Of a stretch of 35,123 bases of DNA, positions 1-35,123 are shown piece after piece. The stretch covers positions 1 to 35,123 of the forward strand of contig JAEOTS010000037.1 in assembly GCA_016839745.1 (NCBI GenBank), written 5' to 3'. Positions within the stretch are counted from its first letter, which is position 1, and each line of letters starts with the position of its first letter. The stretch comes from Promethearchaeota archaeon (GTDB taxonomy: Archaea; Asgardarchaeota; Lokiarchaeia; Sigyniarchaeales; SOKP01). Both the position numbers and the translations under genes were made by a program. The notes beneath the pieces were generated by a model that ran no database searches, had not been told where the DNA came from, and saw nothing but the letters and a program-made list of their open reading frames with translations.

Positions 1-1
1 T

Positions 2-829
2 GTAAGGTTTTTGAAGAAGTTAAACATCGAGTTAGCTTCATTTAAATATCTTACTACCACTCATCACCATTTTGACCATAACGGAGGGCTATGGCAACTC
101 TATGAGCTGTTAAAGGAACATAATTCAAAAGTTAAAATCGTAACCAACGAGAAGACTAAAGAATTACTCAACGATTACAAAGATCATTTGGCTCGTGGAA
201 AGCGAACGTATGGAAATTTAACTGGAATCATGAAACCAATTGAAGAGAGCGCTTTCAAAATTATCACCCCTAGTACCAACTTTAATAGCAACTCAAATAG
301 ACTTGATTTTATTGATTCCTTTTCAATCGATGGTTCAGAAGTGAAATTTGGAATTTTAAAAACTCCCGGACACACTCCTGATCATCAATGTCCTATTTTT
401 GTTAAAGATGATAACCTTGACTTTATCCATCTTGGAGAAAGCGTTGGAACGATTTACCATTCTTCAGAATTAGTGACAATACCTACATCAATGCCCACTT
501 ATTATAATCACGAGCAATATATGAACACTTTACAAAACCTTAAGAATCTCTCTCCTTCTAAAGCTGGTTTTGGTCATTTTGGAGTCGTTAGTGGTAAAGA
601 AAATTTCCGAACTCTTCTTTTAGAGCACGAGTCTTTCATGAATGAATTTAGAGAAGCGATCATCAAGTTCTATAGTGAGAAACCGGAAACGAGATATGTT
701 TTCGAACATGTAATGCCAATGATAATCCCCAGAACCGATTTATCCTTTGGAAATGATTCAGTCTTTAATGGAATTGCGTTAGGTATAGTCTATGGTATGA
801 TGATGGACTTAGGTTATCGTAAAGATTGA
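2..829 (+). CDS. MBL-fold metallo-hydrolase (5'-truncated by window edge)
   Basis: THHHFDHNGG (HxHxDH), TPGHTPDH and GFGHFG motifs. The frame is open from position 2, so the true start lies upstream of the window. Ends in TGA (827-829). Confidence 0.85.
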   Translation, partial: VRFLKKLNIELASFKYLTTTHHHFDHNGGLWQLYELLKEHNSKVKIVTNEKTKELLNDYKDHLARGKRTYGNLTGIMKPIEESAFKIITPSTNFNSNSNRLDFIDSFSIDGSEVKFGILKTPGHTPDHQCPIFVKDDNLDFIHLGESVGTIYHSSELVTIPTSMPTYYNHEQYMNTLQNLKNLSPSKAGFGHFGVVSGKENFRTLLLEHESFMNEFREAIIKFYSEKPETRYVFEHVMPMIIPRTDLSFGNDSVFNGIALGIVYGMMMDLGYRKD

Positions 830-834
830 TCTTA

Positions 835-1764
835 CTAGTTCATTACTTTATTGACGAAAGTCTCTATAGGATCCTTTATTAATTCAGCTCGCACTGGTTT
901 ATTTATCTCCCAGAGTATCATCTTATCTATGCCCAATTCTTCAAGATTGTCCATCTCTTCCTTCACATCATCTGGAAACCCTATGTATTGAGTACCAAAG
1001 ACATTATATTTTACCATTAATTTATCCATTTCTTGATGGCTGTCTAGTAGAGTTATAGTACTACAATAGGAAATTTCAAATTCAGATATGTCCCTATTGT
1101 ATTTTTTTAGATTTGATTTAACTTTATTGATGTATTCAGGGAGTTTATCAGGTTTTACATCGTTAAAATTAATCCCATCAGCTTCTCGACATGCTATATC
1201 CATCATTCTTTTTCCTGATGTTCCAAGCACTAATTGCGGATAAGGTTTTTGAACAGACTTAGGAAAATTACGATTTTTTTCTAACTTCCAAAATTTACCT
1301 TCAAAATCCGATTTTCTTTCTGTAAAAAGTTTCTTACATATTATTAAAGATTCTTCGAGTTCATCAACCCTCTGTGTGGCAGAAGGGAATGGATATCCAT
1401 ATCCTTTATACTCCGCTTCATGCCATCCTGCTCCAAGCCAAAAAAAAGCTCTTCCATTTGAAATATTGTCTAAAGTACACACCATTTTAGCTAAATAAGC
1501 CGGATTTCGAAAAGAGTTACATAAAACAATATGTCCTAATTTTATTTTCGATGTTTCTACTGCTAATGCTGAAGTTAGCATCATTGCTTCTAAGTGATTA
1601 TCAAGAAGATGATCATTTACATGGGCAGACTCAAAACCTAATCGTTCTACTTTTAATGTCAGATCTCTTATTTCTGGGTAACTTGAAACTGACCTGACAT
1701 GATAACCATATTTCATATTCCTAATAAGATCATTTTCTTTATTAATCCTTTCTGAAATATCCAA
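835..1764 (-). CDS. LLM-class (luciferase-like) flavin/F420-dependent oxidoreductase
   Basis: GFESAHVNDH, LCNSFRNPAYLAKMVCTLDNISNGR, GAGWHEAEYKGYG and PKSVQKPYP are typical of LLM proteins. Alternative start at ATG 1716 (MKYG). Confidence 0.9.
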   Translation of the reverse strand: MDISERINKENDLIRNMKYGYHVRSVSSYPEIRDLTLKVERLGFESAHVNDHLLDNHLEAMMLTSALAVETSKIKLGHIVLCNSFRNPAYLAKMVCTLDNISNGRAFFWLGAGWHEAEYKGYGYPFPSATQRVDELEESLIICKKLFTERKSDFEGKFWKLEKNRNFPKSVQKPYPQLVLGTSGKRMMDIACREADGINFNDVKPDKLPEYINKVKSNLKKYNRDISEFEISYCSTITLLDSHQEMDKLMVKYNVFGTQYIGFPDDVKEEMDNLEELGIDKMILWEINKPVRAELIKDPIETFVNKVMN

Positions 1765-1798
1765 ACTTCTAAATATTTAATCAATTTATTCTTTAATA

Positions 1799-3001
1799 AT
1801 GAGCCTTGGTTCTGATTATTTTGATGTGTGCATTGTTGGTGCTAGTATTGCGGGCAATTATTTGGCGTTTTTATTATCTAACTCAAATCTAAAAATTGCG
1901 GTTCTCGAAGACCATTCAGAAATTGGCCTACCCTTTCAGTGTGCTGGAATCATTTCCCAAAAATTAACCCAATTAATTGAACTACCAAAAGATATTATAC
2001 TTAATCGGGTCAAAACCGCGAAAATCGTCAGCTCAACTGGTAAATATATAAAACTTTCAGGGGACGAACACCCTTATATCATCGATAGAATTGCTCTCGA
2101 TCGTTTGTACTACCATAGGGTCGAAAATAATAGAAATATCACTTATTATCTAGGTGAAAAGTATAAATCATTTGAATACCGCAGCGATAACGATAAAGAA
2201 TACGTACTTATTGAAACATCAAAGCGAAATATCCAAACTAGGATGCTCATTGGCTGTGACGGTCCTCTATCCTCAGTAGGCAAACAATTGAATGTGAAAA
2301 ATAACGTACTTTACGCTTCCCAAATTAGAATTAAGGCAGATTTTGACGAAGACGAAGCAGCTATGTACTTTGACCCACGATGGAAGCAGTTGTTTGGATG
2401 GATTGTGCCCGAAGGTAATCGCATCTTTCGTATTGGTATCGCTGCTAGTAAAAATGTGAATAATTGTTTCAAGCGCTACATAGAAAAATTGGCCATCGAT
2501 ATAGATAACAAAATAGACCAGCAGGGAGGGATTATTCCTTACGGAATTATGAATAAAATCTCTTTTGATAATATTATGTTATTAGGAGACTCAGCTTGTC
2601 AAGTTAAGGCAACAACGGGGGGAGGTATTATCATGCTGCTGACCGCTGCGAAGTACGCTTCCAATTGCGTCAATCTCTGCTTTAAAAATGAAGATTTTTC
2701 AAAAGAATTCATTAAAAAACATTATGAAAAGCCTTGCTCGACAACAATTGGTAGAGAATTGAAGCTTCATTACTTCATTCGACTTATTTTAGAGAAGTTT
2801 AAGGCTAAAGATTTTGAAACCTTCTTTACAATAATAAAAGAGAATAGAATTGAGCATTTAATAACTTTATACGGAGACATGGATTTTCCAAAAGCATTAA
2901 TAATTAAACTACTACGAAAACGAACTGTGTTAAATTTTATACTAAAATTTCTTGTAAGAAATCCAACAATAATCTTTAAAATCTTAAAATTATTTTTCTA
3001 A
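1799..3001 (+). CDS. Geranylgeranyl reductase family FAD-dependent oxidoreductase (archaeal lipid DGGGPL reductase-like)
   Basis: DVCIVGASIAG FAD motif, IGLPFQCAG, GCDG, FGWIVP and LLGDSACQVKATTGGGI. Confidence 0.85.
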   Translation: MSLGSDYFDVCIVGASIAGNYLAFLLSNSNLKIAVLEDHSEIGLPFQCAGIISQKLTQLIELPKDIILNRVKTAKIVSSTGKYIKLSGDEHPYIIDRIALDRLYYHRVENNRNITYYLGEKYKSFEYRSDNDKEYVLIETSKRNIQTRMLIGCDGPLSSVGKQLNVKNNVLYASQIRIKADFDEDEAAMYFDPRWKQLFGWIVPEGNRIFRIGIAASKNVNNCFKRYIEKLAIDIDNKIDQQGGIIPYGIMNKISFDNIMLLGDSACQVKATTGGGIIMLLTAAKYASNCVNLCFKNEDFSKEFIKKHYEKPCSTTIGRELKLHYFIRLILEKFKAKDFETFFTIIKENRIEHLITLYGDMDFPKALIIKLLRKRTVLNFILKFLVRNPTIIFKILKLFF

Positions 3002-3049
3002 AACCAATATCTAAGTTTCTTTTGTTATATAAAAACATGTGAAAATAAA

Positions 3050-4225
3050 ATGGATTGTAGAGAAAGAGTTTTAGCCGCACTGGGTTTAGAAGAACCAGAT
3101 AGAGTTCCTTGTCACGCCATTCTAATTGACGCTAACAATGTAGATATAATACTAGGGAAACCTAAAATCACTGATTTTGACACTATAGAGCAGTTACAGC
3201 GAGATAATCCAGAGGGGTGGGCAGGAGAGTTAACTAACCTTATAGAAGGTATAGAAACAAGTGTATTTTCACGGTGTACGGAAGCCGCTGCTGCAATTGG
3301 GCTTGATTGTATGCAGGTGGGGATATTACCTTTTTATATTTATGAAGATCCAAACGATCCTCGACTGCTTATGAAAGATATTTTTGGACGCGTATGGGAA
3401 GCTCGAAATAACGAAGGGAATATCAACCCTTATTACTTATATGGGACAATGAATTCGCCTGAGAAATGGAAAGAGACTAGAGAGAACATTGAGGGACCTA
3501 TGACGGAGAAATATACCAAGATGGCTAAAAAATTCTTCCGCCGGATAAACAAGAAACACAAAGATAAAATATTTGTAGCCGTAACCAATGACTTAGCTGG
3601 CGTATTTGAAAGCGCTTCCCAAGGTATGGGTATGACTTATTTTTCTCGGATGCTTCACAAAAATCCTCGTTTTATTAAGGAAGTTCACGAAGTAATAGCA
3701 GAATTTACAGCTGCTTGTTATGACGCTTATATAGATGCAGGTGCCGAATTATTTATAGAATCTGGTGACTTAGCTTACAAAACTGGTCCAATGATGAGTC
3801 CAAAAAAGTTTACTGAGGTATTATTGCCCGCTTATAAAATAATTACTAATACTGTGCACGAACGAGGGAAAAAAATAGTATTGCATACTGACGGTCAAAT
3901 TACACCGTTGTTAGACTTCGTAATAAATTGTGGTTTCGATGGTTTGCATAGTCTGGAACCCACGGCTGGTGTTGATTTAGCTCTCGTGAAGAAGAAAGTC
4001 GGTGATAAATTATGCCTTATGGGGAATATTGATATTGCTCACGATCTTACCTATGGAACTCGAGATGAAGTATTTGATGGTGTAAAATACGCAATCAAAA
4101 CGGCCGGTCCCGGGGGAGGTTACATAGTAAGCGCTGCTAACATGCATCCAACGGTAAAGGTGGATAATTTACGGTGGATGGTAGAAGCCACAAAAGAGTT
4201 TGGAAATTACCCGATAAATCTGTGA
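3050..4225 (+). CDS. Uroporphyrinogen decarboxylase/MtaA-family protein (methylcobamide methyltransferase-like)
   Basis: RERVLAALGLEEPDRVP N-terminus, DLAYKTGPMMSP, VLHTDG, LCLMGNID and GGGYIVS. Ends TGA followed by TAA. Confidence 0.88.
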   Translation: MDCRERVLAALGLEEPDRVPCHAILIDANNVDIILGKPKITDFDTIEQLQRDNPEGWAGELTNLIEGIETSVFSRCTEAAAAIGLDCMQVGILPFYIYEDPNDPRLLMKDIFGRVWEARNNEGNINPYYLYGTMNSPEKWKETRENIEGPMTEKYTKMAKKFFRRINKKHKDKIFVAVTNDLAGVFESASQGMGMTYFSRMLHKNPRFIKEVHEVIAEFTAACYDAYIDAGAELFIESGDLAYKTGPMMSPKKFTEVLLPAYKIITNTVHERGKKIVLHTDGQITPLLDFVINCGFDGLHSLEPTAGVDLALVKKKVGDKLCLMGNIDIAHDLTYGTRDEVFDGVKYAIKTAGPGGGYIVSAANMHPTVKVDNLRWMVEATKEFGNYPINL

Positions 4226-4269
4226 TAATTCTCATTTTAAAATTGAATTTCTAAGTCTTCATCTTCCAT

Positions 4270-4635
4270 TTAAGGCGGTATCATTGAGAAAAACGCGATT
4301 TTGTTAAAAAGTATATACCATACAATCATGTAAGCAATAACAAGAATAGTAGATACAAAACCAAAACGATAAACTCCTTTTGGGATGCCTGAATCCTCGT
4401 TTTTTCTCTGAACGATTGCACGAATCGTGGCTACAATATATATTAAAGTAATGATTAAAGCGACGATCCATAAAAATAATACAAATAATAAAAGAGTATA
4501 GATTGGTTCGCCATCAAATCTCAGCGTATTTAACCATGCCCAATAGTTAACTATTAAGTGAGTCGGAATTGAACTGTAAATCGCCGCAGTGAGCAAAAAA
4601 ACAAATGACCACACGAATCCTCTAAAAGACGACAT
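4270..4635 (-). CDS. Small membrane protein (about 3 TM), unknown function
   Basis: 121-aa ORF with three hydrophobic segments filling the gap between neighbouring genes. Confidence 0.7.
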   Translation of the reverse strand: MSSFRGFVWSFVFLLTAAIYSSIPTHLIVNYWAWLNTLRFDGEPIYTLLLFVLFLWIVALIITLIYIVATIRAIVQRKNEDSGIPKGVYRFGFVSTILVIAYMIVWYILFNKIAFFSMIPP

Positions 4636-4734
4636 CTATCTCAATAAGGAATTATTTGCTTAGTACAAATATATTTACAATAATTTATAAGATTTTTAGC
4701 TTCTTAAGAAAAAAAAAAAAGTTATAACTAAATC

Positions 4735-6450
4735 TTAAAATAATAATCTCGCTATAAATGAAAACCCACTTTGTGGTGTGGACATGGTAACTATAAGAAA
4801 GGTCAATAATAGCGCATTTATTATGGCTCCAACAATAATATTTCCCGTTTTTCTGTAGGCTACTATAGAAATCCCTGAAGTTAAAGTAAACATTAGTATT
4901 GAAATAGGAATAAAGGTTCCAAAGTAAAACAAGCTTCTCATGAGAACGGCGACCAGTAACAAATAAACCATGAAATATAAAAGTGGATAAATAGTGCCTA
5001 AAATGAGTACTTTAAAATTATTTTTGATGGAATCGGTGAATTTGTTTTGAATTATCACTTGAGTCAACAGATTCAGAATTAGAATTACAAAAAAACTAAT
5101 AACGAAGTAAATAGGTATCGTCCAAATTTTAGTTATCGAAGGAACAAATCCTAGATAGTTTAAACCAATTGATGCATACACAATTAAGTAAAGCATAATT
5201 GCTAAAACTAACCCTAATAGTAATTGTCTAAGAAAAGCATTTCTTCCCTTAAATGGCTCTATTAGTATCTTTTTGAAAGATAAACTGGTTTTCTTTCCTA
5301 TTCTCCAGAGTAAAATCATCAATCCAAAGGCTTGACCAAATAATAAAGTTACTACAAAAGCAGCGATTGCTAATGGCAATATTAGTAATAGGGGTATAAA
5401 TATAATTACGCCGGGAATACCGAGCACGATTGGATATAATATCGCTTTCATCGAAATACTTTTTATAGACATATCAGGCGTGTCGATGGTATAATATTGA
5501 AGTTCCTTATCCCTATCGCTTTTTGCTTTTAGAATTAATTTAGACAAAGGATCGATGGTTAAAAAGAAAAATCCAATCCCTCCAATCACTTGTATCAATA
5601 AAATTAACCCTCTTATTTTCACATAGTAAGTCTCATCTACGACGTCAATATCAAAGGAATTTATGGCCCAGTCTCTTGCTTCACGAATAAAATCCTCGTC
5701 CCAGGCAACTGTGAGGTGATTACTGTTATCATCTAAATAAATCATAGAAGCGTTTCCTTGTTGAAACGATCCGTACAATTTGTTTGTATCTACATTCGAA
5801 ACCGGGATTCCGACTCTAACTGCTAAACTTGCTTTAAGGTATGGTAGCTTAGCAACTTCGTCGAACAACGCTTGAATCATGAGCACATTTAATGGCTCAG
5901 CCATTGTACCAGTTCTAAGGCTGGAATTTAACCCAGTGCCAATTCCTATAAAACACTTAAATGATAGATCATCTTGAATAAGATATTGTCCTAATCCACC
6001 CATACTATACCCAATATAACCCAAGGCGTTCATGTCTATATCACCCCTAAGACTAAGTTCCTCTTTAATCGCAATTATATCTTTTGTTTTATTATCTGGT
6101 TCTACCATAGTGCTTTGTCCATGTCCTCTGAAATCGAATGGTACGGTAACAAATCCTGCTGCTGCTAACTCTAACGCGTACCCTTTTAACATTTCTTTGT
6201 TGACCATAACCCCATGTCCAATTATAATAGCTGGTTTGTTAAGTCCACCACTTACCGGTTCAAAAATGTTATAAGAAATAGTGACGCCATCACTCGTCTC
6301 AGTTGATAATCCATAAGTACTTTTTACGCTAAGGGGTGTTATAAAAATGAAAACCGTTCCAAGCGTAAAAATAGCGAGAAAAATGCATATAAATACGATT
6401 CTTTTTTTTGTTAGATTTAATGTATTCATAGTTCTATATTTAAATTCCAA
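4735..6450 (-). CDS. Membrane-anchored alpha/beta hydrolase with C-terminal multi-TM domain
   Basis: N-terminal TM, IIGHG, FDFRGHGQS and GYSMGG nucleophile elbow, then about 8 TM helices. Alternative start ATG 6429. Confidence 0.85.
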   Translation of the reverse strand: MEFKYRTMNTLNLTKKRIVFICIFLAIFTLGTVFIFITPLSVKSTYGLSTETSDGVTISYNIFEPVSGGLNKPAIIIGHGVMVNKEMLKGYALELAAAGFVTVPFDFRGHGQSTMVEPDNKTKDIIAIKEELSLRGDIDMNALGYIGYSMGGLGQYLIQDDLSFKCFIGIGTGLNSSLRTGTMAEPLNVLMIQALFDEVAKLPYLKASLAVRVGIPVSNVDTNKLYGSFQQGNASMIYLDDNSNHLTVAWDEDFIREARDWAINSFDIDVVDETYYVKIRGLILLIQVIGGIGFFFLTIDPLSKLILKAKSDRDKELQYYTIDTPDMSIKSISMKAILYPIVLGIPGVIIFIPLLLILPLAIAAFVVTLLFGQAFGLMILLWRIGKKTSLSFKKILIEPFKGRNAFLRQLLLGLVLAIMLYLIVYASIGLNYLGFVPSITKIWTIPIYFVISFFVILILNLLTQVIIQNKFTDSIKNNFKVLILGTIYPLLYFMVYLLLVAVLMRSLFYFGTFIPISILMFTLTSGISIVAYRKTGNIIVGAIINALLLTFLIVTMSTPQSGFSFIARLLF

Positions 6451-6615
6451 ATTATATAAAAACTCTTTTTTATCACATTAATATTCTAGAAGTTTCTTGC
6501 TAATCTTTGTTTTAATCTAGTAAATTCCACGTAGAATCCTCAATAAATTATTAATGAAATGTTTTTATCCTTCAGATAACTTCTTGACATAATAAAATAC
6601 TTATATTGATAGAAA

Positions 6616-7926
6616 ATGTCGACTGAAGAAAAAGTTAGAAATCGATGGATTGTAGTAATAGGAGCAATATTAATTCAATTGGCTTTAGGGACGATTTATT
6701 CCTGGGGAACCATGACGGTATTTGTAAGTCCATATTTGAATTTAACTATGAATTTAGATCCAATCATCGTTAGAGAAGTTACGGTGTATATTTTCGGAGT
6801 TGGATTATTATCCTTTGCAATTACGATGATTTTTGCGGGTAAACTACAACAGAAGTACGGTCCTAAAAAAATTGCGATTTTGGGAGGGATATTAATTGGA
6901 ATCGGCTTAATTTTATCCGCATTTATGACTACTTTTATAGGCCTTTTAATTACTTATGGAATTATCTTTGGAGCAGGTATTGGGTTTGGTTATGTGTGTC
7001 CAATCGCTTCAGCGGGTAAATGGTTTCCAGATAAAAAAGGATTTATTAATGGAATTGCTGTTGCAGGGTTTGGTGCTGGTGCTTTCGTTTTTAATTACAT
7101 AATACAAGCATTAGCTAATCCAACAGGGTTATCAGACAAAGCTCCAAATTTTGTTGATGTAATTTCGCCGAATATTCCATTAATGTTCGTAATTTTAGGA
7201 ATTATTTATCTCGTTCTTGTTATAGGAGGAGCAATGACACTGAGCAATCCACCCGAGGGATGGAAACCTGATGGATGGACACCTCCTCCTCCTTCGGAAG
7301 AAAGTGGAATATCGGGTCTGGAGTTCGAACGAGCTAAAACAGTAAAATTACCCCAATTTTGGATGCTTTGGACGGCTTTCGCATTAAGTGCTATGTCCGG
7401 TTTAATGGTTATAGGATCATTTTCTGCATTTGCCAAAACCTATGCAGCCCCTGATGTATTCTTATATGTAATTGGTACCAGTGATTTCGTGTTAATTGGA
7501 AGTTTAGCAGCTCTATTCAACGGATTAGGCAGAATAGTTTGGGGGAAATTAGCAGATATGATAACCTATAAAAAATCTATGTTGTTAATGTTCACAACTC
7601 AAGCAATCCTTATGTTTATCTACTTCACAACAAATGGTAGCGAAATATATTTCTTAATCATAACTTGTGCAATCTTCTTCTGTTTTGGAGGTAATTTCAG
7701 CTTATTTCCAACGGCCACAGCTGATCTATTTGGATCAAAAAATTTAGGTCCAAACTATGGAATTGTTTTTACGGCTTACGGCGTAGCAGGATTTATTGGT
7801 GCTGTTGGTGTAAACTTATTTGTTAGCATTTTTGGAAGTTATCTGATACTATTTATAGTAATGGGAACTATGTCTGTCGGTTCAGCAATTTTAACTTTTA
7901 TAATAAAACCACCAAAACAAAGATAA
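6616..7926 (+). CDS. MFS transporter, oxalate:formate antiporter (OFA) family
   Basis: About 12 TM; LALGTIYSW, KWFPDKKGFINGIAVAGFG, NGLGRIVWGKLAD and FGSKNLGPNYG. Confidence 0.9.
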   Translation: MSTEEKVRNRWIVVIGAILIQLALGTIYSWGTMTVFVSPYLNLTMNLDPIIVREVTVYIFGVGLLSFAITMIFAGKLQQKYGPKKIAILGGILIGIGLILSAFMTTFIGLLITYGIIFGAGIGFGYVCPIASAGKWFPDKKGFINGIAVAGFGAGAFVFNYIIQALANPTGLSDKAPNFVDVISPNIPLMFVILGIIYLVLVIGGAMTLSNPPEGWKPDGWTPPPPSEESGISGLEFERAKTVKLPQFWMLWTAFALSAMSGLMVIGSFSAFAKTYAAPDVFLYVIGTSDFVLIGSLAALFNGLGRIVWGKLADMITYKKSMLLMFTTQAILMFIYFTTNGSEIYFLIITCAIFFCFGGNFSLFPTATADLFGSKNLGPNYGIVFTAYGVAGFIGAVGVNLFVSIFGSYLILFIVMGTMSVGSAILTFIIKPPKQR

Positions 7927-7958
7927 AAATTAAAATTTTTTTTAATTTTCTTTTTTCC
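7927..7958. terminator. Putative archaeal oligo-T terminator region between convergent genes
   Basis: T-runs directly after the MFS stop codon (tttttttt, tttt, tttttt). Confidence 0.4.
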
Positions 7959-9026
7959 TTAGATATTAGCTTTATTTCGTAAGAACGCGTTAATAATTTG
8001 AACCGTATTAAGGATGTCATCTAATTTTAGTAGTGACGTTGGAGAATGAATATATCTACAGGGCACAGAAACCACAGAACTGGGCACGCCTTCACGAGAA
8101 ATATGAATATAACCCGCGTCGGTCAATCCATACATGGGTTTCTTAAACTGATACGGAATTTTATCAAGCTCCGCGTTTTTAACAATTCTTTCGTTAACTC
8201 TCTTGCTAGATATCATAGATTTGTCCGCGATTGTAATTGCGGGGCCTCTTCCTATATATACGGGGATCTCTGCTTCTTTAATGCCGGGAACATCGGCAGC
8301 TGTGGTATTTTCTATAGCAAGGGCAATTGTCGGTTCAAGTTTAAAAGCTCCAGTGATCGCACCCCTCCTTCCTATTTCTTCTTGAACTGCAAAATTAAAT
8401 AATACTGTATCTTTAAAAGCCGAATTTTCTTTGAGTAGCCTTAAAATCTGAATGAGCACGTTACAACCCGTGCGATCGTCGAAAGCCTTACCACGAACCA
8501 TGTTATTTGGAAATTCCATAAACGGAGAAAAGAGAGTGCCAGTTGTTCCTATGACTATATTATTGTTCGTAACCTCCTCAATTGAATTCATTCCTATATC
8601 GATATACATATTAGGGATTTCTACAAGTTTCTTTCTTTCGTTTATAGATGTGAGATGCGGAGGTTTTGAACCAATTATACCGTGAAATTTTTCTCCTACT
8701 TGGGAGCGTATCACTACAGATTGACCTAATAATATCCTTTGATCCCAACCTCCAACAGGAACAAATCTTAAAAATCCATTCTTCTCGATATGAGAAACCA
8801 TAAATCCGATTTCATCTGTGTGAGCATCTAACAAAATTTTATTTTTCCCATCTGTCCCCTTTTTTATCACAAGAACATTCCCTAGAGGGTCAATCCAAGC
8901 CTTATCAGCGAGATTCTCTTTTTCAATTAATTTCAAAATGAAGTTGCTAACATCATCCTCATGACCAGAAACTCCAATAAGAGTAGATAATTCTTCTTGT
9001 AGAGATCGAATGCTTTTAATATCCAT
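7959..9026 (-). CDS. M42 family (TET-like) metallo-aminopeptidase
   Basis: DAHTDEIG, GKAFDDRTG, VQEEIG, TDAG and PCRYIHSP. Confidence 0.92.
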   Translation of the reverse strand: MDIKSIRSLQEELSTLIGVSGHEDDVSNFILKLIEKENLADKAWIDPLGNVLVIKKGTDGKNKILLDAHTDEIGFMVSHIEKNGFLRFVPVGGWDQRILLGQSVVIRSQVGEKFHGIIGSKPPHLTSINERKKLVEIPNMYIDIGMNSIEEVTNNNIVIGTTGTLFSPFMEFPNNMVRGKAFDDRTGCNVLIQILRLLKENSAFKDTVLFNFAVQEEIGRRGAITGAFKLEPTIALAIENTTAADVPGIKEAEIPVYIGRGPAITIADKSMISSKRVNERIVKNAELDKIPYQFKKPMYGLTDAGYIHISREGVPSSVVSVPCRYIHSPTSLLKLDDILNTVQIINAFLRNKANI

Positions 9027-9191
9027 AATAACACTTGTTTTTCATTTGAAATAATAACAATAAGTAATAATTTGAGGTATCTAAAATAAAATTAATGATT
9101 CCTTTATCGGTCCAAATAATCTGAGGGCAAATAAGAAAATAGAAAAGATTTATAATGGTTTAATAATGAAGTAAAAATTTTGTTAACGTAA

Positions 9192-10889
9192 CTATCCTTT
9201 TCGCTTTTTTAATTCATTGATTGCTTTTTCTGCTAATAGAAGTGCGTCAGTATACTGGGATTTATATTTTTTTACTTGGGCGTCTAATTCGATTGCTCTG
9301 TTTTGAAGCTCGATAATCATTTCACTACTCCCCTCTCCTGAAGAAAAAGCTGAGTCTGGATTTTCCATAGTTTCTTTAAGATAATTATATTTTTCCCTCC
9401 ACACTTTTAATTCCGTTTGTAGGTCTTCGATGGCATCATCACCAGTAATATTATCCATTGATAACGGAACTCCCTCTCCTTCCTCAATATCCATAATCCT
9501 CCCTTTTAGCATTTCTATTTCGTCTTCCAACTCCTTTATTCTAACTTTTAAAAAAGCAATCTGGTCTAAGTATTCTGCTGATGTTTTTGGAGCTGTTATT
9601 TCTTCAAAAATAGTTTTTCCCGTTTCTAATTCGTTAGCACTTTTTTCTCCTAGAATCTTTTGCTTACGCTTTTGTAGTTCTTCTACAGTATGTTCTGAAA
9701 GGTAGTCAAGTGGATTAAAACCTATTCCACCATGAGCAGTTGTCCTTTTACGTATTTTTACAAACAGAGGTATTCCTTTAATTGCTTCCCCACATAAGAT
9801 TGATTCACCTTTATCTAACCCTTGAATATCTGTTTTGTTGCTCCGAGTTAAATCCTCTGCGCTTGAAATGGTAACGTCAATATCTCGAATATCGGTTAAG
9901 TTATGGACAACCCAACTTCCTGCTTGTGCTCGTATAGTTGTGTCCAGTAACTGAGGCCTTTGGGTGCCGATGATTAAATTAGCACCGAACTTGCGTCCCT
10001 CTTGTGAAAATAATTTTACAATTTCACATGTCTCGGTTTGTTTCTTTCCGGCAAATAAATGAGCTTCGTCAAGCAATAAGTAAAACGGAGCAATTCTTCT
10101 ACCTGTACTAGCCTGATATAACTTCTTCAGAAGCTTCCCCGCAATCATTTCTTGTACGTTTAAATCCATACCTCTCATGTTTACAATGGAACATAAATTT
10201 GGAGCAACGATATCGGTAGCGTCCAGCGAAAACAAATATTCTACATCGATATCGCCTCCTTTATTTACGCTTAAATCAGAGTATTCTATAATACTACTCA
10301 CAAATTCGCTTTCTTCTTTAACTCCTTCAGCTCCTTCATCTTCTCCCGCTTTTACTTTTAGACTCCCGTATTCGCCATGTCTGTCAAGGATTACAAGAGG
10401 AATACCCTTTTTCATGAATTCTTCGCAGAGCACGCCCATCGTGTAACTCTTTCCTGATCCGGATTTTCCGGTAATAAAAATCCTCCCAAAGTTCTTAACT
10501 AATAAATTCACATCGAATTCATAACCAATTAATTTTCCAATAGAAACAGATTCTTCAGGTGGATTGGATATTCCTAATAACGTGGTAATTTGGAGTTCAC
10601 TTGCTCGATAAACTTCCGATCCTATATCAAACGGTCTTTTTGGCCTCTCTCCACAAACTTGTAGGTCTGCAAGCATTCCTTTCGCTTCGCTCCACATCGA
10701 TTTAATGTTTAACATGTAGTTTGCCCTCTGCCCTTCCTCGTCCTTTTCTCCGTAGATTACAAAATATGCATTTCGTTCTATTGTAGGGTCAGAAAATTGA
10801 ACTTGAACTGTGTGAGTAGTAGTTTTTCCAATTAAATTTCCTACCTTATCTGTCTTTACTTGCTTATCATAATTTTCTTCATCTGACAT
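9192..10889 (-). CDS. HerA/DUF87-family P-loop ATPase with C-terminal coiled coil
   Basis: Walker A GKSGSGKS, ILDRHGEY, Walker B LLLDEAH, EGRKFG and TQRP; the last ~130 aa are acidic and heptad-rich. Confidence 0.85.
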   Translation of the reverse strand: MSDEENYDKQVKTDKVGNLIGKTTTHTVQVQFSDPTIERNAYFVIYGEKDEEGQRANYMLNIKSMWSEAKGMLADLQVCGERPKRPFDIGSEVYRASELQITTLLGISNPPEESVSIGKLIGYEFDVNLLVKNFGRIFITGKSGSGKSYTMGVLCEEFMKKGIPLVILDRHGEYGSLKVKAGEDEGAEGVKEESEFVSSIIEYSDLSVNKGGDIDVEYLFSLDATDIVAPNLCSIVNMRGMDLNVQEMIAGKLLKKLYQASTGRRIAPFYLLLDEAHLFAGKKQTETCEIVKLFSQEGRKFGANLIIGTQRPQLLDTTIRAQAGSWVVHNLTDIRDIDVTISSAEDLTRSNKTDIQGLDKGESILCGEAIKGIPLFVKIRKRTTAHGGIGFNPLDYLSEHTVEELQKRKQKILGEKSANELETGKTIFEEITAPKTSAEYLDQIAFLKVRIKELEDEIEMLKGRIMDIEEGEGVPLSMDNITGDDAIEDLQTELKVWREKYNYLKETMENPDSAFSSGEGSSEMIIELQNRAIELDAQVKKYKSQYTDALLLAEKAINELKKRKG

Positions 10890-11014
10890 AATAACTCACA
10901 TTAATTATGGTATATTTTAGTATTATATGTAAATTCTCATATATTAATAATATTGAACTATGTATTTCAATTAAATAAGCATATATAAATATTCATAAAT
11001 CCAATTATTATTCT

Positions 11015-11941
11015 TTAATCCTTTCTATAAATTATACTTTTTTTTATCATGCGAATTGGTTTATACGATTCCTTTGCTCTACGTAATCCTTCTACGCCCA
11101 AATCTTGTTCCCTATTAACAAATTGAACATCTTCATAAACATTATTTAGAAAGAGGTTACCTATTGCTTGGTATCCCCCTTCATACTCCATATGTGCTTT
11201 TTCAACGTGAATTACGAGAGTATCTGAATTAAGCATTTCTCCAAAGGTATATCCCGCACATTTGTCATCAACACATATTAATGCTCCTTTAAAGCCTAGT
11301 GTAGAGAAATTATCTAATGCTTCATATATAGCTTCTTGTTCTTGTTCTAATCCCTCATCCTCTTCACATTGTCGCATTACACACCATTCTAACTGCAATT
11401 TCTTGCATTTATTTATTAAATCCTCGGTGAGAATTTCAAATTGGTAATCATAAGTTTGCAGAAATTTATTTAGCCACCTTCGATTCTGGCGATGACGGTT
11501 CCCCGGTAAAGTTTTTAACATTTCAACTTCGTATACATAATCCCAATTATCACGATCTTCAACAATTTCAAAGTTCATTGAAGTAAATCTTTCATCTTTG
11601 ATGAGAGCGTTTGTAATATACTCTGATATTCGATTAAATTCTGCTTTTTTATAAATTTCTGCGATATTGAATATCATTGCTGCAGGATCAGGACCAATCG
11701 GAGGAAAAAAATAGTTCGCATCCTCCTTTCTGGTTAATGGAGGTCTAACTTTTTTAAAATATTCTTTTGAAAATAGAACTAAATGATCGTTCCATTCTAA
11801 ATAAAACCACTCGTAGAAATTCCTCCACATAAAAAGATTTGTAAATGTAAATTCAGAATTTTGAGGGGGATATTTCTGAAAATATTTGTCGAAAAGTTCC
11901 TTATCATCTAATCCTAATCTCTTCGCACTGGTTAATTCCAT
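11015..11941 (-). CDS. DUF2156 / phosphatidylglycerol lysyltransferase C-terminal-domain protein
   Basis: SEFTFTNLFMW, DRDNWDYVY, IHVEKA and FVNREQDLGVEGLRRAKESYKP. Confidence 0.88.
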   Translation of the reverse strand: MELTSAKRLGLDDKELFDKYFQKYPPQNSEFTFTNLFMWRNFYEWFYLEWNDHLVLFSKEYFKKVRPPLTRKEDANYFFPPIGPDPAAMIFNIAEIYKKAEFNRISEYITNALIKDERFTSMNFEIVEDRDNWDYVYEVEMLKTLPGNRHRQNRRWLNKFLQTYDYQFEILTEDLINKCKKLQLEWCVMRQCEEDEGLEQEQEAIYEALDNFSTLGFKGALICVDDKCAGYTFGEMLNSDTLVIHVEKAHMEYEGGYQAIGNLFLNNVYEDVQFVNREQDLGVEGLRRAKESYKPIRMIKKSIIYRKD

Positions 11942-12054
11942 GATCTGATAAAATCTTGGAGGTATAAATTTATTTCTTTTTTAAAATATTTACTACATAA
12001 ATAGAGATTTACGGTGACCTAAGTATTATTGATTTCTTAATTATTTTTAAAAAT

Positions 12055-12684
12055 GTGTTAATAATACTTCTAATCATTTTCATTTGTTTTCTACTTTGGT
12101 TATTTGTTATTATGCGAATAATTCGGAAAATCCATAAATTTCCAATTCCTGCTTTTCTCACTCGTTTGATAGATAACGCTTGGAGGCGTAAAGTTATTCA
12201 AAAACCTGAAACCATCGCAAATAATATGAACCTCAAACCCGGAATGATCGTTGTTGAAGTTGGACCAGGGAAGGGAAACTACACAAAAGCTGTAGCAAAA
12301 AGGTTACTCCCTAATGGAAAAATTTATGCAATTGATATTCAAGAAAATGTAATAAATAGATTAAAGAAAAAAGTAGAGGAAGAGATAATTACGAATATCG
12401 TTCCAAAGATTGATGATGTTCATAATCTTTCTTTCGAAAATGAAAGCGTTGACAGAATTTTTGCTATAACTTGTTTACCTGAAATACCAGATCCAGTTCA
12501 TGCATTAAAGGAATTTAAAAGAGTTCTAAAACCGGGAGGAATCGTATCACTATGCGAATTATTTTTTGACCCCGATTACCCCTTAAGAAAGACTGAGAAA
12601 AAATGGGCAAGCAAGGCTGGATTAGAATTCCTTGAAGGTTTTGGAAATTTTTTTGTTTACCAATTGAATTTTATTAAAACCTAA
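12055..12684 (+). CDS. Class I SAM-dependent methyltransferase with N-terminal TM anchor
   Basis: VVEVGPGKG motif I, AIDIQ and EFKRVLKPGG; hydrophobic N-terminus. Confidence 0.88.
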   Translation: MLIILLIIFICFLLWLFVIMRIIRKIHKFPIPAFLTRLIDNAWRRKVIQKPETIANNMNLKPGMIVVEVGPGKGNYTKAVAKRLLPNGKIYAIDIQENVINRLKKKVEEEIITNIVPKIDDVHNLSFENESVDRIFAITCLPEIPDPVHALKEFKRVLKPGGIVSLCELFFDPDYPLRKTEKKWASKAGLEFLEGFGNFFVYQLNFIKT

Positions 12685-12686
12685 GA

Positions 12687-13145
12687 TTATAACGCGAATT
12701 TCTCTATACCGACCTTTTCATTTTTTAAATTTTCCAGAGTCTTCTCTAAAATTTTAATAACCCGTTTTTGATATGATTCCTGTTCGGGGTAATTATAACT
12801 ATAGGTTTTCCAATTTGGTCTTTTATGACCAATTTTAAATTTAATTCCTTTCATGTTAGTTAAATATGAGTTGGCATCAAGTTTCGAAGCAATTTGATCA
12901 GCGATTATATACCAATGATATTTTGTATTTAACTTAGCACCGGAATTCATAGGGGCTGAATGAAATCGAGTCTTTGTACTATGAAAATTGAATGTCCATT
13001 GATTTGGGGCAACTTTAGTTTCAAACCATTTACCATTGTTGTAATGCCACTTATGCGTGCCTCCTATTTTCATTCCTGTATAAATCTGACCGTTATAATC
13101 TTTTAACTTATCATAAAACTTAACTTCACTTTCATCTGACTGCAA
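12687..13145 (-). CDS. Conserved hypothetical protein
   Basis: 152 aa; the YTGMKIGGTHKWHY...YHWYIIADQ...KFKIGHKR pattern resembles an uncharacterised prokaryotic family (recalled, not searched). Confidence 0.7.
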   Translation of the reverse strand: MQSDESEVKFYDKLKDYNGQIYTGMKIGGTHKWHYNNGKWFETKVAPNQWTFNFHSTKTRFHSAPMNSGAKLNTKYHWYIIADQIASKLDANSYLTNMKGIKFKIGHKRPNWKTYSYNYPEQESYQKRVIKILEKTLENLKNEKVGIEKFAL

Positions 13146-13332
13146 ATAAACTCAACCCTTAACCCTTCAGATGTTCAAACTTAAAAATCAACACGCATTT
13201 AAATAATCTTTAGGACTTCCGGTTTTTTATAATGTTAAACCAGACGAAAAAATTGAAATCAAATTAACTTTAAATCATTATAAGAAATTTTAAAAAGCTA
13301 TCTCCTTTTTCTTCTGTAAAAGAAAGTTTAAA

Positions 13333-14646
13333 ATGTGGGTTAAAGGTTTAAAAATACACCGAGTAACTTCATGGTTAATCACTCTGCTTGCATTTATAAC
13401 TATCTTCTTAGGTTATGCCGTAACGAAGCGGTGGTTCCCATTTCATGAATTATTTCTATTTCTTCACTTAGCTACTGGTTGGATTTTTCCTGGATTATTA
13501 CTCGTACATTTTATGTTTTCAATTCTTTATTTGAACCTCACATGGAGTCGAATTAGAGCTGCCTTTAAGAGAGAAAATACCTCTAGTACTATCAGTTTAC
13601 GGTTAATTCAGAAAATAACGAAATGGGGTATTATTGTCATGGCGTCTCTAATAAGTTTTTCTGGACTATCGTATTACCCTTCTTTTAATGCTATTTTTGG
13701 CAATTTTCTACCATTTTCAATTCATCTAGATTTTGATATAATACTTTCCATATTTATGATCGTTCACGTTGGAATCGGTGCGACATTTTATTTTACTAGA
13801 AGAAGGATAAAACATTGGAGCGCTAATCTTTCTCTTGTATTTCTTATTTTTTCTTTAATACTCGTGACAATCTTTGTAGATCTTCCCTCCGGATTAGGAT
13901 CTCCTGGAGTTTATATTGGAGGAACTAAATATGAATTTGACCCAAATGAGGTTAATAGCGTTCGCCCAGACCTTTTTCAAAATGGATCCTTTTCCGTATA
14001 TGACATTCTTGTTCATCTTAATTCAACAGACCAAATCAGTTTAATTTCCCACTTCAATAGTAGTATGGATACTTACATAATTGACTCCTTAAATGGAAAT
14101 ACTGATTATTGGTGGTATCACATATATTATAGTGGTGGCGATATTGAAAAAAATGTGGTTAGGATGGACCATTATCCATGGAAACCAGGATCGAGGATTA
14201 TTATGTACCATGAAAGCGAATCGTACATTAACGCTGCTTTTTCGCTTTTTACTGAAGAAGTCTCCCGTTATGCTTACAATAATAACTCGATAATTATCCC
14301 AAGAGTTAATATAACTGGACACAGTTTTAGCGTAGAATTTTATAATGTAACCGTTGTTCCACATAATAAGAGAAATGAAACGTTTAAAAATGGTGTAATT
14401 ACAGCATTGGATGTGATAATGACTTTGGGAGACTTAGGAAGCATTACTTATAACCTTACTTGGTTTGAAAGTTTCAGAGGTGCTAGTTATGTTCACAGTT
14501 ATTTTGTAAGCAAAATAAATACTGACGAAACATCCGGGAGATGTGGTTTTCTTTACGATGTTAGCGGTTCCTTTATTTATCTATCTGCAGATGAAAGAAT
14601 TCTTACCTCTCCAGAATCTATTAATTTTTATTGGGGATGTTTATAA
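13333..14646 (+). CDS. Membrane protein: His-containing ~5-TM N-terminal domain plus extracytoplasmic domain with internal duplication
   Basis: TM helices carry His (IHRV, FLHL, LVHF, SIHL, IVHV). The soluble C-terminal part has two similar halves (FQNGSFSVYDILVHL / FKNGVITALDVIMTL) and many N-x-S/T sequons. Confidence 0.7.
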   Translation: MWVKGLKIHRVTSWLITLLAFITIFLGYAVTKRWFPFHELFLFLHLATGWIFPGLLLVHFMFSILYLNLTWSRIRAAFKRENTSSTISLRLIQKITKWGIIVMASLISFSGLSYYPSFNAIFGNFLPFSIHLDFDIILSIFMIVHVGIGATFYFTRRRIKHWSANLSLVFLIFSLILVTIFVDLPSGLGSPGVYIGGTKYEFDPNEVNSVRPDLFQNGSFSVYDILVHLNSTDQISLISHFNSSMDTYIIDSLNGNTDYWWYHIYYSGGDIEKNVVRMDHYPWKPGSRIIMYHESESYINAAFSLFTEEVSRYAYNNNSIIIPRVNITGHSFSVEFYNVTVVPHNKRNETFKNGVITALDVIMTLGDLGSITYNLTWFESFRGASYVHSYFVSKINTDETSGRCGFLYDVSGSFIYLSADERILTSPESINFYWGCL

Positions 14647-14694
14647 TAAGATTATTTAAGAAAAGAAATTAAAAAAAATAAAAAATTTTTGAAT

Positions 14695-15696
14695 CTATAA
14701 TTTTTTAGCAATTAAATCTGCTATCCGATTAGAATATCCCATTTCGTTGTCGTACCAAGATACGACAGCTACTAAATCTCCAATTACTTTTGTCCATAAG
14801 GAACAATATATTGAACTTGCAGGATTCCCGATGATATCACTACTCACTATTGGGTCATCTGTATACTCTAAAATCCCTTTTAGGTAAGTTTCAGAAGCAG
14901 CTTTCATTTTAGCATTTATATCTTCGACTGTTGGAGGGTTTTCTACTATACATTTCAAATCTACACAACTTCCGTCTGCAACAGGAACTCGCATAGCAAT
15001 TCCGTCCAGTTTCCCATTTAATTCTGGAAAAACCGCACCGATGGCTTTCGCTGCACCTGTTGAAGTTGGGATAATGTTTTGTGCTGCTGCCCGCCCTCTA
15101 ATCATCTTAATTGGGGCTCCAGCCACGGCAGTATCGACAGTTTTTTGTGGACCTGTATAGCCATGTATCGTAGTCATAATCCCTTTGGAAATCTTGTAAT
15201 TATCGTTTAAAACTTTTACGATTGGTGCGAGACAGTTGGTTGTGCATGAAGCGTTTGAGATAATTTTATGTTCTTCAGTGAGTTTATCGTCATTACATCC
15301 TAGAACCACTGTAATATCTGGATTAGTTGCTGGAGCACTGATCACGACTTTCTTTGCTCCCGCGTCTAGATGTTTTTGAGCTCCTTCTCGTTTTATAAAA
15401 AATCCTGTAGATTCAACAACTACATCTATATTATTGCTGCCGTGTGGTAAATTAGCTGGATCTCTCTCAGCTGTTATAGGAATTCTTTTTCCGTCAACGA
15501 TTAAGGCTGTTTCTTCGGCTTCAACAGTTCCTGGCCATTTTCCTTGCATTGAATCATATTTCAATACATAAGCTAAATATTTTGGCTCAAAAAGATCGTT
15601 GATTGAAACAATCTCTATCTCTGGGTTGCCCCAAGCAGCTCTAAAGAATAATCGACCGATTCTACCAAATCCGTTAATTGCAACTCGTTTTACCAT
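14695..15696 (-). CDS. gap: Class I glyceraldehyde-3-phosphate dehydrogenase
   Basis: INGFGRIGR, VVESTG, catalytic SNASCTTNCLAP, NIIPTSTGAAKA and SWYDNEMGYS. Confidence 0.96.
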   Translation of the reverse strand: MVKRVAINGFGRIGRLFFRAAWGNPEIEIVSINDLFEPKYLAYVLKYDSMQGKWPGTVEAEETALIVDGKRIPITAERDPANLPHGSNNIDVVVESTGFFIKREGAQKHLDAGAKKVVISAPATNPDITVVLGCNDDKLTEEHKIISNASCTTNCLAPIVKVLNDNYKISKGIMTTIHGYTGPQKTVDTAVAGAPIKMIRGRAAAQNIIPTSTGAAKAIGAVFPELNGKLDGIAMRVPVADGSCVDLKCIVENPPTVEDINAKMKAASETYLKGILEYTDDPIVSSDIIGNPASSIYCSLWTKVIGDLVAVVSWYDNEMGYSNRIADLIAKKL

Positions 15697-15835
15697 TTAT
15701 TTTCACTTTAGATAATAGTTCGAATTCTTTTTAATTAAAAAGATAAATAATTATGTGGTTGTTAGTTTTTTAATTTTATAGTTTTATATTTCTTAACAGT
15801 AAACAATATATTAGAATAGATTTTGAGTTGTTATT

Positions 15836-17056
15836 ATGGACGATAAAGAAAAAATTGTGCTTCAAAAAATTGATGAAATGAAAGACGAGCTTGTAACATT
15901 TTTACAGCAAATTGTCCGAATTCCATCTGAAATTCCTCCTGGAAAATATAGACCAATATCGAAATTCGTAGCTGGGAAAATGGAAGAATTTGGGATAGGG
16001 AACAAAGTTAAAAGAAACAATGTAATTGGCGAAATGGGTAAAGAGGGCGGTCGAACTCTAATTTTTAATGCTCACATGGATACTGTCGAAGTTTTTGATG
16101 GATGGACAAAAGATCCACATTCCGGTGAAATAATTGGAAATAAAATTTATGGTAGAGGAGCTTGTGACGATAAATCGTGTGTAGCTGCTGAAATATTCGC
16201 TGCGAAAGCACTATTAGATGCGGGAATTGAGTTAAACGGTAAATTACTTATAACAGCCGTTGTTAACGAGGAAATAGCTGGATTCGGAGGAGCCGAATAT
16301 ATAGCCAACGACGAAATAATAAGGGGAGATGCTTGTTTAGTAGGGGATGGCCCCCGTAATTATCCTACGGCTTATGTAGGAGGAACTCTTCAGGTCAGTT
16401 TCACTATAAAGGGAGTTCGTCGACATAACATGGCTTACCCCGATTTAAATCCTCCAAATCGAAATCAGTACTCAGGAATAAATGCGATTCATAAGATGAT
16501 CCCAATCGTGGATTTTTTGAAGAATTTACAAGAAGAAATTGAAAAAACAGAAACGCAATATCCTATAGCTCCTGGGATGCCATCAAAAGTAGGTTCTGTT
16601 ACAATTACAAAAATAGATGGAGGAGTATCACATTCATCTGTGCCGGATAACTGTAATCTGCATTGCTTAATTAATGTTATTCCTGAAATGGATTTGGAGG
16701 CTATCAAAACAAAGATTTTAACTTTTACTAAGGAATACAAAAAGGAAAATCCTGAAATAGATCTAAATGTTCAAGCGCCTGTTTTTGTAGAACCACTAAT
16801 AGCAGACACTAACACTGATTTTGCCAACAGTGTTAAAAAAGCTTTCAACACCCTTTATAACGAAGAACGCGATTTTAAGATGTTTATTGCTTCAACCGAT
16901 GCTCATCACTTTAAGAGAAATGGTATTGATACACTACTAATTGGACCTATGATAGGAGATAATAATTACCACGCCCAAGACGAATTTGTATATATCGAAG
17001 ATTTAATAAATACTACTAAAATTTTCGCACTTACAGCCTTAGATTATCTGAAATAA
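15836..17056 (+). CDS. M20 family (ArgE/DapE-like) metallopeptidase/deacylase
   Basis: FNAHMDTV, YGRGACDDK, VNEE, TDAHH and YHAQDE. Its 3' end overlaps the convergent gene by 18 bp. Confidence 0.9.
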   Translation: MDDKEKIVLQKIDEMKDELVTFLQQIVRIPSEIPPGKYRPISKFVAGKMEEFGIGNKVKRNNVIGEMGKEGGRTLIFNAHMDTVEVFDGWTKDPHSGEIIGNKIYGRGACDDKSCVAAEIFAAKALLDAGIELNGKLLITAVVNEEIAGFGGAEYIANDEIIRGDACLVGDGPRNYPTAYVGGTLQVSFTIKGVRRHNMAYPDLNPPNRNQYSGINAIHKMIPIVDFLKNLQEEIEKTETQYPIAPGMPSKVGSVTITKIDGGVSHSSVPDNCNLHCLINVIPEMDLEAIKTKILTFTKEYKKENPEIDLNVQAPVFVEPLIADTNTDFANSVKKAFNTLYNEERDFKMFIASTDAHHFKRNGIDTLLIGPMIGDNNYHAQDEFVYIEDLINTTKIFALTALDYLK

Positions 17057-17746
17057 ATGATCTTCTACTTTTTTTTCTAATTTTTGCATGATACAGAAAA
17101 CTGATTGAAAGCTTTCCGGACTAGCTTTGACAATATCTACCTCGTTTTGATGTACTTTTAACACCTTGAGAGCAGCTTGATCAGTTGCATATTTTTTAGA
17201 TAATTCTAAGAGTTTAACCTCTAATGGCTGGTAATATTCTTCCCACCAAGCTTCCTCTGGTAAAGAGAAATGTTCAATAAATTTATATCCGCATCTATCA
17301 ACTTCATGACGCTGTTCGAAAAAGTGTTTAATTTCGTCGTGAACAACCAAATAACCATTAGATTTAAGAAGTCTATTCCATGATGTTAGACTCTTTTCAA
17401 CTCCTAGCGTCGTCAACGTACCCTCAGCCCATATGATATCGAAACTATTGTCTGGAAATTTAATCTCTAATAGTGAGCATTTTATCGCCTTAACTCTATG
17501 AGTTAAGCCTTCCTTTTCGATTTTTTTCTTTAATTTGTCTAAACTTTTTTGATCGATGTCAATACCTATTATTTCGCCATCACTTAACTTTGCTAATTCC
17601 ATGGTGGGAACACCTGAACCACAACCGATGTCCAATATACGCGGTTTGTCTAATTTTGGAAGTTTTTGAAAAGCCTCTATGGTGTATTTACTAAACGCAC
17701 TCCTAAAGTGGTCTATATCAAGCTCATTTAAAATTTCTTCAGTCAT
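17039..17746 (-). CDS. Class I SAM-dependent methyltransferase
   Basis: ILDIGCGSG, GIDID, FDIIWAEG and LLKSNGYL. Confidence 0.9.
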   Translation of the reverse strand: MTEEILNELDIDHFRSAFSKYTIEAFQKLPKLDKPRILDIGCGSGVPTMELAKLSDGEIIGIDIDQKSLDKLKKKIEKEGLTHRVKAIKCSLLEIKFPDNSFDIIWAEGTLTTLGVEKSLTSWNRLLKSNGYLVVHDEIKHFFEQRHEVDRCGYKFIEHFSLPEEAWWEEYYQPLEVKLLELSKKYATDQAALKVLKVHQNEVDIVKASPESFQSVFCIMQKLEKKVEDHLFQII

Positions 17747-17974
17747 GAGTTTTCAACCTATTGCTATTATAAGTAATCTACTCATTTAAATGTCGAGGAT
17801 AAAAATTAGAATAAAATAAAAGTTTAAAATTTCGCTTAATCATGTTGTTTTATTGCTAAGCTTTTCTTTTAAATTAGCTAGCGAACCTATAAAAATCATT
17901 TTTTACTAGTAAGTTTCGATGAAAGGTTTATATACAATCTTATCGATCTAAATTTTAATTCATATTCGTAAAAA

Positions 17975-18586
17975 GTGAAGGTGAAAAAGATTTCCGATGA
18001 AAAAAGAAATTTTGGGAAGAAAAGTATAACGATAATAGGATTAATCGTAAGTCTGACAGGAGCTATTTTTACTATTTACATTGGTATAGATGGATTAATT
18101 AATGGTGCTTGGTGGGAACAATATTATTTTAATATTCTAATATTTTTCGGCGTTTTAGCTTTAATTGGAGTCATTATTGGATTTTTCAGAAAAGCGATTG
18201 GCATTGGTATAACGCTTTTTGTGGGTATTGTTGGCCTTATAAACGCTCCTTTATTATTTAGTGGATTTGGAATAATGTCATATTTAGTCTTCTTAATATT
18301 AATTGGTGGCATTGTTGGGTTCAGCGCTAATTATGAAAACCTTAAGGCTTGGAAGGAGCAAAATTATCCTTCAAAACATAAGAGAGAGGCAGGATGGGAA
18401 AAGAAGTTGATACTCCCAGGGGTGATTTTTCTCATCCTTGGAGGTATAATAATATTTATAATAATATGGCAAGTTACCACTGTAGGTGAGGTGTTCTTTG
18501 CTTTGTTTTTTGTTGCTGCTTCAACGGTTTTCATAATAACTGGCCTAGTATTAATCATTTATTCTGTTATTAAACTGAGAAAGTAA
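17975..18586 (+). CDS. Hypothetical membrane protein (about 6 TM)
   Basis: 203-aa hydrophobic ORF with GTG start. Confidence 0.7.
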   Translation: MKVKKISDEKRNFGKKSITIIGLIVSLTGAIFTIYIGIDGLINGAWWEQYYFNILIFFGVLALIGVIIGFFRKAIGIGITLFVGIVGLINAPLLFSGFGIMSYLVFLILIGGIVGFSANYENLKAWKEQNYPSKHKREAGWEKKLILPGVIFLILGGIIIFIIIWQVTTVGEVFFALFFVAASTVFIITGLVLIIYSVIKLRK

Positions 18587-18644
18587 GGTTCACAAAGTTA
18601 AATAAAATAAAGATTAGGTGAAAGATTAGACCTAATCAAGTAGT

Positions 18645-19097
18645 TTAATTGCTTAATTTTTCTTTTAATTCACTTAACGCACCTGACCACGCTTTTTCAA
18701 AATATTCACGAGCTTTTTGCCATTCGGGATCATCTCTCCAACCAGAGTGGAACAGATAAACTAGCGATTTTTTAGGATCCTTCAAACCTGGGGTAAAAAA
18801 AACTACTACATGCGTCAACGGATCGCAGAAATTCATAAAAGATTGAAACATTTCTGGACCTTTCCATTCGAATGATAGAAATTTATCTTTTTCGAAACTG
18901 GTAATCCTACAACCTATTGTACTATTAATATCTGGATTTTGAGGGTCCCAAAATAATTCGTACTTACCACCTATTTTAGGCTCAACCTCAGCTTTCTCCG
19001 GTAACCACGATTCTAATTTCTCGCTTACTGTGAACATTTCGAACGCTTCACTAATATCACAGTTCAATTCTATTTCAATTTGAATAATTTTTTGCAT
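18645..19097 (-). CDS. SRPBCC/AHSA1 (Aha1-like) domain protein
   Basis: FEMFT...LESW, EPKIGGKYE, LSFEWKGP, HSGW and C-terminal W..AL..LK helix. Confidence 0.85.
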   Translation of the reverse strand: MQKIIQIEIELNCDISEAFEMFTVSEKLESWLPEKAEVEPKIGGKYELFWDPQNPDINSTIGCRITSFEKDKFLSFEWKGPEMFQSFMNFCDPLTHVVVFFTPGLKDPKKSLVYLFHSGWRDDPEWQKAREYFEKAWSGALSELKEKLSN

Positions 19098-19133
19098 GAT
19101 TACTACAATTATAGTAAGCTATTTTTTAATATT

Positions 19134-19799
19134 TTAATAGATAAACGGTATTAGTTTTTTGCTTTTCTTTTTGTAATCAGCGAATTCTTCTCCAAAAGCT
19201 TCGTAAAGAAGTCTTTCTTCTTCATCGATTCTCATTTTAAACACTATAAAATAGAAAATCGAAATGAATAAAAGCGTTATTATACTTCTAAAGACCAAAC
19301 CAAAACCAATAACAGCTATTAATGCCCCAGAATACATCGGATTCCGGATATATTTGTAAACTCCTTCGGTGTAAAGTTTATGGTCTTTCTCCGTTATTAA
19401 TTCACCTGAACCGAACTTACCAAGCTGTACTCGTCCTACAATAACAAAGATACCTGCTGAGAGATAAATGACAAATCCAATATAACTCACAATAAGGCTA
19501 TCCCAGAATGGTAGAATCGATGATATTAGTAATTTATTCTCATAAAAAGCAGCAATTAATAAGAATGGTGCTAAGAAAAACATCAATAATATTAAGAAAT
19601 CATATATTTTTGAAGGATTTCTCTCTTTCGTTAGAGGACGTATCAATGAATCTGCAAGAGCAATTATGTAATTCGTTAACAAATATAAAACATAAATGGG
19701 TGCTGTATAAATTTCTGGAACAAGTAGAATATAGAATATGTTTGGATAAGTAATCTGAAGTATTAAAAATAGTAAGATTTTCTTAATAATATCTTTCAT
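19134..19799 (-). CDS. Isoprenylcysteine carboxyl methyltransferase (ICMT/PEMT) family membrane protein
   Basis: HKLYTEGVYKYIRNPMYSG, RIDEEE...FGEEFADY and KLIPFIY. ATG 19799 has an AAGGAG upstream and is preferred to 19823. Confidence 0.85.
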   Translation of the reverse strand: MKDIIKKILLFLILQITYPNIFYILLVPEIYTAPIYVLYLLTNYIIALADSLIRPLTKERNPSKIYDFLILLMFFLAPFLLIAAFYENKLLISSILPFWDSLIVSYIGFVIYLSAGIFVIVGRVQLGKFGSGELITEKDHKLYTEGVYKYIRNPMYSGALIAVIGFGLVFRSIITLLFISIFYFIVFKMRIDEEERLLYEAFGEEFADYKKKSKKLIPFIY

Positions 19800-19902
19800 C
19801 TTTATTATCTCCTTATAATACAATTATAGTTTACTGATCTTTGTAGAGAAACTAAAGAATAAAAAATATGTTAAAAATAAAAATTACTATAAATTAGGTT
19901 TC

Positions 19903-20670
19903 TTACTCTTCCTCGACAGATTCCTTGCCTAACAAGCGCATAACGGAATCTGCAAGTTTATTTTGACTACGACTCATAATTCCTTTAATTTTCCCTTCTT
20001 TTCCGAGAACGCGGAGCATGATACCATCCCAAACTGAGGATGGATTCCCCTTTTCTTTCTTGAATTTATCTCTGTGAATCTCTACGCTAATATTATCGTA
20101 ATTTTTCGAAGCGTCCGAACACTTAAAACATAAAATACATTTATCTATGTCTACGGCTATGTCATTACCATCACGGGACATAGCATCTACAGAACACTCT
20201 TCAGTAAACGCGTCAATTACTTTAGTATCTTTTTCAGTGCAGTCGAATTTAATTGAACCATCTACTACCTTTCGTACTTTTTGACCATCTTCTAAAATGC
20301 GAACTTCTTCATCGAATTCAGCAAGAGAACCATTCTCTACTAATAATATCTTACTTTCTCCGTTGATTATTAATTCTAGCGTATATCCCGGACATATCCA
20401 GCTGCAACTGCCACACCATATGCATTTATCAACATCTACGACAATTTTTTTATCTGATTCAACTCTCATCTCTTCTGGAGTTCCTATAGCAGTTTTTTTT
20501 AATGGTTCATCGTAAATAGAAATTGTTACAGGACAAACTCTATGGCAAAAACCACACTCAACGCATTTACTTTCATCGTATTTTAATATACTCTCATGGG
20601 AAAGCATCTTATAGACATAATGAGTAATATTTTCGTCAATTTCGATCGCTTTCTTAGCTGGTAACGACAT
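19903..20670 (-). CDS. 4Fe-4S polyferredoxin-like protein (FwdF/MvhB-like)
   Basis: CVECGFCHRVCP, CIWCGSCSWICP and a degenerate CILCFKC; last gene of the hdrA cluster. Confidence 0.8.
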   Translation of the reverse strand: MSLPAKKAIEIDENITHYVYKMLSHESILKYDESKCVECGFCHRVCPVTISIYDEPLKKTAIGTPEEMRVESDKKIVVDVDKCIWCGSCSWICPGYTLELIINGESKILLVENGSLAEFDEEVRILEDGQKVRKVVDGSIKFDCTEKDTKVIDAFTEECSVDAMSRDGNDIAVDIDKCILCFKCSDASKNYDNISVEIHRDKFKKEKGNPSSVWDGIMLRVLGKEGKIKGIMSRSQNKLADSVMRLLGKESVEEE

Positions 20671-20760
20671 AATCCTTCACTTTTATTTTTCCTTCTTTAA
20701 TTTAAAATATCTTTTTGTATTTTTAAGAATTTATATCAAAACTTATTGACCAAAGTAGAA

Positions 20761-21900
20761 TTAAGTTTTTTCTAATTCCATTTGGCTAATCGCTTTACCA
20801 GACCTGAACGGTATATCATCTATGCTTTCACCGGCGCTATAATCAAACTTTTCCTTAAAGGAGTCGTTTAACGATTGGAAGTATAGTGATAGTGGAAGAT
20901 GTTGTGGACAGTTATTATCGCAATTTCCACATTCGACACAGCGGTCTGCGACATGGGCAATTCTTGTTAATTGATAGGATTCTTTATTGATGATCTTTTC
21001 TTTCCTCTTCTTCATTAGAATACAATCAACACAGTAACATACTGGACATCCTCTGATGCACATGTTGCACATAGTGCATGCTTGGAACCTCTCCAATTTT
21101 TCTTCCTGAGAAAGCTTGTCCCATTCTTCTAAATCCTTTGCTCTCTTTGCTATAGCTGCATCCTTAATGTTTTTAAGGACTTCGGATTGCTTAGTTTTCA
21201 TATCTTCAGGTAAAGGTTTTTTGTTGATCTTTGATTTTTCTACGAGATCTTCGCCTTTATCTGAATACACTTTAAGCACGATTTCGTCCGAATCAATAGG
21301 TAATACAAGATCACTAACGCTAATATCAGCTACAACAGGAACCTTCCTATTACAACGCGAACAGTTCTCTGCTATATCTAATCCAACCTCCTTGGTACTA
21401 CCATCTTCAAATTTAAGAATTAATCCTTTATCGCCAACTTTTTCTTTAACAACTTTAGTTAAATCAAGCCCTTCTACTTTCTTCAATTCGCGAGCGGCGT
21501 TTATTATCATCCCTCTATCCTCAAAGCCAACAACAAAGAGATTATCCATGTTAATCTGTCTAATCTTTGCTAACTCAATAATTCCACGCGTATCACAAGG
21601 ACGAGCGATAACTCCTACTTTTTCGTTTTTAGCCCCATCAACTGATTTGTGTAAGAATTTCGCAGCAGTATCCGTTCTCGCATACCCATATGCAATTAAA
21701 TTCGTTAAAGGAAAAGTAACAAAATCTTCTGGTTTTTCAACGAGTACTGGAGATACGGTAAACCTATCTACAGCCCCGGACTTCTTATCTACTTTTAACT
21801 TTGCTCCAATAATTTTGTCCACGATTTTTTCTTGCAAGAGCGTAGCTAATAGCTTAGGAAAATCCTCAATTTTAATTAAATATTCATCTAACGCATCCAT
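20761..21900 (-). CDS. FdhB/FrhB-family (F420 hydrogenase/dehydrogenase beta subunit-like) Fe-S flavoprotein, 379 aa
   Basis: KVGVIARPCD, ENCSRC, CTMCNMCIRGCPVCYC and RCVECGNCDNNCP. Start placed at ATG 21900 (MDALDEY) because the upstream extension is low-complexity and overlaps the SECIS. Confidence 0.85.
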   Translation of the reverse strand: MDALDEYLIKIEDFPKLLATLLQEKIVDKIIGAKLKVDKKSGAVDRFTVSPVLVEKPEDFVTFPLTNLIAYGYARTDTAAKFLHKSVDGAKNEKVGVIARPCDTRGIIELAKIRQINMDNLFVVGFEDRGMIINAARELKKVEGLDLTKVVKEKVGDKGLILKFEDGSTKEVGLDIAENCSRCNRKVPVVADISVSDLVLPIDSDEIVLKVYSDKGEDLVEKSKINKKPLPEDMKTKQSEVLKNIKDAAIAKRAKDLEEWDKLSQEEKLERFQACTMCNMCIRGCPVCYCVDCILMKKRKEKIINKESYQLTRIAHVADRCVECGNCDNNCPQHLPLSLYFQSLNDSFKEKFDYSAGESIDDIPFRSGKAISQMELEKT

Positions 21901-21988
21901 GTTATTCCAACTCAAAATAGTAAATTTATTTTCTTGTTTTTGATTTAATTTTTTACAACTTTTTCTTTTATTTTTTAATAATTTATTT

Positions 21989-22063
21989 AATGTGTTATAT
22001 GGTGCTCCCATTTCTTCAACTGAGCTCTCATTTTTTTAACTCAGCTTCATTAGCTAACACATT
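21989..22063 (-). promoter_or_regulatory. Eukaryote-like SECIS element (selenocysteine insertion sequence) 3' of mvhD
   Basis: Minus-strand RNA: AAUGUGUUA-GCUA-AUGAA-GCUGAGUU-AAAAAAAUGAG-AGCUCAGU-UGAA-GAAAUGGGAGCACCAUA-UAACACAUU. It has a 9-bp helix I, an AUGA (22050-22047)/UGA (22018-22016) core, an 8-bp helix II and an A-run at the 5' side of the apical loop. Confidence 0.88.
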
Positions 22064-22497
22064 TATTTTTTAGAGGAGTCTTTATTTTTTTTATTTAACG
22101 GGCTCGGTCCAAGTTTCCGTATTTCTTCATCAAAAGCAGTTGCTACTTCCCGATATTTCGAACCTTCTGCTGAACTACAGTATTCCATCTTTAATCTTTT
22201 TGGGTCAAGTCCAATGGTTTTAACTACTTCTTTTAGATATGCAATTGATCTATGGGCAAAATAGTTGCCTTTTTCATAATCGCATTCTCCAGGATATCAT
22301 CCAACAATAATTATACCGTCAGCGCCTCTCCCAAACCCTCTCATAATTACATCCGCACCAACCCTTCCTGTGCATGGAACTAAAACGGTTCTTAAAGATG
22401 TGGGGTATTGAGCTCTAATAGTTCCCGCCATATCAGCTGCACCATAGCCTCATTTTAAACATAAAAAAGATAGAATTTTAATATCGTTGTTACTCAT
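22063..22497 (-). CDS. mvhD: MvhD/VhuD hydrogenase delta ([2Fe-2S]) subunit; selenoprotein with 2 Sec (U16, U67), 144 aa
   Basis: Manual translation: MSNNDIKILSFLCLKUGYGAADMAGTIRAQYPTSLRTVLVPCTGRV...GADGIIIVGUYPGECDYEKGN...RKLGPSPLNKKNKDSSKK*. TGA at 22450-22452 and 22297-22299 replace the Cys of the CxxC and GCxxGxC motifs. GAGGT RBS upstream; TAA stop. Confidence 0.93.
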
Positions 22498-22510
22498 TTC
22501 ATTTACCTCT

Positions 22511-24472
22511 TTAATCCTCAATTGGCAATAATTCGTCAATATAGCTTACATATTGAACATCTTTATAATGCGCTAATTCTATCGCTTTAGAAGGACAAAT
22601 TGCAGTGCATATTCCACAACCTCTGCAACTTATTACATCTACAACAATCGTTCCTTCATCATTAATAGAAATCGCTTTGTATGGACAAGCTTCAATACAT
22701 TTATAGCATTTTGCACATCTTTCGTCTATTGGTTGGGCACGTATTAATTCAATAACATACTCTTCTCGTCCCATTGGAATGCCTGCTGATGATGCTGCTC
22801 CCTTAGCTTGACTTACTGTTAGTTCAATTGATTTTTGACCTTGACATGAACCGGCTAAGTATACGCCTGGGACCTTCGTCTTGATTGGTTCTAAACGTGG
22901 ATGAACTTCTTTTAGGAAACCATCTGGTGATTTCTCAATATTCATTATAGAAGCAATTTCGTTTGTACCCCGCGATGGTAATGATGCCGATGACAAAACA
23001 ACCATATCAACTTCTTGTTTTACGATTGTATCAGTCCCAACTGGTTCAAATTCAACGGTAAGATTCTTTGTTAGCGGATCTTCTTCTATTTTTCCAATCA
23101 TCCCTTTAACAAAAAGAATTCCAGCATCCCTAGCTCTTCTATAATATTCTTCATACATCTTCCCAGCACATCTCATATCTATATAACATACCGTAATTTC
23201 TGAATCGGGATATTCTGAGATTATAAGTTTGGAATTCTTTACGGATAAATTACAACACACGACACTACAATATTCATTCTTTTTTAAATCTCTTGAACCT
23301 ACGCAGTTTATGAATAATATTTTCTTTGGACGTTTTCTATCTGAGGGGCGTACCAAATGACCGAACGTAGGGCCATTTGGAGCAAGAATCCTTTCTAATT
23401 GGATCTGTGTAATAACATTATCATATTTTCCGTACCCATAATCGTCTTCTTGATATAAGTCCCATCCTGTTGCTACAATTATTGTTCCCGCTTCAAGCTC
23501 TATAATTTCGTCTTGTTGACTAAAGTCAATTGCCTCCAAATCACAAGATTCGACACATGCAAAACATTCTACACACGATTCTCTTACAATATCATAAACT
23601 GCCGGAACTGCTTGAGCAAATGCGATATCGATACACTTACGAGCTGAAAGATTTTCATCGAAATAATTAGGAACATATATCGGGCATACTTCCGTACATG
23701 CTCCACAACCAGTACATTCGCTTTCAATGACAAATCGAGCTTTTCTTTTTACTTGGACTCTAAAGTTACCTATATATCCTTCGACTTTTTCTACTTCACT
23801 ATAGGTAAGCATTTCAATATTTGGATGACGATCAGCTTCAAGCATCTTTGGTCCGAGAATTCATATCGAACAATCGTCTGTGGGGAATGTTCGATCTAAT
23901 TGAGACATACGACCACCGATTGTTGTCTTCTTTTCAACTAAATACACTTTATATCCTGCATCTCCCAAATCAATTGCAGCACTTAAACCAGCAATTCCTC
24001 CGCCAATAACCAAACATGTAGGTTTTACATCAACTGTTTTTGTAGGTATCTCTTCTAAAAATTGCGATCTTGAAATCCCTGCTTTCACCAATTCTATTGC
24101 TTTAAGTGTAGCATCATCTCTTACTTCCATTGCTTGATGAACATAACTACAATGTTCTCTAATGTTTACAAATTCCAAATATCTCTGTGGCAATCCTGCT
24201 TCATTTAAAATAGCATGAAATACTGGTTCATGTGTTATTGGAGTTCAAGCAGCTAAGATAATTCTGTCAAAGCTTTTTTCCTCAATTTGTTCTTTAATAA
24301 ATTCAGCGCCTCCAGACGTACACAGATTTAAATACTCATAAGCGTAAACATCATCAAGTTTATCAATTTCTTCTACAATTTTAGGCACATCTAAAATACC
24401 CCCAATATTAACTCCTCATCTACATATAAATGCTCCGATTTTGTGTTTACTATTGGTCTGTTCTTCAGACAA
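22511..24472 (-). CDS. hdrA: Heterodisulfide reductase subunit A; selenoprotein with 3 Sec (U19, U76, U204), 653 aa
   Basis: One continuous frame from TTG 24472 (AGGTGG RBS) to TAA 22511, interrupted only by TGA at 24416-24418 (IGAFICRUGVNIGG), 24245-24247 (RIILAAUTP) and 23861-23863 (TFPTDDCSIUILGPKM). Contains VIGGGIAG FAD motif, CVGSRD...YCSVVCC and several CxxCxxCxxxC ferredoxin motifs. Joins track ORFs 23861..24193 and 22511..23845. Confidence 0.95.
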
Positions 24473-24759
24473 ATTTTCCACCTTTTATCTTTGTATCCTC
24501 CTAATTATAAATGTTTCAACTTATAACGATTTGAATTTATTGTATTTGATTCAATAAATATGATCATGCAAATGGTTCTTATTATTAAAATTCAATTATT
24601 ATTAGTTTTAAAACGAATATTTTTGATTTTAAGTCTTTCCTCATTGCTTTCAAAGTTGAAAAAATCGCACCAGATATAAATAGAATAAAGATTATAACTC
24701 ATGATTCAAACATAACACTTAAGTAAAAATTAAAAAGATCTTTTGATGGGTGAATATTC

Positions 24760-25566
24760 ATGTTAGAATCTCAAGAATCAAAAAAAAAAACAAAATACCA
24801 AATTACTTCAATTCAAAGAAAAATACTAATTGGTAAAATATATCCTATCCTTCTATTGGGTTCTATAGTCTGGTTATGTGGGGAGTACTTGTTTAGCTTT
24901 CTTTTCTCAGATTTGGATTTAACAGGACGAAATTTATTGGTCTATATTATAGTCGTAATCGTAGAAGTGGCCTTATTTATCTTATTTTTCTTTGCCTCTA
25001 AATCTAATAAAACACTATTGAGCATCTCACTCTTTATAATACTTTGCTTTCTATTAGGGATTTTAAGCCTTCCTATAGTAATTTTTACCGAATTTGTATC
25101 CCAAGTTCATATGTTTGTCAGTCTATCCGTCGGTGCAAGTCTCATTATAAACTTTATAACTCTCATTTTAAGAGATAAGTATTTCTCTAAAGGATATATT
25201 TGGGCGCATCTTTTATTATTCTTAGTTGGATGTGCGATAATAGAACTCGTTTTCATCGTTATTTTCAACATCCATAACTTTTTAATTACAGTACCTCTCT
25301 CACTTGCGTATATCTTGGTTATTTCCTTAATTTTAATTTTTTATGGCGTTCGAACCGTTTCAAAAGTTGAAAACGAGAATTGGATATATGCATTTTTTAA
25401 AATTCTTGGAATTTTATTAGTAGCTCTTGTATTAGCTGTCGTTGTGGTAGTTATCGTGCTTTTAATAATTGCTTGCGCAATTGCTACTGATGGCGCTTTT
25501 GATTTATCAGGTCTAGGAGGCGGTGGAGGAGGTAAGATAAAAAGGAAGAAACGACAGAAAATTTAA
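24760..25566 (+). CDS. Multi-pass (about 7 TM) membrane protein, weak resemblance to Bax inhibitor-1/YccA fold
   Basis: About 7 hydrophobic helices; Gly-rich then basic C-terminal tail (GLGGGGGGKIKRKKRQKI). Family assignment is tentative. Confidence 0.65.
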   Translation: MLESQESKKKTKYQITSIQRKILIGKIYPILLLGSIVWLCGEYLFSFLFSDLDLTGRNLLVYIIVVIVEVALFILFFFASKSNKTLLSISLFIILCFLLGILSLPIVIFTEFVSQVHMFVSLSVGASLIINFITLILRDKYFSKGYIWAHLLLFLVGCAIIELVFIVIFNIHNFLITVPLSLAYILVISLILIFYGVRTVSKVENENWIYAFFKILGILLVALVLAVVVVVIVLLIIACAIATDGAFDLSGLGGGGGGKIKRKKRQKI

Positions 25567-25642
25567 AGTTATTTTTTAAGTTTTTATACTTCTAAATATA
25601 ATAGAAAAAGAAAAAAAATGATAATGTTTTATTAAACTTACT

Positions 25643-27214
25643 TTATAATGCCATAATTTTGGCTAATTCTTTCATATTTTTCATGCCTTTAACTTTCAAC
25701 TTTCCTGTGAGCATTTTTATTAGCATTGCAGCTTTAGAAATTTTGCCTCCAGTGAAGTCGAAAAATAAACTTGCAGTACAAGCTATTGAACCATCGACTT
25801 CAATATTTTTTATTATATCACTATCATTCTCAATATGTCTTACGTCTAGAGTTCCATTTTCAATTTTAATTAACGCACTATAATGTTGATCTGTAAGATT
25901 ATAAAGAAAACTCATCTTTGCATCAGCATACTCTTTTTTAAATTTTTCATTTTCGTTTATTGATCCCATTTGTTGCCATAGTAATCCAGCAAGACCGCAT
26001 CTTTCTTCTTTTGCTTCCTCTTTCATTTTAGCCTTTACAATAGGTTCGTTTTCAATTCTCCATTCTTTGAAAGATTTTTTTGTTGGAATTTTTAATTCAA
26101 TATCATCTAGGTTGTCTGCAATAGGGAACTTTCCATAGGTATGAGTTGCAGCTACAGCTGCATGAATGTGTTCCGAAGGAGTATCCGCTGGAACGTTTGA
26201 TAGGAAAAGGCTTAGATCATGATCACGGGCAAATGCGTCAATGAATCTTTTGACATTATCAACGATTTTCTCAACGGGCCCATCACGGAGCAATCGAGCA
26301 TTAATTCCTGCCGTAATTGACACATCTTTTCCTTCTTTTCGATATTTTTCAGTGTAGTTGCGTACTGCTTCAAGAGAGTATTCATGCCATCGACCCATCA
26401 TTAAGAATAATGCGGGATTACCACCAAAACTTGCCACCTCCACATCAAAACTATCATGAAGGATTTTCTCATCAAACTTATCTAATCGTTCTTCACAATA
26501 GTCCCCTGACACATTCATCGTCATTACTCCAAATGCTTTACATTTATTTTCGAGTCGTTGATTATAAGGAACAATCCAGTCCATCATTTCTTTGGGGGAT
26601 AGATTTGGTACACTAGCCCAAGCATCAGCCCCTATTCCCATTAAATTACCCGATTTCTCATTTTGAATCCTAATCCAAGGTGCTAAAACATCATCAACAG
26701 CGAAACTCATTACTCCATCATATAATTTTGGGTCCTTTTTCATTGCTCTAATGAGTTTTGGAAATCCCATCAATCCAACTGCTAAGCTAAAAGGTGAGCA
26801 AAATATGCACATTCCACTAACCATTGAGCTAATGGAATTTAAGATCATAGGAAAACGTCCAGCATTCTGAAAATCAATTTTTTTATTTTTTAATTTTTCT
26901 AGATCCTCATAGTTCTTAATCAATGGTTGACGAAAATCAATAGTAGGCATAGAATTTTCGCCATAAATTAATTTACCTCCTAACGCTTCTACTTCTAAAT
27001 TATAGGAATCATATCCTCCTGCTGGACTATCTAAATCATAATATTTTCCTACTAATCCGCCTATTTCAAAATTTAAATCAAAATCAGTGTAAAACTTCTT
27101 AGCAGGTACTTCAGCAAGATACATTACATGGTCATGACATTGAGCTGCAATATTGATATACCCTTTACCTCCTCTTGAAATAGCACTTCCCAAATCTTGT
27201 TTTACTTCGGTCAA
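25643..27214 (-). CDS. UroD/MtaA-family methyltransferase-like protein fused to a C-terminal SCP2 sterol/lipid-binding domain
   Basis: YNLEVEALGGK, AGRFPM, SPFSLAVGLMG and VPADTPSEHIHAAV in the UroD-like part. The last ~115 aa (LIKIENGTL...MLTGKLKVKG) match the SCP2 pattern. Confidence 0.8.
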   Translation of the reverse strand: MTEVKQDLGSAISRGGKGYINIAAQCHDHVMYLAEVPAKKFYTDFDLNFEIGGLVGKYYDLDSPAGGYDSYNLEVEALGGKLIYGENSMPTIDFRQPLIKNYEDLEKLKNKKIDFQNAGRFPMILNSISSMVSGMCIFCSPFSLAVGLMGFPKLIRAMKKDPKLYDGVMSFAVDDVLAPWIRIQNEKSGNLMGIGADAWASVPNLSPKEMMDWIVPYNQRLENKCKAFGVMTMNVSGDYCEERLDKFDEKILHDSFDVEVASFGGNPALFLMMGRWHEYSLEAVRNYTEKYRKEGKDVSITAGINARLLRDGPVEKIVDNVKRFIDAFARDHDLSLFLSNVPADTPSEHIHAAVAATHTYGKFPIADNLDDIELKIPTKKSFKEWRIENEPIVKAKMKEEAKEERCGLAGLLWQQMGSINENEKFKKEYADAKMSFLYNLTDQHYSALIKIENGTLDVRHIENDSDIIKNIEVDGSIACTASLFFDFTGGKISKAAMLIKMLTGKLKVKGMKNMKELAKIMAL

Positions 27215-27218
27215 TTTA

Positions 27219-27863
27219 CTACACCCCCAATATTTTTTTTGCTTTTTCTACTGCATCAAAAGCATCTTTTCCCCACACATCGGCATTTATTTCTTCAGCA
27301 AATTCCTGAGTACAAGGAACACCACCGATCATCACTTTTAAGTTATTTCGTAACCCTTCTTTTTCAAGTCGTTTGATGATCTCTCTCATTTCGAGCATTG
27401 TGGTCGTCATATAACATCCTAAACCTAATATATCCGGATTAATTTCTTTAATCTTCTCAATAAAGGTATCTTGTGAAACATCTTCCCCTAAATCAATAAC
27501 TTCAAAAGCTCCTCCACGAAGAGTTGCATTAACCATAATTTTACCCAAATTATGCATATCTCCTGCAACTGTTCCTATTACTACTTTACCTGAAGAGCCT
27601 CTATCTCCGGCTTCTAATCTTGGTTCTATCACTTCCATTGCTAAACGGAAAGCTTCAGCGCATAAAATTATATCAGTGTGAAAATATTCATTTTGCTTCC
27701 ATAATTCTCCAGCTTCTTGAATTCCAGGAATAATTCCCTGGTTTACAATAAGCATTGGCTCTATACCTTGCTCTAAAGCCTTTTGAGCGAGTTCTTGAGC
27801 AATATCATCATCCCCCTCAAGAACTGATTTTTTTAAATCCACTAAAATTTTATTTTGAGCCAC
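27219..27863 (-). CDS. Corrinoid (B12-binding) methyltransferase protein, MtaC/MtbC-like
   Basis: N-terminal cap domain, GTVAGDMHNLGK (DxHxxG), IDLGEDV and VMIGG; 4 bp upstream of the MtaA-like gene. Confidence 0.92.
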   Translation of the reverse strand: MAQNKILVDLKKSVLEGDDDIAQELAQKALEQGIEPMLIVNQGIIPGIQEAGELWKQNEYFHTDIILCAEAFRLAMEVIEPRLEAGDRGSSGKVVIGTVAGDMHNLGKIMVNATLRGGAFEVIDLGEDVSQDTFIEKIKEINPDILGLGCYMTTTMLEMREIIKRLEKEGLRNNLKVMIGGVPCTQEFAEEINADVWGKDAFDAVEKAKKILGV

Positions 27864-28005
27864 TTTATCACCACTATTTTTTTAAAATAATTATTCAATA
27901 ATGTTTATTTTAATTCGATCTCTATCTTTATAAAAGTTTTTACTAACCAGCTTTTCAATGATGAGATATAAATAATTATAATACTAAAAATAGGATATCG
28001 TAATT

Positions 28006-29184
28006 ATGGATCAGTTTAATATAAACCAAATAAACAGCCTAATTCTCAATAAACATCATCTCTCAAATGATTCTAAAATCGATGACATACTAAAAATTTG
28101 TGAAGATTTATGCGGTTTACATGCTACAGGGACTATTGAACCCTATTTAACTCTTTTTGCAAGAACTATTAGCTTTAAAAAAGAAGACTTGGATATGCAG
28201 CTATACAATGAAAAGAATTTAGGTCGAATCCGCGGGATGCGTAAAACATTATTCATTGAAACGAAAAAAATGATTCCTATCGTCCATAATCTTATTAAAC
28301 CTCTTATAGATAAAAGAGACGAACAATATTTAGAGATGAGAGAAATCTCGATTGATGAATATGATGTCATATCAAGACAAATACTTGAATTATTATACGA
28401 CAGAGAAATGTCTACGGCTAACATTAAAAAAGCTATATCTTCCCAAAAAGACGTTGTGGCAGTCATTTCCGTGATGTGCGATAAGATGTTATTAATAAGA
28501 GGAAAACCAATAAAAAGTTGGAAAGATAGAAGAATTCTTTACGCTCCATTCGATATATATTTCCCCAACATTAACCTAAATAAATATAATTATGAAGAAG
28601 CTATTCAGTTATTAATTCAAAAATACCTCGAATCTTATGGTCCTGTTACATTAAAAGATATTACGTGGTGGCTTAGTATTAATAAAAGCCAAGCGAAAAA
28701 AGTTCTGCTTTCTTTAGAGGGCGAAACTGAACTGATAAAAATTACTGATCTCGATTTAGAATATATAATTTCTAAAGGAGATTTAAACCGATTGCTTGAG
28801 AGAAATCCACACAAAGCGAACACAATAAATCTCTTACCCCGCCTTGATCCATACCTCATGGGATATAAAGATCGAGATAGATATGTTAATCCTAACGATT
28901 TCGAATTTGTTTATGATCGTTCTGGAAATGCTACATCAACAGTATTACTTAATGGAAGGGTTATTGGAATATGGGATGTAGTAGAAAAACCCAACCCGCT
29001 TATAAAACTGTTTCTTTTTAAAAAAATAGAAGAGCCTATTATGGTAGAAATAACTTCTGAAGGAAAAAAAATCGGAAAATTTATCACGGGACAAAATATA
29101 GAGGTTAAACATTGTGAAGATATGATACCATTAACGAAACGAACAATGGGTGGTTTTATGAGCCCCCTTAAAGATTGTAGCTAA
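28006..29184 (+). CDS. AlkZ/YcaQ (HTH_42) winged-helix DNA glycosylase family protein
   Basis: LCGLHAT, MRKTLF, YLESYGPVTLKDITWW, LLPRLDPYLMGYKDR and LLNGRVIGIW. Confidence 0.85.
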   Translation: MDQFNINQINSLILNKHHLSNDSKIDDILKICEDLCGLHATGTIEPYLTLFARTISFKKEDLDMQLYNEKNLGRIRGMRKTLFIETKKMIPIVHNLIKPLIDKRDEQYLEMREISIDEYDVISRQILELLYDREMSTANIKKAISSQKDVVAVISVMCDKMLLIRGKPIKSWKDRRILYAPFDIYFPNINLNKYNYEEAIQLLIQKYLESYGPVTLKDITWWLSINKSQAKKVLLSLEGETELIKITDLDLEYIISKGDLNRLLERNPHKANTINLLPRLDPYLMGYKDRDRYVNPNDFEFVYDRSGNATSTVLLNGRVIGIWDVVEKPNPLIKLFLFKKIEEPIMVEITSEGKKIGKFITGQNIEVKHCEDMIPLTKRTMGGFMSPLKDCS

Positions 29185-29252
29185 AAATTGCTTAGGATAT
29201 ATAGAAATAAATGAATAAAAAAATAAATTAAATAAAATAAATAAAAAATTAT

Positions 29253-29810
29253 TTATTTACCGCCAAATTCCGATACATCGCCAAATAAACGCTTTACTGC
29301 GTCTATTCTGGTTTCTTCGCCAATCTGTTCGACATTTTTCAAACTGATGGCTTCTTTTGGACAAACAGCAATGCATTGAGGTTCGGTTTTACCTACTTCT
29401 GGATCAATATAATCCTCTTTCATATTATCACAGAGATCACATATAAGAGCTTTCTGAGAGTCAATGTTTAAATTGATAACCCCAAAATCGCAAGCTCTGA
29501 TACAATACGCGCATCCATTGCATTTTTCATCGTCTACAATTATAGAACCTGTTTCTTCATTTTTACTCAAAGCTTTTTCCGGACAGCTACGAATACATGG
29601 CGCATCCTCACATTTCTGGCACGCTAAAGCAATGTTGAAAACTGGTTCAATTCGCACTCTGTGGATTCGAGTATTAATAGGATTAAATTCACCATCGTGG
29701 ACAAAAGAGCAGACGGACTCGCATGTTTCGCAACCTGTACACAAATCAGGGTCAACTATTATAAACTGATGCATTTTTCCTCCGCGTTTCTTCATGGAAG
29801 ATCTTGACAT
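29253..29810 (-). CDS. 4Fe-4S dicluster electron-transfer subunit of AOR (DmsB/HydN-like)
   Basis: CTGCETCESVC, CQKCEDAPCIRSCP, CNGCAYCIRAC and CDLC...PQCIAVCP; 1 bp after the aor stop. Alternative start ATG 29774 with GGAGG RBS. Confidence 0.9.
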   Translation of the reverse strand: MSRSSMKKRGGKMHQFIIVDPDLCTGCETCESVCSFVHDGEFNPINTRIHRVRIEPVFNIALACQKCEDAPCIRSCPEKALSKNEETGSIIVDDEKCNGCAYCIRACDFGVINLNIDSQKALICDLCDNMKEDYIDPEVGKTEPQCIAVCPKEAISLKNVEQIGEETRIDAVKRLFGDVSEFGGK

Positions 29811-29811
29811 A

Positions 29812-31737
29812 TTACTTCTTACCTCCCGCTGGTTTCAATTTTCCAATAACGAAGTCTAAGCCTAAGCTCTTAAGAGTTTCATTCGTAGGAATTCCCGTCT
29901 CAGTGTCCCAACCTCGGGCTTCATAGTATCCACTTAATAACTTCTGATATCCATCTTCCTTTAAAACGACACCTTTAGCAGGACCTTTAGTGTGGGCATC
30001 TTTAAAGAACTTTTCTGGAGGATGATCGTCTGCTCGAGTCCAACCTTCTCGAATATTGAAACACTTGGAAAGGTTAAGAATCGCATCCCCTCGAACCAAC
30101 AATGATTCTTCCGTATGAGGTATACCCGTCACTAACTCGTAAACTTTGGCCATCTCTGCGTCGTTCTCGTAGATTCCGCGCGTAAATTTACATATGACAT
30201 AGGAATCAATGATCGCATACACATCTTCAGTCGCCTTGATTTTCTTTCCACGTTCGAGAGGTTTATCGTAACCAAATCTATCAAAAGTACCTTTTGCATC
30301 TAGACCGTACGCACCATTTCGTAGGTGACATGCCCCTCGAATTGAAACGCTTTCACCAACAGCGAATGAAGTCATACCATGGAGGTCAAATGCTGGCATT
30401 TCGAGCCCTTTAATATGCATTCCATAATAACTTGCATTTTTTCTGCCCATTTCTTCTAGTCTTATTCCAGCTTGTTTACATCCGTCTTTAAAAATCTTTC
30501 CAGCAAAACCTTTTCCTAAGATCATTTCTTCTGTAAATCGAGATAGATTTGTGGTAGAACCAAAAGGTAGTTCATATCCAAGATCTTTCTTCGTTATGAG
30601 TCCAACATCGTATAACTCACAAGCCATTGAGGCGGTTACACCACCGGAAATCGCGTCAATTCCTAAGTCATCGCATAACGATACGCATTTAAAGACAGTT
30701 GGCCAATCGCTACAGCCTGTGTTCGTTCCAAAGGAATAACACATTTCCACATCTATAGAAGCAACTAAATTAGGATATTCTGGGTGAGTTTTTGGTACTC
30801 TCGCTAGATGATCGCAAGCGATTGAACATTGTGAGCAAGCAACTTTTTTAACAACCCAATCTTCGTTTAATTGATCGCCATTAAAGGCTCCTTTGTCAAT
30901 CTCGTCCCACGTACCTTCGCGGTAGTTCATGGTAGGCATCATTCCCAGTTTATTGTAACTAGTCAAACCTGCTGGCGTGCCTAAATCACGATATTTGGCA
31001 GTTGCTGGGCCGTTAGCTACTTTAATTAATTTCTTAGCTTTTTTATAAAATTCCACTGGATAGGCAACTTTTAGTCCTTTTGTGCCCCGAAATGCGATAG
31101 CCTTCAGATTTTTACTTCCCATAACTGCTCCCATTCCAGTACGACCCGCTTGTCTGTTTCTATCGTTAGTAATACAACCCAATCTACTCATTTGTTCTCC
31201 CGCTGGTCCAATGGACATCACAGCTAATCTTTGATCTTGAAATTCTTCTCTAAGTAATTCCTCTGTCTCAAAATTCCCTTTACCCCAAAGAGTTTTTTCA
31301 CACGGTTCTATGTAGTAATCATCGTCGTCTACAACCATGTAAACAGGTTCAGATGCTTTTCCTTTGATAACAATTGCGTTTATTCCAGCTCGTCGCGCTT
31401 GTGCTCCAACTGAACCAGAAGAAATAGCCATACCAAACATATCTGTTAATGGAGACTTAGCGAATACTCCATATTTCGAACTTGTTGGTAAAATTGTAGT
31501 AGGAAAAGGTCCAATAGCCCAAACAAACACGTTATCAGGACCTAAAGGATCGATACCTGGTTTTAATTCGTCCCAAAGAATTTTAGCTCCAAATCCATAC
31601 CCACCGATCCAATCCCGACAGAATTCTCCAGATAAAGTAGATTTTGAAATCTTACCGCTGGTTAAATCAACATCGAGTCTCACTTGAGAGTATCCTTTGA
31701 GATCGTCAGGTATAGTTACATCTTTAGCTTTACTCAT
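29812..31737 (-). CDS. aor: Aldehyde:ferredoxin oxidoreductase family (tungstopterin) enzyme
   Basis: IGGYGFG, AKSPLT, SIGPAGE, AGRTGMGAVMGSKNLKAI, CSQCSIAC, DDLGIDAIS, RGACH and YYEARGWD. Confidence 0.93.
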   Translation of the reverse strand: MSKAKDVTIPDDLKGYSQVRLDVDLTSGKISKSTLSGEFCRDWIGGYGFGAKILWDELKPGIDPLGPDNVFVWAIGPFPTTILPTSSKYGVFAKSPLTDMFGMAISSGSVGAQARRAGINAIVIKGKASEPVYMVVDDDDYYIEPCEKTLWGKGNFETEELLREEFQDQRLAVMSIGPAGEQMSRLGCITNDRNRQAGRTGMGAVMGSKNLKAIAFRGTKGLKVAYPVEFYKKAKKLIKVANGPATAKYRDLGTPAGLTSYNKLGMMPTMNYREGTWDEIDKGAFNGDQLNEDWVVKKVACSQCSIACDHLARVPKTHPEYPNLVASIDVEMCYSFGTNTGCSDWPTVFKCVSLCDDLGIDAISGGVTASMACELYDVGLITKKDLGYELPFGSTTNLSRFTEEMILGKGFAGKIFKDGCKQAGIRLEEMGRKNASYYGMHIKGLEMPAFDLHGMTSFAVGESVSIRGACHLRNGAYGLDAKGTFDRFGYDKPLERGKKIKATEDVYAIIDSYVICKFTRGIYENDAEMAKVYELVTGIPHTEESLLVRGDAILNLSKCFNIREGWTRADDHPPEKFFKDAHTKGPAKGVVLKEDGYQKLLSGYYEARGWDTETGIPTNETLKSLGLDFVIGKLKPAGGKK

Positions 31738-32022
31738 AAAATTTTCACTAAATTCTATTTTTGATTTTTTTTGTATAGAGAGTTAATATTTATTATAGAG
31801 AATTACTATTTATTAGGTTATTTGTTAATTAACACAACCTCTACCCTAACTAAAATTGTAATCCTCAATTCTCCAAAAATGGATTTGTGAATTAAAAAAT
31901 AAAAGATTAGAAAATTACCCAATATCGAAAACACCTTGCAATCTTTTTAATGATAATAAAAGCATATTTAAACTTCATTAAATTATATTTAACAATAGAA
32001 CTAAGACTGTTATGGGATTTAT

Positions 32023-34785
32023 ATGACCGAAACTACGGAAAAAAGTAAAACTGAGAAAAACGACAAAATATTATCCAGTGACATCATTAAAAATGTCATT
32101 GCACACGCGAACTATTGCTATAATTGTAATCGCTGCGTTAATGTATGCCCCGTCTCTTATTTAGATTTGTTTTATCCGAGGAATCTGATTACTGATTTAA
32201 CCTTCTTAACTCCAGAGGAAGCACTACAAAATAATAACATTTGGGACTGTCTAACGTGTGGACTCTGCACAGAATACTGCCCAATGACTAAAGATAAAAC
32301 TGGGGTCAACTTTACAGAGATTATTAAGGAACTTAGAACCTTGACTTCGGAATACGAACCATTACAAGAGACTTTACGTAGTTGTAATCACGATAGAGTG
32401 TATTCTAGTCTACCAAAATTAATGGCAGACGATAAGATAAAAATCACCAATAAACTAGGATTCTTAGAAGGAAATAGTTTAAAAATAAAAACTCAAGGAG
32501 AAATTGCTTACTTTATGGGTTGTGTTCCATTTTTAACTGGAACTGCTCCTTGTGTTGTTGGTTGTCCCGCAGGAGTAGATGTTCAAGGATATGTATCTTT
32601 AATATCAGAAGGAAAGTTTCAAGAATCTATCGATTTAATAAGAGAAATGAATCCCTTACCTTATTTATGTGGTAGAATCTGTACTGCGCAATGTGCACTA
32701 AATTGCAATAGGCAATATCACGATGATCCCGTTGCAATTCGAGAATTAAAACGATTCGTATCGGATTATGAAGCTTCTCATCCAAACAAAAGCAAAATAA
32801 AACCGGTTAAACAAACGAAAGAAAAAGTCGCTATCATTGGTGCAGGACCAGGAGGGTTATCTGCTGCTTATTATCTAGCAAGAATGGGATATAAACCAAC
32901 AATTTTCGAAAAAGGTGATAAAACTGGTGGGGTCGTAAGATACGGAGTTCCCCAATATAGGCTCTCTGACGAAGCGTTAGATCACGATGTCGACTTTATC
33001 AAAAGCATGGGAGTAAAAATAATATTAAACAAAGAGTTTGGTGAGAATTTCACACTTGAAGATCTTAAAAAAGAAGGATTTGAAGCTGTTTTTATTGCGG
33101 TAGGGCTTTATGTGCCAAAAACTTTGAGACTAGAAGGTGAAGATTTACCTAATGTTCATATTGCCATAGATTTTCTCTTAGATCGAAAGTATAATTGTGC
33201 AGAAAACCCGGAAGAATTCAAGGGTAAAACTTTTGGAATTATCGGTGGAGGAGCAGTTGCTGTAGATGTTGGTGAAACCGCTGTTAGATTGGGTGCTACA
33301 AAAGTCGATTTTGTAGACATACTAACTGAGGAAGCACTTAAAAATGTGCTTAAAGACCTACATGAAGCTGAGAGAGAAGTTATGGAGTACAATTTTACCA
33401 CCTCGACCAAGAATATTACTCAGGAACCTAACGGAAAGTTAGCGCTAAATTGCTATAAGATTGAGTGGGGAGAACCTGATCCTGAAACTGGAAGAAGACC
33501 CCTAAATAAAGTGGATGGCTCTGATTATAAGATTGTTGTGGATTATGTGGTTACTGCTATTGGGCAGGGACTTGATATGGTTCCTATTAATGCCGCAACT
33601 GATAACAAATTAAAAATTGACAGGGGAAAAATATTAGTTGACGATTTAACTTATGAAACTACGATTCCAGGAGTATTTGCCGGGGGAGATATAATATTTG
33701 ACTCGCTAATGTGTGCTGTTGATGCTATTGGAGATGGGAGAGAAGCCGCATTTTCGATAGATCGCTATTTACGTGGAATTGATTTAAAAGAAGGAAGGAT
33801 TAGAACAAAAGAACTTAAGAGATCTACTATTCCTAAAAAAAATATCCAAGTAAACGCTTGTCAAGAAATGAACTTTATGCCGGGTGAAGAACGTTTAGTT
33901 TGTTTTGAAGAGATGGAATTGGGTTACACGGAAGAACAAGCGAAAAAGGAAGCAAATAGGTGTTTAAATTGTAATTGTTGCAGTAATACTGATCAGATCC
34001 CCGAGGATTATACTGCCGCTCTTGATTCTACTGGAATTATGGTTTGTAATTATGGAAATCAAGATAATATGCGTTCGTACAACGCTATTGATTACCTCAC
34101 CATTCCTAAAAACGTCATCGGGATTTTAAATCAAAATGAAATTGTACCCGTTGTTTTGGCAAACGAGAAGTGCTGTGGACACGATATTATTTGGCAAGGT
34201 GATACAGAATCTTTTGAGAAGTTAGCGAGATATAACGTAAAGTTGTTTAAAGACGCTGGAGTAAAAACGATCGTTTTTAGTTGCCCTGAAGGGTATTACA
34301 CTTGGAACAATGAATATAGAAAAATATTTAAAAATAGCGATGATTTCGATTTTGAACTTTATCACATATCGGAATACATTATGAAAGAGAAACTATTAGA
34401 AGATATATCTTTTCCAAATTTAGGAGAAGTTAAAGTAACTTATCACGATCCTTGTAGACTTGGTCGCATGAGCGATGTTTATGACGCTCCTCGAGAAGTT
34501 TTAAAACAAATCCCTGGTATTAAACTACTTGAAATGAAAAATAATAAGGTTGATGCTGACTGTTGTGGCGTATCTGCCTATATCTCATGCAATCAAAATT
34601 CAAAGCTCTTACAAGAATCGAGGATAAAACAAGCAATAGAAACTGGAGCACAATATCTAATTACAACTTGTCCAAAATGTTTGACGCATTTAAATTGCTA
34701 TCTAAACGAAAATAAAGAGTTTAAAAACAAAATTCAAGTAATTGACTTATTGACATTTATTGGTAAATTGCTCTTTATGCAGTAG
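32023..34785 (+). CDS. HdrC/HdrD-like CCG-domain oxidoreductase with an inserted GltD/NfnB-like FAD/NAD(P)-binding module, 920 aa
   Basis: CYNCNRCVNVCP and CLTCGLCTEYCP; YFMGC; then APCVVGCPAG, CGRICTAQC, IIGAGPGGL, IIGGGAVA, GVFAGGD and RCLNC; then EKCCG, SCPEG, TYHDPCRLGR, DCCG and TTCPKC. Confidence 0.88.
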   Translation: MTETTEKSKTEKNDKILSSDIIKNVIAHANYCYNCNRCVNVCPVSYLDLFYPRNLITDLTFLTPEEALQNNNIWDCLTCGLCTEYCPMTKDKTGVNFTEIIKELRTLTSEYEPLQETLRSCNHDRVYSSLPKLMADDKIKITNKLGFLEGNSLKIKTQGEIAYFMGCVPFLTGTAPCVVGCPAGVDVQGYVSLISEGKFQESIDLIREMNPLPYLCGRICTAQCALNCNRQYHDDPVAIRELKRFVSDYEASHPNKSKIKPVKQTKEKVAIIGAGPGGLSAAYYLARMGYKPTIFEKGDKTGGVVRYGVPQYRLSDEALDHDVDFIKSMGVKIILNKEFGENFTLEDLKKEGFEAVFIAVGLYVPKTLRLEGEDLPNVHIAIDFLLDRKYNCAENPEEFKGKTFGIIGGGAVAVDVGETAVRLGATKVDFVDILTEEALKNVLKDLHEAEREVMEYNFTTSTKNITQEPNGKLALNCYKIEWGEPDPETGRRPLNKVDGSDYKIVVDYVVTAIGQGLDMVPINAATDNKLKIDRGKILVDDLTYETTIPGVFAGGDIIFDSLMCAVDAIGDGREAAFSIDRYLRGIDLKEGRIRTKELKRSTIPKKNIQVNACQEMNFMPGEERLVCFEEMELGYTEEQAKKEANRCLNCNCCSNTDQIPEDYTAALDSTGIMVCNYGNQDNMRSYNAIDYLTIPKNVIGILNQNEIVPVVLANEKCCGHDIIWQGDTESFEKLARYNVKLFKDAGVKTIVFSCPEGYYTWNNEYRKIFKNSDDFDFELYHISEYIMKEKLLEDISFPNLGEVKVTYHDPCRLGRMSDVYDAPREVLKQIPGIKLLEMKNNKVDADCCGVSAYISCNQNSKLLQESRIKQAIETGAQYLITTCPKCLTHLNCYLNENKEFKNKIQVIDLLTFIGKLLFMQ

Positions 34786-34927
34786 TTATAGATCAATTAA
34801 CTATCTTTATTAATTTTTAAAGCCCATTGTTTTCCCCCTAATTATAACAACCTTAAATATTTTTAATCTTTAAATCACTTAGAAAAAGAGAATAACTGAT
34901 TTATTTGAAAAGGAGCCTTGATTAAAT

Positions 34928-35123
34928 TTGCCTTACGAAATTCTTGAAAAAATTGAGCTCGGAAATAGTGGAACAATATTTGAAATGGTAATAAGAACTC
35001 CACTAATAGCTAAAAAAGCTTATGCGGGAAATTTTGTCCTTATTAGGGTTAATGAGACTGGAGAACGAATTCCCCTTACAGTTGCGGATTACGATCGGGA
35101 AAAAGGGACGATAACGCTTGTAA
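34928..35123 (+). CDS. NfnA/SudB-like (sulfide/dihydroorotate dehydrogenase-like FAD/NAD-binding) subunit, 3'-truncated
   Basis: Manual translation from TTG 34928 (AGGAG upstream): MPYEILEKIELGNSGTIFEMVIRTPLIAKKAYAGNFVLIRVNETGERIPLTVADYDREKGTITLV. GERIPLT.AD is characteristic. Not in the ORF track. Confidence 0.88.
   Translation, partial: MPYEILEKIELGNSGTIFEMVIRTPLIAKKAYAGNFVLIRVNETGERIPLTVADYDREKGTITLV

Follow-up and report, generated by a model that had tools for sequence, protein, structure and literature searches.

The minus strand at 22497-22063 of the window, the 35,123-nt stretch of Promethearchaeota archaeon DNA that was analysed (contig JAEOTS010000037.1 of assembly GCA_016839745.1), most probably carries an intact Lokiarchaeia vhuD gene whose two in-frame UGA codons, 16 and 67, would be decoded site-specifically as selenocysteine (Sec) under the direction of a single Loki-type, eukaryote-like SECIS element. 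We put the probability of this reading, which is drawn from the sequence and its comparison with relatives, at about 93%. Both the two-Sec VhuD and the HdrA-VhuD-SECIS arrangement are already known and are ordinary for Loki-type Asgard archaea, since the identical protein was catalogued in 2024 and the arrangement was described in 2016. The locus would serve as a clean and fully verifiable illustration of how a SECIS directs recoding in the archaea nearest to eukaryotes, with five UGAs in two cistrons depending on one eukaryote-like SECIS; beyond Mariotti et al. 2016 and Huang et al. 2024, it adds only an Asgard-specific Cys107 and a three-armed SECIS. The gene and its immediate surroundings are as follows.

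22511..24481, minus strand: hdrA, with three predicted Sec-UGA codons (24418-24416, 24247-24245 and 23863-23861); start GTG at 24481 or TTG at 24472
22498..22510, minus strand: 13-nt hdrA-vhuD spacer, in which a ribosome-binding-like GAGGT can be read from the sequence at 22509-22505
22063..22497, minus strand: vhuD/mvhD coding sequence (frhD in Huang et al. 2024), 144 codons plus TAA, with ATG at 22497-22495
22450..22452, minus strand: UGA codon 16, predicted Sec, at the second position of the C-x-x-C/U motif
22297..22299, minus strand: UGA codon 67, predicted Sec, at the first position of G-C/U-x-x-x-E/D-C
22177..22179, minus strand: TGT codon of Cys107, an extra Cys typical of Asgard Sec-type VhuD

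Translation of this frame with TGA read as U yields 144 residues ending in one terminal TAA, free of frameshifts and with internal stops of the TGA type only (22452-22450 and 22299-22297). An earlier note on this DNA had claimed that the apparent gap 3' of hdrA encodes a full MvhD with TGA at codons 16 and 67; the read-through translation agrees and contains every motif that the note quoted (CLK-U-GYGAADMAG, PCTGRV, GADG, G-U-YPGECDY, EYCSSAEG and LGPSP). The note had also reported the gene as absent from the ORF track, and it is missing there because the table-11 list holds nothing but 41-44-aa fragments across vhuD. Its count of five recoded UGAs in ~2.1 kb together with hdrA stands as well, the distance from first to last UGA being 2,122 nt. 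Standard ORF calling loses the whole of vhuD, splits hdrA and probably starts the next gene wrongly, inside the SECIS.

The same protein appears in the FrhD fasta file of Huang, Xiao and Zhang 2024 (ISME J, PMC11227280) as 'Lokiarchaeia_GCA_016839745_U_2', from the same genome, identical over 144 residues and with both Sec given as X; the HdrA file of that study lists the corresponding HdrA, with three X. The catalogue entry has 15 additional residues at its N-terminus (LTNYCQLRIKEVNE-), encoded in a frame that runs into the 3' end of hdrA. Judged from the sequence, ATG 22497 with its GAGGT is a more plausible start than the upstream one.

The read-through product belongs to the FlpD/MvhD family. 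Residues 8-130 match positions 1-123 of the 123-position Pfam FlpD profile (PF02662) at 143 bits against a cut-off of 22.3, so that the profile search proposed in the earlier note returned a full-length match. Moreover, six solved MvhD/VhuD chains in the PDB match the protein at E values of 1e-32 to 2e-35, leaving no room for the note's own counter-case of a product without an MvhD match. The best NCBIfam match is VhuD (NF045873, F420_non_VhuD), at 131.7 bits and under the cut-off of 215; this model is tuned to methanogen VhuD. In the literature, Asgard proteins have been named VhuD or FrhD from phylogeny. Residues C13, U16, C42, U67 and C72 fall on the five Cys columns of the solved MvhD chains and the Cys-type paralogues, and the protein shows the five-column family pattern C-x-x-C, PC[ST]G and GC-x4-C, on which the [2Fe-2S] cluster of the family is carried. 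Given that VhuD is homologous to 5odc_D and 9sfi_K and is encoded 13 nt downstream of hdrA, we infer that it would bind a [2Fe-2S] cluster and dock on HdrA.

Both UGAs lie on Cys columns, against the possibility, raised in the note, of TGAs at non-Cys positions. In the alignment with Cys-type MvhD, codon 16 corresponds to the second Cys of CNWC and codon 67 to the first of GCHxGDCHY; in 9sfi_K, both correspond to X (Sec). The statement in the note that methanococcal VhuD has two Sec is borne out by this solved Methanococcus maripaludis chain, and the comparison with Methanococcus and Asgard VhuD that it suggested gives the identical two columns; in the supplement of PMC11227280, every VhuD from Methanococcales and Methanopyrus carries Sec at both. 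The VhuD of M. maripaludis (PDB 9sfi_K/9t1s; Nature 2026, PMC13518236) and of other Methanococcales and Methanopyrus belongs to the same fold family, and as in M. maripaludis the Loki gene follows hdrA directly, with its Sec codons 51 apart. Unlike methanogen VhuD, Loki VhuD stays below the NCBIfam VhuD cut-off and has Cys, not Met, at column 107; its SECIS is eukaryote-like rather than of the euryarchaeal type, and its partner gene is FdhB-like rather than VhuAGU. Cys-type MvhD (5odc_D, 7bkb_F, 8rvu_F, 9sw2_D and the TGA-less matches in the same genome) shares the Pfam FlpD domain, the length, the five Cys columns, GADG and LGP, but differs in having Cys at 16 and 67, in showing the motifs CNWCSY and GCHxGDCHY with their His residues kept, and in having W-I/V-S in place of Y-C-S at column 107.

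We scanned one genome per species for relatives of the locus and found 223 related loci, of which the best 80 were compared together with five loci from the same genome, 85 in all. The best 80 of 223 are nearly all labelled Promethearchaeota or Promethearchaeia (Asgard), and both UGAs are kept in 85/85 loci. The genome itself (3.53 Mb, 192 contigs, 32% GC) holds 15 FlpD matches; five have exactly two TGAs, corresponding to the five FrhD-U that the Huang 2024 catalogue lists for assembly GCA_016839745, and the other ten have none and carry Cys at both columns wherever the full domain is present. Comparison with seven close relatives gave dN/dS values of 0.12-0.23 for the whole of vhuD, 0.03-0.22 for codons 17-66 and 0.11-0.24 for codons 68-144, indicating protein-level selection on the sequence beyond each UGA. 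These data bear on the idea that the two genes are pseudogenes, with two nonsense mutations disabling vhuD and three disabling hdrA. The breakup of the table-11 frame into short pieces is what such decay would produce, but every disruption is a TGA on a Cys column, with no frameshift, TAA or TAG among them; the same two UGAs recur in all 85 loci (the best 80 of 223 and the five from the same genome) across Asgard lineages; dN/dS downstream of each UGA is 0.03-0.24; and a covarying SECIS follows the gene. Decay of the genes is therefore scarcely credible.

That all five internal stops are TGA would equally be expected if TGA had been reassigned throughout the genome to a standard amino acid, such as Trp or Gly. 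TGA is, however, the normal stop of 217/1,862 long frames in the genome and of two long genes in the window, and its role as an ordinary stop elsewhere effectively excludes reassignment. The in-frame TGAs of the genome are confined to known selenoprotein families (HdrA, VhuD, SelD, Prx-like and VhuU), where they sit on Cys columns, and genes for Sec synthesis are present, making a standard amino acid at these codons extremely improbable. Decoding as Sec thus remains the preferred reading, and it is the RNA downstream of vhuD that points to how the codons would be recoded. The element starts at the vhuD stop and has the following parts.

21989..22063, minus strand: SECIS in the 3' UTR of vhuD, MFE fold of -20.2 kcal/mol, z = -4.5
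22063-22055 / 21997-21989, minus strand: lower helix of the SECIS
22050-22047, minus strand: AUGA, 12 nt after the vhuD stop
22046-22038 / 22026-22018, minus strand: perfect 9-bp helix
22037-22027, minus strand: 11-nt A-rich loop, AAAAAAAUGAG
22017-22016, minus strand: GA
22011-21999, minus strand: 3' mini-hairpin

The core at 22050-22016 reads AUGA / AGCUGAGUU / AAAAAAAUGAG / AGCUCAGUU / GA. Published lokiSECIS are defined by an AUGA, a 9-bp stem, an 11-nt apical loop, a GA after the stem and a position near the stop codon (PMC4989117), and the element shows each of these features, including the A-run that opens the loop and its final AG. This class, called lokiSECIS by Mariotti et al. (2016, PMC4989117) and Asgard type I eSECIS-like by Huang et al. 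(2024, PMC11227280), occurs as one element per hdrA-vhuD pair. Across 77 aligned homologous 3' UTRs, compensatory changes occur in 8/9 pairs of the upper helix, and 95% of cells are paired, a result matched by 0 of 500 shuffles; in slid controls the paired share drops to 28-51%.

A covariance model (R1) built from the alignment of the 77 close SECIS has only one match in the 35-kb window, the element after vhuD, which is consistent with one SECIS serving both hdrA and vhuD, as was proposed in 2016 (PMC4989117). Sequence dominates this model, and the divergent SECIS classes that the genome also contains (on contigs C64, C83, C20, C157 and C169) stayed out of its reach, so that no cross-class covariation was obtained for the lower helix or the mini-hairpin. 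Rfam at its gathering threshold gave no match anywhere in the window, the SECIS included, and is uninformative here because no curated family covers Loki SECIS. In the mechanism that we propose, the single SECIS would direct Sec insertion at both UGA 16 and UGA 67, and presumably also at the three hdrA UGAs on one transcript, the farthest of which lies ~2.4 kb upstream.

Mariotti et al. 2016 (MBE, PMC4989117) described Lokiarchaeota HdrA-VhuD tandem pairs with one shared lokiSECIS after vhuD, and named a very short spacer as a hallmark of these pairs. The present locus shares with them the multi-Sec HdrA directly upstream, the short spacer (13 nt), the two-Sec VhuD, the TAA stop of hdrA and the single SECIS near vhuD, with AUGA, 9-bp stem, 11-nt loop of the form AAAAA...AG, and GA. 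There is no essential difference, apart from the extra lower helix and 3' mini-hairpin.

In the MFE fold, the published hairpin is joined by these two extra arms, a lower helix of 9 bp and, on the 3' side, a mini-hairpin of 4 bp. Across the 77 homologues the two arms hardly vary, unlike the AT-rich spacers around them. The genome has seven strict lokiSECIS, listed here with the strand given for the one in the window.

21989-22063 of the window, minus strand: strict lokiSECIS
contigs C79, C64, C83 and C20: strict lokiSECIS
contig C157, 40729: strict lokiSECIS
contig C169, 178: strict lokiSECIS

They serve five vhuD genes, one Prx-like gene and one VhuU-like gene, and all seven share the three-armed layout with unrelated sequences and a mini-hairpin of 4-6 bp. 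The three-armed MFE fold was recovered for 6/7 of them, compared with 7-19% of flank-shuffled controls; this control replaced a hand-written three-way descriptor, which was dropped as 14% of random sites satisfied it. The layout is not described in the main texts of PMC4989117 and PMC11227280, and a full-text literature search returned no paper combining SECIS with a three-way junction.

Sec insertion also depends on the decoding machinery, of which the genome encodes a large part. SepSecS is found at 411 bits, above its cut-off; a PSTK-like protein gives a full-length match of 173 bits, under the curated NCBIfam cut-off; and an EFSec-like GTPase, at 229 bits just under the bacterial SelB cut-off, shares a 6.8-kb contig with SepSecS. 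Two tandem genes for selenophosphate synthetase (SelD) at C158:16249-18543, each with one in-frame TGA, score above the cut-off, and several selD copies have been reported in Loki and Thor archaea (PMC11227280). tRNA-Sec was not found in the assembly: the only match to RF01852 in the genome was a tRNA-Gly at 37.8 bits, and neither ARAGORN with and without introns nor an Rfam E-value scan of the EFSec/SepSecS contig recovered it. The published Loki tRNA-Sec has a 31-nt intron in the T-loop that defeats standard models. Given this intron and a MAG that is 89% complete, we treat the missing tRNA as a gap rather than as contrary evidence.

The same absence could be held to favour readthrough of the UGAs that relies on near-cognate or Cys insertion and not on Sec directed by a SECIS, or an insertion of Sec so inefficient that the product is mainly truncated, and five UGAs do make a demanding load for one distant SECIS. 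Against this, the SECIS is conserved and covarying; a complete Sec machinery, intron-bearing tRNA-Sec included, has been published for Lokiarchaeota; SelD is itself a Sec protein in this genome; and the orthologous methanogen VhuD has been structurally confirmed with Sec at both sites (9sfi_K). We consider such readthrough very unlikely and retain SECIS-directed Sec at both codons as the explanation.

The gene context suggests what the protein would do. HdrA matches 9sfi_A at E 1.7e-205, with its third UGA on an X (Sec) column and the other two on Cys columns. A TATA-like TTTATAA stands ~25 nt further upstream of the start region, and the gene ends in TAA, in line with the published rule that UGA never ends hdrA. 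Two genes follow vhuD on the same strand.

20761..21900, minus strand: fdhB/frhB-like gene, with Pfam FrhB_FdhB_C and Fer4
19903..20670, minus strand: FwdF/FmdF-like polyferredoxin gene, 255 aa, with Pfam Fer4 families

Among solved structures, the FdhB-like protein best matches the FdhB chains of Hdr complexes (7bkb_E at 1.4e-36, followed by 9t1s_M and 8rvu_E). The order hdrA-vhuD-fdhB-like is found in 81/85 loci (the best 80 of 223 and the five from the same genome), and the FdhB-like product is the probable electron-input partner. The polyferredoxin matches FwdF (5t5i_F, 8e-19) and FmdF (7bkb_K, 1.8e-14) in the PDB, and NCBIfam FwdF at 54 bits, under the cut-off. The four-gene cluster at 19903-24481 (minus), hdrA-vhuD-fdhB-like-fwdF-like, lacks hdrBC, fdhA and hydrogenase genes; the vhuAGU neighbours by which a Vhu [NiFeSe] hydrogenase is recognised are accordingly absent from it. 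A VhuU-like selenoprotein fragment lies elsewhere in the genome, on contig C169.

The start that the ORF finder assigns to the FdhB-like gene, ATG 22011 of a 416-aa ORF, coincides with the AUGG in the mini-hairpin of the SECIS. Translation probably begins instead at ATG 21900-21898, leaving a spacer of ~160 nt, because homology begins near residue 28-38 of the 416-aa ORF in most of the 81 loci and the paralogue on contig C79 has a stop four codons after the position equivalent to ATG 22011.

In methanogen complexes, electrons reach the bifurcating FAD of HdrA from the input module mainly through the [2Fe-2S] cluster of VhuD, and a VhuD helix helps to dock alternative input modules, Vhu hydrogenase or FdhAB (PMC13518236). 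By analogy, Loki VhuD may dock on HdrA and pass electrons from an input module through its [2Fe-2S] cluster to the bifurcating FAD of HdrA. The input module here would most probably be the adjoining FdhB-like protein, and the low-potential electrons would probably be taken by the FwdF-like polyferredoxin. It is therefore likely, on this analogy, that HdrA, VhuD, the FdhB-like protein and the polyferredoxin make up an electron-bifurcating module with VhuD as its entry adaptor. Under selenium shortage, the TGA-less FlpD/MvhD matches of the same genome could substitute, much as Vhc does for Vhu in Methanococcus.

Cys107 sets Asgard Sec-type VhuD apart. As the earlier note had observed in EYCSSAEG, a Cys stands at the usual W-I/V-S position; the alignment places it on a column where Cys-type MvhD has I/V, the VhuD of Methanococcales and Methanopyrus has M, and a Loki/Sif subgroup of the C83 type has L. 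Of the 85 loci (the best 80 of 223 and the five from the same genome), 84 show the motif C[ST][SA]A[ED]. Because the other residues at this column are all hydrophobic, Cys107 most likely just occupies a buried hydrophobic position. A bolder and rather unlikely alternative is that Cys107 pairs with one of the Sec residues, forming a selenenylsulfide switch or serving as another possible ligand of the cluster, and that Asgard VhuD would thereby gate electron entry into HdrA in a way that methanogen VhuD does not, and that the three-armed SECIS may let one element serve five UGAs over 2.4 kb.

Several relatives show features of their own. The VhuD of M. maripaludis strains X1, KA1 and OS7 (supplementary file 75 of PMC11227280) has Sec at the first column only and Cys at the second (VAGCKPNEC), so that the second Sec is dispensable within a species. 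At L062:4709-4813 and L070:4710-4814 (minus strand of these loci), the opposite strand bears another SECIS of the main class just past the FdhB-like gene, which implies a convergent second selenoprotein gene at both. Locus L060 (DATKTW010000168.1), labelled 'Candidatus Nanopelagicaceae bacterium', has the hdrA-vhuD-fdhB-like unit in its typical Asgard Sec-type form, together with a lokiSECIS, and its MAG is probably mis-binned or mislabelled. Finally, the vhuD genes of three relatives (L073, at 3033-3062, L074 and L083) contain a 30-nt insertion one codon upstream of the first Sec-UGA, flanked by a 7-nt direct repeat, AATGAGG. Within the insertion lies a hairpin whose three copies differ by compensatory changes. 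The peptide that the insertion would encode is unconserved, an in-frame TAA interrupts it in L083, and excision of the insertion restores FLCWK-U-GYG; the covarying hairpin, the unconserved peptide and the in-frame TAA suggest a small intron-like RNA element.

Follow-up and report, generated by a model that had tools for sequence, protein, structure and literature searches.

In eukaryotic SECIS elements, the upper helix places the AAR motif about 11–12 bp or more from the core. The closest described system to the element treated here is the lokiSECIS, which has been defined by an AUGA before a 9-bp stem and a GA after it, with an 11-nt loop in which A predominates among the first five bases and the final base is an ultraconserved G, in most cases following an A (Mariotti 2016, PMC4989117). 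Such elements lie close behind the stop codon, and HdrA-VhuD tandems carry a single element behind VhuD (PMC4989117). A later survey of >400 Asgard genomes listed 1224 eSECIS-like structures and described hdrA and frhD as sharing one of them (Huang 2024, PMC11227280). The element and its sharing between hdrA and mvhD are therefore already published, in 2016 and 2024 (PMC4989117, PMC11227280). Here, we compare one such locus with these systems and consider the part of the element that lies below its core.

Fold and identity of the element behind mvhD

The window, meaning the whole stretch of DNA that we analysed, comprises 35,123 nt and is contig C185 of a 3.5-Mb assembly that is 89% complete. 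A previous interpretation from the letters of this DNA (the sequence-only reading) had placed a eukaryote-type SECIS element directly at the mvhD stop codon. Indeed, RNAfold of positions 22063..21989 gave a single dominant structure (MFE -20.2 kcal/mol, z -3.85) that none of 200 dinucleotide shuffles equalled in stability, so that the element is real; the plus strand of the same region reached a z-score of -1.53 only. From 5' to 3', the element runs through helix I (AAUGUGUUA), GCUA, AUGA, helix II (AGCUGAGUU) and the loop AAAAAAAUGAG and returns through AGCUCAGUU, GA, AGAA, AUGG-GAGCA-CCAU and a single A to UAACACAUU (Table 1). Helix I comprises 9 bp and opens with the A that also ends the mvhD stop codon; 12 nt separate this stop from the AUGA. 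The AUGA (22050..22047) and the GA (22017..22016, both on the minus strand) are able to form the tandem G.A pairs that had been proposed, and the A-rich apical loop was likewise recovered. The number of base pairs in helix II had to be corrected from eight to nine, two G.U pairs included, although the helix is still shorter than its eukaryotic counterpart. As for the internal loop of the sequence-only reading, its 3' side contains a third hairpin of 4 bp.

Table 1. Positions of the element, its parts and the neighbouring genes in the window.
Feature	Position	Strand	Basis
Whole element (very probably a Loki-type SECIS), 75 nt	21989..22063	-	Fold; covariance model R1; core covariance model R2; 80/80 orthologous loci
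Helix I, 5' arm AAUGUGUUA	22055..22063	-	Pairs with 21997..21989
Helix I, 3' arm UAACACAUU	21989..21997	-	Fold and pairing in orthologues
Predicted k-turn, bulged strand CU / AAU / GA	22047..22053	-	Pairing register in 101 elements; UGA invariant in 77 orthologues
Helix II, 5' strand AGCUGAGUU	22038..22046	-	9 bp with 22026..22018
Apical loop AAAAAAAUGAG, 11 nt, A-rich start, AG end	22027..22037	-	Sequence; fits published loop description
Helix II, 3' strand AGCUCAGUU	22018..22026	-	9 bp with 5' strand
Predicted k-turn, non-bulged strand: GA (sheared-pair partners), AG (short C helix)	22014..22017	-	A55 and G57 invariant; register
Third (side) hairpin AUGG-GAGCA-CCAU, 4 bp, on non-bulged strand	21999..22011	-	MFE fold; orthologues
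hdrA, 656 codons, stop UAA	22511..24481	-	ORF with TGA read as U; PDB HdrA 9sfi_A, 687 bits
hdrA, three in-frame UGA (predicted Sec) codons	24418..24416, 24247..24245, 23863..23861	-	
mvhD/vhuD, 144 codons, stop UAA at 22065..22063	22063..22497	-	Translation; Pfam FlpD, 5.9e-42
mvhD, two in-frame UGA (predicted Sec) codons	22452..22450, 22299..22297	-	
frhB/fdhB-like gene, likely true start AUG 21900..21898	20761..21900	-	Pfam FrhB_FdhB_C; synteny

The element scored 103 bits with the covariance model R1 and 45.5 bits with the core model R2, and a strict sequence pattern occurred once in the window against 0.05 expected occurrences. Neither model detected a second SECIS element in the window. 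A weak R1 match at 7098..7202 on the plus strand (19 bits, E 0.09) was rejected as a SECIS because it lies inside an MFS-transporter ORF without UGA. With Rfam, the whole window gave no match at gathering score, and at E<=10 the surroundings of the element (21700..22400) yielded only chance matches to snoR30, MIR478 and SAM-SAH, none of them on the element.

We find it very probable that this is a Loki-type (Asgard 'eSECIS-like type I') SECIS, one element common to hdrA and mvhD. The AUGA stands directly 5' and the GA (for which AA is also allowed) directly 3' of a 9-bp stem with an 11-nt apical loop; the first five bases of AAAAAAAUGAG are A-rich and its final G follows an A; the stem shows compensatory changes (8/9 pairs); a single element lies behind VhuD, near the stop codon of a gene with UGA at Cys positions; and the host is an Asgard archaeon equipped for Sec use by tRNASec, PSTK, SepSecS, EFsec and SPS, of which PSTK and EFsec fall under strict cut-offs. 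Core, position, single element for both genes, multi-Sec HdrA and lokiarchaeal host are all shared with the published lokiSECIS, from which the core does not differ. In both, the loop opens with five or more A's and finishes with AG. The sequence-only reading was thus right to connect the element with those reported for Lokiarchaeota.

Its label of a eukaryote-type SECIS is supported by the core and the A motif, with the qualification that the element is no member of the eukaryotic family. Like the eukaryotic SECIS (RF00031), the element combines an AUGA/GA quartet with an unpaired AA(R) in the apical loop. Unlike it, our element has an upper helix of 9 bp, a length fixed across its family, against about 11–12 bp or more, and a third hairpin that fills the 3' side of the 'internal loop'; it is also intercistronic in an operon, in a genome where no SBP2 was found. 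Moreover, the Rfam model SECIS_1 gave no match at E<=10 in 21700..22400, and its best score in the genome was 19.7 bits, at an unrelated place and against a cut-off of 35. Since SECIS_1 does not match, the upper helix has only 9 bp and a third hairpin is present, the element is eukaryote-like and stands outside the eukaryotic SECIS family. The distinction from the usual methanogen SECIS was borne out as well. The Methanococcales/Methanopyrus type (GAA_A bulge) shares with our element the 3' UTR location, the HdrA and VhuD families, a kink-turn-like motif and, in the published VhuD version, even an AUGA, but it has neither the GAA/A bulge nor the G-C clamps.

Conservation among relatives and further elements in the genome

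An MvhD scan of species-representative genomes returned 80 loci with 60–91% protein identity. Nearly all of them are labelled Promethearchaeota or Promethearchaeia MAGs, the Loki-type Asgard phylum, in line with the Asgard origin that had been suggested. One contig with an Asgard hdrA-mvhD-SECIS cassette (L062, DATKTW010000168.1) belongs to a MAG labelled 'Candidatus Nanopelagicaceae bacterium', which is probably a binning error. Every one of the 80 relatives has two in-frame TGAs in mvhD and the element at the same place, 15–25 nt behind the mvhD stop. The sequence-only reading had made its case depend on conservation of the core in orthologous loci, and the core is kept: UGA...A is invariant, and both AUGA and GA occur in 79/80 loci. 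The strict pattern is present in 72 of the 80 loci, the remaining eight deviating by a bulge of 1 nt in the stem or by UUGA in the core.

For conservation and covariation we used a MAFFT alignment of 77 orthologues, from which the divergent loci L064, L072, L074 and L078 were left out because MAFFT misaligned them; these were compared by eye and with the covariance model instead. Invariant in the 77 orthologues are UGA, A36-A38 of the loop, G44, A45, A55 of the GA, and G57. Over this alignment, 89.9% of the cells are paired, as compared with 27–48% when the partners are slid. In helix I, about 81% of the cells are paired. The corresponding value for helix II is 94.5%, with compensatory changes at 8/9 pairs, and these helix II values were reached by 0/500 shuffles, so the covariation anticipated for Asgard mvhD 3' regions is indeed there. 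The side hairpin is paired in 99.7% and nearly invariant within the hdrA-mvhD class, and its loop tolerates 1-nt insertions, which points to a constraint on the RNA and not on coding. In the four divergent loci, helix I is swapped whole for UUCCGAU/AUCGGAA and the side-hairpin stem for CCUA/UGGG.

The region of the element is intergenic and has only 27% G+C, as would suit an AT-rich spacer in which a hairpin arose by chance or serves as a transcription terminator. Such a reading is refuted by the conservation and covariation, and we put its probability close to nil: the fold has the z-score given above, the unpaired nucleotides are invariant even though MvhD is down to 60% identical, and downstream of the element there is no oligo-U tract but A-rich sequence.

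The Loki-type SECIS is not confined to this operon. When both the pairing and the A-rich loop were required, a motif scan gave 12 elements in the genome and none in the reversed genome, and the 12 elements have the same stem (9 bp) and loop (11 nt) lengths. When the A-rich loop was disregarded, 26 pattern matches were found in the genome and 26 in its reversal, and these are accordingly ascribed to chance. Frames with in-frame UGA precede 12/12 of the elements and encode two PrxL, four MvhD/FlpD-like proteins, a VhuU-like C terminus and small Cys-rich proteins. With 150 candidates scored per genome, the core covariance model found matches in each of the three further genomes that belong to the same taxonomic family as the window, and none in 27 genomes that represent 17 other families of the phylum.

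Several further observations were made alongside. With the core-only covariance model, a 13th SECIS was seen in this genome (C20:43463-43502, plus strand), behind an FlpD/MvhD-like frame with two UGAs; the fixed-length pattern had missed it because its loop has 10 nt. Another element, at about 29700-30247 of C157 (plus strand), stands behind a frame with Gly-Cys-UGA-UGA (tandem Sec). Two elements, on C37 (~250-478, plus strand) and C116 (~14300-14540, minus strand), follow very small frames, one of which encodes a 64-aa hydrophobic protein with GGGU-PKPC and the other a Cys-rich, zinc-ribbon-like protein of 80 aa whose frame holds four or five UGAs. It is possible that these small frames are unlisted small selenoproteins. 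Among the relatives, R1 detected a second SECIS on the opposite strand, ~1.3 kb downstream, in three of the divergent loci (L064:4218-4308, L072:4219-4309 and L078:4273-4365; 38–47 bits), which implies a convergent selenoprotein gene beside the divergent hdrA-mvhD paralogue. Lastly, MvhD of L075, L076 and L085 has an insertion of 8–10 residues directly before the first Sec (CW-NEALETRVTQ-KU, at about locus position 2530), and in L085 the insertion holds an in-frame stop.

A predicted k-turn and a third hairpin

To describe the core, we considered the pairing register of 101 elements. The pair -1b:-1n, that is, the base two positions before AUGA with the base after GA, is a standard pair in 101/101 elements (U:A 63, G:C 25, U:G 10, C:G 2, A:U 1), and the next pair outward, -2b:-2n, is formed in 92 of them. 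This register leaves a bulge of 3 nt (A/G/U-A-U), which in the window reads AAU, with its AU being the AU of AUGA. Helix II often opens with a non-Watson-Crick pair in the 101 elements. From these sequence patterns, the SECIS core is predicted to be a textbook k-turn, made up of a 3-nt bulge, sheared G.A/A.G pairs in tandem, and a C helix of 2 bp (CU/AG).

The third hairpin recurs beyond the hdrA-mvhD class. Between 9 and 11 of the 12 elements of the genome have a side hairpin of unrelated sequence at the same place. We also inspected 16 elements found with a core-only model that is blind to the flanks, namely 15 from the three other genomes of the same family and the 13th of this genome: 14 of the 16 fold with the hairpin and an enclosing helix I, and the other two have the hairpin available. 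Among the 12 paralogues, two-sided changes occur at every one of the 22 pairs in the three helices (helix I 9/9), in an alignment that was fitted to the model. Taken as predicted secondary structure, the k-turn would form a three-way junction together with helix I and the side hairpin, in a manner resembling a k-junction.

A k-junction is a k-turn whose non-bulged strand bears an additional helix, as known from the TPP riboswitch and DUF-3268 (PMC4005666, PMC10573300). The predicted secondary structure of our element has in common with it the 3-nt bulge, the G.A/A.G pairs in tandem and, on the non-bulged strand, a hairpin that comes after a short connector, but differs in that the 2-bp C helix separates the k-turn from the junction. 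It is conceivable, though we hold it only tentatively and would sooner bet against it, that the Loki-type SECIS is in general a k-turn in a three-way junction whose third hairpin is a functional part of the signal, and not a two-helix hairpin of the eukaryotic style. The third hairpin could shield the k-turn from abundant L7Ae, or it could offer a docking surface for an archaeal SECIS-binding factor or for EFsec. The three-way state would then be one that eukaryotic SECIS elements later lost. In their main texts, neither Mariotti 2016 (PMC4989117) nor Huang 2024 (PMC11227280) mentions the 2-bp C helix, the side hairpin or a three-way junction, and a 2026 review gives no description of the part of the element below the core. 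We found no literature that ties SECIS to k-junction topology; Huang 2024 (PMC11227280) cites a k-junction paper for GA_AA pairing only. The three-way k-turn architecture is therefore the only part of the present description that may be new.

A k-turn may also serve as a general protein-binding site, for instance for L7Ae, and could in that capacity control translation or stability of the frhB-like gene without any relation to Sec. The likely frhB-like start does follow 88 nt after the element, the sequence UGAUGA...CUGA seen in many orthologues resembles a box C/D motif, and translational control by archaeal L7Ae via k-turns is known (as cited in PMC11881835). Against this, frames containing UGA precede all 12 elements of the genome while the genes downstream are unrelated, a plain k-turn needs neither an A-rich loop nor a fixed 9-bp/11-nt geometry, and in known k-junctions L7Ae could not induce folding where the non-bulged strand carried a helix: A. 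fulgidus L7Ae failed to fold two of them (PMC10573300). We accord this explanation very little credence as an account of the element, which may nevertheless have a secondary regulatory role next to that of a SECIS.

The start of the frhB-like gene has a bearing on the side hairpin as well. In the ORF track, the frhB-like ORF has 416 aa and begins at AUG 22011, which is the 5' strand of the SECIS side hairpin, so that it extends over 21898..22011 (minus strand) ahead of the start given in Table 1. This AUG was rejected as the start because the frame closes within 50 codons in 75/75 relatives tested and because 1-nt indels are tolerated in the hairpin loop. The frhB-like gene is syntenic in 79/80 loci, and homology begins mostly at residues 28–38 of the long ORF.

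Five UGA codons, two cistrons and the Sec machinery

Upstream of the element, hdrA and mvhD are separated by a gap of 13 nt, and the frhB/fdhB-like gene and a polyferredoxin gene lie on its 3' side. In HdrA, Pfam recognises flavoprotein and ferredoxin domains. In the alignment with the solved HdrA chain 9sfi_A, the three HdrA UGAs fall, in order, on two Cys residues and on X (Sec), and both MvhD UGAs align to Cys of the solved MvhD 9sw2_D. Measured from the AUGA, the five codons are 249, 402, 1813, 2197 and 2368 nt away. In this genome, mvhD escapes gene callers and hdrA is split by them.

The genome also has the machinery for Sec. SepSecS (322 bits) is encoded at C150:5822-6766 (plus strand), an EFsec-like gene (229 bits) at C150:1367-2257 (minus strand), and a PSTK-like gene scored 173 bits; the latter two are under the strict NCBIfam equivalog cut-off. 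There are two SelD genes, each with one in-frame TGA. ARAGORN and Rfam reported no tRNA-Sec in the genome, their sub-threshold matches being tRNAs for Gly, Pro, Leu and Ser and other intron-bearing tRNAs. It was only by blastn with the tRNA-Sec of a sister genome (59.9 bits) that we found the gene at C150:5449-5596 (plus strand), between the EFsec-like and SepSecS genes. The two programs missed it because it contains two introns, one of 28 nt in the anticodon loop (5490-5517) and one of 31 nt in the T-loop (5553-5583). When spliced in silico, the tRNA is called as tRNA-SeC(tca), with an acceptor stem of 9 bp. In the published Loki tRNAsec, only the 31-nt T-loop intron is described. No protein of the size or type of SBP2 with an L7Ae domain was found in this 89%-complete genome, in which only two ORFs, of 134 and 127 aa, have an L7Ae domain; published searches found no archaeal SBP2 either (PMC4989117, PMC11881835). 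With five UGAs at Cys/Sec positions and the Sec machinery at hand, the locus supports Sec decoding as the sequence-only reading had maintained.

Judged from these sequence features, the element is predicted to bring about Sec insertion at the upstream UGAs. In the mechanism that we envisage, the folded k-turn junction would recruit archaeal EFsec-GTP-Sec-tRNASec, directly or via an adaptor, and the recruited complex would be delivered to ribosomes at any upstream UGA of the same polycistronic mRNA. One element would in this way serve two cistrons and five UGAs, and the mvhD stop would be too near the element for recoding. The lack of oligo-U after the element fits read-through into the frhB-like gene. 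A lokiarchaeal SECIS was non-functional in Methanococcus maripaludis (PMC11881835), an outcome that counts against the predicted function but also fits a lineage-specific factor.

That the three UGAs of hdrA would use this element is supported by conservation and by our finding no other element. The opposing view is that the element is a SECIS for mvhD only and that the hdrA UGAs are recoded by another signal, such as a local in-frame structure, or are not Sec. These codons are indeed 1.8–2.4 kb away, past a stop and a start codon, and to serve them the element would have to act across cistrons. The narrow hdrA-mvhD gap speaks against this view, as does the fact that R1 and R2 gave no second element in the window. 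The hdrA UGAs moreover occupy Cys/Sec positions that are conserved, among them the canonical Sec site of methanococcal HdrA; all 80 relatives end hdrA with a codon other than UGA (TAA 57, TAG 23, TGA 0), and published analyses favour a shared element (PMC4989117). We therefore regard restriction to mvhD as highly unlikely and retain a single element shared by both genes. The mvhD stop is TGA in 5/80 relatives, and ~11% of the long frames in the genome end in TGA. Stop-codon usage is no more than suggestive of a minimal-distance rule, by which recoding would be restricted to UGAs at a sufficient distance from the SECIS, given that the relatives are not independent.

As an instance, the locus adds one hdrA-mvhD SECIS to a catalogue of >1200 Asgard elements. 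Archaeal EFsec has been reported not to bind the methanogen SECIS. For the factor that reads the archaeal SECIS, a conserved k-turn in a three-way junction would provide a defined 75-nt RNA bait and a concrete feature to mutate. The same architecture, if it is as predicted, would refine the account of a 'transition form' that links archaeal with eukaryotic SECIS elements.

Follow-up and report, generated by a model that had tools for sequence, protein, structure and literature searches.

A single SECIS element after mvhD probably serves five UGA codons in an archaeal hdrA-mvhD locus

How five in-frame UGA codons distributed over two adjacent genes, hdrA and mvhD (vhuD), come to be read as selenocysteine (Sec) is the question raised by a locus in the 35,123-nucleotide stretch of Lokiarchaeial (Promethearchaeota) DNA analyzed here (the window). 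The original prediction for this locus was long-range recoding across cistrons, with one SECIS element serving all five UGAs. That proposal is supported in silico, as no second SECIS was found and the arrangement is conserved. The interpretation judged quite probable is that hdrA and mvhD share one mRNA in which a single SECIS, located after the mvhD stop codon, recodes all five UGAs. Both genes would be translated from this mRNA, which probably carries an FrhB-like and a polyferredoxin gene as well, and a eukaryote-like kink-turn SECIS would help to read the five codons as selenocysteine, bridging distances of 0.25 to 2.4 kb as well as a stop codon and a translational restart.

This reading is not new. 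Lokiarchaeota HdrA-VhuD pairs sharing one lokiSECIS were described by Mariotti et al. 2016 (PMC4989117), and Huang et al. 2024 (PMC11227280) broadened the arrangement to Asgard archaea. If one SECIS does recode UGAs in two cistrons at a range exceeding 2 kb, no other known Sec recoding reaches as far or crosses cistrons. The case bears on the origin of the eukaryotic 3'-UTR SECIS system from an archaeal one, as Mariotti et al. 2016 (PMC4989117) already explained. What the present locus contributes is a clean, well-delimited example with a corrected annotation, evidence against a hidden second element, and a conserved element located at the start codon of hdrA.

Gene organization and the selenocysteine codons

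All locus coordinates refer to the minus strand. The hdrA gene (24472..22511) has 653 codons, from a TTG start at 24472, positioned by alignment of orthologs, to a TAA stop at 22513-22511, with in-frame TGA codons at 24418-24416 (codon 19), 24247-24245 (codon 76), and 23863-23861 (codon 204). Its product contains FAD and 4Fe-4S domains (Pfam) and matches the HdrA of PDB 9sfi_A with 687 bits. Longer tblastn matches in six loci, considered as hdrA insertions, are actually upstream ferredoxin genes. The mvhD gene (22497..22063; 144 codons, ATG at 22497, TAA at 22065-22063) encodes an FlpD protein (142.7 bits, Pfam) and contains two further TGA codons, at 22452-22450 (codon 16) and 22299-22297 (codon 67). 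As had been predicted, the two genes lie only 13 nt apart (22510-22498; AGAGGUAAAUGAA), and a Shine-Dalgarno-like GAGGU is found inside this gap.

Two more genes complete the cluster, an FrhB/FdhB-like gene (20761..21900; FrhB_FdhB_C, Pfam) and a polyferredoxin-like gene (19903..20670; 255 aa with 4Fe-4S domains, Pfam) that is probably the last of the transcription unit. The FrhB-like gene starts at ATG 21900 (MDALDEYLIKIE), 115 nt 3' of the SECIS GA, and this start (MDAMAEYLIKIE) is common to its orthologs. The alternative start ATG 22011 was ruled out, as orthologs have in-frame stops there and this ATG belongs to the SECIS.

The five UGAs are selenocysteine codons. In alignment with 9sfi_A, hdrA codons 19, 76, and 204 correspond to Cys, Cys, and X (Sec), and both mvhD sites are Cys in PDB 9sw2_D. 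Among orthologs, U is found at codons 19 and 204 in 30/30 and at both mvhD sites in 28/28, and at codon 76 Sec and Cys interchange, with U in 8 orthologs and C in 22. The genome also encodes putative Sec machinery, including SepSecS (411 bits, above cut-off), a pair of TGA-containing selD genes that score above cut-off, and, on the SepSecS contig (C150), an EFSec-like gene whose 228.6 bits fall just below the bacterial SelB cut-off. A PSTK-like match is weak, the same as in the M. jannaschii control, and tRNA-Sec was not found by ARAGORN or Rfam in this 89%-complete assembly, where only tRNA-Gly was matched.

Stop codon usage fits with recoding of UGA at this locus. All four genes of the cluster end in TAA, and the TGA codons at 829 and 4225, elsewhere in the window, are genuine stops with further stops close behind each; on both points the original prediction was accurate. 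Across 73 loci, hdrA terminates with TAA in 45 and TAG in 28, and TGA is never used, as would be anticipated were every UGA in hdrA subject to recoding by a downstream SECIS.

These observations bear on a quite different account, in which hdrA and mvhD have separate transcripts, or SECIS-free read-through or termination occurs at the hdrA UGAs, so that the apparently shared SECIS is an artifact of proximity. A 13-nt gap offers no room for a terminator and a promoter, it stays within 13-17 nt in 28 orthologs, and the paralogous pair on contig C83 has a 26-nt overlap between its genes. The conserved Sec positions and the absence of TGA among hdrA stops also run against this account, which is scarcely credible. 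Judging from gene spacing and the lack of T-runs, hdrA and mvhD appear to be co-transcribed.

The SECIS element downstream of mvhD

The single element of the locus begins 12 nt past the mvhD stop, a distance of 3-21 nt in orthologs; in one orthologous locus, the nearest TAA or TAG lies only beyond the AUGA of the SECIS. Its core (22050..22016) is delimited by AUGA (22050-22047) and GA (22017-22016), between which a 9-bp stem (AGCUGAGUU at 22046-22038 with AGCUCAGUU at 22026-22018, 9/9 paired) carries an A-rich apical loop of 11 nt (AAAAAAAUGAG, 22037-22027). An extended form (22061..21991) includes a lower helix in which UGUGUU (22061-22056) is paired with AACACA (21996-21991), along with a 3' mini-hairpin, AUGG-N5-CCAU (22011-21999), that holds the spurious ATG at 22011. 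The fold has a minimum free energy of -20.2 kcal/mol (z -3.3), and the RNAalifold consensus of 30 orthologs, with three paralogous SECIS left out of the alignment, includes compensatory changes in the 9-bp helix.

The AUGA/GA core, the 9-bp stem, the position near the end of the coding sequence, and the 11-nt loop, with a run of A at its start and (A)G at its end, are those of a type I lokiSECIS, the eSECIS-like element of Asgard archaea. At least 13 lokiSECIS with identical geometry occur in this genome, each 3' of a UGA-containing ORF; in the 13 copies aligned, pairing is seen in 94% of stem cells, and 9/9 pairs covary. Signatures of other SECIS classes were also sought. A descriptor of the Methanococcales GAA_A type gave 0 matches in 24800-19800 of the minus strand (shuffle mean 0.26), and with respect to a bacterial-type SECIS, synonymous-site variation shows no drop around any of the five UGAs. 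The Rfam SECIS models gave no family match at gathering score, nor at E<=10 over 19700-24900; as they miss even the genuine element, they are uninformative for SECIS here.

Nothing essential distinguishes this locus from the Lokiarchaeota HdrA-VhuD pairs. In both, hdrA and vhuD are encoded in that order on one strand, a tiny gap apart, hdrA stops at UAA or UAG, HdrA has multiple Sec, among them the canonical one around residue 200, VhuD has two, the UGAs extend over about 2 kb, and a single element with AUGA, 9-bp stem, 11-nt A-rich loop, and GA is found only 3' of vhuD. Of the features that characterize a shared HdrA-VhuD SECIS, a short gap, one SECIS, conserved Cys positions, and an hdrA stop that is never UGA are present, and a common polycistronic transcript is probable. 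To this arrangement the present locus adds the extended lower helix and 3' mini-hairpin of the element, its probable location within a four-gene unit, a conserved hairpin on the UUG start of hdrA, and synonymous-site data that argue against a second element embedded in the genes.

The vhuD genes of Methanococcales and Methanopyrus, in which two UGAs are served by one archaeal SECIS in the 3' UTR (PMC4989117), provide a second comparison. They belong to the same family and have the same VhuD Sec positions, and multiple UGAs are again served by a distant 3' SECIS; the methanococcal SECIS, however, is of the GAA_A type and serves one cistron (PMC4989117), whereas no GAA_A motif is present here. 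Reporters in M. maripaludis show no strict limit to the distance between UGA and SECIS, with the distances tested by experiment reaching only about 680 nt (PMC9622424). In Lokiarchaeota, the VhuD SECIS has been proposed to have replaced a degenerated hdrA SECIS, and SBP2 was not detected (PMC4989117). For the present locus, action of the SECIS on the upstream cistron hdrA is suggested by the conserved arrangement.

The shared-SECIS arrangement is conserved well beyond this locus. Elsewhere in this genome, hdrA-mvhD loci comprise three complete pairs and one short contig with only the 3' end of hdrA, and each has one SECIS, after mvhD. One SECIS per locus is also found in 29 orthologous loci, and a single SECIS lies 3' of mvhD in 78/80 loci of named Promethearchaeota MAGs, although these loci are related and the two sets overlap, so that the counts are not independent. 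Of the other two, the 79th has a UUGA-core variant of the SECIS and the 80th is truncated. The arrangement is kept in every complete orthologous locus surveyed.

The eukaryotic SECIS is a kink-turn element of the form AUGA...AA...GA, and SelenoP represents a multi-UGA mRNA with two SECIS elements for one ORF. The element described here resembles the eukaryotic SECIS in its AUGA/GA core, A-rich apical loop, and 3' location, and in its proposed action over kilobases on several UGAs. It differs in having a shorter helix II and in being missed by every Rfam SECIS model at E<=10, and it lies in a prokaryotic polycistronic mRNA. It works like a eukaryotic SECIS, while by the Rfam models it is not a member of that group.

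The search for a second element and the hdrA start

The original prediction held that the sole SECIS candidate lies about 2.4 kb from the first hdrA UGA and that no AUGA/GA hairpin is found upstream of hdrA. The distance to the AUGA is 2368 nt, and covariance model, pattern scans, and synonymous sites agree on the absence of a second detectable SECIS. A covariance model trained on 13 of the genome's own SECIS (model R1, filters off) gave 44.9 bits at 22004-22062 and nothing else in the cluster above 12 bits, leaving one match, after mvhD, and none in or upstream of hdrA. Relaxed generic kink-turn scans of the cluster returned matches at or below shuffle expectation. Further, synonymous-site profiles of hdrA (30 orthologs) and mvhD are flat, which indicates that no conserved RNA element is embedded in either gene. 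Because the type-II selD SECIS of this genome score only ~12-13 bits with the covariance model, a divergent SECIS type could hide at noise level; synonymous-site conservation argues against such a hidden element.

Two individual matches were considered and rejected. A relaxed pattern match at 24644-24608, upstream of hdrA and of a conserved TATA-like block, has a weak stem with a mismatch, is unconserved in orthologs, and lies in a region where match counts are below shuffle expectation. An 18-bit covariance match at 2658-2724 (minus strand) is noise, antisense to a 400-aa ORF.

The hdrA leader has conserved features of its own. An A/T-rich block (24560..24603), roughly 90-130 nt 5' of the hdrA start and with a TATA-like TTTTAATAATA at ~24590-24580, has >90% column identity across 30 orthologous loci and may be a promoter. 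Two Shine-Dalgarno-like motifs (24479..24502), AGGAGG at 24502-24497 and AAGGUG at 24484-24479, are conserved in the ortholog alignment. An inverted repeat or hairpin, GUCUG-AAGAA-CAGAC (24470-24456), overlaps the conserved, weak UUG start codon (24472-24470) by its G; the pattern GUCUG-N5-CAGAC is present in 74/80 orthologous loci, with a longer loop in one more, and the synonymous-site ratio over the first hdrA codons is 0.12-0.5. RNAalifold gave no consensus structure for the translation-initiation region of hdrA, a 5-bp hairpin being too small for the program. The start-codon hairpin may merit a reporter test.

Might this hairpin, or the 5' leader, be a second, unrecognized cis-element that serves hdrA, leaving the SECIS to mvhD only? 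Nucleotide conservation of the hairpin does not depend on reading frame, as both arms persist when an inserted nucleotide in the loop puts the 3' arm into a different frame. In this genome it is confined to hdrA starts, with only three copies of the GUCUG-N5-CAGAC pattern, and among paralogs it is found in 4/5 Sec-type and 0/7 Cys-type hdrA genes. Nevertheless, it has no AUGA/GA kink-turn, its stem is just 5 bp long, and its position is 5' of the UGAs; contig C83 carries a Sec-type hdrA that lacks the hairpin and likewise has only one SECIS, and other selenoprotein genes are without it. Moreover, it is limited to one family (35/40 genomes) and is at chance level in others, while reports of a shared SECIS span the Asgard archaea. 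Nor do the hdrA 5' region and the SECIS region pair with each other more strongly than shuffled controls do (mean duplex energy -17.1 vs -18.3 kcal/mol for shuffles). A second element of this kind is accordingly very unlikely, and the SECIS after mvhD continues to be favored as serving hdrA as well.

Another role for the hairpin or palindrome, itself unlikely, would be as a translational gate or regulator-binding site that limits or delays hdrA initiation until the SECIS is ready. Such a gate would hold ribosomes from the codon-19 UGA until the SECIS 2.4 kb downstream had been transcribed and loaded and, if true, would answer the coupling problem raised in the original prediction. The further suggestion that transcription-translation coupling makes the operon selenium-gated is speculation; a delay until the SECIS is transcribed is independent of selenium, and selenium dependence would apply to any selenoprotein mRNA.

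Extent of the transcript

Whether the SECIS lies inside an operon or in a true 3' UTR depends on where the transcript ends. Termination at oligo-T is established in archaea. The earlier observation that no oligo-U run follows the SECIS holds, with no T5+ run before 19883 except one inside a coding sequence; T-runs outside coding sequence are likewise absent between hdrA and the SECIS. The first terminator-like signal outside coding sequence after the putative hdrA promoter is a cluster of three T5-T6 runs (19861..19883), which may serve as the terminator, and the absence of a T-run before 19883 suggests that the SECIS is probably operon-internal.

It is possible, if doubtful, that the hdrA-mvhD transcript instead ends soon after the SECIS and that the FrhB-like gene is transcribed from a separate promoter within the 115-nt spacer, which is A/T-rich, in which case the SECIS would be common to two cistrons yet not operon-internal. 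The spacer has TATA-like stretches and is poorly conserved, T5+ runs occur in 15/30 orthologous spacers, and a conserved Shine-Dalgarno-like GAGUUGGA lies 5' of the start at 21900. In this window, by contrast, there is no T5+ run outside coding sequence from the SECIS to 19883, the first T-run cluster comes only after the fourth gene, and the order hdrA-mvhD-frhB-like is kept in nearly all loci.

The gene cluster and its UGA codons

The minus strand of the window carries, in series, hdrA (TTG 24472 to TAA 22513-22511, with in-frame TGA at codons 19, 76, and 204), mvhD/vhuD (ATG 22497 to TAA 22065-22063, with TGA at codons 16 and 67), an FrhB/FdhB-like gene and, 3' of it, a polyferredoxin-like gene. 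The intercistronic gap between hdrA and mvhD measures 13 nt, as originally noted, and the nearest relatives of this hdrA come from MAGs labelled Promethearchaeota/Promethearchaeia, the current name for Lokiarchaeota. The hdrA start was settled by alignment to 29 orthologues, in most of which a stop follows the alternative GTG upstream. The mechanical ORF start of the FrhB-like gene, ATG 22011, lies inside a conserved mini-hairpin of the SECIS and is followed in most orthologues by an in-frame stop; the gene is therefore assigned to ATG 21900 (MDALDEYLIKIE), 115 nt 3' of the SECIS core.

All five TGAs are predicted to encode selenocysteine (Sec). HdrA codons 19, 76, and 204 align with Cys, Cys, and X in the solved structure 9sfi_A, where X is the canonical Sec site, and both mvhD positions are Cys in the solved MvhD structure 9sw2_D. 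Across the 30 orthologous loci (the window's locus and its 29 orthologues), codons 19 and 204 are invariably TGA, and at codon 76 TGA stands in 8 loci and a Cys codon in the other 22, with two additional hdrA Cys columns reading TGA in one genome each. The hdrA stop codons among the loci are TAA (45) or TAG (28), never TGA. Elsewhere in the window TGA is a true stop, as had been noted, with normal stops at 829 and 4225, so that there is no global change in the genetic code. Genes for Sec machinery include SepSecS, an EFSec-like gene on the same contig, a weakly matching PSTK-like gene, and two selD genes with TGA. No tRNA-Sec was found by ARAGORN or Rfam in the 3.5-Mb assembly (32% G+C), which is incomplete (89%). 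ARAGORN reports no more than 11 tRNAs for the entire assembly, whose tRNA genes are either poorly assembled or intron-containing.

A single SECIS downstream of mvhD

The SECIS begins 12 nt 3' of the mvhD stop (22050..22016, minus strand). Its RNA, composed of AUGA, a 9-bp helix, an 11-nt loop (AAAAAAAUGAG), and GA, matches exactly the geometry of the “lokiSECIS,” the eukaryote-like type I kink-turn element of Asgard archaea. At least 13 elements of this geometry occur in the genome, each close 3' of an ORF with an in-frame TGA. In the stems of 13 copies 94% of cells are paired, against about 42% in slid controls, and 9 of 9 pairs have changed on both sides; as the copies were selected by a pattern requiring pairing, independent support comes from the conserved loops and positions. 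Among the 30 orthologues, the element is longer and spans 22061..21991, as UGUGUU pairs with AACACA in a lower helix and AUGG-N5-CCAU forms a mini-hairpin on the 3' side.

Five approaches revealed no second SECIS within or upstream of hdrA. A covariance model of the 13 genomic copies, run with filters off, returns a single hit in the whole window, the element after mvhD (44.9 bits), and its best hits within hdrA reach 11.8 and 10.9 bits (E >2). A general descriptor of kink-turns ([AG]UGA, a stem, an arbitrary apical part of ≤40 nt, [GA]A) recovers nothing but the known element when the stem is ≥6, and relaxed versions do not exceed shuffle expectation. A Methanococcus-type GAA_A descriptor has zero matches, and Rfam finds no SECIS, the true element also going unrecognised. 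Because the type-II-like SECIS elements of selD on contig C158 score only about 12-13 bits under the type-I model, a model-independent test of synonymous sites was added. Among the 30 orthologues, synonymous variation is flat along hdrA (0.86-1.16) and mvhD, except in the first few codons of hdrA, its final codons ahead of the ribosome-binding site of mvhD, and the C-terminal tail of mvhD, which aligns poorly; elsewhere in the two genes there is no dip such as an embedded conserved RNA element would give.

The fifth approach, a comparative survey, gives the same picture. One SECIS, after mvhD, is found in each of the other hdrA-mvhD loci of the genome, in 29 of 29 orthologous loci (filters off), and in 78 of the 80 named loci of Promethearchaeota MAGs, the 79th having a UUGA-core variant and the 80th being truncated; the last two sets overlap within the same species-representative collection and are not independent. 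The original prediction that one SECIS serves five UGAs in two cistrons, putatively acting across cistrons, is supported by these five approaches.

The arrangement is already published. All Loki HdrA-VhuD pairs have been described with a single lokiSECIS downstream of VhuD and none elsewhere nearby, one element being proposed for up to six UGAs over ~2 kb (Mariotti et al. 2016, PMC4989117), and the same sharing is reported across Asgard MAGs (Huang et al. 2024, PMC11227280). The shared SECIS is therefore a correct rediscovery, to which the present analysis adds negative results on a second element, a corrected start for the FrhB-like gene, the extended SECIS structure, and a start-codon hairpin. 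Reporters in M. maripaludis show SECIS action without a strict distance limit up to ~680 nt (PMC9622424).

Variant elements also occur. In one MAG (L067:4620-4700) the orthologous SECIS has a UUGA rather than an AUGA core with stem, loop, and flanks intact, and is missed by the covariance model at default filters. Contig C158 carries a tandem selD pair, each gene with one in-frame TGA and a type-II-like SECIS directly 3' (L017:1008-1070 and L017:2505-2566) composed of AAUGA, a 7-bp stem, an 18-19-nt apical part, and GA. Three related MAGs (L127-L129) have a further strong lokiSECIS at about 6000-6800 (minus strand), opposite in strand to the hdrA-mvhD SECIS and ~1.3 kb downstream of it, presumably as part of a convergent gene for a selenoprotein.

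Transcription, the hdrA start codon, and coupling

From the hdrA leader to 19883, the coding strand has no T5+ run outside coding sequence, in agreement with the earlier remark that no oligo-U follows the SECIS. Three T5-T6 runs cluster at 19861-19883 (minus strand), directly 3' of the polyferredoxin gene, and look like an archaeal terminator of a four-gene unit. This absence of earlier T-runs makes the SECIS probably internal to a four-gene transcript. A promoter could instead lie within the A/T-rich 115-nt spacer between the SECIS and the FrhB-like gene, and T-runs occur in half of the spacers of the orthologues; for this organism, an operon-internal SECIS is nevertheless favored with modest confidence. 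The 30 orthologues share a strongly conserved block rich in A/T (24560-24603, minus strand) some 90-130 nt 5' of hdrA; it carries a TATA-like TTTTAATAATA, is probably the hdrA promoter, and perhaps also contains a regulator site. Shine-Dalgarno-like motifs follow 3' of it at 24502-24497, where no start codon stands at a usable distance, and at 24484-24479.

Both motifs precede an invariant inverted repeat, GUCUG-N5-CAGAC(C) (24470-24456, minus strand; 24456-24472 with the start codon), whose first base is the G of the conserved weak UUG start codon of hdrA (TTG 55, ATG 13, GTG 6). Its arms are retained even where a 1-nt insertion in the loop puts the 3' arm into another reading frame, so that the constraint acts on the nucleic acid. 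In this genome the repeat occurs only at three hdrA starts (the window's and those on contigs C20 and C79, L002 and L003), with a G-U variant at a fourth; it is limited to one family (35 of 40 genomes) and is at chance level elsewhere in the phylum. As it has no kink-turn and is missing from one Sec-type paralogue of hdrA (on contig C83) and from the other selenoprotein genes, it is not regarded as a SECIS.

Ribosomes close behind the polymerase would arrive at codon 19 well ahead of the transcription of the SECIS. The wait for its transcription is independent of selenium, and selenium dependence is common to any selenoprotein mRNA; an operon gated by selenium through transcription-translation coupling, as originally proposed, is speculation, to which the hairpin and weak UUG may be relevant.

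Sec-type hdrA genes, each with 2-4 UGAs, number at least five in the genome (contigs C20, C79, C83, C64, and C137; L002-L005); for four of them mvhD and the SECIS are assembled as well. Seven further hdrA paralogues are of the Cys type. On contig C83, hdrA shares 26 nt with mvhD, whose reading frame enters the AUGA of the SECIS.

Follow-up and report, generated by a model that had tools for sequence, protein, structure and literature searches.

The hdrA-vhuD locus and its SECIS element

The window analyzed here, a stretch of 35,123 nt from a Lokiarchaeial metagenome assembly (GenBank GCA_016839745.1), carries on one strand an hdrA gene with three in-frame TGA codons, a vhuD/mvhD gene with two more, a selenocysteine insertion element (lokiSECIS), and genes for an FdhB-like and a ferredoxin-like protein (Table 1). 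The hdrA strand, not given in the first-pass annotation, is minus, and a plus-strand reading of positions 22511-24472 was rejected because its translation is junk. Between 24481 and 22511 the gene forms a single frame free of TAA or TAG interruptions and of frameshifts, TGA occurring at codons 22, 79 and 207 and nowhere else; counted from the TTG at 24472, this is the 654-codon frame with TGAs at codons 19, 76 and 204 that the first-pass annotation had described as otherwise uninterrupted, a description that minus-strand translation bears out. Both starts are possible, the GTG or the TTG at 24472 (653 aa), the latter with AGGTGG just upstream. Translation with table 11 splits the gene into pieces of 110 and 444 aa, the fragmentation that had been foreseen for standard pipelines. 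The TGAs were also compared with source data, using contigs: a contig of the probable source run, which is not independent data, is identical to window positions 24134-24600 (0 differences) and leaves the first two TGAs unchanged, with the third lying outside the source contigs listed. Contigs from RNA runs of related strains span the hdrA region and by their nature carry no information on strand, level or co-transcription. A promoter and terminator scan gave signal at chance level.

Table 1. Coordinates of genes, selenocysteine (Sec) codons and the SECIS element in the window
Feature	Coordinates	Strand	Remarks
hdrA	22511..24481	-	656 aa from GTG 24481; three Sec; stop TAA
Sec22 (codon 19 from TTG)	TGA 24416..24418	-	matches 5ODC Cys13, an invariant N-terminal-domain Cys; probably ligates HA3
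Sec79 (codon 76 from TTG)	TGA 24245..24247	-	matches 5ODC Cys71, an invariant N-terminal-domain Cys; probably ligates HA3
Sec207 (codon 204 from TTG)	TGA 23861..23863	-	canonical Cys/Sec197; C-x-x-U pair
vhuD/mvhD	22063..22497	-	144 aa from ATG 22497; Pfam FlpD E 8e-42; PDB MvhD E 3e-35
lokiSECIS core	22016..22050	-	AUGA, stem of 9 bp, A-rich loop of 11 nt closing with AG, then GA
FdhB-like (F420-dependent formate dehydrogenase beta type)	20761..21900	-	7BKB_E E 2e-36
ferredoxin-like protein	19903..20670	-	255 aa; next gene, same strand as FdhB-like

The vhuD reading frame probably starts at the tabulated ATG, 13 nt past the hdrA stop and with GAGGT upstream, rather than at TTG 22539 as in Huang 2024; its Sec codons 16 (22452-22450) and 67 (22299-22297) both fall at conserved cysteines of MvhD. 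The AUGA of the SECIS begins 12 nt past the vhuD stop, and the lower helix spans about 21990-22062, the element with this helix folding at z = -4.4. It is the sole element of its kind found by a relaxed scan of the operon, and it is separated from the first hdrA UGA by 2366 nt and a TAA stop. Across 21 related copies, pairing holds in 94.7% of cells, and six of the nine pairs have changed on both sides; this covariation exceeds that of all shuffled and slid controls, with no probability attached since the copies are kin. The strict pattern is absent from the flanks examined of seven loci (L028, L046 and L052-L056), and an Rfam search of the operon returned chance matches only, none to a SECIS. 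Genome-wide, the strict pattern matches 11 times, against 2-8 in shuffles, so that the pattern alone is weak evidence, and position and covariation carry the case. Elsewhere in the genome, lokiSECIS elements accompany two members of known families, a VhuU gene with a C-x-U motif (contig C169, element at 178, plus strand) and a Prx-like gene (C157, element at 40729, minus strand).

Nearly every orthologous locus has the FdhB-like gene downstream of the SECIS. Its frame opens at 22011, where an upstream ATG overlaps the lower helix of the SECIS, and conservation sets in mainly from Met38, making ATG 21900 the probable start. Neither hdrBC nor hydrogenase genes lie alongside hdrA-vhuD; hdrB homologues are present elsewhere in the genome, and a search at E 1e-10 for a [NiFe] large subunit found none in this 89%-complete genome, which does not imply its absence. 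Gene order suggests that FdhB, VhuD and HdrA would form an electron-input module. Further along the window lie genes for an aldehyde:ferredoxin oxidoreductase and an Fe-S subunit (29253-31737, minus strand) and a divergent gene for a 920-aa protein that joins ferredoxin, GltD-like flavoprotein and CCG (HdrD/GlpC-like) domains in one chain (32023-34785, plus strand).

The TGA codons align with invariant cysteines of HdrA

HdrA and MvhD are a textbook pair. Over its full length the hdrA product matches solved HdrA structures at 44-47% identity, with E 2e-205 to 9SFI and E 2e-197 to 5ODC, and its predicted model superposes on 5ODC, 8RVU and 7BKB at a TM-score of about 0.8. The match to the NCBIfam HdrA2 family (E 1e-224) falls below the cut-off; the NCBIfam HdrA models are longer and lineage-specific, the HdrA2 model including an MvhD part. 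The FAD motif, the cluster cysteines of all four domains and the conserved Glu and Lys at the flavin are present, the latter as E363 and K415 (Glu356 and Lys409 of 5ODC, counted on the alignment), which we take to have a role in bifurcation. From sequence and fold, HdrA is predicted to be of the flavin-based electron-bifurcating type.

Counted in the same way, C20, U22, C54, U79 and U207 correspond to Cys11, Cys13, Cys46, Cys71 and Cys197 of 5ODC. As the first-pass annotation had held, every TGA sits at a conserved cysteine: all three sites align with Cys in solved HdrA structures and form invariant Cys/Sec columns across 26 homologues, and the chance that three random stops would all land in the 26 invariant Cys columns is about 6e-5. 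The third site aligns with an X (Sec) in 9SFI, in agreement with the further claim of a Sec at the DCSxU position of Methanococcal HdrA, documented as Sec197 in M. maripaludis (PMC13518236). The remaining cluster cysteines of HdrA are all invariant, with C393, C405, C409 and C410 and two ferredoxin pairs in place. Within the N-terminal domain the invariant cysteines number exactly four (20, 22, 54 and 79), Cys111 being variable.

Sec sites vary among related lineages

HdrA homologues occur in 60 of 61 related genomes, and most of those listed carry two to four TGAs. The same three TGAs recur in nine other close copies, namely the paralogue on contig C79 of this genome and the genes of eight other genomes, and in close relatives HdrA identity is 93-96%, downstream of all TGAs as well. 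In a tree of 37 rows, for which the Sec sites had been masked, copies of the 22/79/207 type form one clade of 10 rows (support 100/98), and a pattern of 22/54/207 defines a sister clade of five rows (support 100/99); the remaining orthologues have Sec at 22 and 207 and TGT or TGC at 79. The first site (22) is a TGA in nearly all Sec-type copies, positions 20 and 204 are Sec in none of the 37 rows, and all hdrA stop codons seen in this comparison are TAA or TAG, in agreement with the prediction of Mariotti 2016 (PMC4989117). Sec79 looks like a gain within this genus, repeated loss being the less parsimonious course. Sec thus falls on three of the four invariant N-terminal cysteines (22, 54 and 79) in different lineages, Sec79 and Sec54 being found in separate, well-supported sister clades and together again in a distant paralogue.

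Several further copies are found in the genome itself. The C79 paralogue (L002) shares the three Sec sites at 83% identity, the C83 paralogue has four Sec (22, 54, 79 and 207), the C20 copy has a Sec inside its ferredoxin motif, and the partial C137 copy has two; overall, Sec-type hdrA-vhuD pairs or pieces lie on C79, C83, C20, C137, C43 and C64. All-Cys copies of hdrA/mvhD are found on C141, C21 and C25, and an all-Cys hdrA is listed on C52 too.

The genome encodes a full selenocysteine machinery

The genome (a metagenome assembly of 3.5 Mb, 89% complete) yielded every component for which the first-pass annotation had proposed a search, tRNA-Sec, SelD, PSTK, SepSecS and EFSec, so that a lack of Sec machinery, named there as grounds for refutation, does not apply. 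SepSecS on contig C150 scores over its family cut-off; an EFSec-like GTPase on C150 (E 1e-67) and a PSTK on C72 (E 1e-50) are best matches that remain below theirs. Two selD genes stand in tandem (C158:16249-18543), each with an in-frame TGA at a G-U-x-C-K motif. The tRNA-Sec gene (C150:5449-5596) lies just upstream of SepSecS, on the same 6.8-kb contig as EFSec, and was located by BLAST with intron-less copies of congeners; two introns interrupt it, one in the anticodon loop (about 28 nt) and one in the T loop (about 30 nt), the latter kind reported by Mariotti 2016 (PMC4989117). Once spliced, it is called tRNA-SeC(tca) by ARAGORN, with a UCA anticodon and the shape of a tRNA-Sec; in the unspliced genome ARAGORN and Rfam RF01852 miss it, as does an anticodon-stem scan, owing to the intron. 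In the genus, 16 of 41 genomes pass the Rfam tRNA-Sec cut-off with intron-less 89-nt copies. A further candidate, on C60, was rejected as an intron-bearing tRNA-Leu with a TAA anticodon. Apparent non-canonical introns in the D arm were also seen in tRNA genes at C60:32990-33108, C153:3539-3639, C20:11054-11157 and C4:30294-30396, and may explain the ARAGORN total of only 11 tRNAs in the genome.

The SECIS scan additionally turned up a 37-codon zinc-ribbon gene (CxxC-x13-CxxC; C46:57148-57258, equal to L066:1620-1730, minus strand) that ends F-K-TGA-TAA and has a lokiSECIS 43 nt after the TGA (core starting at C46:57104). Members of this gene family are present in 63 of the class's 161 genomes, every one of which belongs to a single taxonomic family; among 50 loci examined, 45 have a TGA followed by TAA or TAG, a SECIS lying 30-52 nt downstream in 38 of them, and the five loci that end in TGT and a stop have none. 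It is a candidate C-terminal-Sec selenoprotein family and is absent from the supplements of Huang 2024 (PMC11227280). Just downstream of the 37-codon gene, a second small zinc-ribbon ORF (L066:1236-1391, minus strand) likewise has a terminal TGA and then a stop.

Published precedents

The gene, its three-Sec pattern and the mechanism are already published, down to the individual protein. The survey of more than 400 Asgard genomes by Huang, Xiao and Zhang 2024 (PMC11227280) includes, in file 77 of Supplementary data 2, an entry 'Lokiarchaeia_GCA_016839745_U_2' with X at all three sites; it has the same GTG start and the same sequence from the N-terminus to beyond residue 480, with no differences found in the parts compared. 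The downstream VhuD is listed as well, and the C79 paralogue corresponds to entry _U_4. Three proteins of this genome, HdrA, VhuD and PrxL, have matching entries under the label Lokiarchaeia_GCA_016839745, and the host is a Lokiarchaeon. In the HdrA file, the motif A-A-X-T-P has at least 24 occurrences and C-R-X-G has 175; the main-text passages on HdrA do not discuss the number or positions of Sec. The question that the first-pass annotation had left open, whether this exact three-Sec pattern was already described, is thus answered in the affirmative by Huang 2024 together with Mariotti 2016, and three-Sec HdrA is ordinary for Lokiarchaeia.

The first-pass statement that multi-Sec selenoproteins have been reported in Lokiarchaeota was likewise correct: Mariotti 2016 (PMC4989117) describes HdrA carrying up to four Sec distributed over five positions, and multi-Sec HdrA and VhuD sharing one SECIS. 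The tandem described there and the present one agree in having vhuD right behind hdrA and then one SECIS, a UAA end of hdrA and several Sec at conserved cysteines, the canonical site near residue 200 included, and the SECIS agrees with the published lokiSECIS point for point. Started at the TTG, the vhuD frame here would overlap hdrA by 29 nt, compared with 28 nt for HdrA.3-VhuD.3 in the same source. More distant relatives, namely the HdrA of Methanococcales and Methanopyrus with a single Sec197, as in the M. maripaludis Hdr-Vhu-Fwd complex (PDB 9SFI/9T1S; PMC13518236), and the Cys-only HdrA of 5ODC, 7BKB and 8RVU, share the four-domain architecture and have Sec or Cys at the same C-x-x-U/C site. 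Compared with these relatives, the HdrA studied here has two more Sec, both in the N-terminal domain, and a eukaryote-like SECIS shared with vhuD, and its locus has an FdhB-like gene alongside instead of hdrBC or hydrogenase genes.

Proposed decoding of five UGA codons

These data support, with a probability of about 95%, a model where the locus encodes a Lokiarchaeial selenoprotein pair whose five UGAs are all read as Sec with the help of one SECIS, giving a predicted full-length HdrA. A single mRNA, bicistronic or longer, would carry hdrA with three UGAs and vhuD with two, and the eukaryote-like SECIS just after vhuD would recruit EFSec and Sec-tRNA for all five. The intact triple-Sec HdrA proposed in the first-pass annotation is upheld as a prediction by the Cys-aligned TGAs, their conservation, the SECIS and the full Sec machinery.

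One alternative accepts a true selenoprotein gene and supposes that its full-length product is rare or conditional, expression being gated by selenium and all-Cys paralogues substituting when it is scarce. UGAs far from a SECIS often terminate, or take Cys under selenium scarcity, and the first UGA lies 2366 nt away across a TAA stop; the all-Cys hdrA/mvhD copies on C141, C21 and C25 would supply the substitutes, comparable to the Sec/Cys isoform pairs that PMC11097638 reports for M. maripaludis. We regard this as possible and rather doubtful, as 93-96% identity downstream of all TGAs in close relatives requires the full-length protein to be produced under some conditions, and in any event it would refine the model of five Sec-decoded UGAs without replacing it. 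Nonsense mutations in a pseudogene, or errors of a metagenome assembly, are a negligible prospect even with other hdrA copies, all-Cys ones included, that could make one dispensable: three stops that are all TGA, all at invariant cysteines and accompanied by no other lesion would have to recur in eight other genomes and a paralogue, a conservation that refutes the idea, and the SECIS and Sec machinery are present. Genome-wide reassignment of UGA to Trp, Gly or Cys, which five in-frame TGAs in hdrA and vhuD might bring to mind, is just as thoroughly contradicted, since TGA ends 160 of 1469 long frames and is thus an ordinary stop in a code that is not reassigned, the sites align only to Cys, and the UCA-anticodon tRNA has the shape of a tRNA-Sec within a complete Sec machinery.

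A putative selenium-ligated HA3 cluster

In solved complexes VhuD/MvhD passes electrons to FAD, from which the high-potential electron exits via HA4 towards HdrBC; its low-potential counterpart is passed to HA3, which the mobile N-terminal domain carries as a shuttle cluster (PMC13580544, PMC13518236). HdrA would probably be fed through VhuD by the adjacent FdhB-like subunit as electron donor; Sec207 is the C-x-x-U residue of the canonical site, placed between FAD and mobile HA3, and Sec22 and Sec79, in place of two of the four invariant N-terminal cysteines, would probably be HA3 ligands. For the C-x-x-C/U pair (204/207 here), Cys197 has been described as a ligand to the N-terminal cluster of the partner (PMC9012536), and for the pair the roles described are those of a selenenylsulfide relay (PMC13518236) or of a binding site for an unknown ligand (PMC13580544).

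HdrA's N-terminal domain holds a [4Fe-4S] cluster (PMC9012536, PMC13518236). Having exactly four invariant cysteines (20, 22, 54 and 79), the domain offers these as the natural HA3 ligands, an assignment drawn from invariance and literature. Wagner 2017 is said to describe HA3 as held by five cysteines, Cys197 of the partner included. On this basis Sec22 and Sec79 probably ligate HA3, which would give the cluster two selenium ligands here and three in the C83 paralogue, and the recurrent Cys-to-Sec sites (22, 54 and 79, plus the 197 site) would probably trace the HA3 ligand sphere and relay, HA3 being the cluster that takes the low-potential electron of bifurcation. We therefore lean, with some reserve, towards a Lokiarchaeial HdrA with a multiply selenium-ligated [4Fe-4S] cluster HA3, in which selenium would tune the shuttle cluster of bifurcation. 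We found no literature linking Asgard HdrA Sec to cluster ligation, in a search that covers subscription journals poorly.

A different role was proposed in Mariotti 2016, where Sec22 and Sec79 would be free redox-active residues; that paper (PMC4989117) states that the Sec sites, except for one, are at cysteines that do not coordinate clusters, a statement that ligation of HA3 would contradict and against which later structures speak. We consider the free-residue proposal unlikely, in that it predates the 2017 structure, the domain has a [4Fe-4S] cluster and only four invariant cysteines, and three of those four become Sec in different lineages. By eye, HdrA's N-terminal domain also parallels the two VhuD Sec, with a C-x(1-2)-U-G motif followed later by a U at a strand end, without profile or fold support: comparison with VhuD/MvhD gives a BLAST E of 0.2 and an hhalign probability under 1%, and with 8RVU_F a Foldseek E of 7e-3 at TM 0.37, on a pLDDT-70 model.

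Two broader points, both published in 2016, are illustrated by the locus, namely the fragmentation of real multi-Sec Asgard genes by ORF callers, and the plausible service of a lone eukaryote-like SECIS to five UGAs that stretch across two cistrons and 2.4 kb. If HA3 is indeed selenium-ligated, this would reinterpret a known gene family rather than define a new system. Structural papers of 2026 describe what the HdrA Cys/Sec197 pair does as unresolved (PMC13580544, PMC13518236), and naturally occurring forms that carry Sec at two or three putative HA3 ligand positions mark residues at which selenium tuning of bifurcation may be tested.
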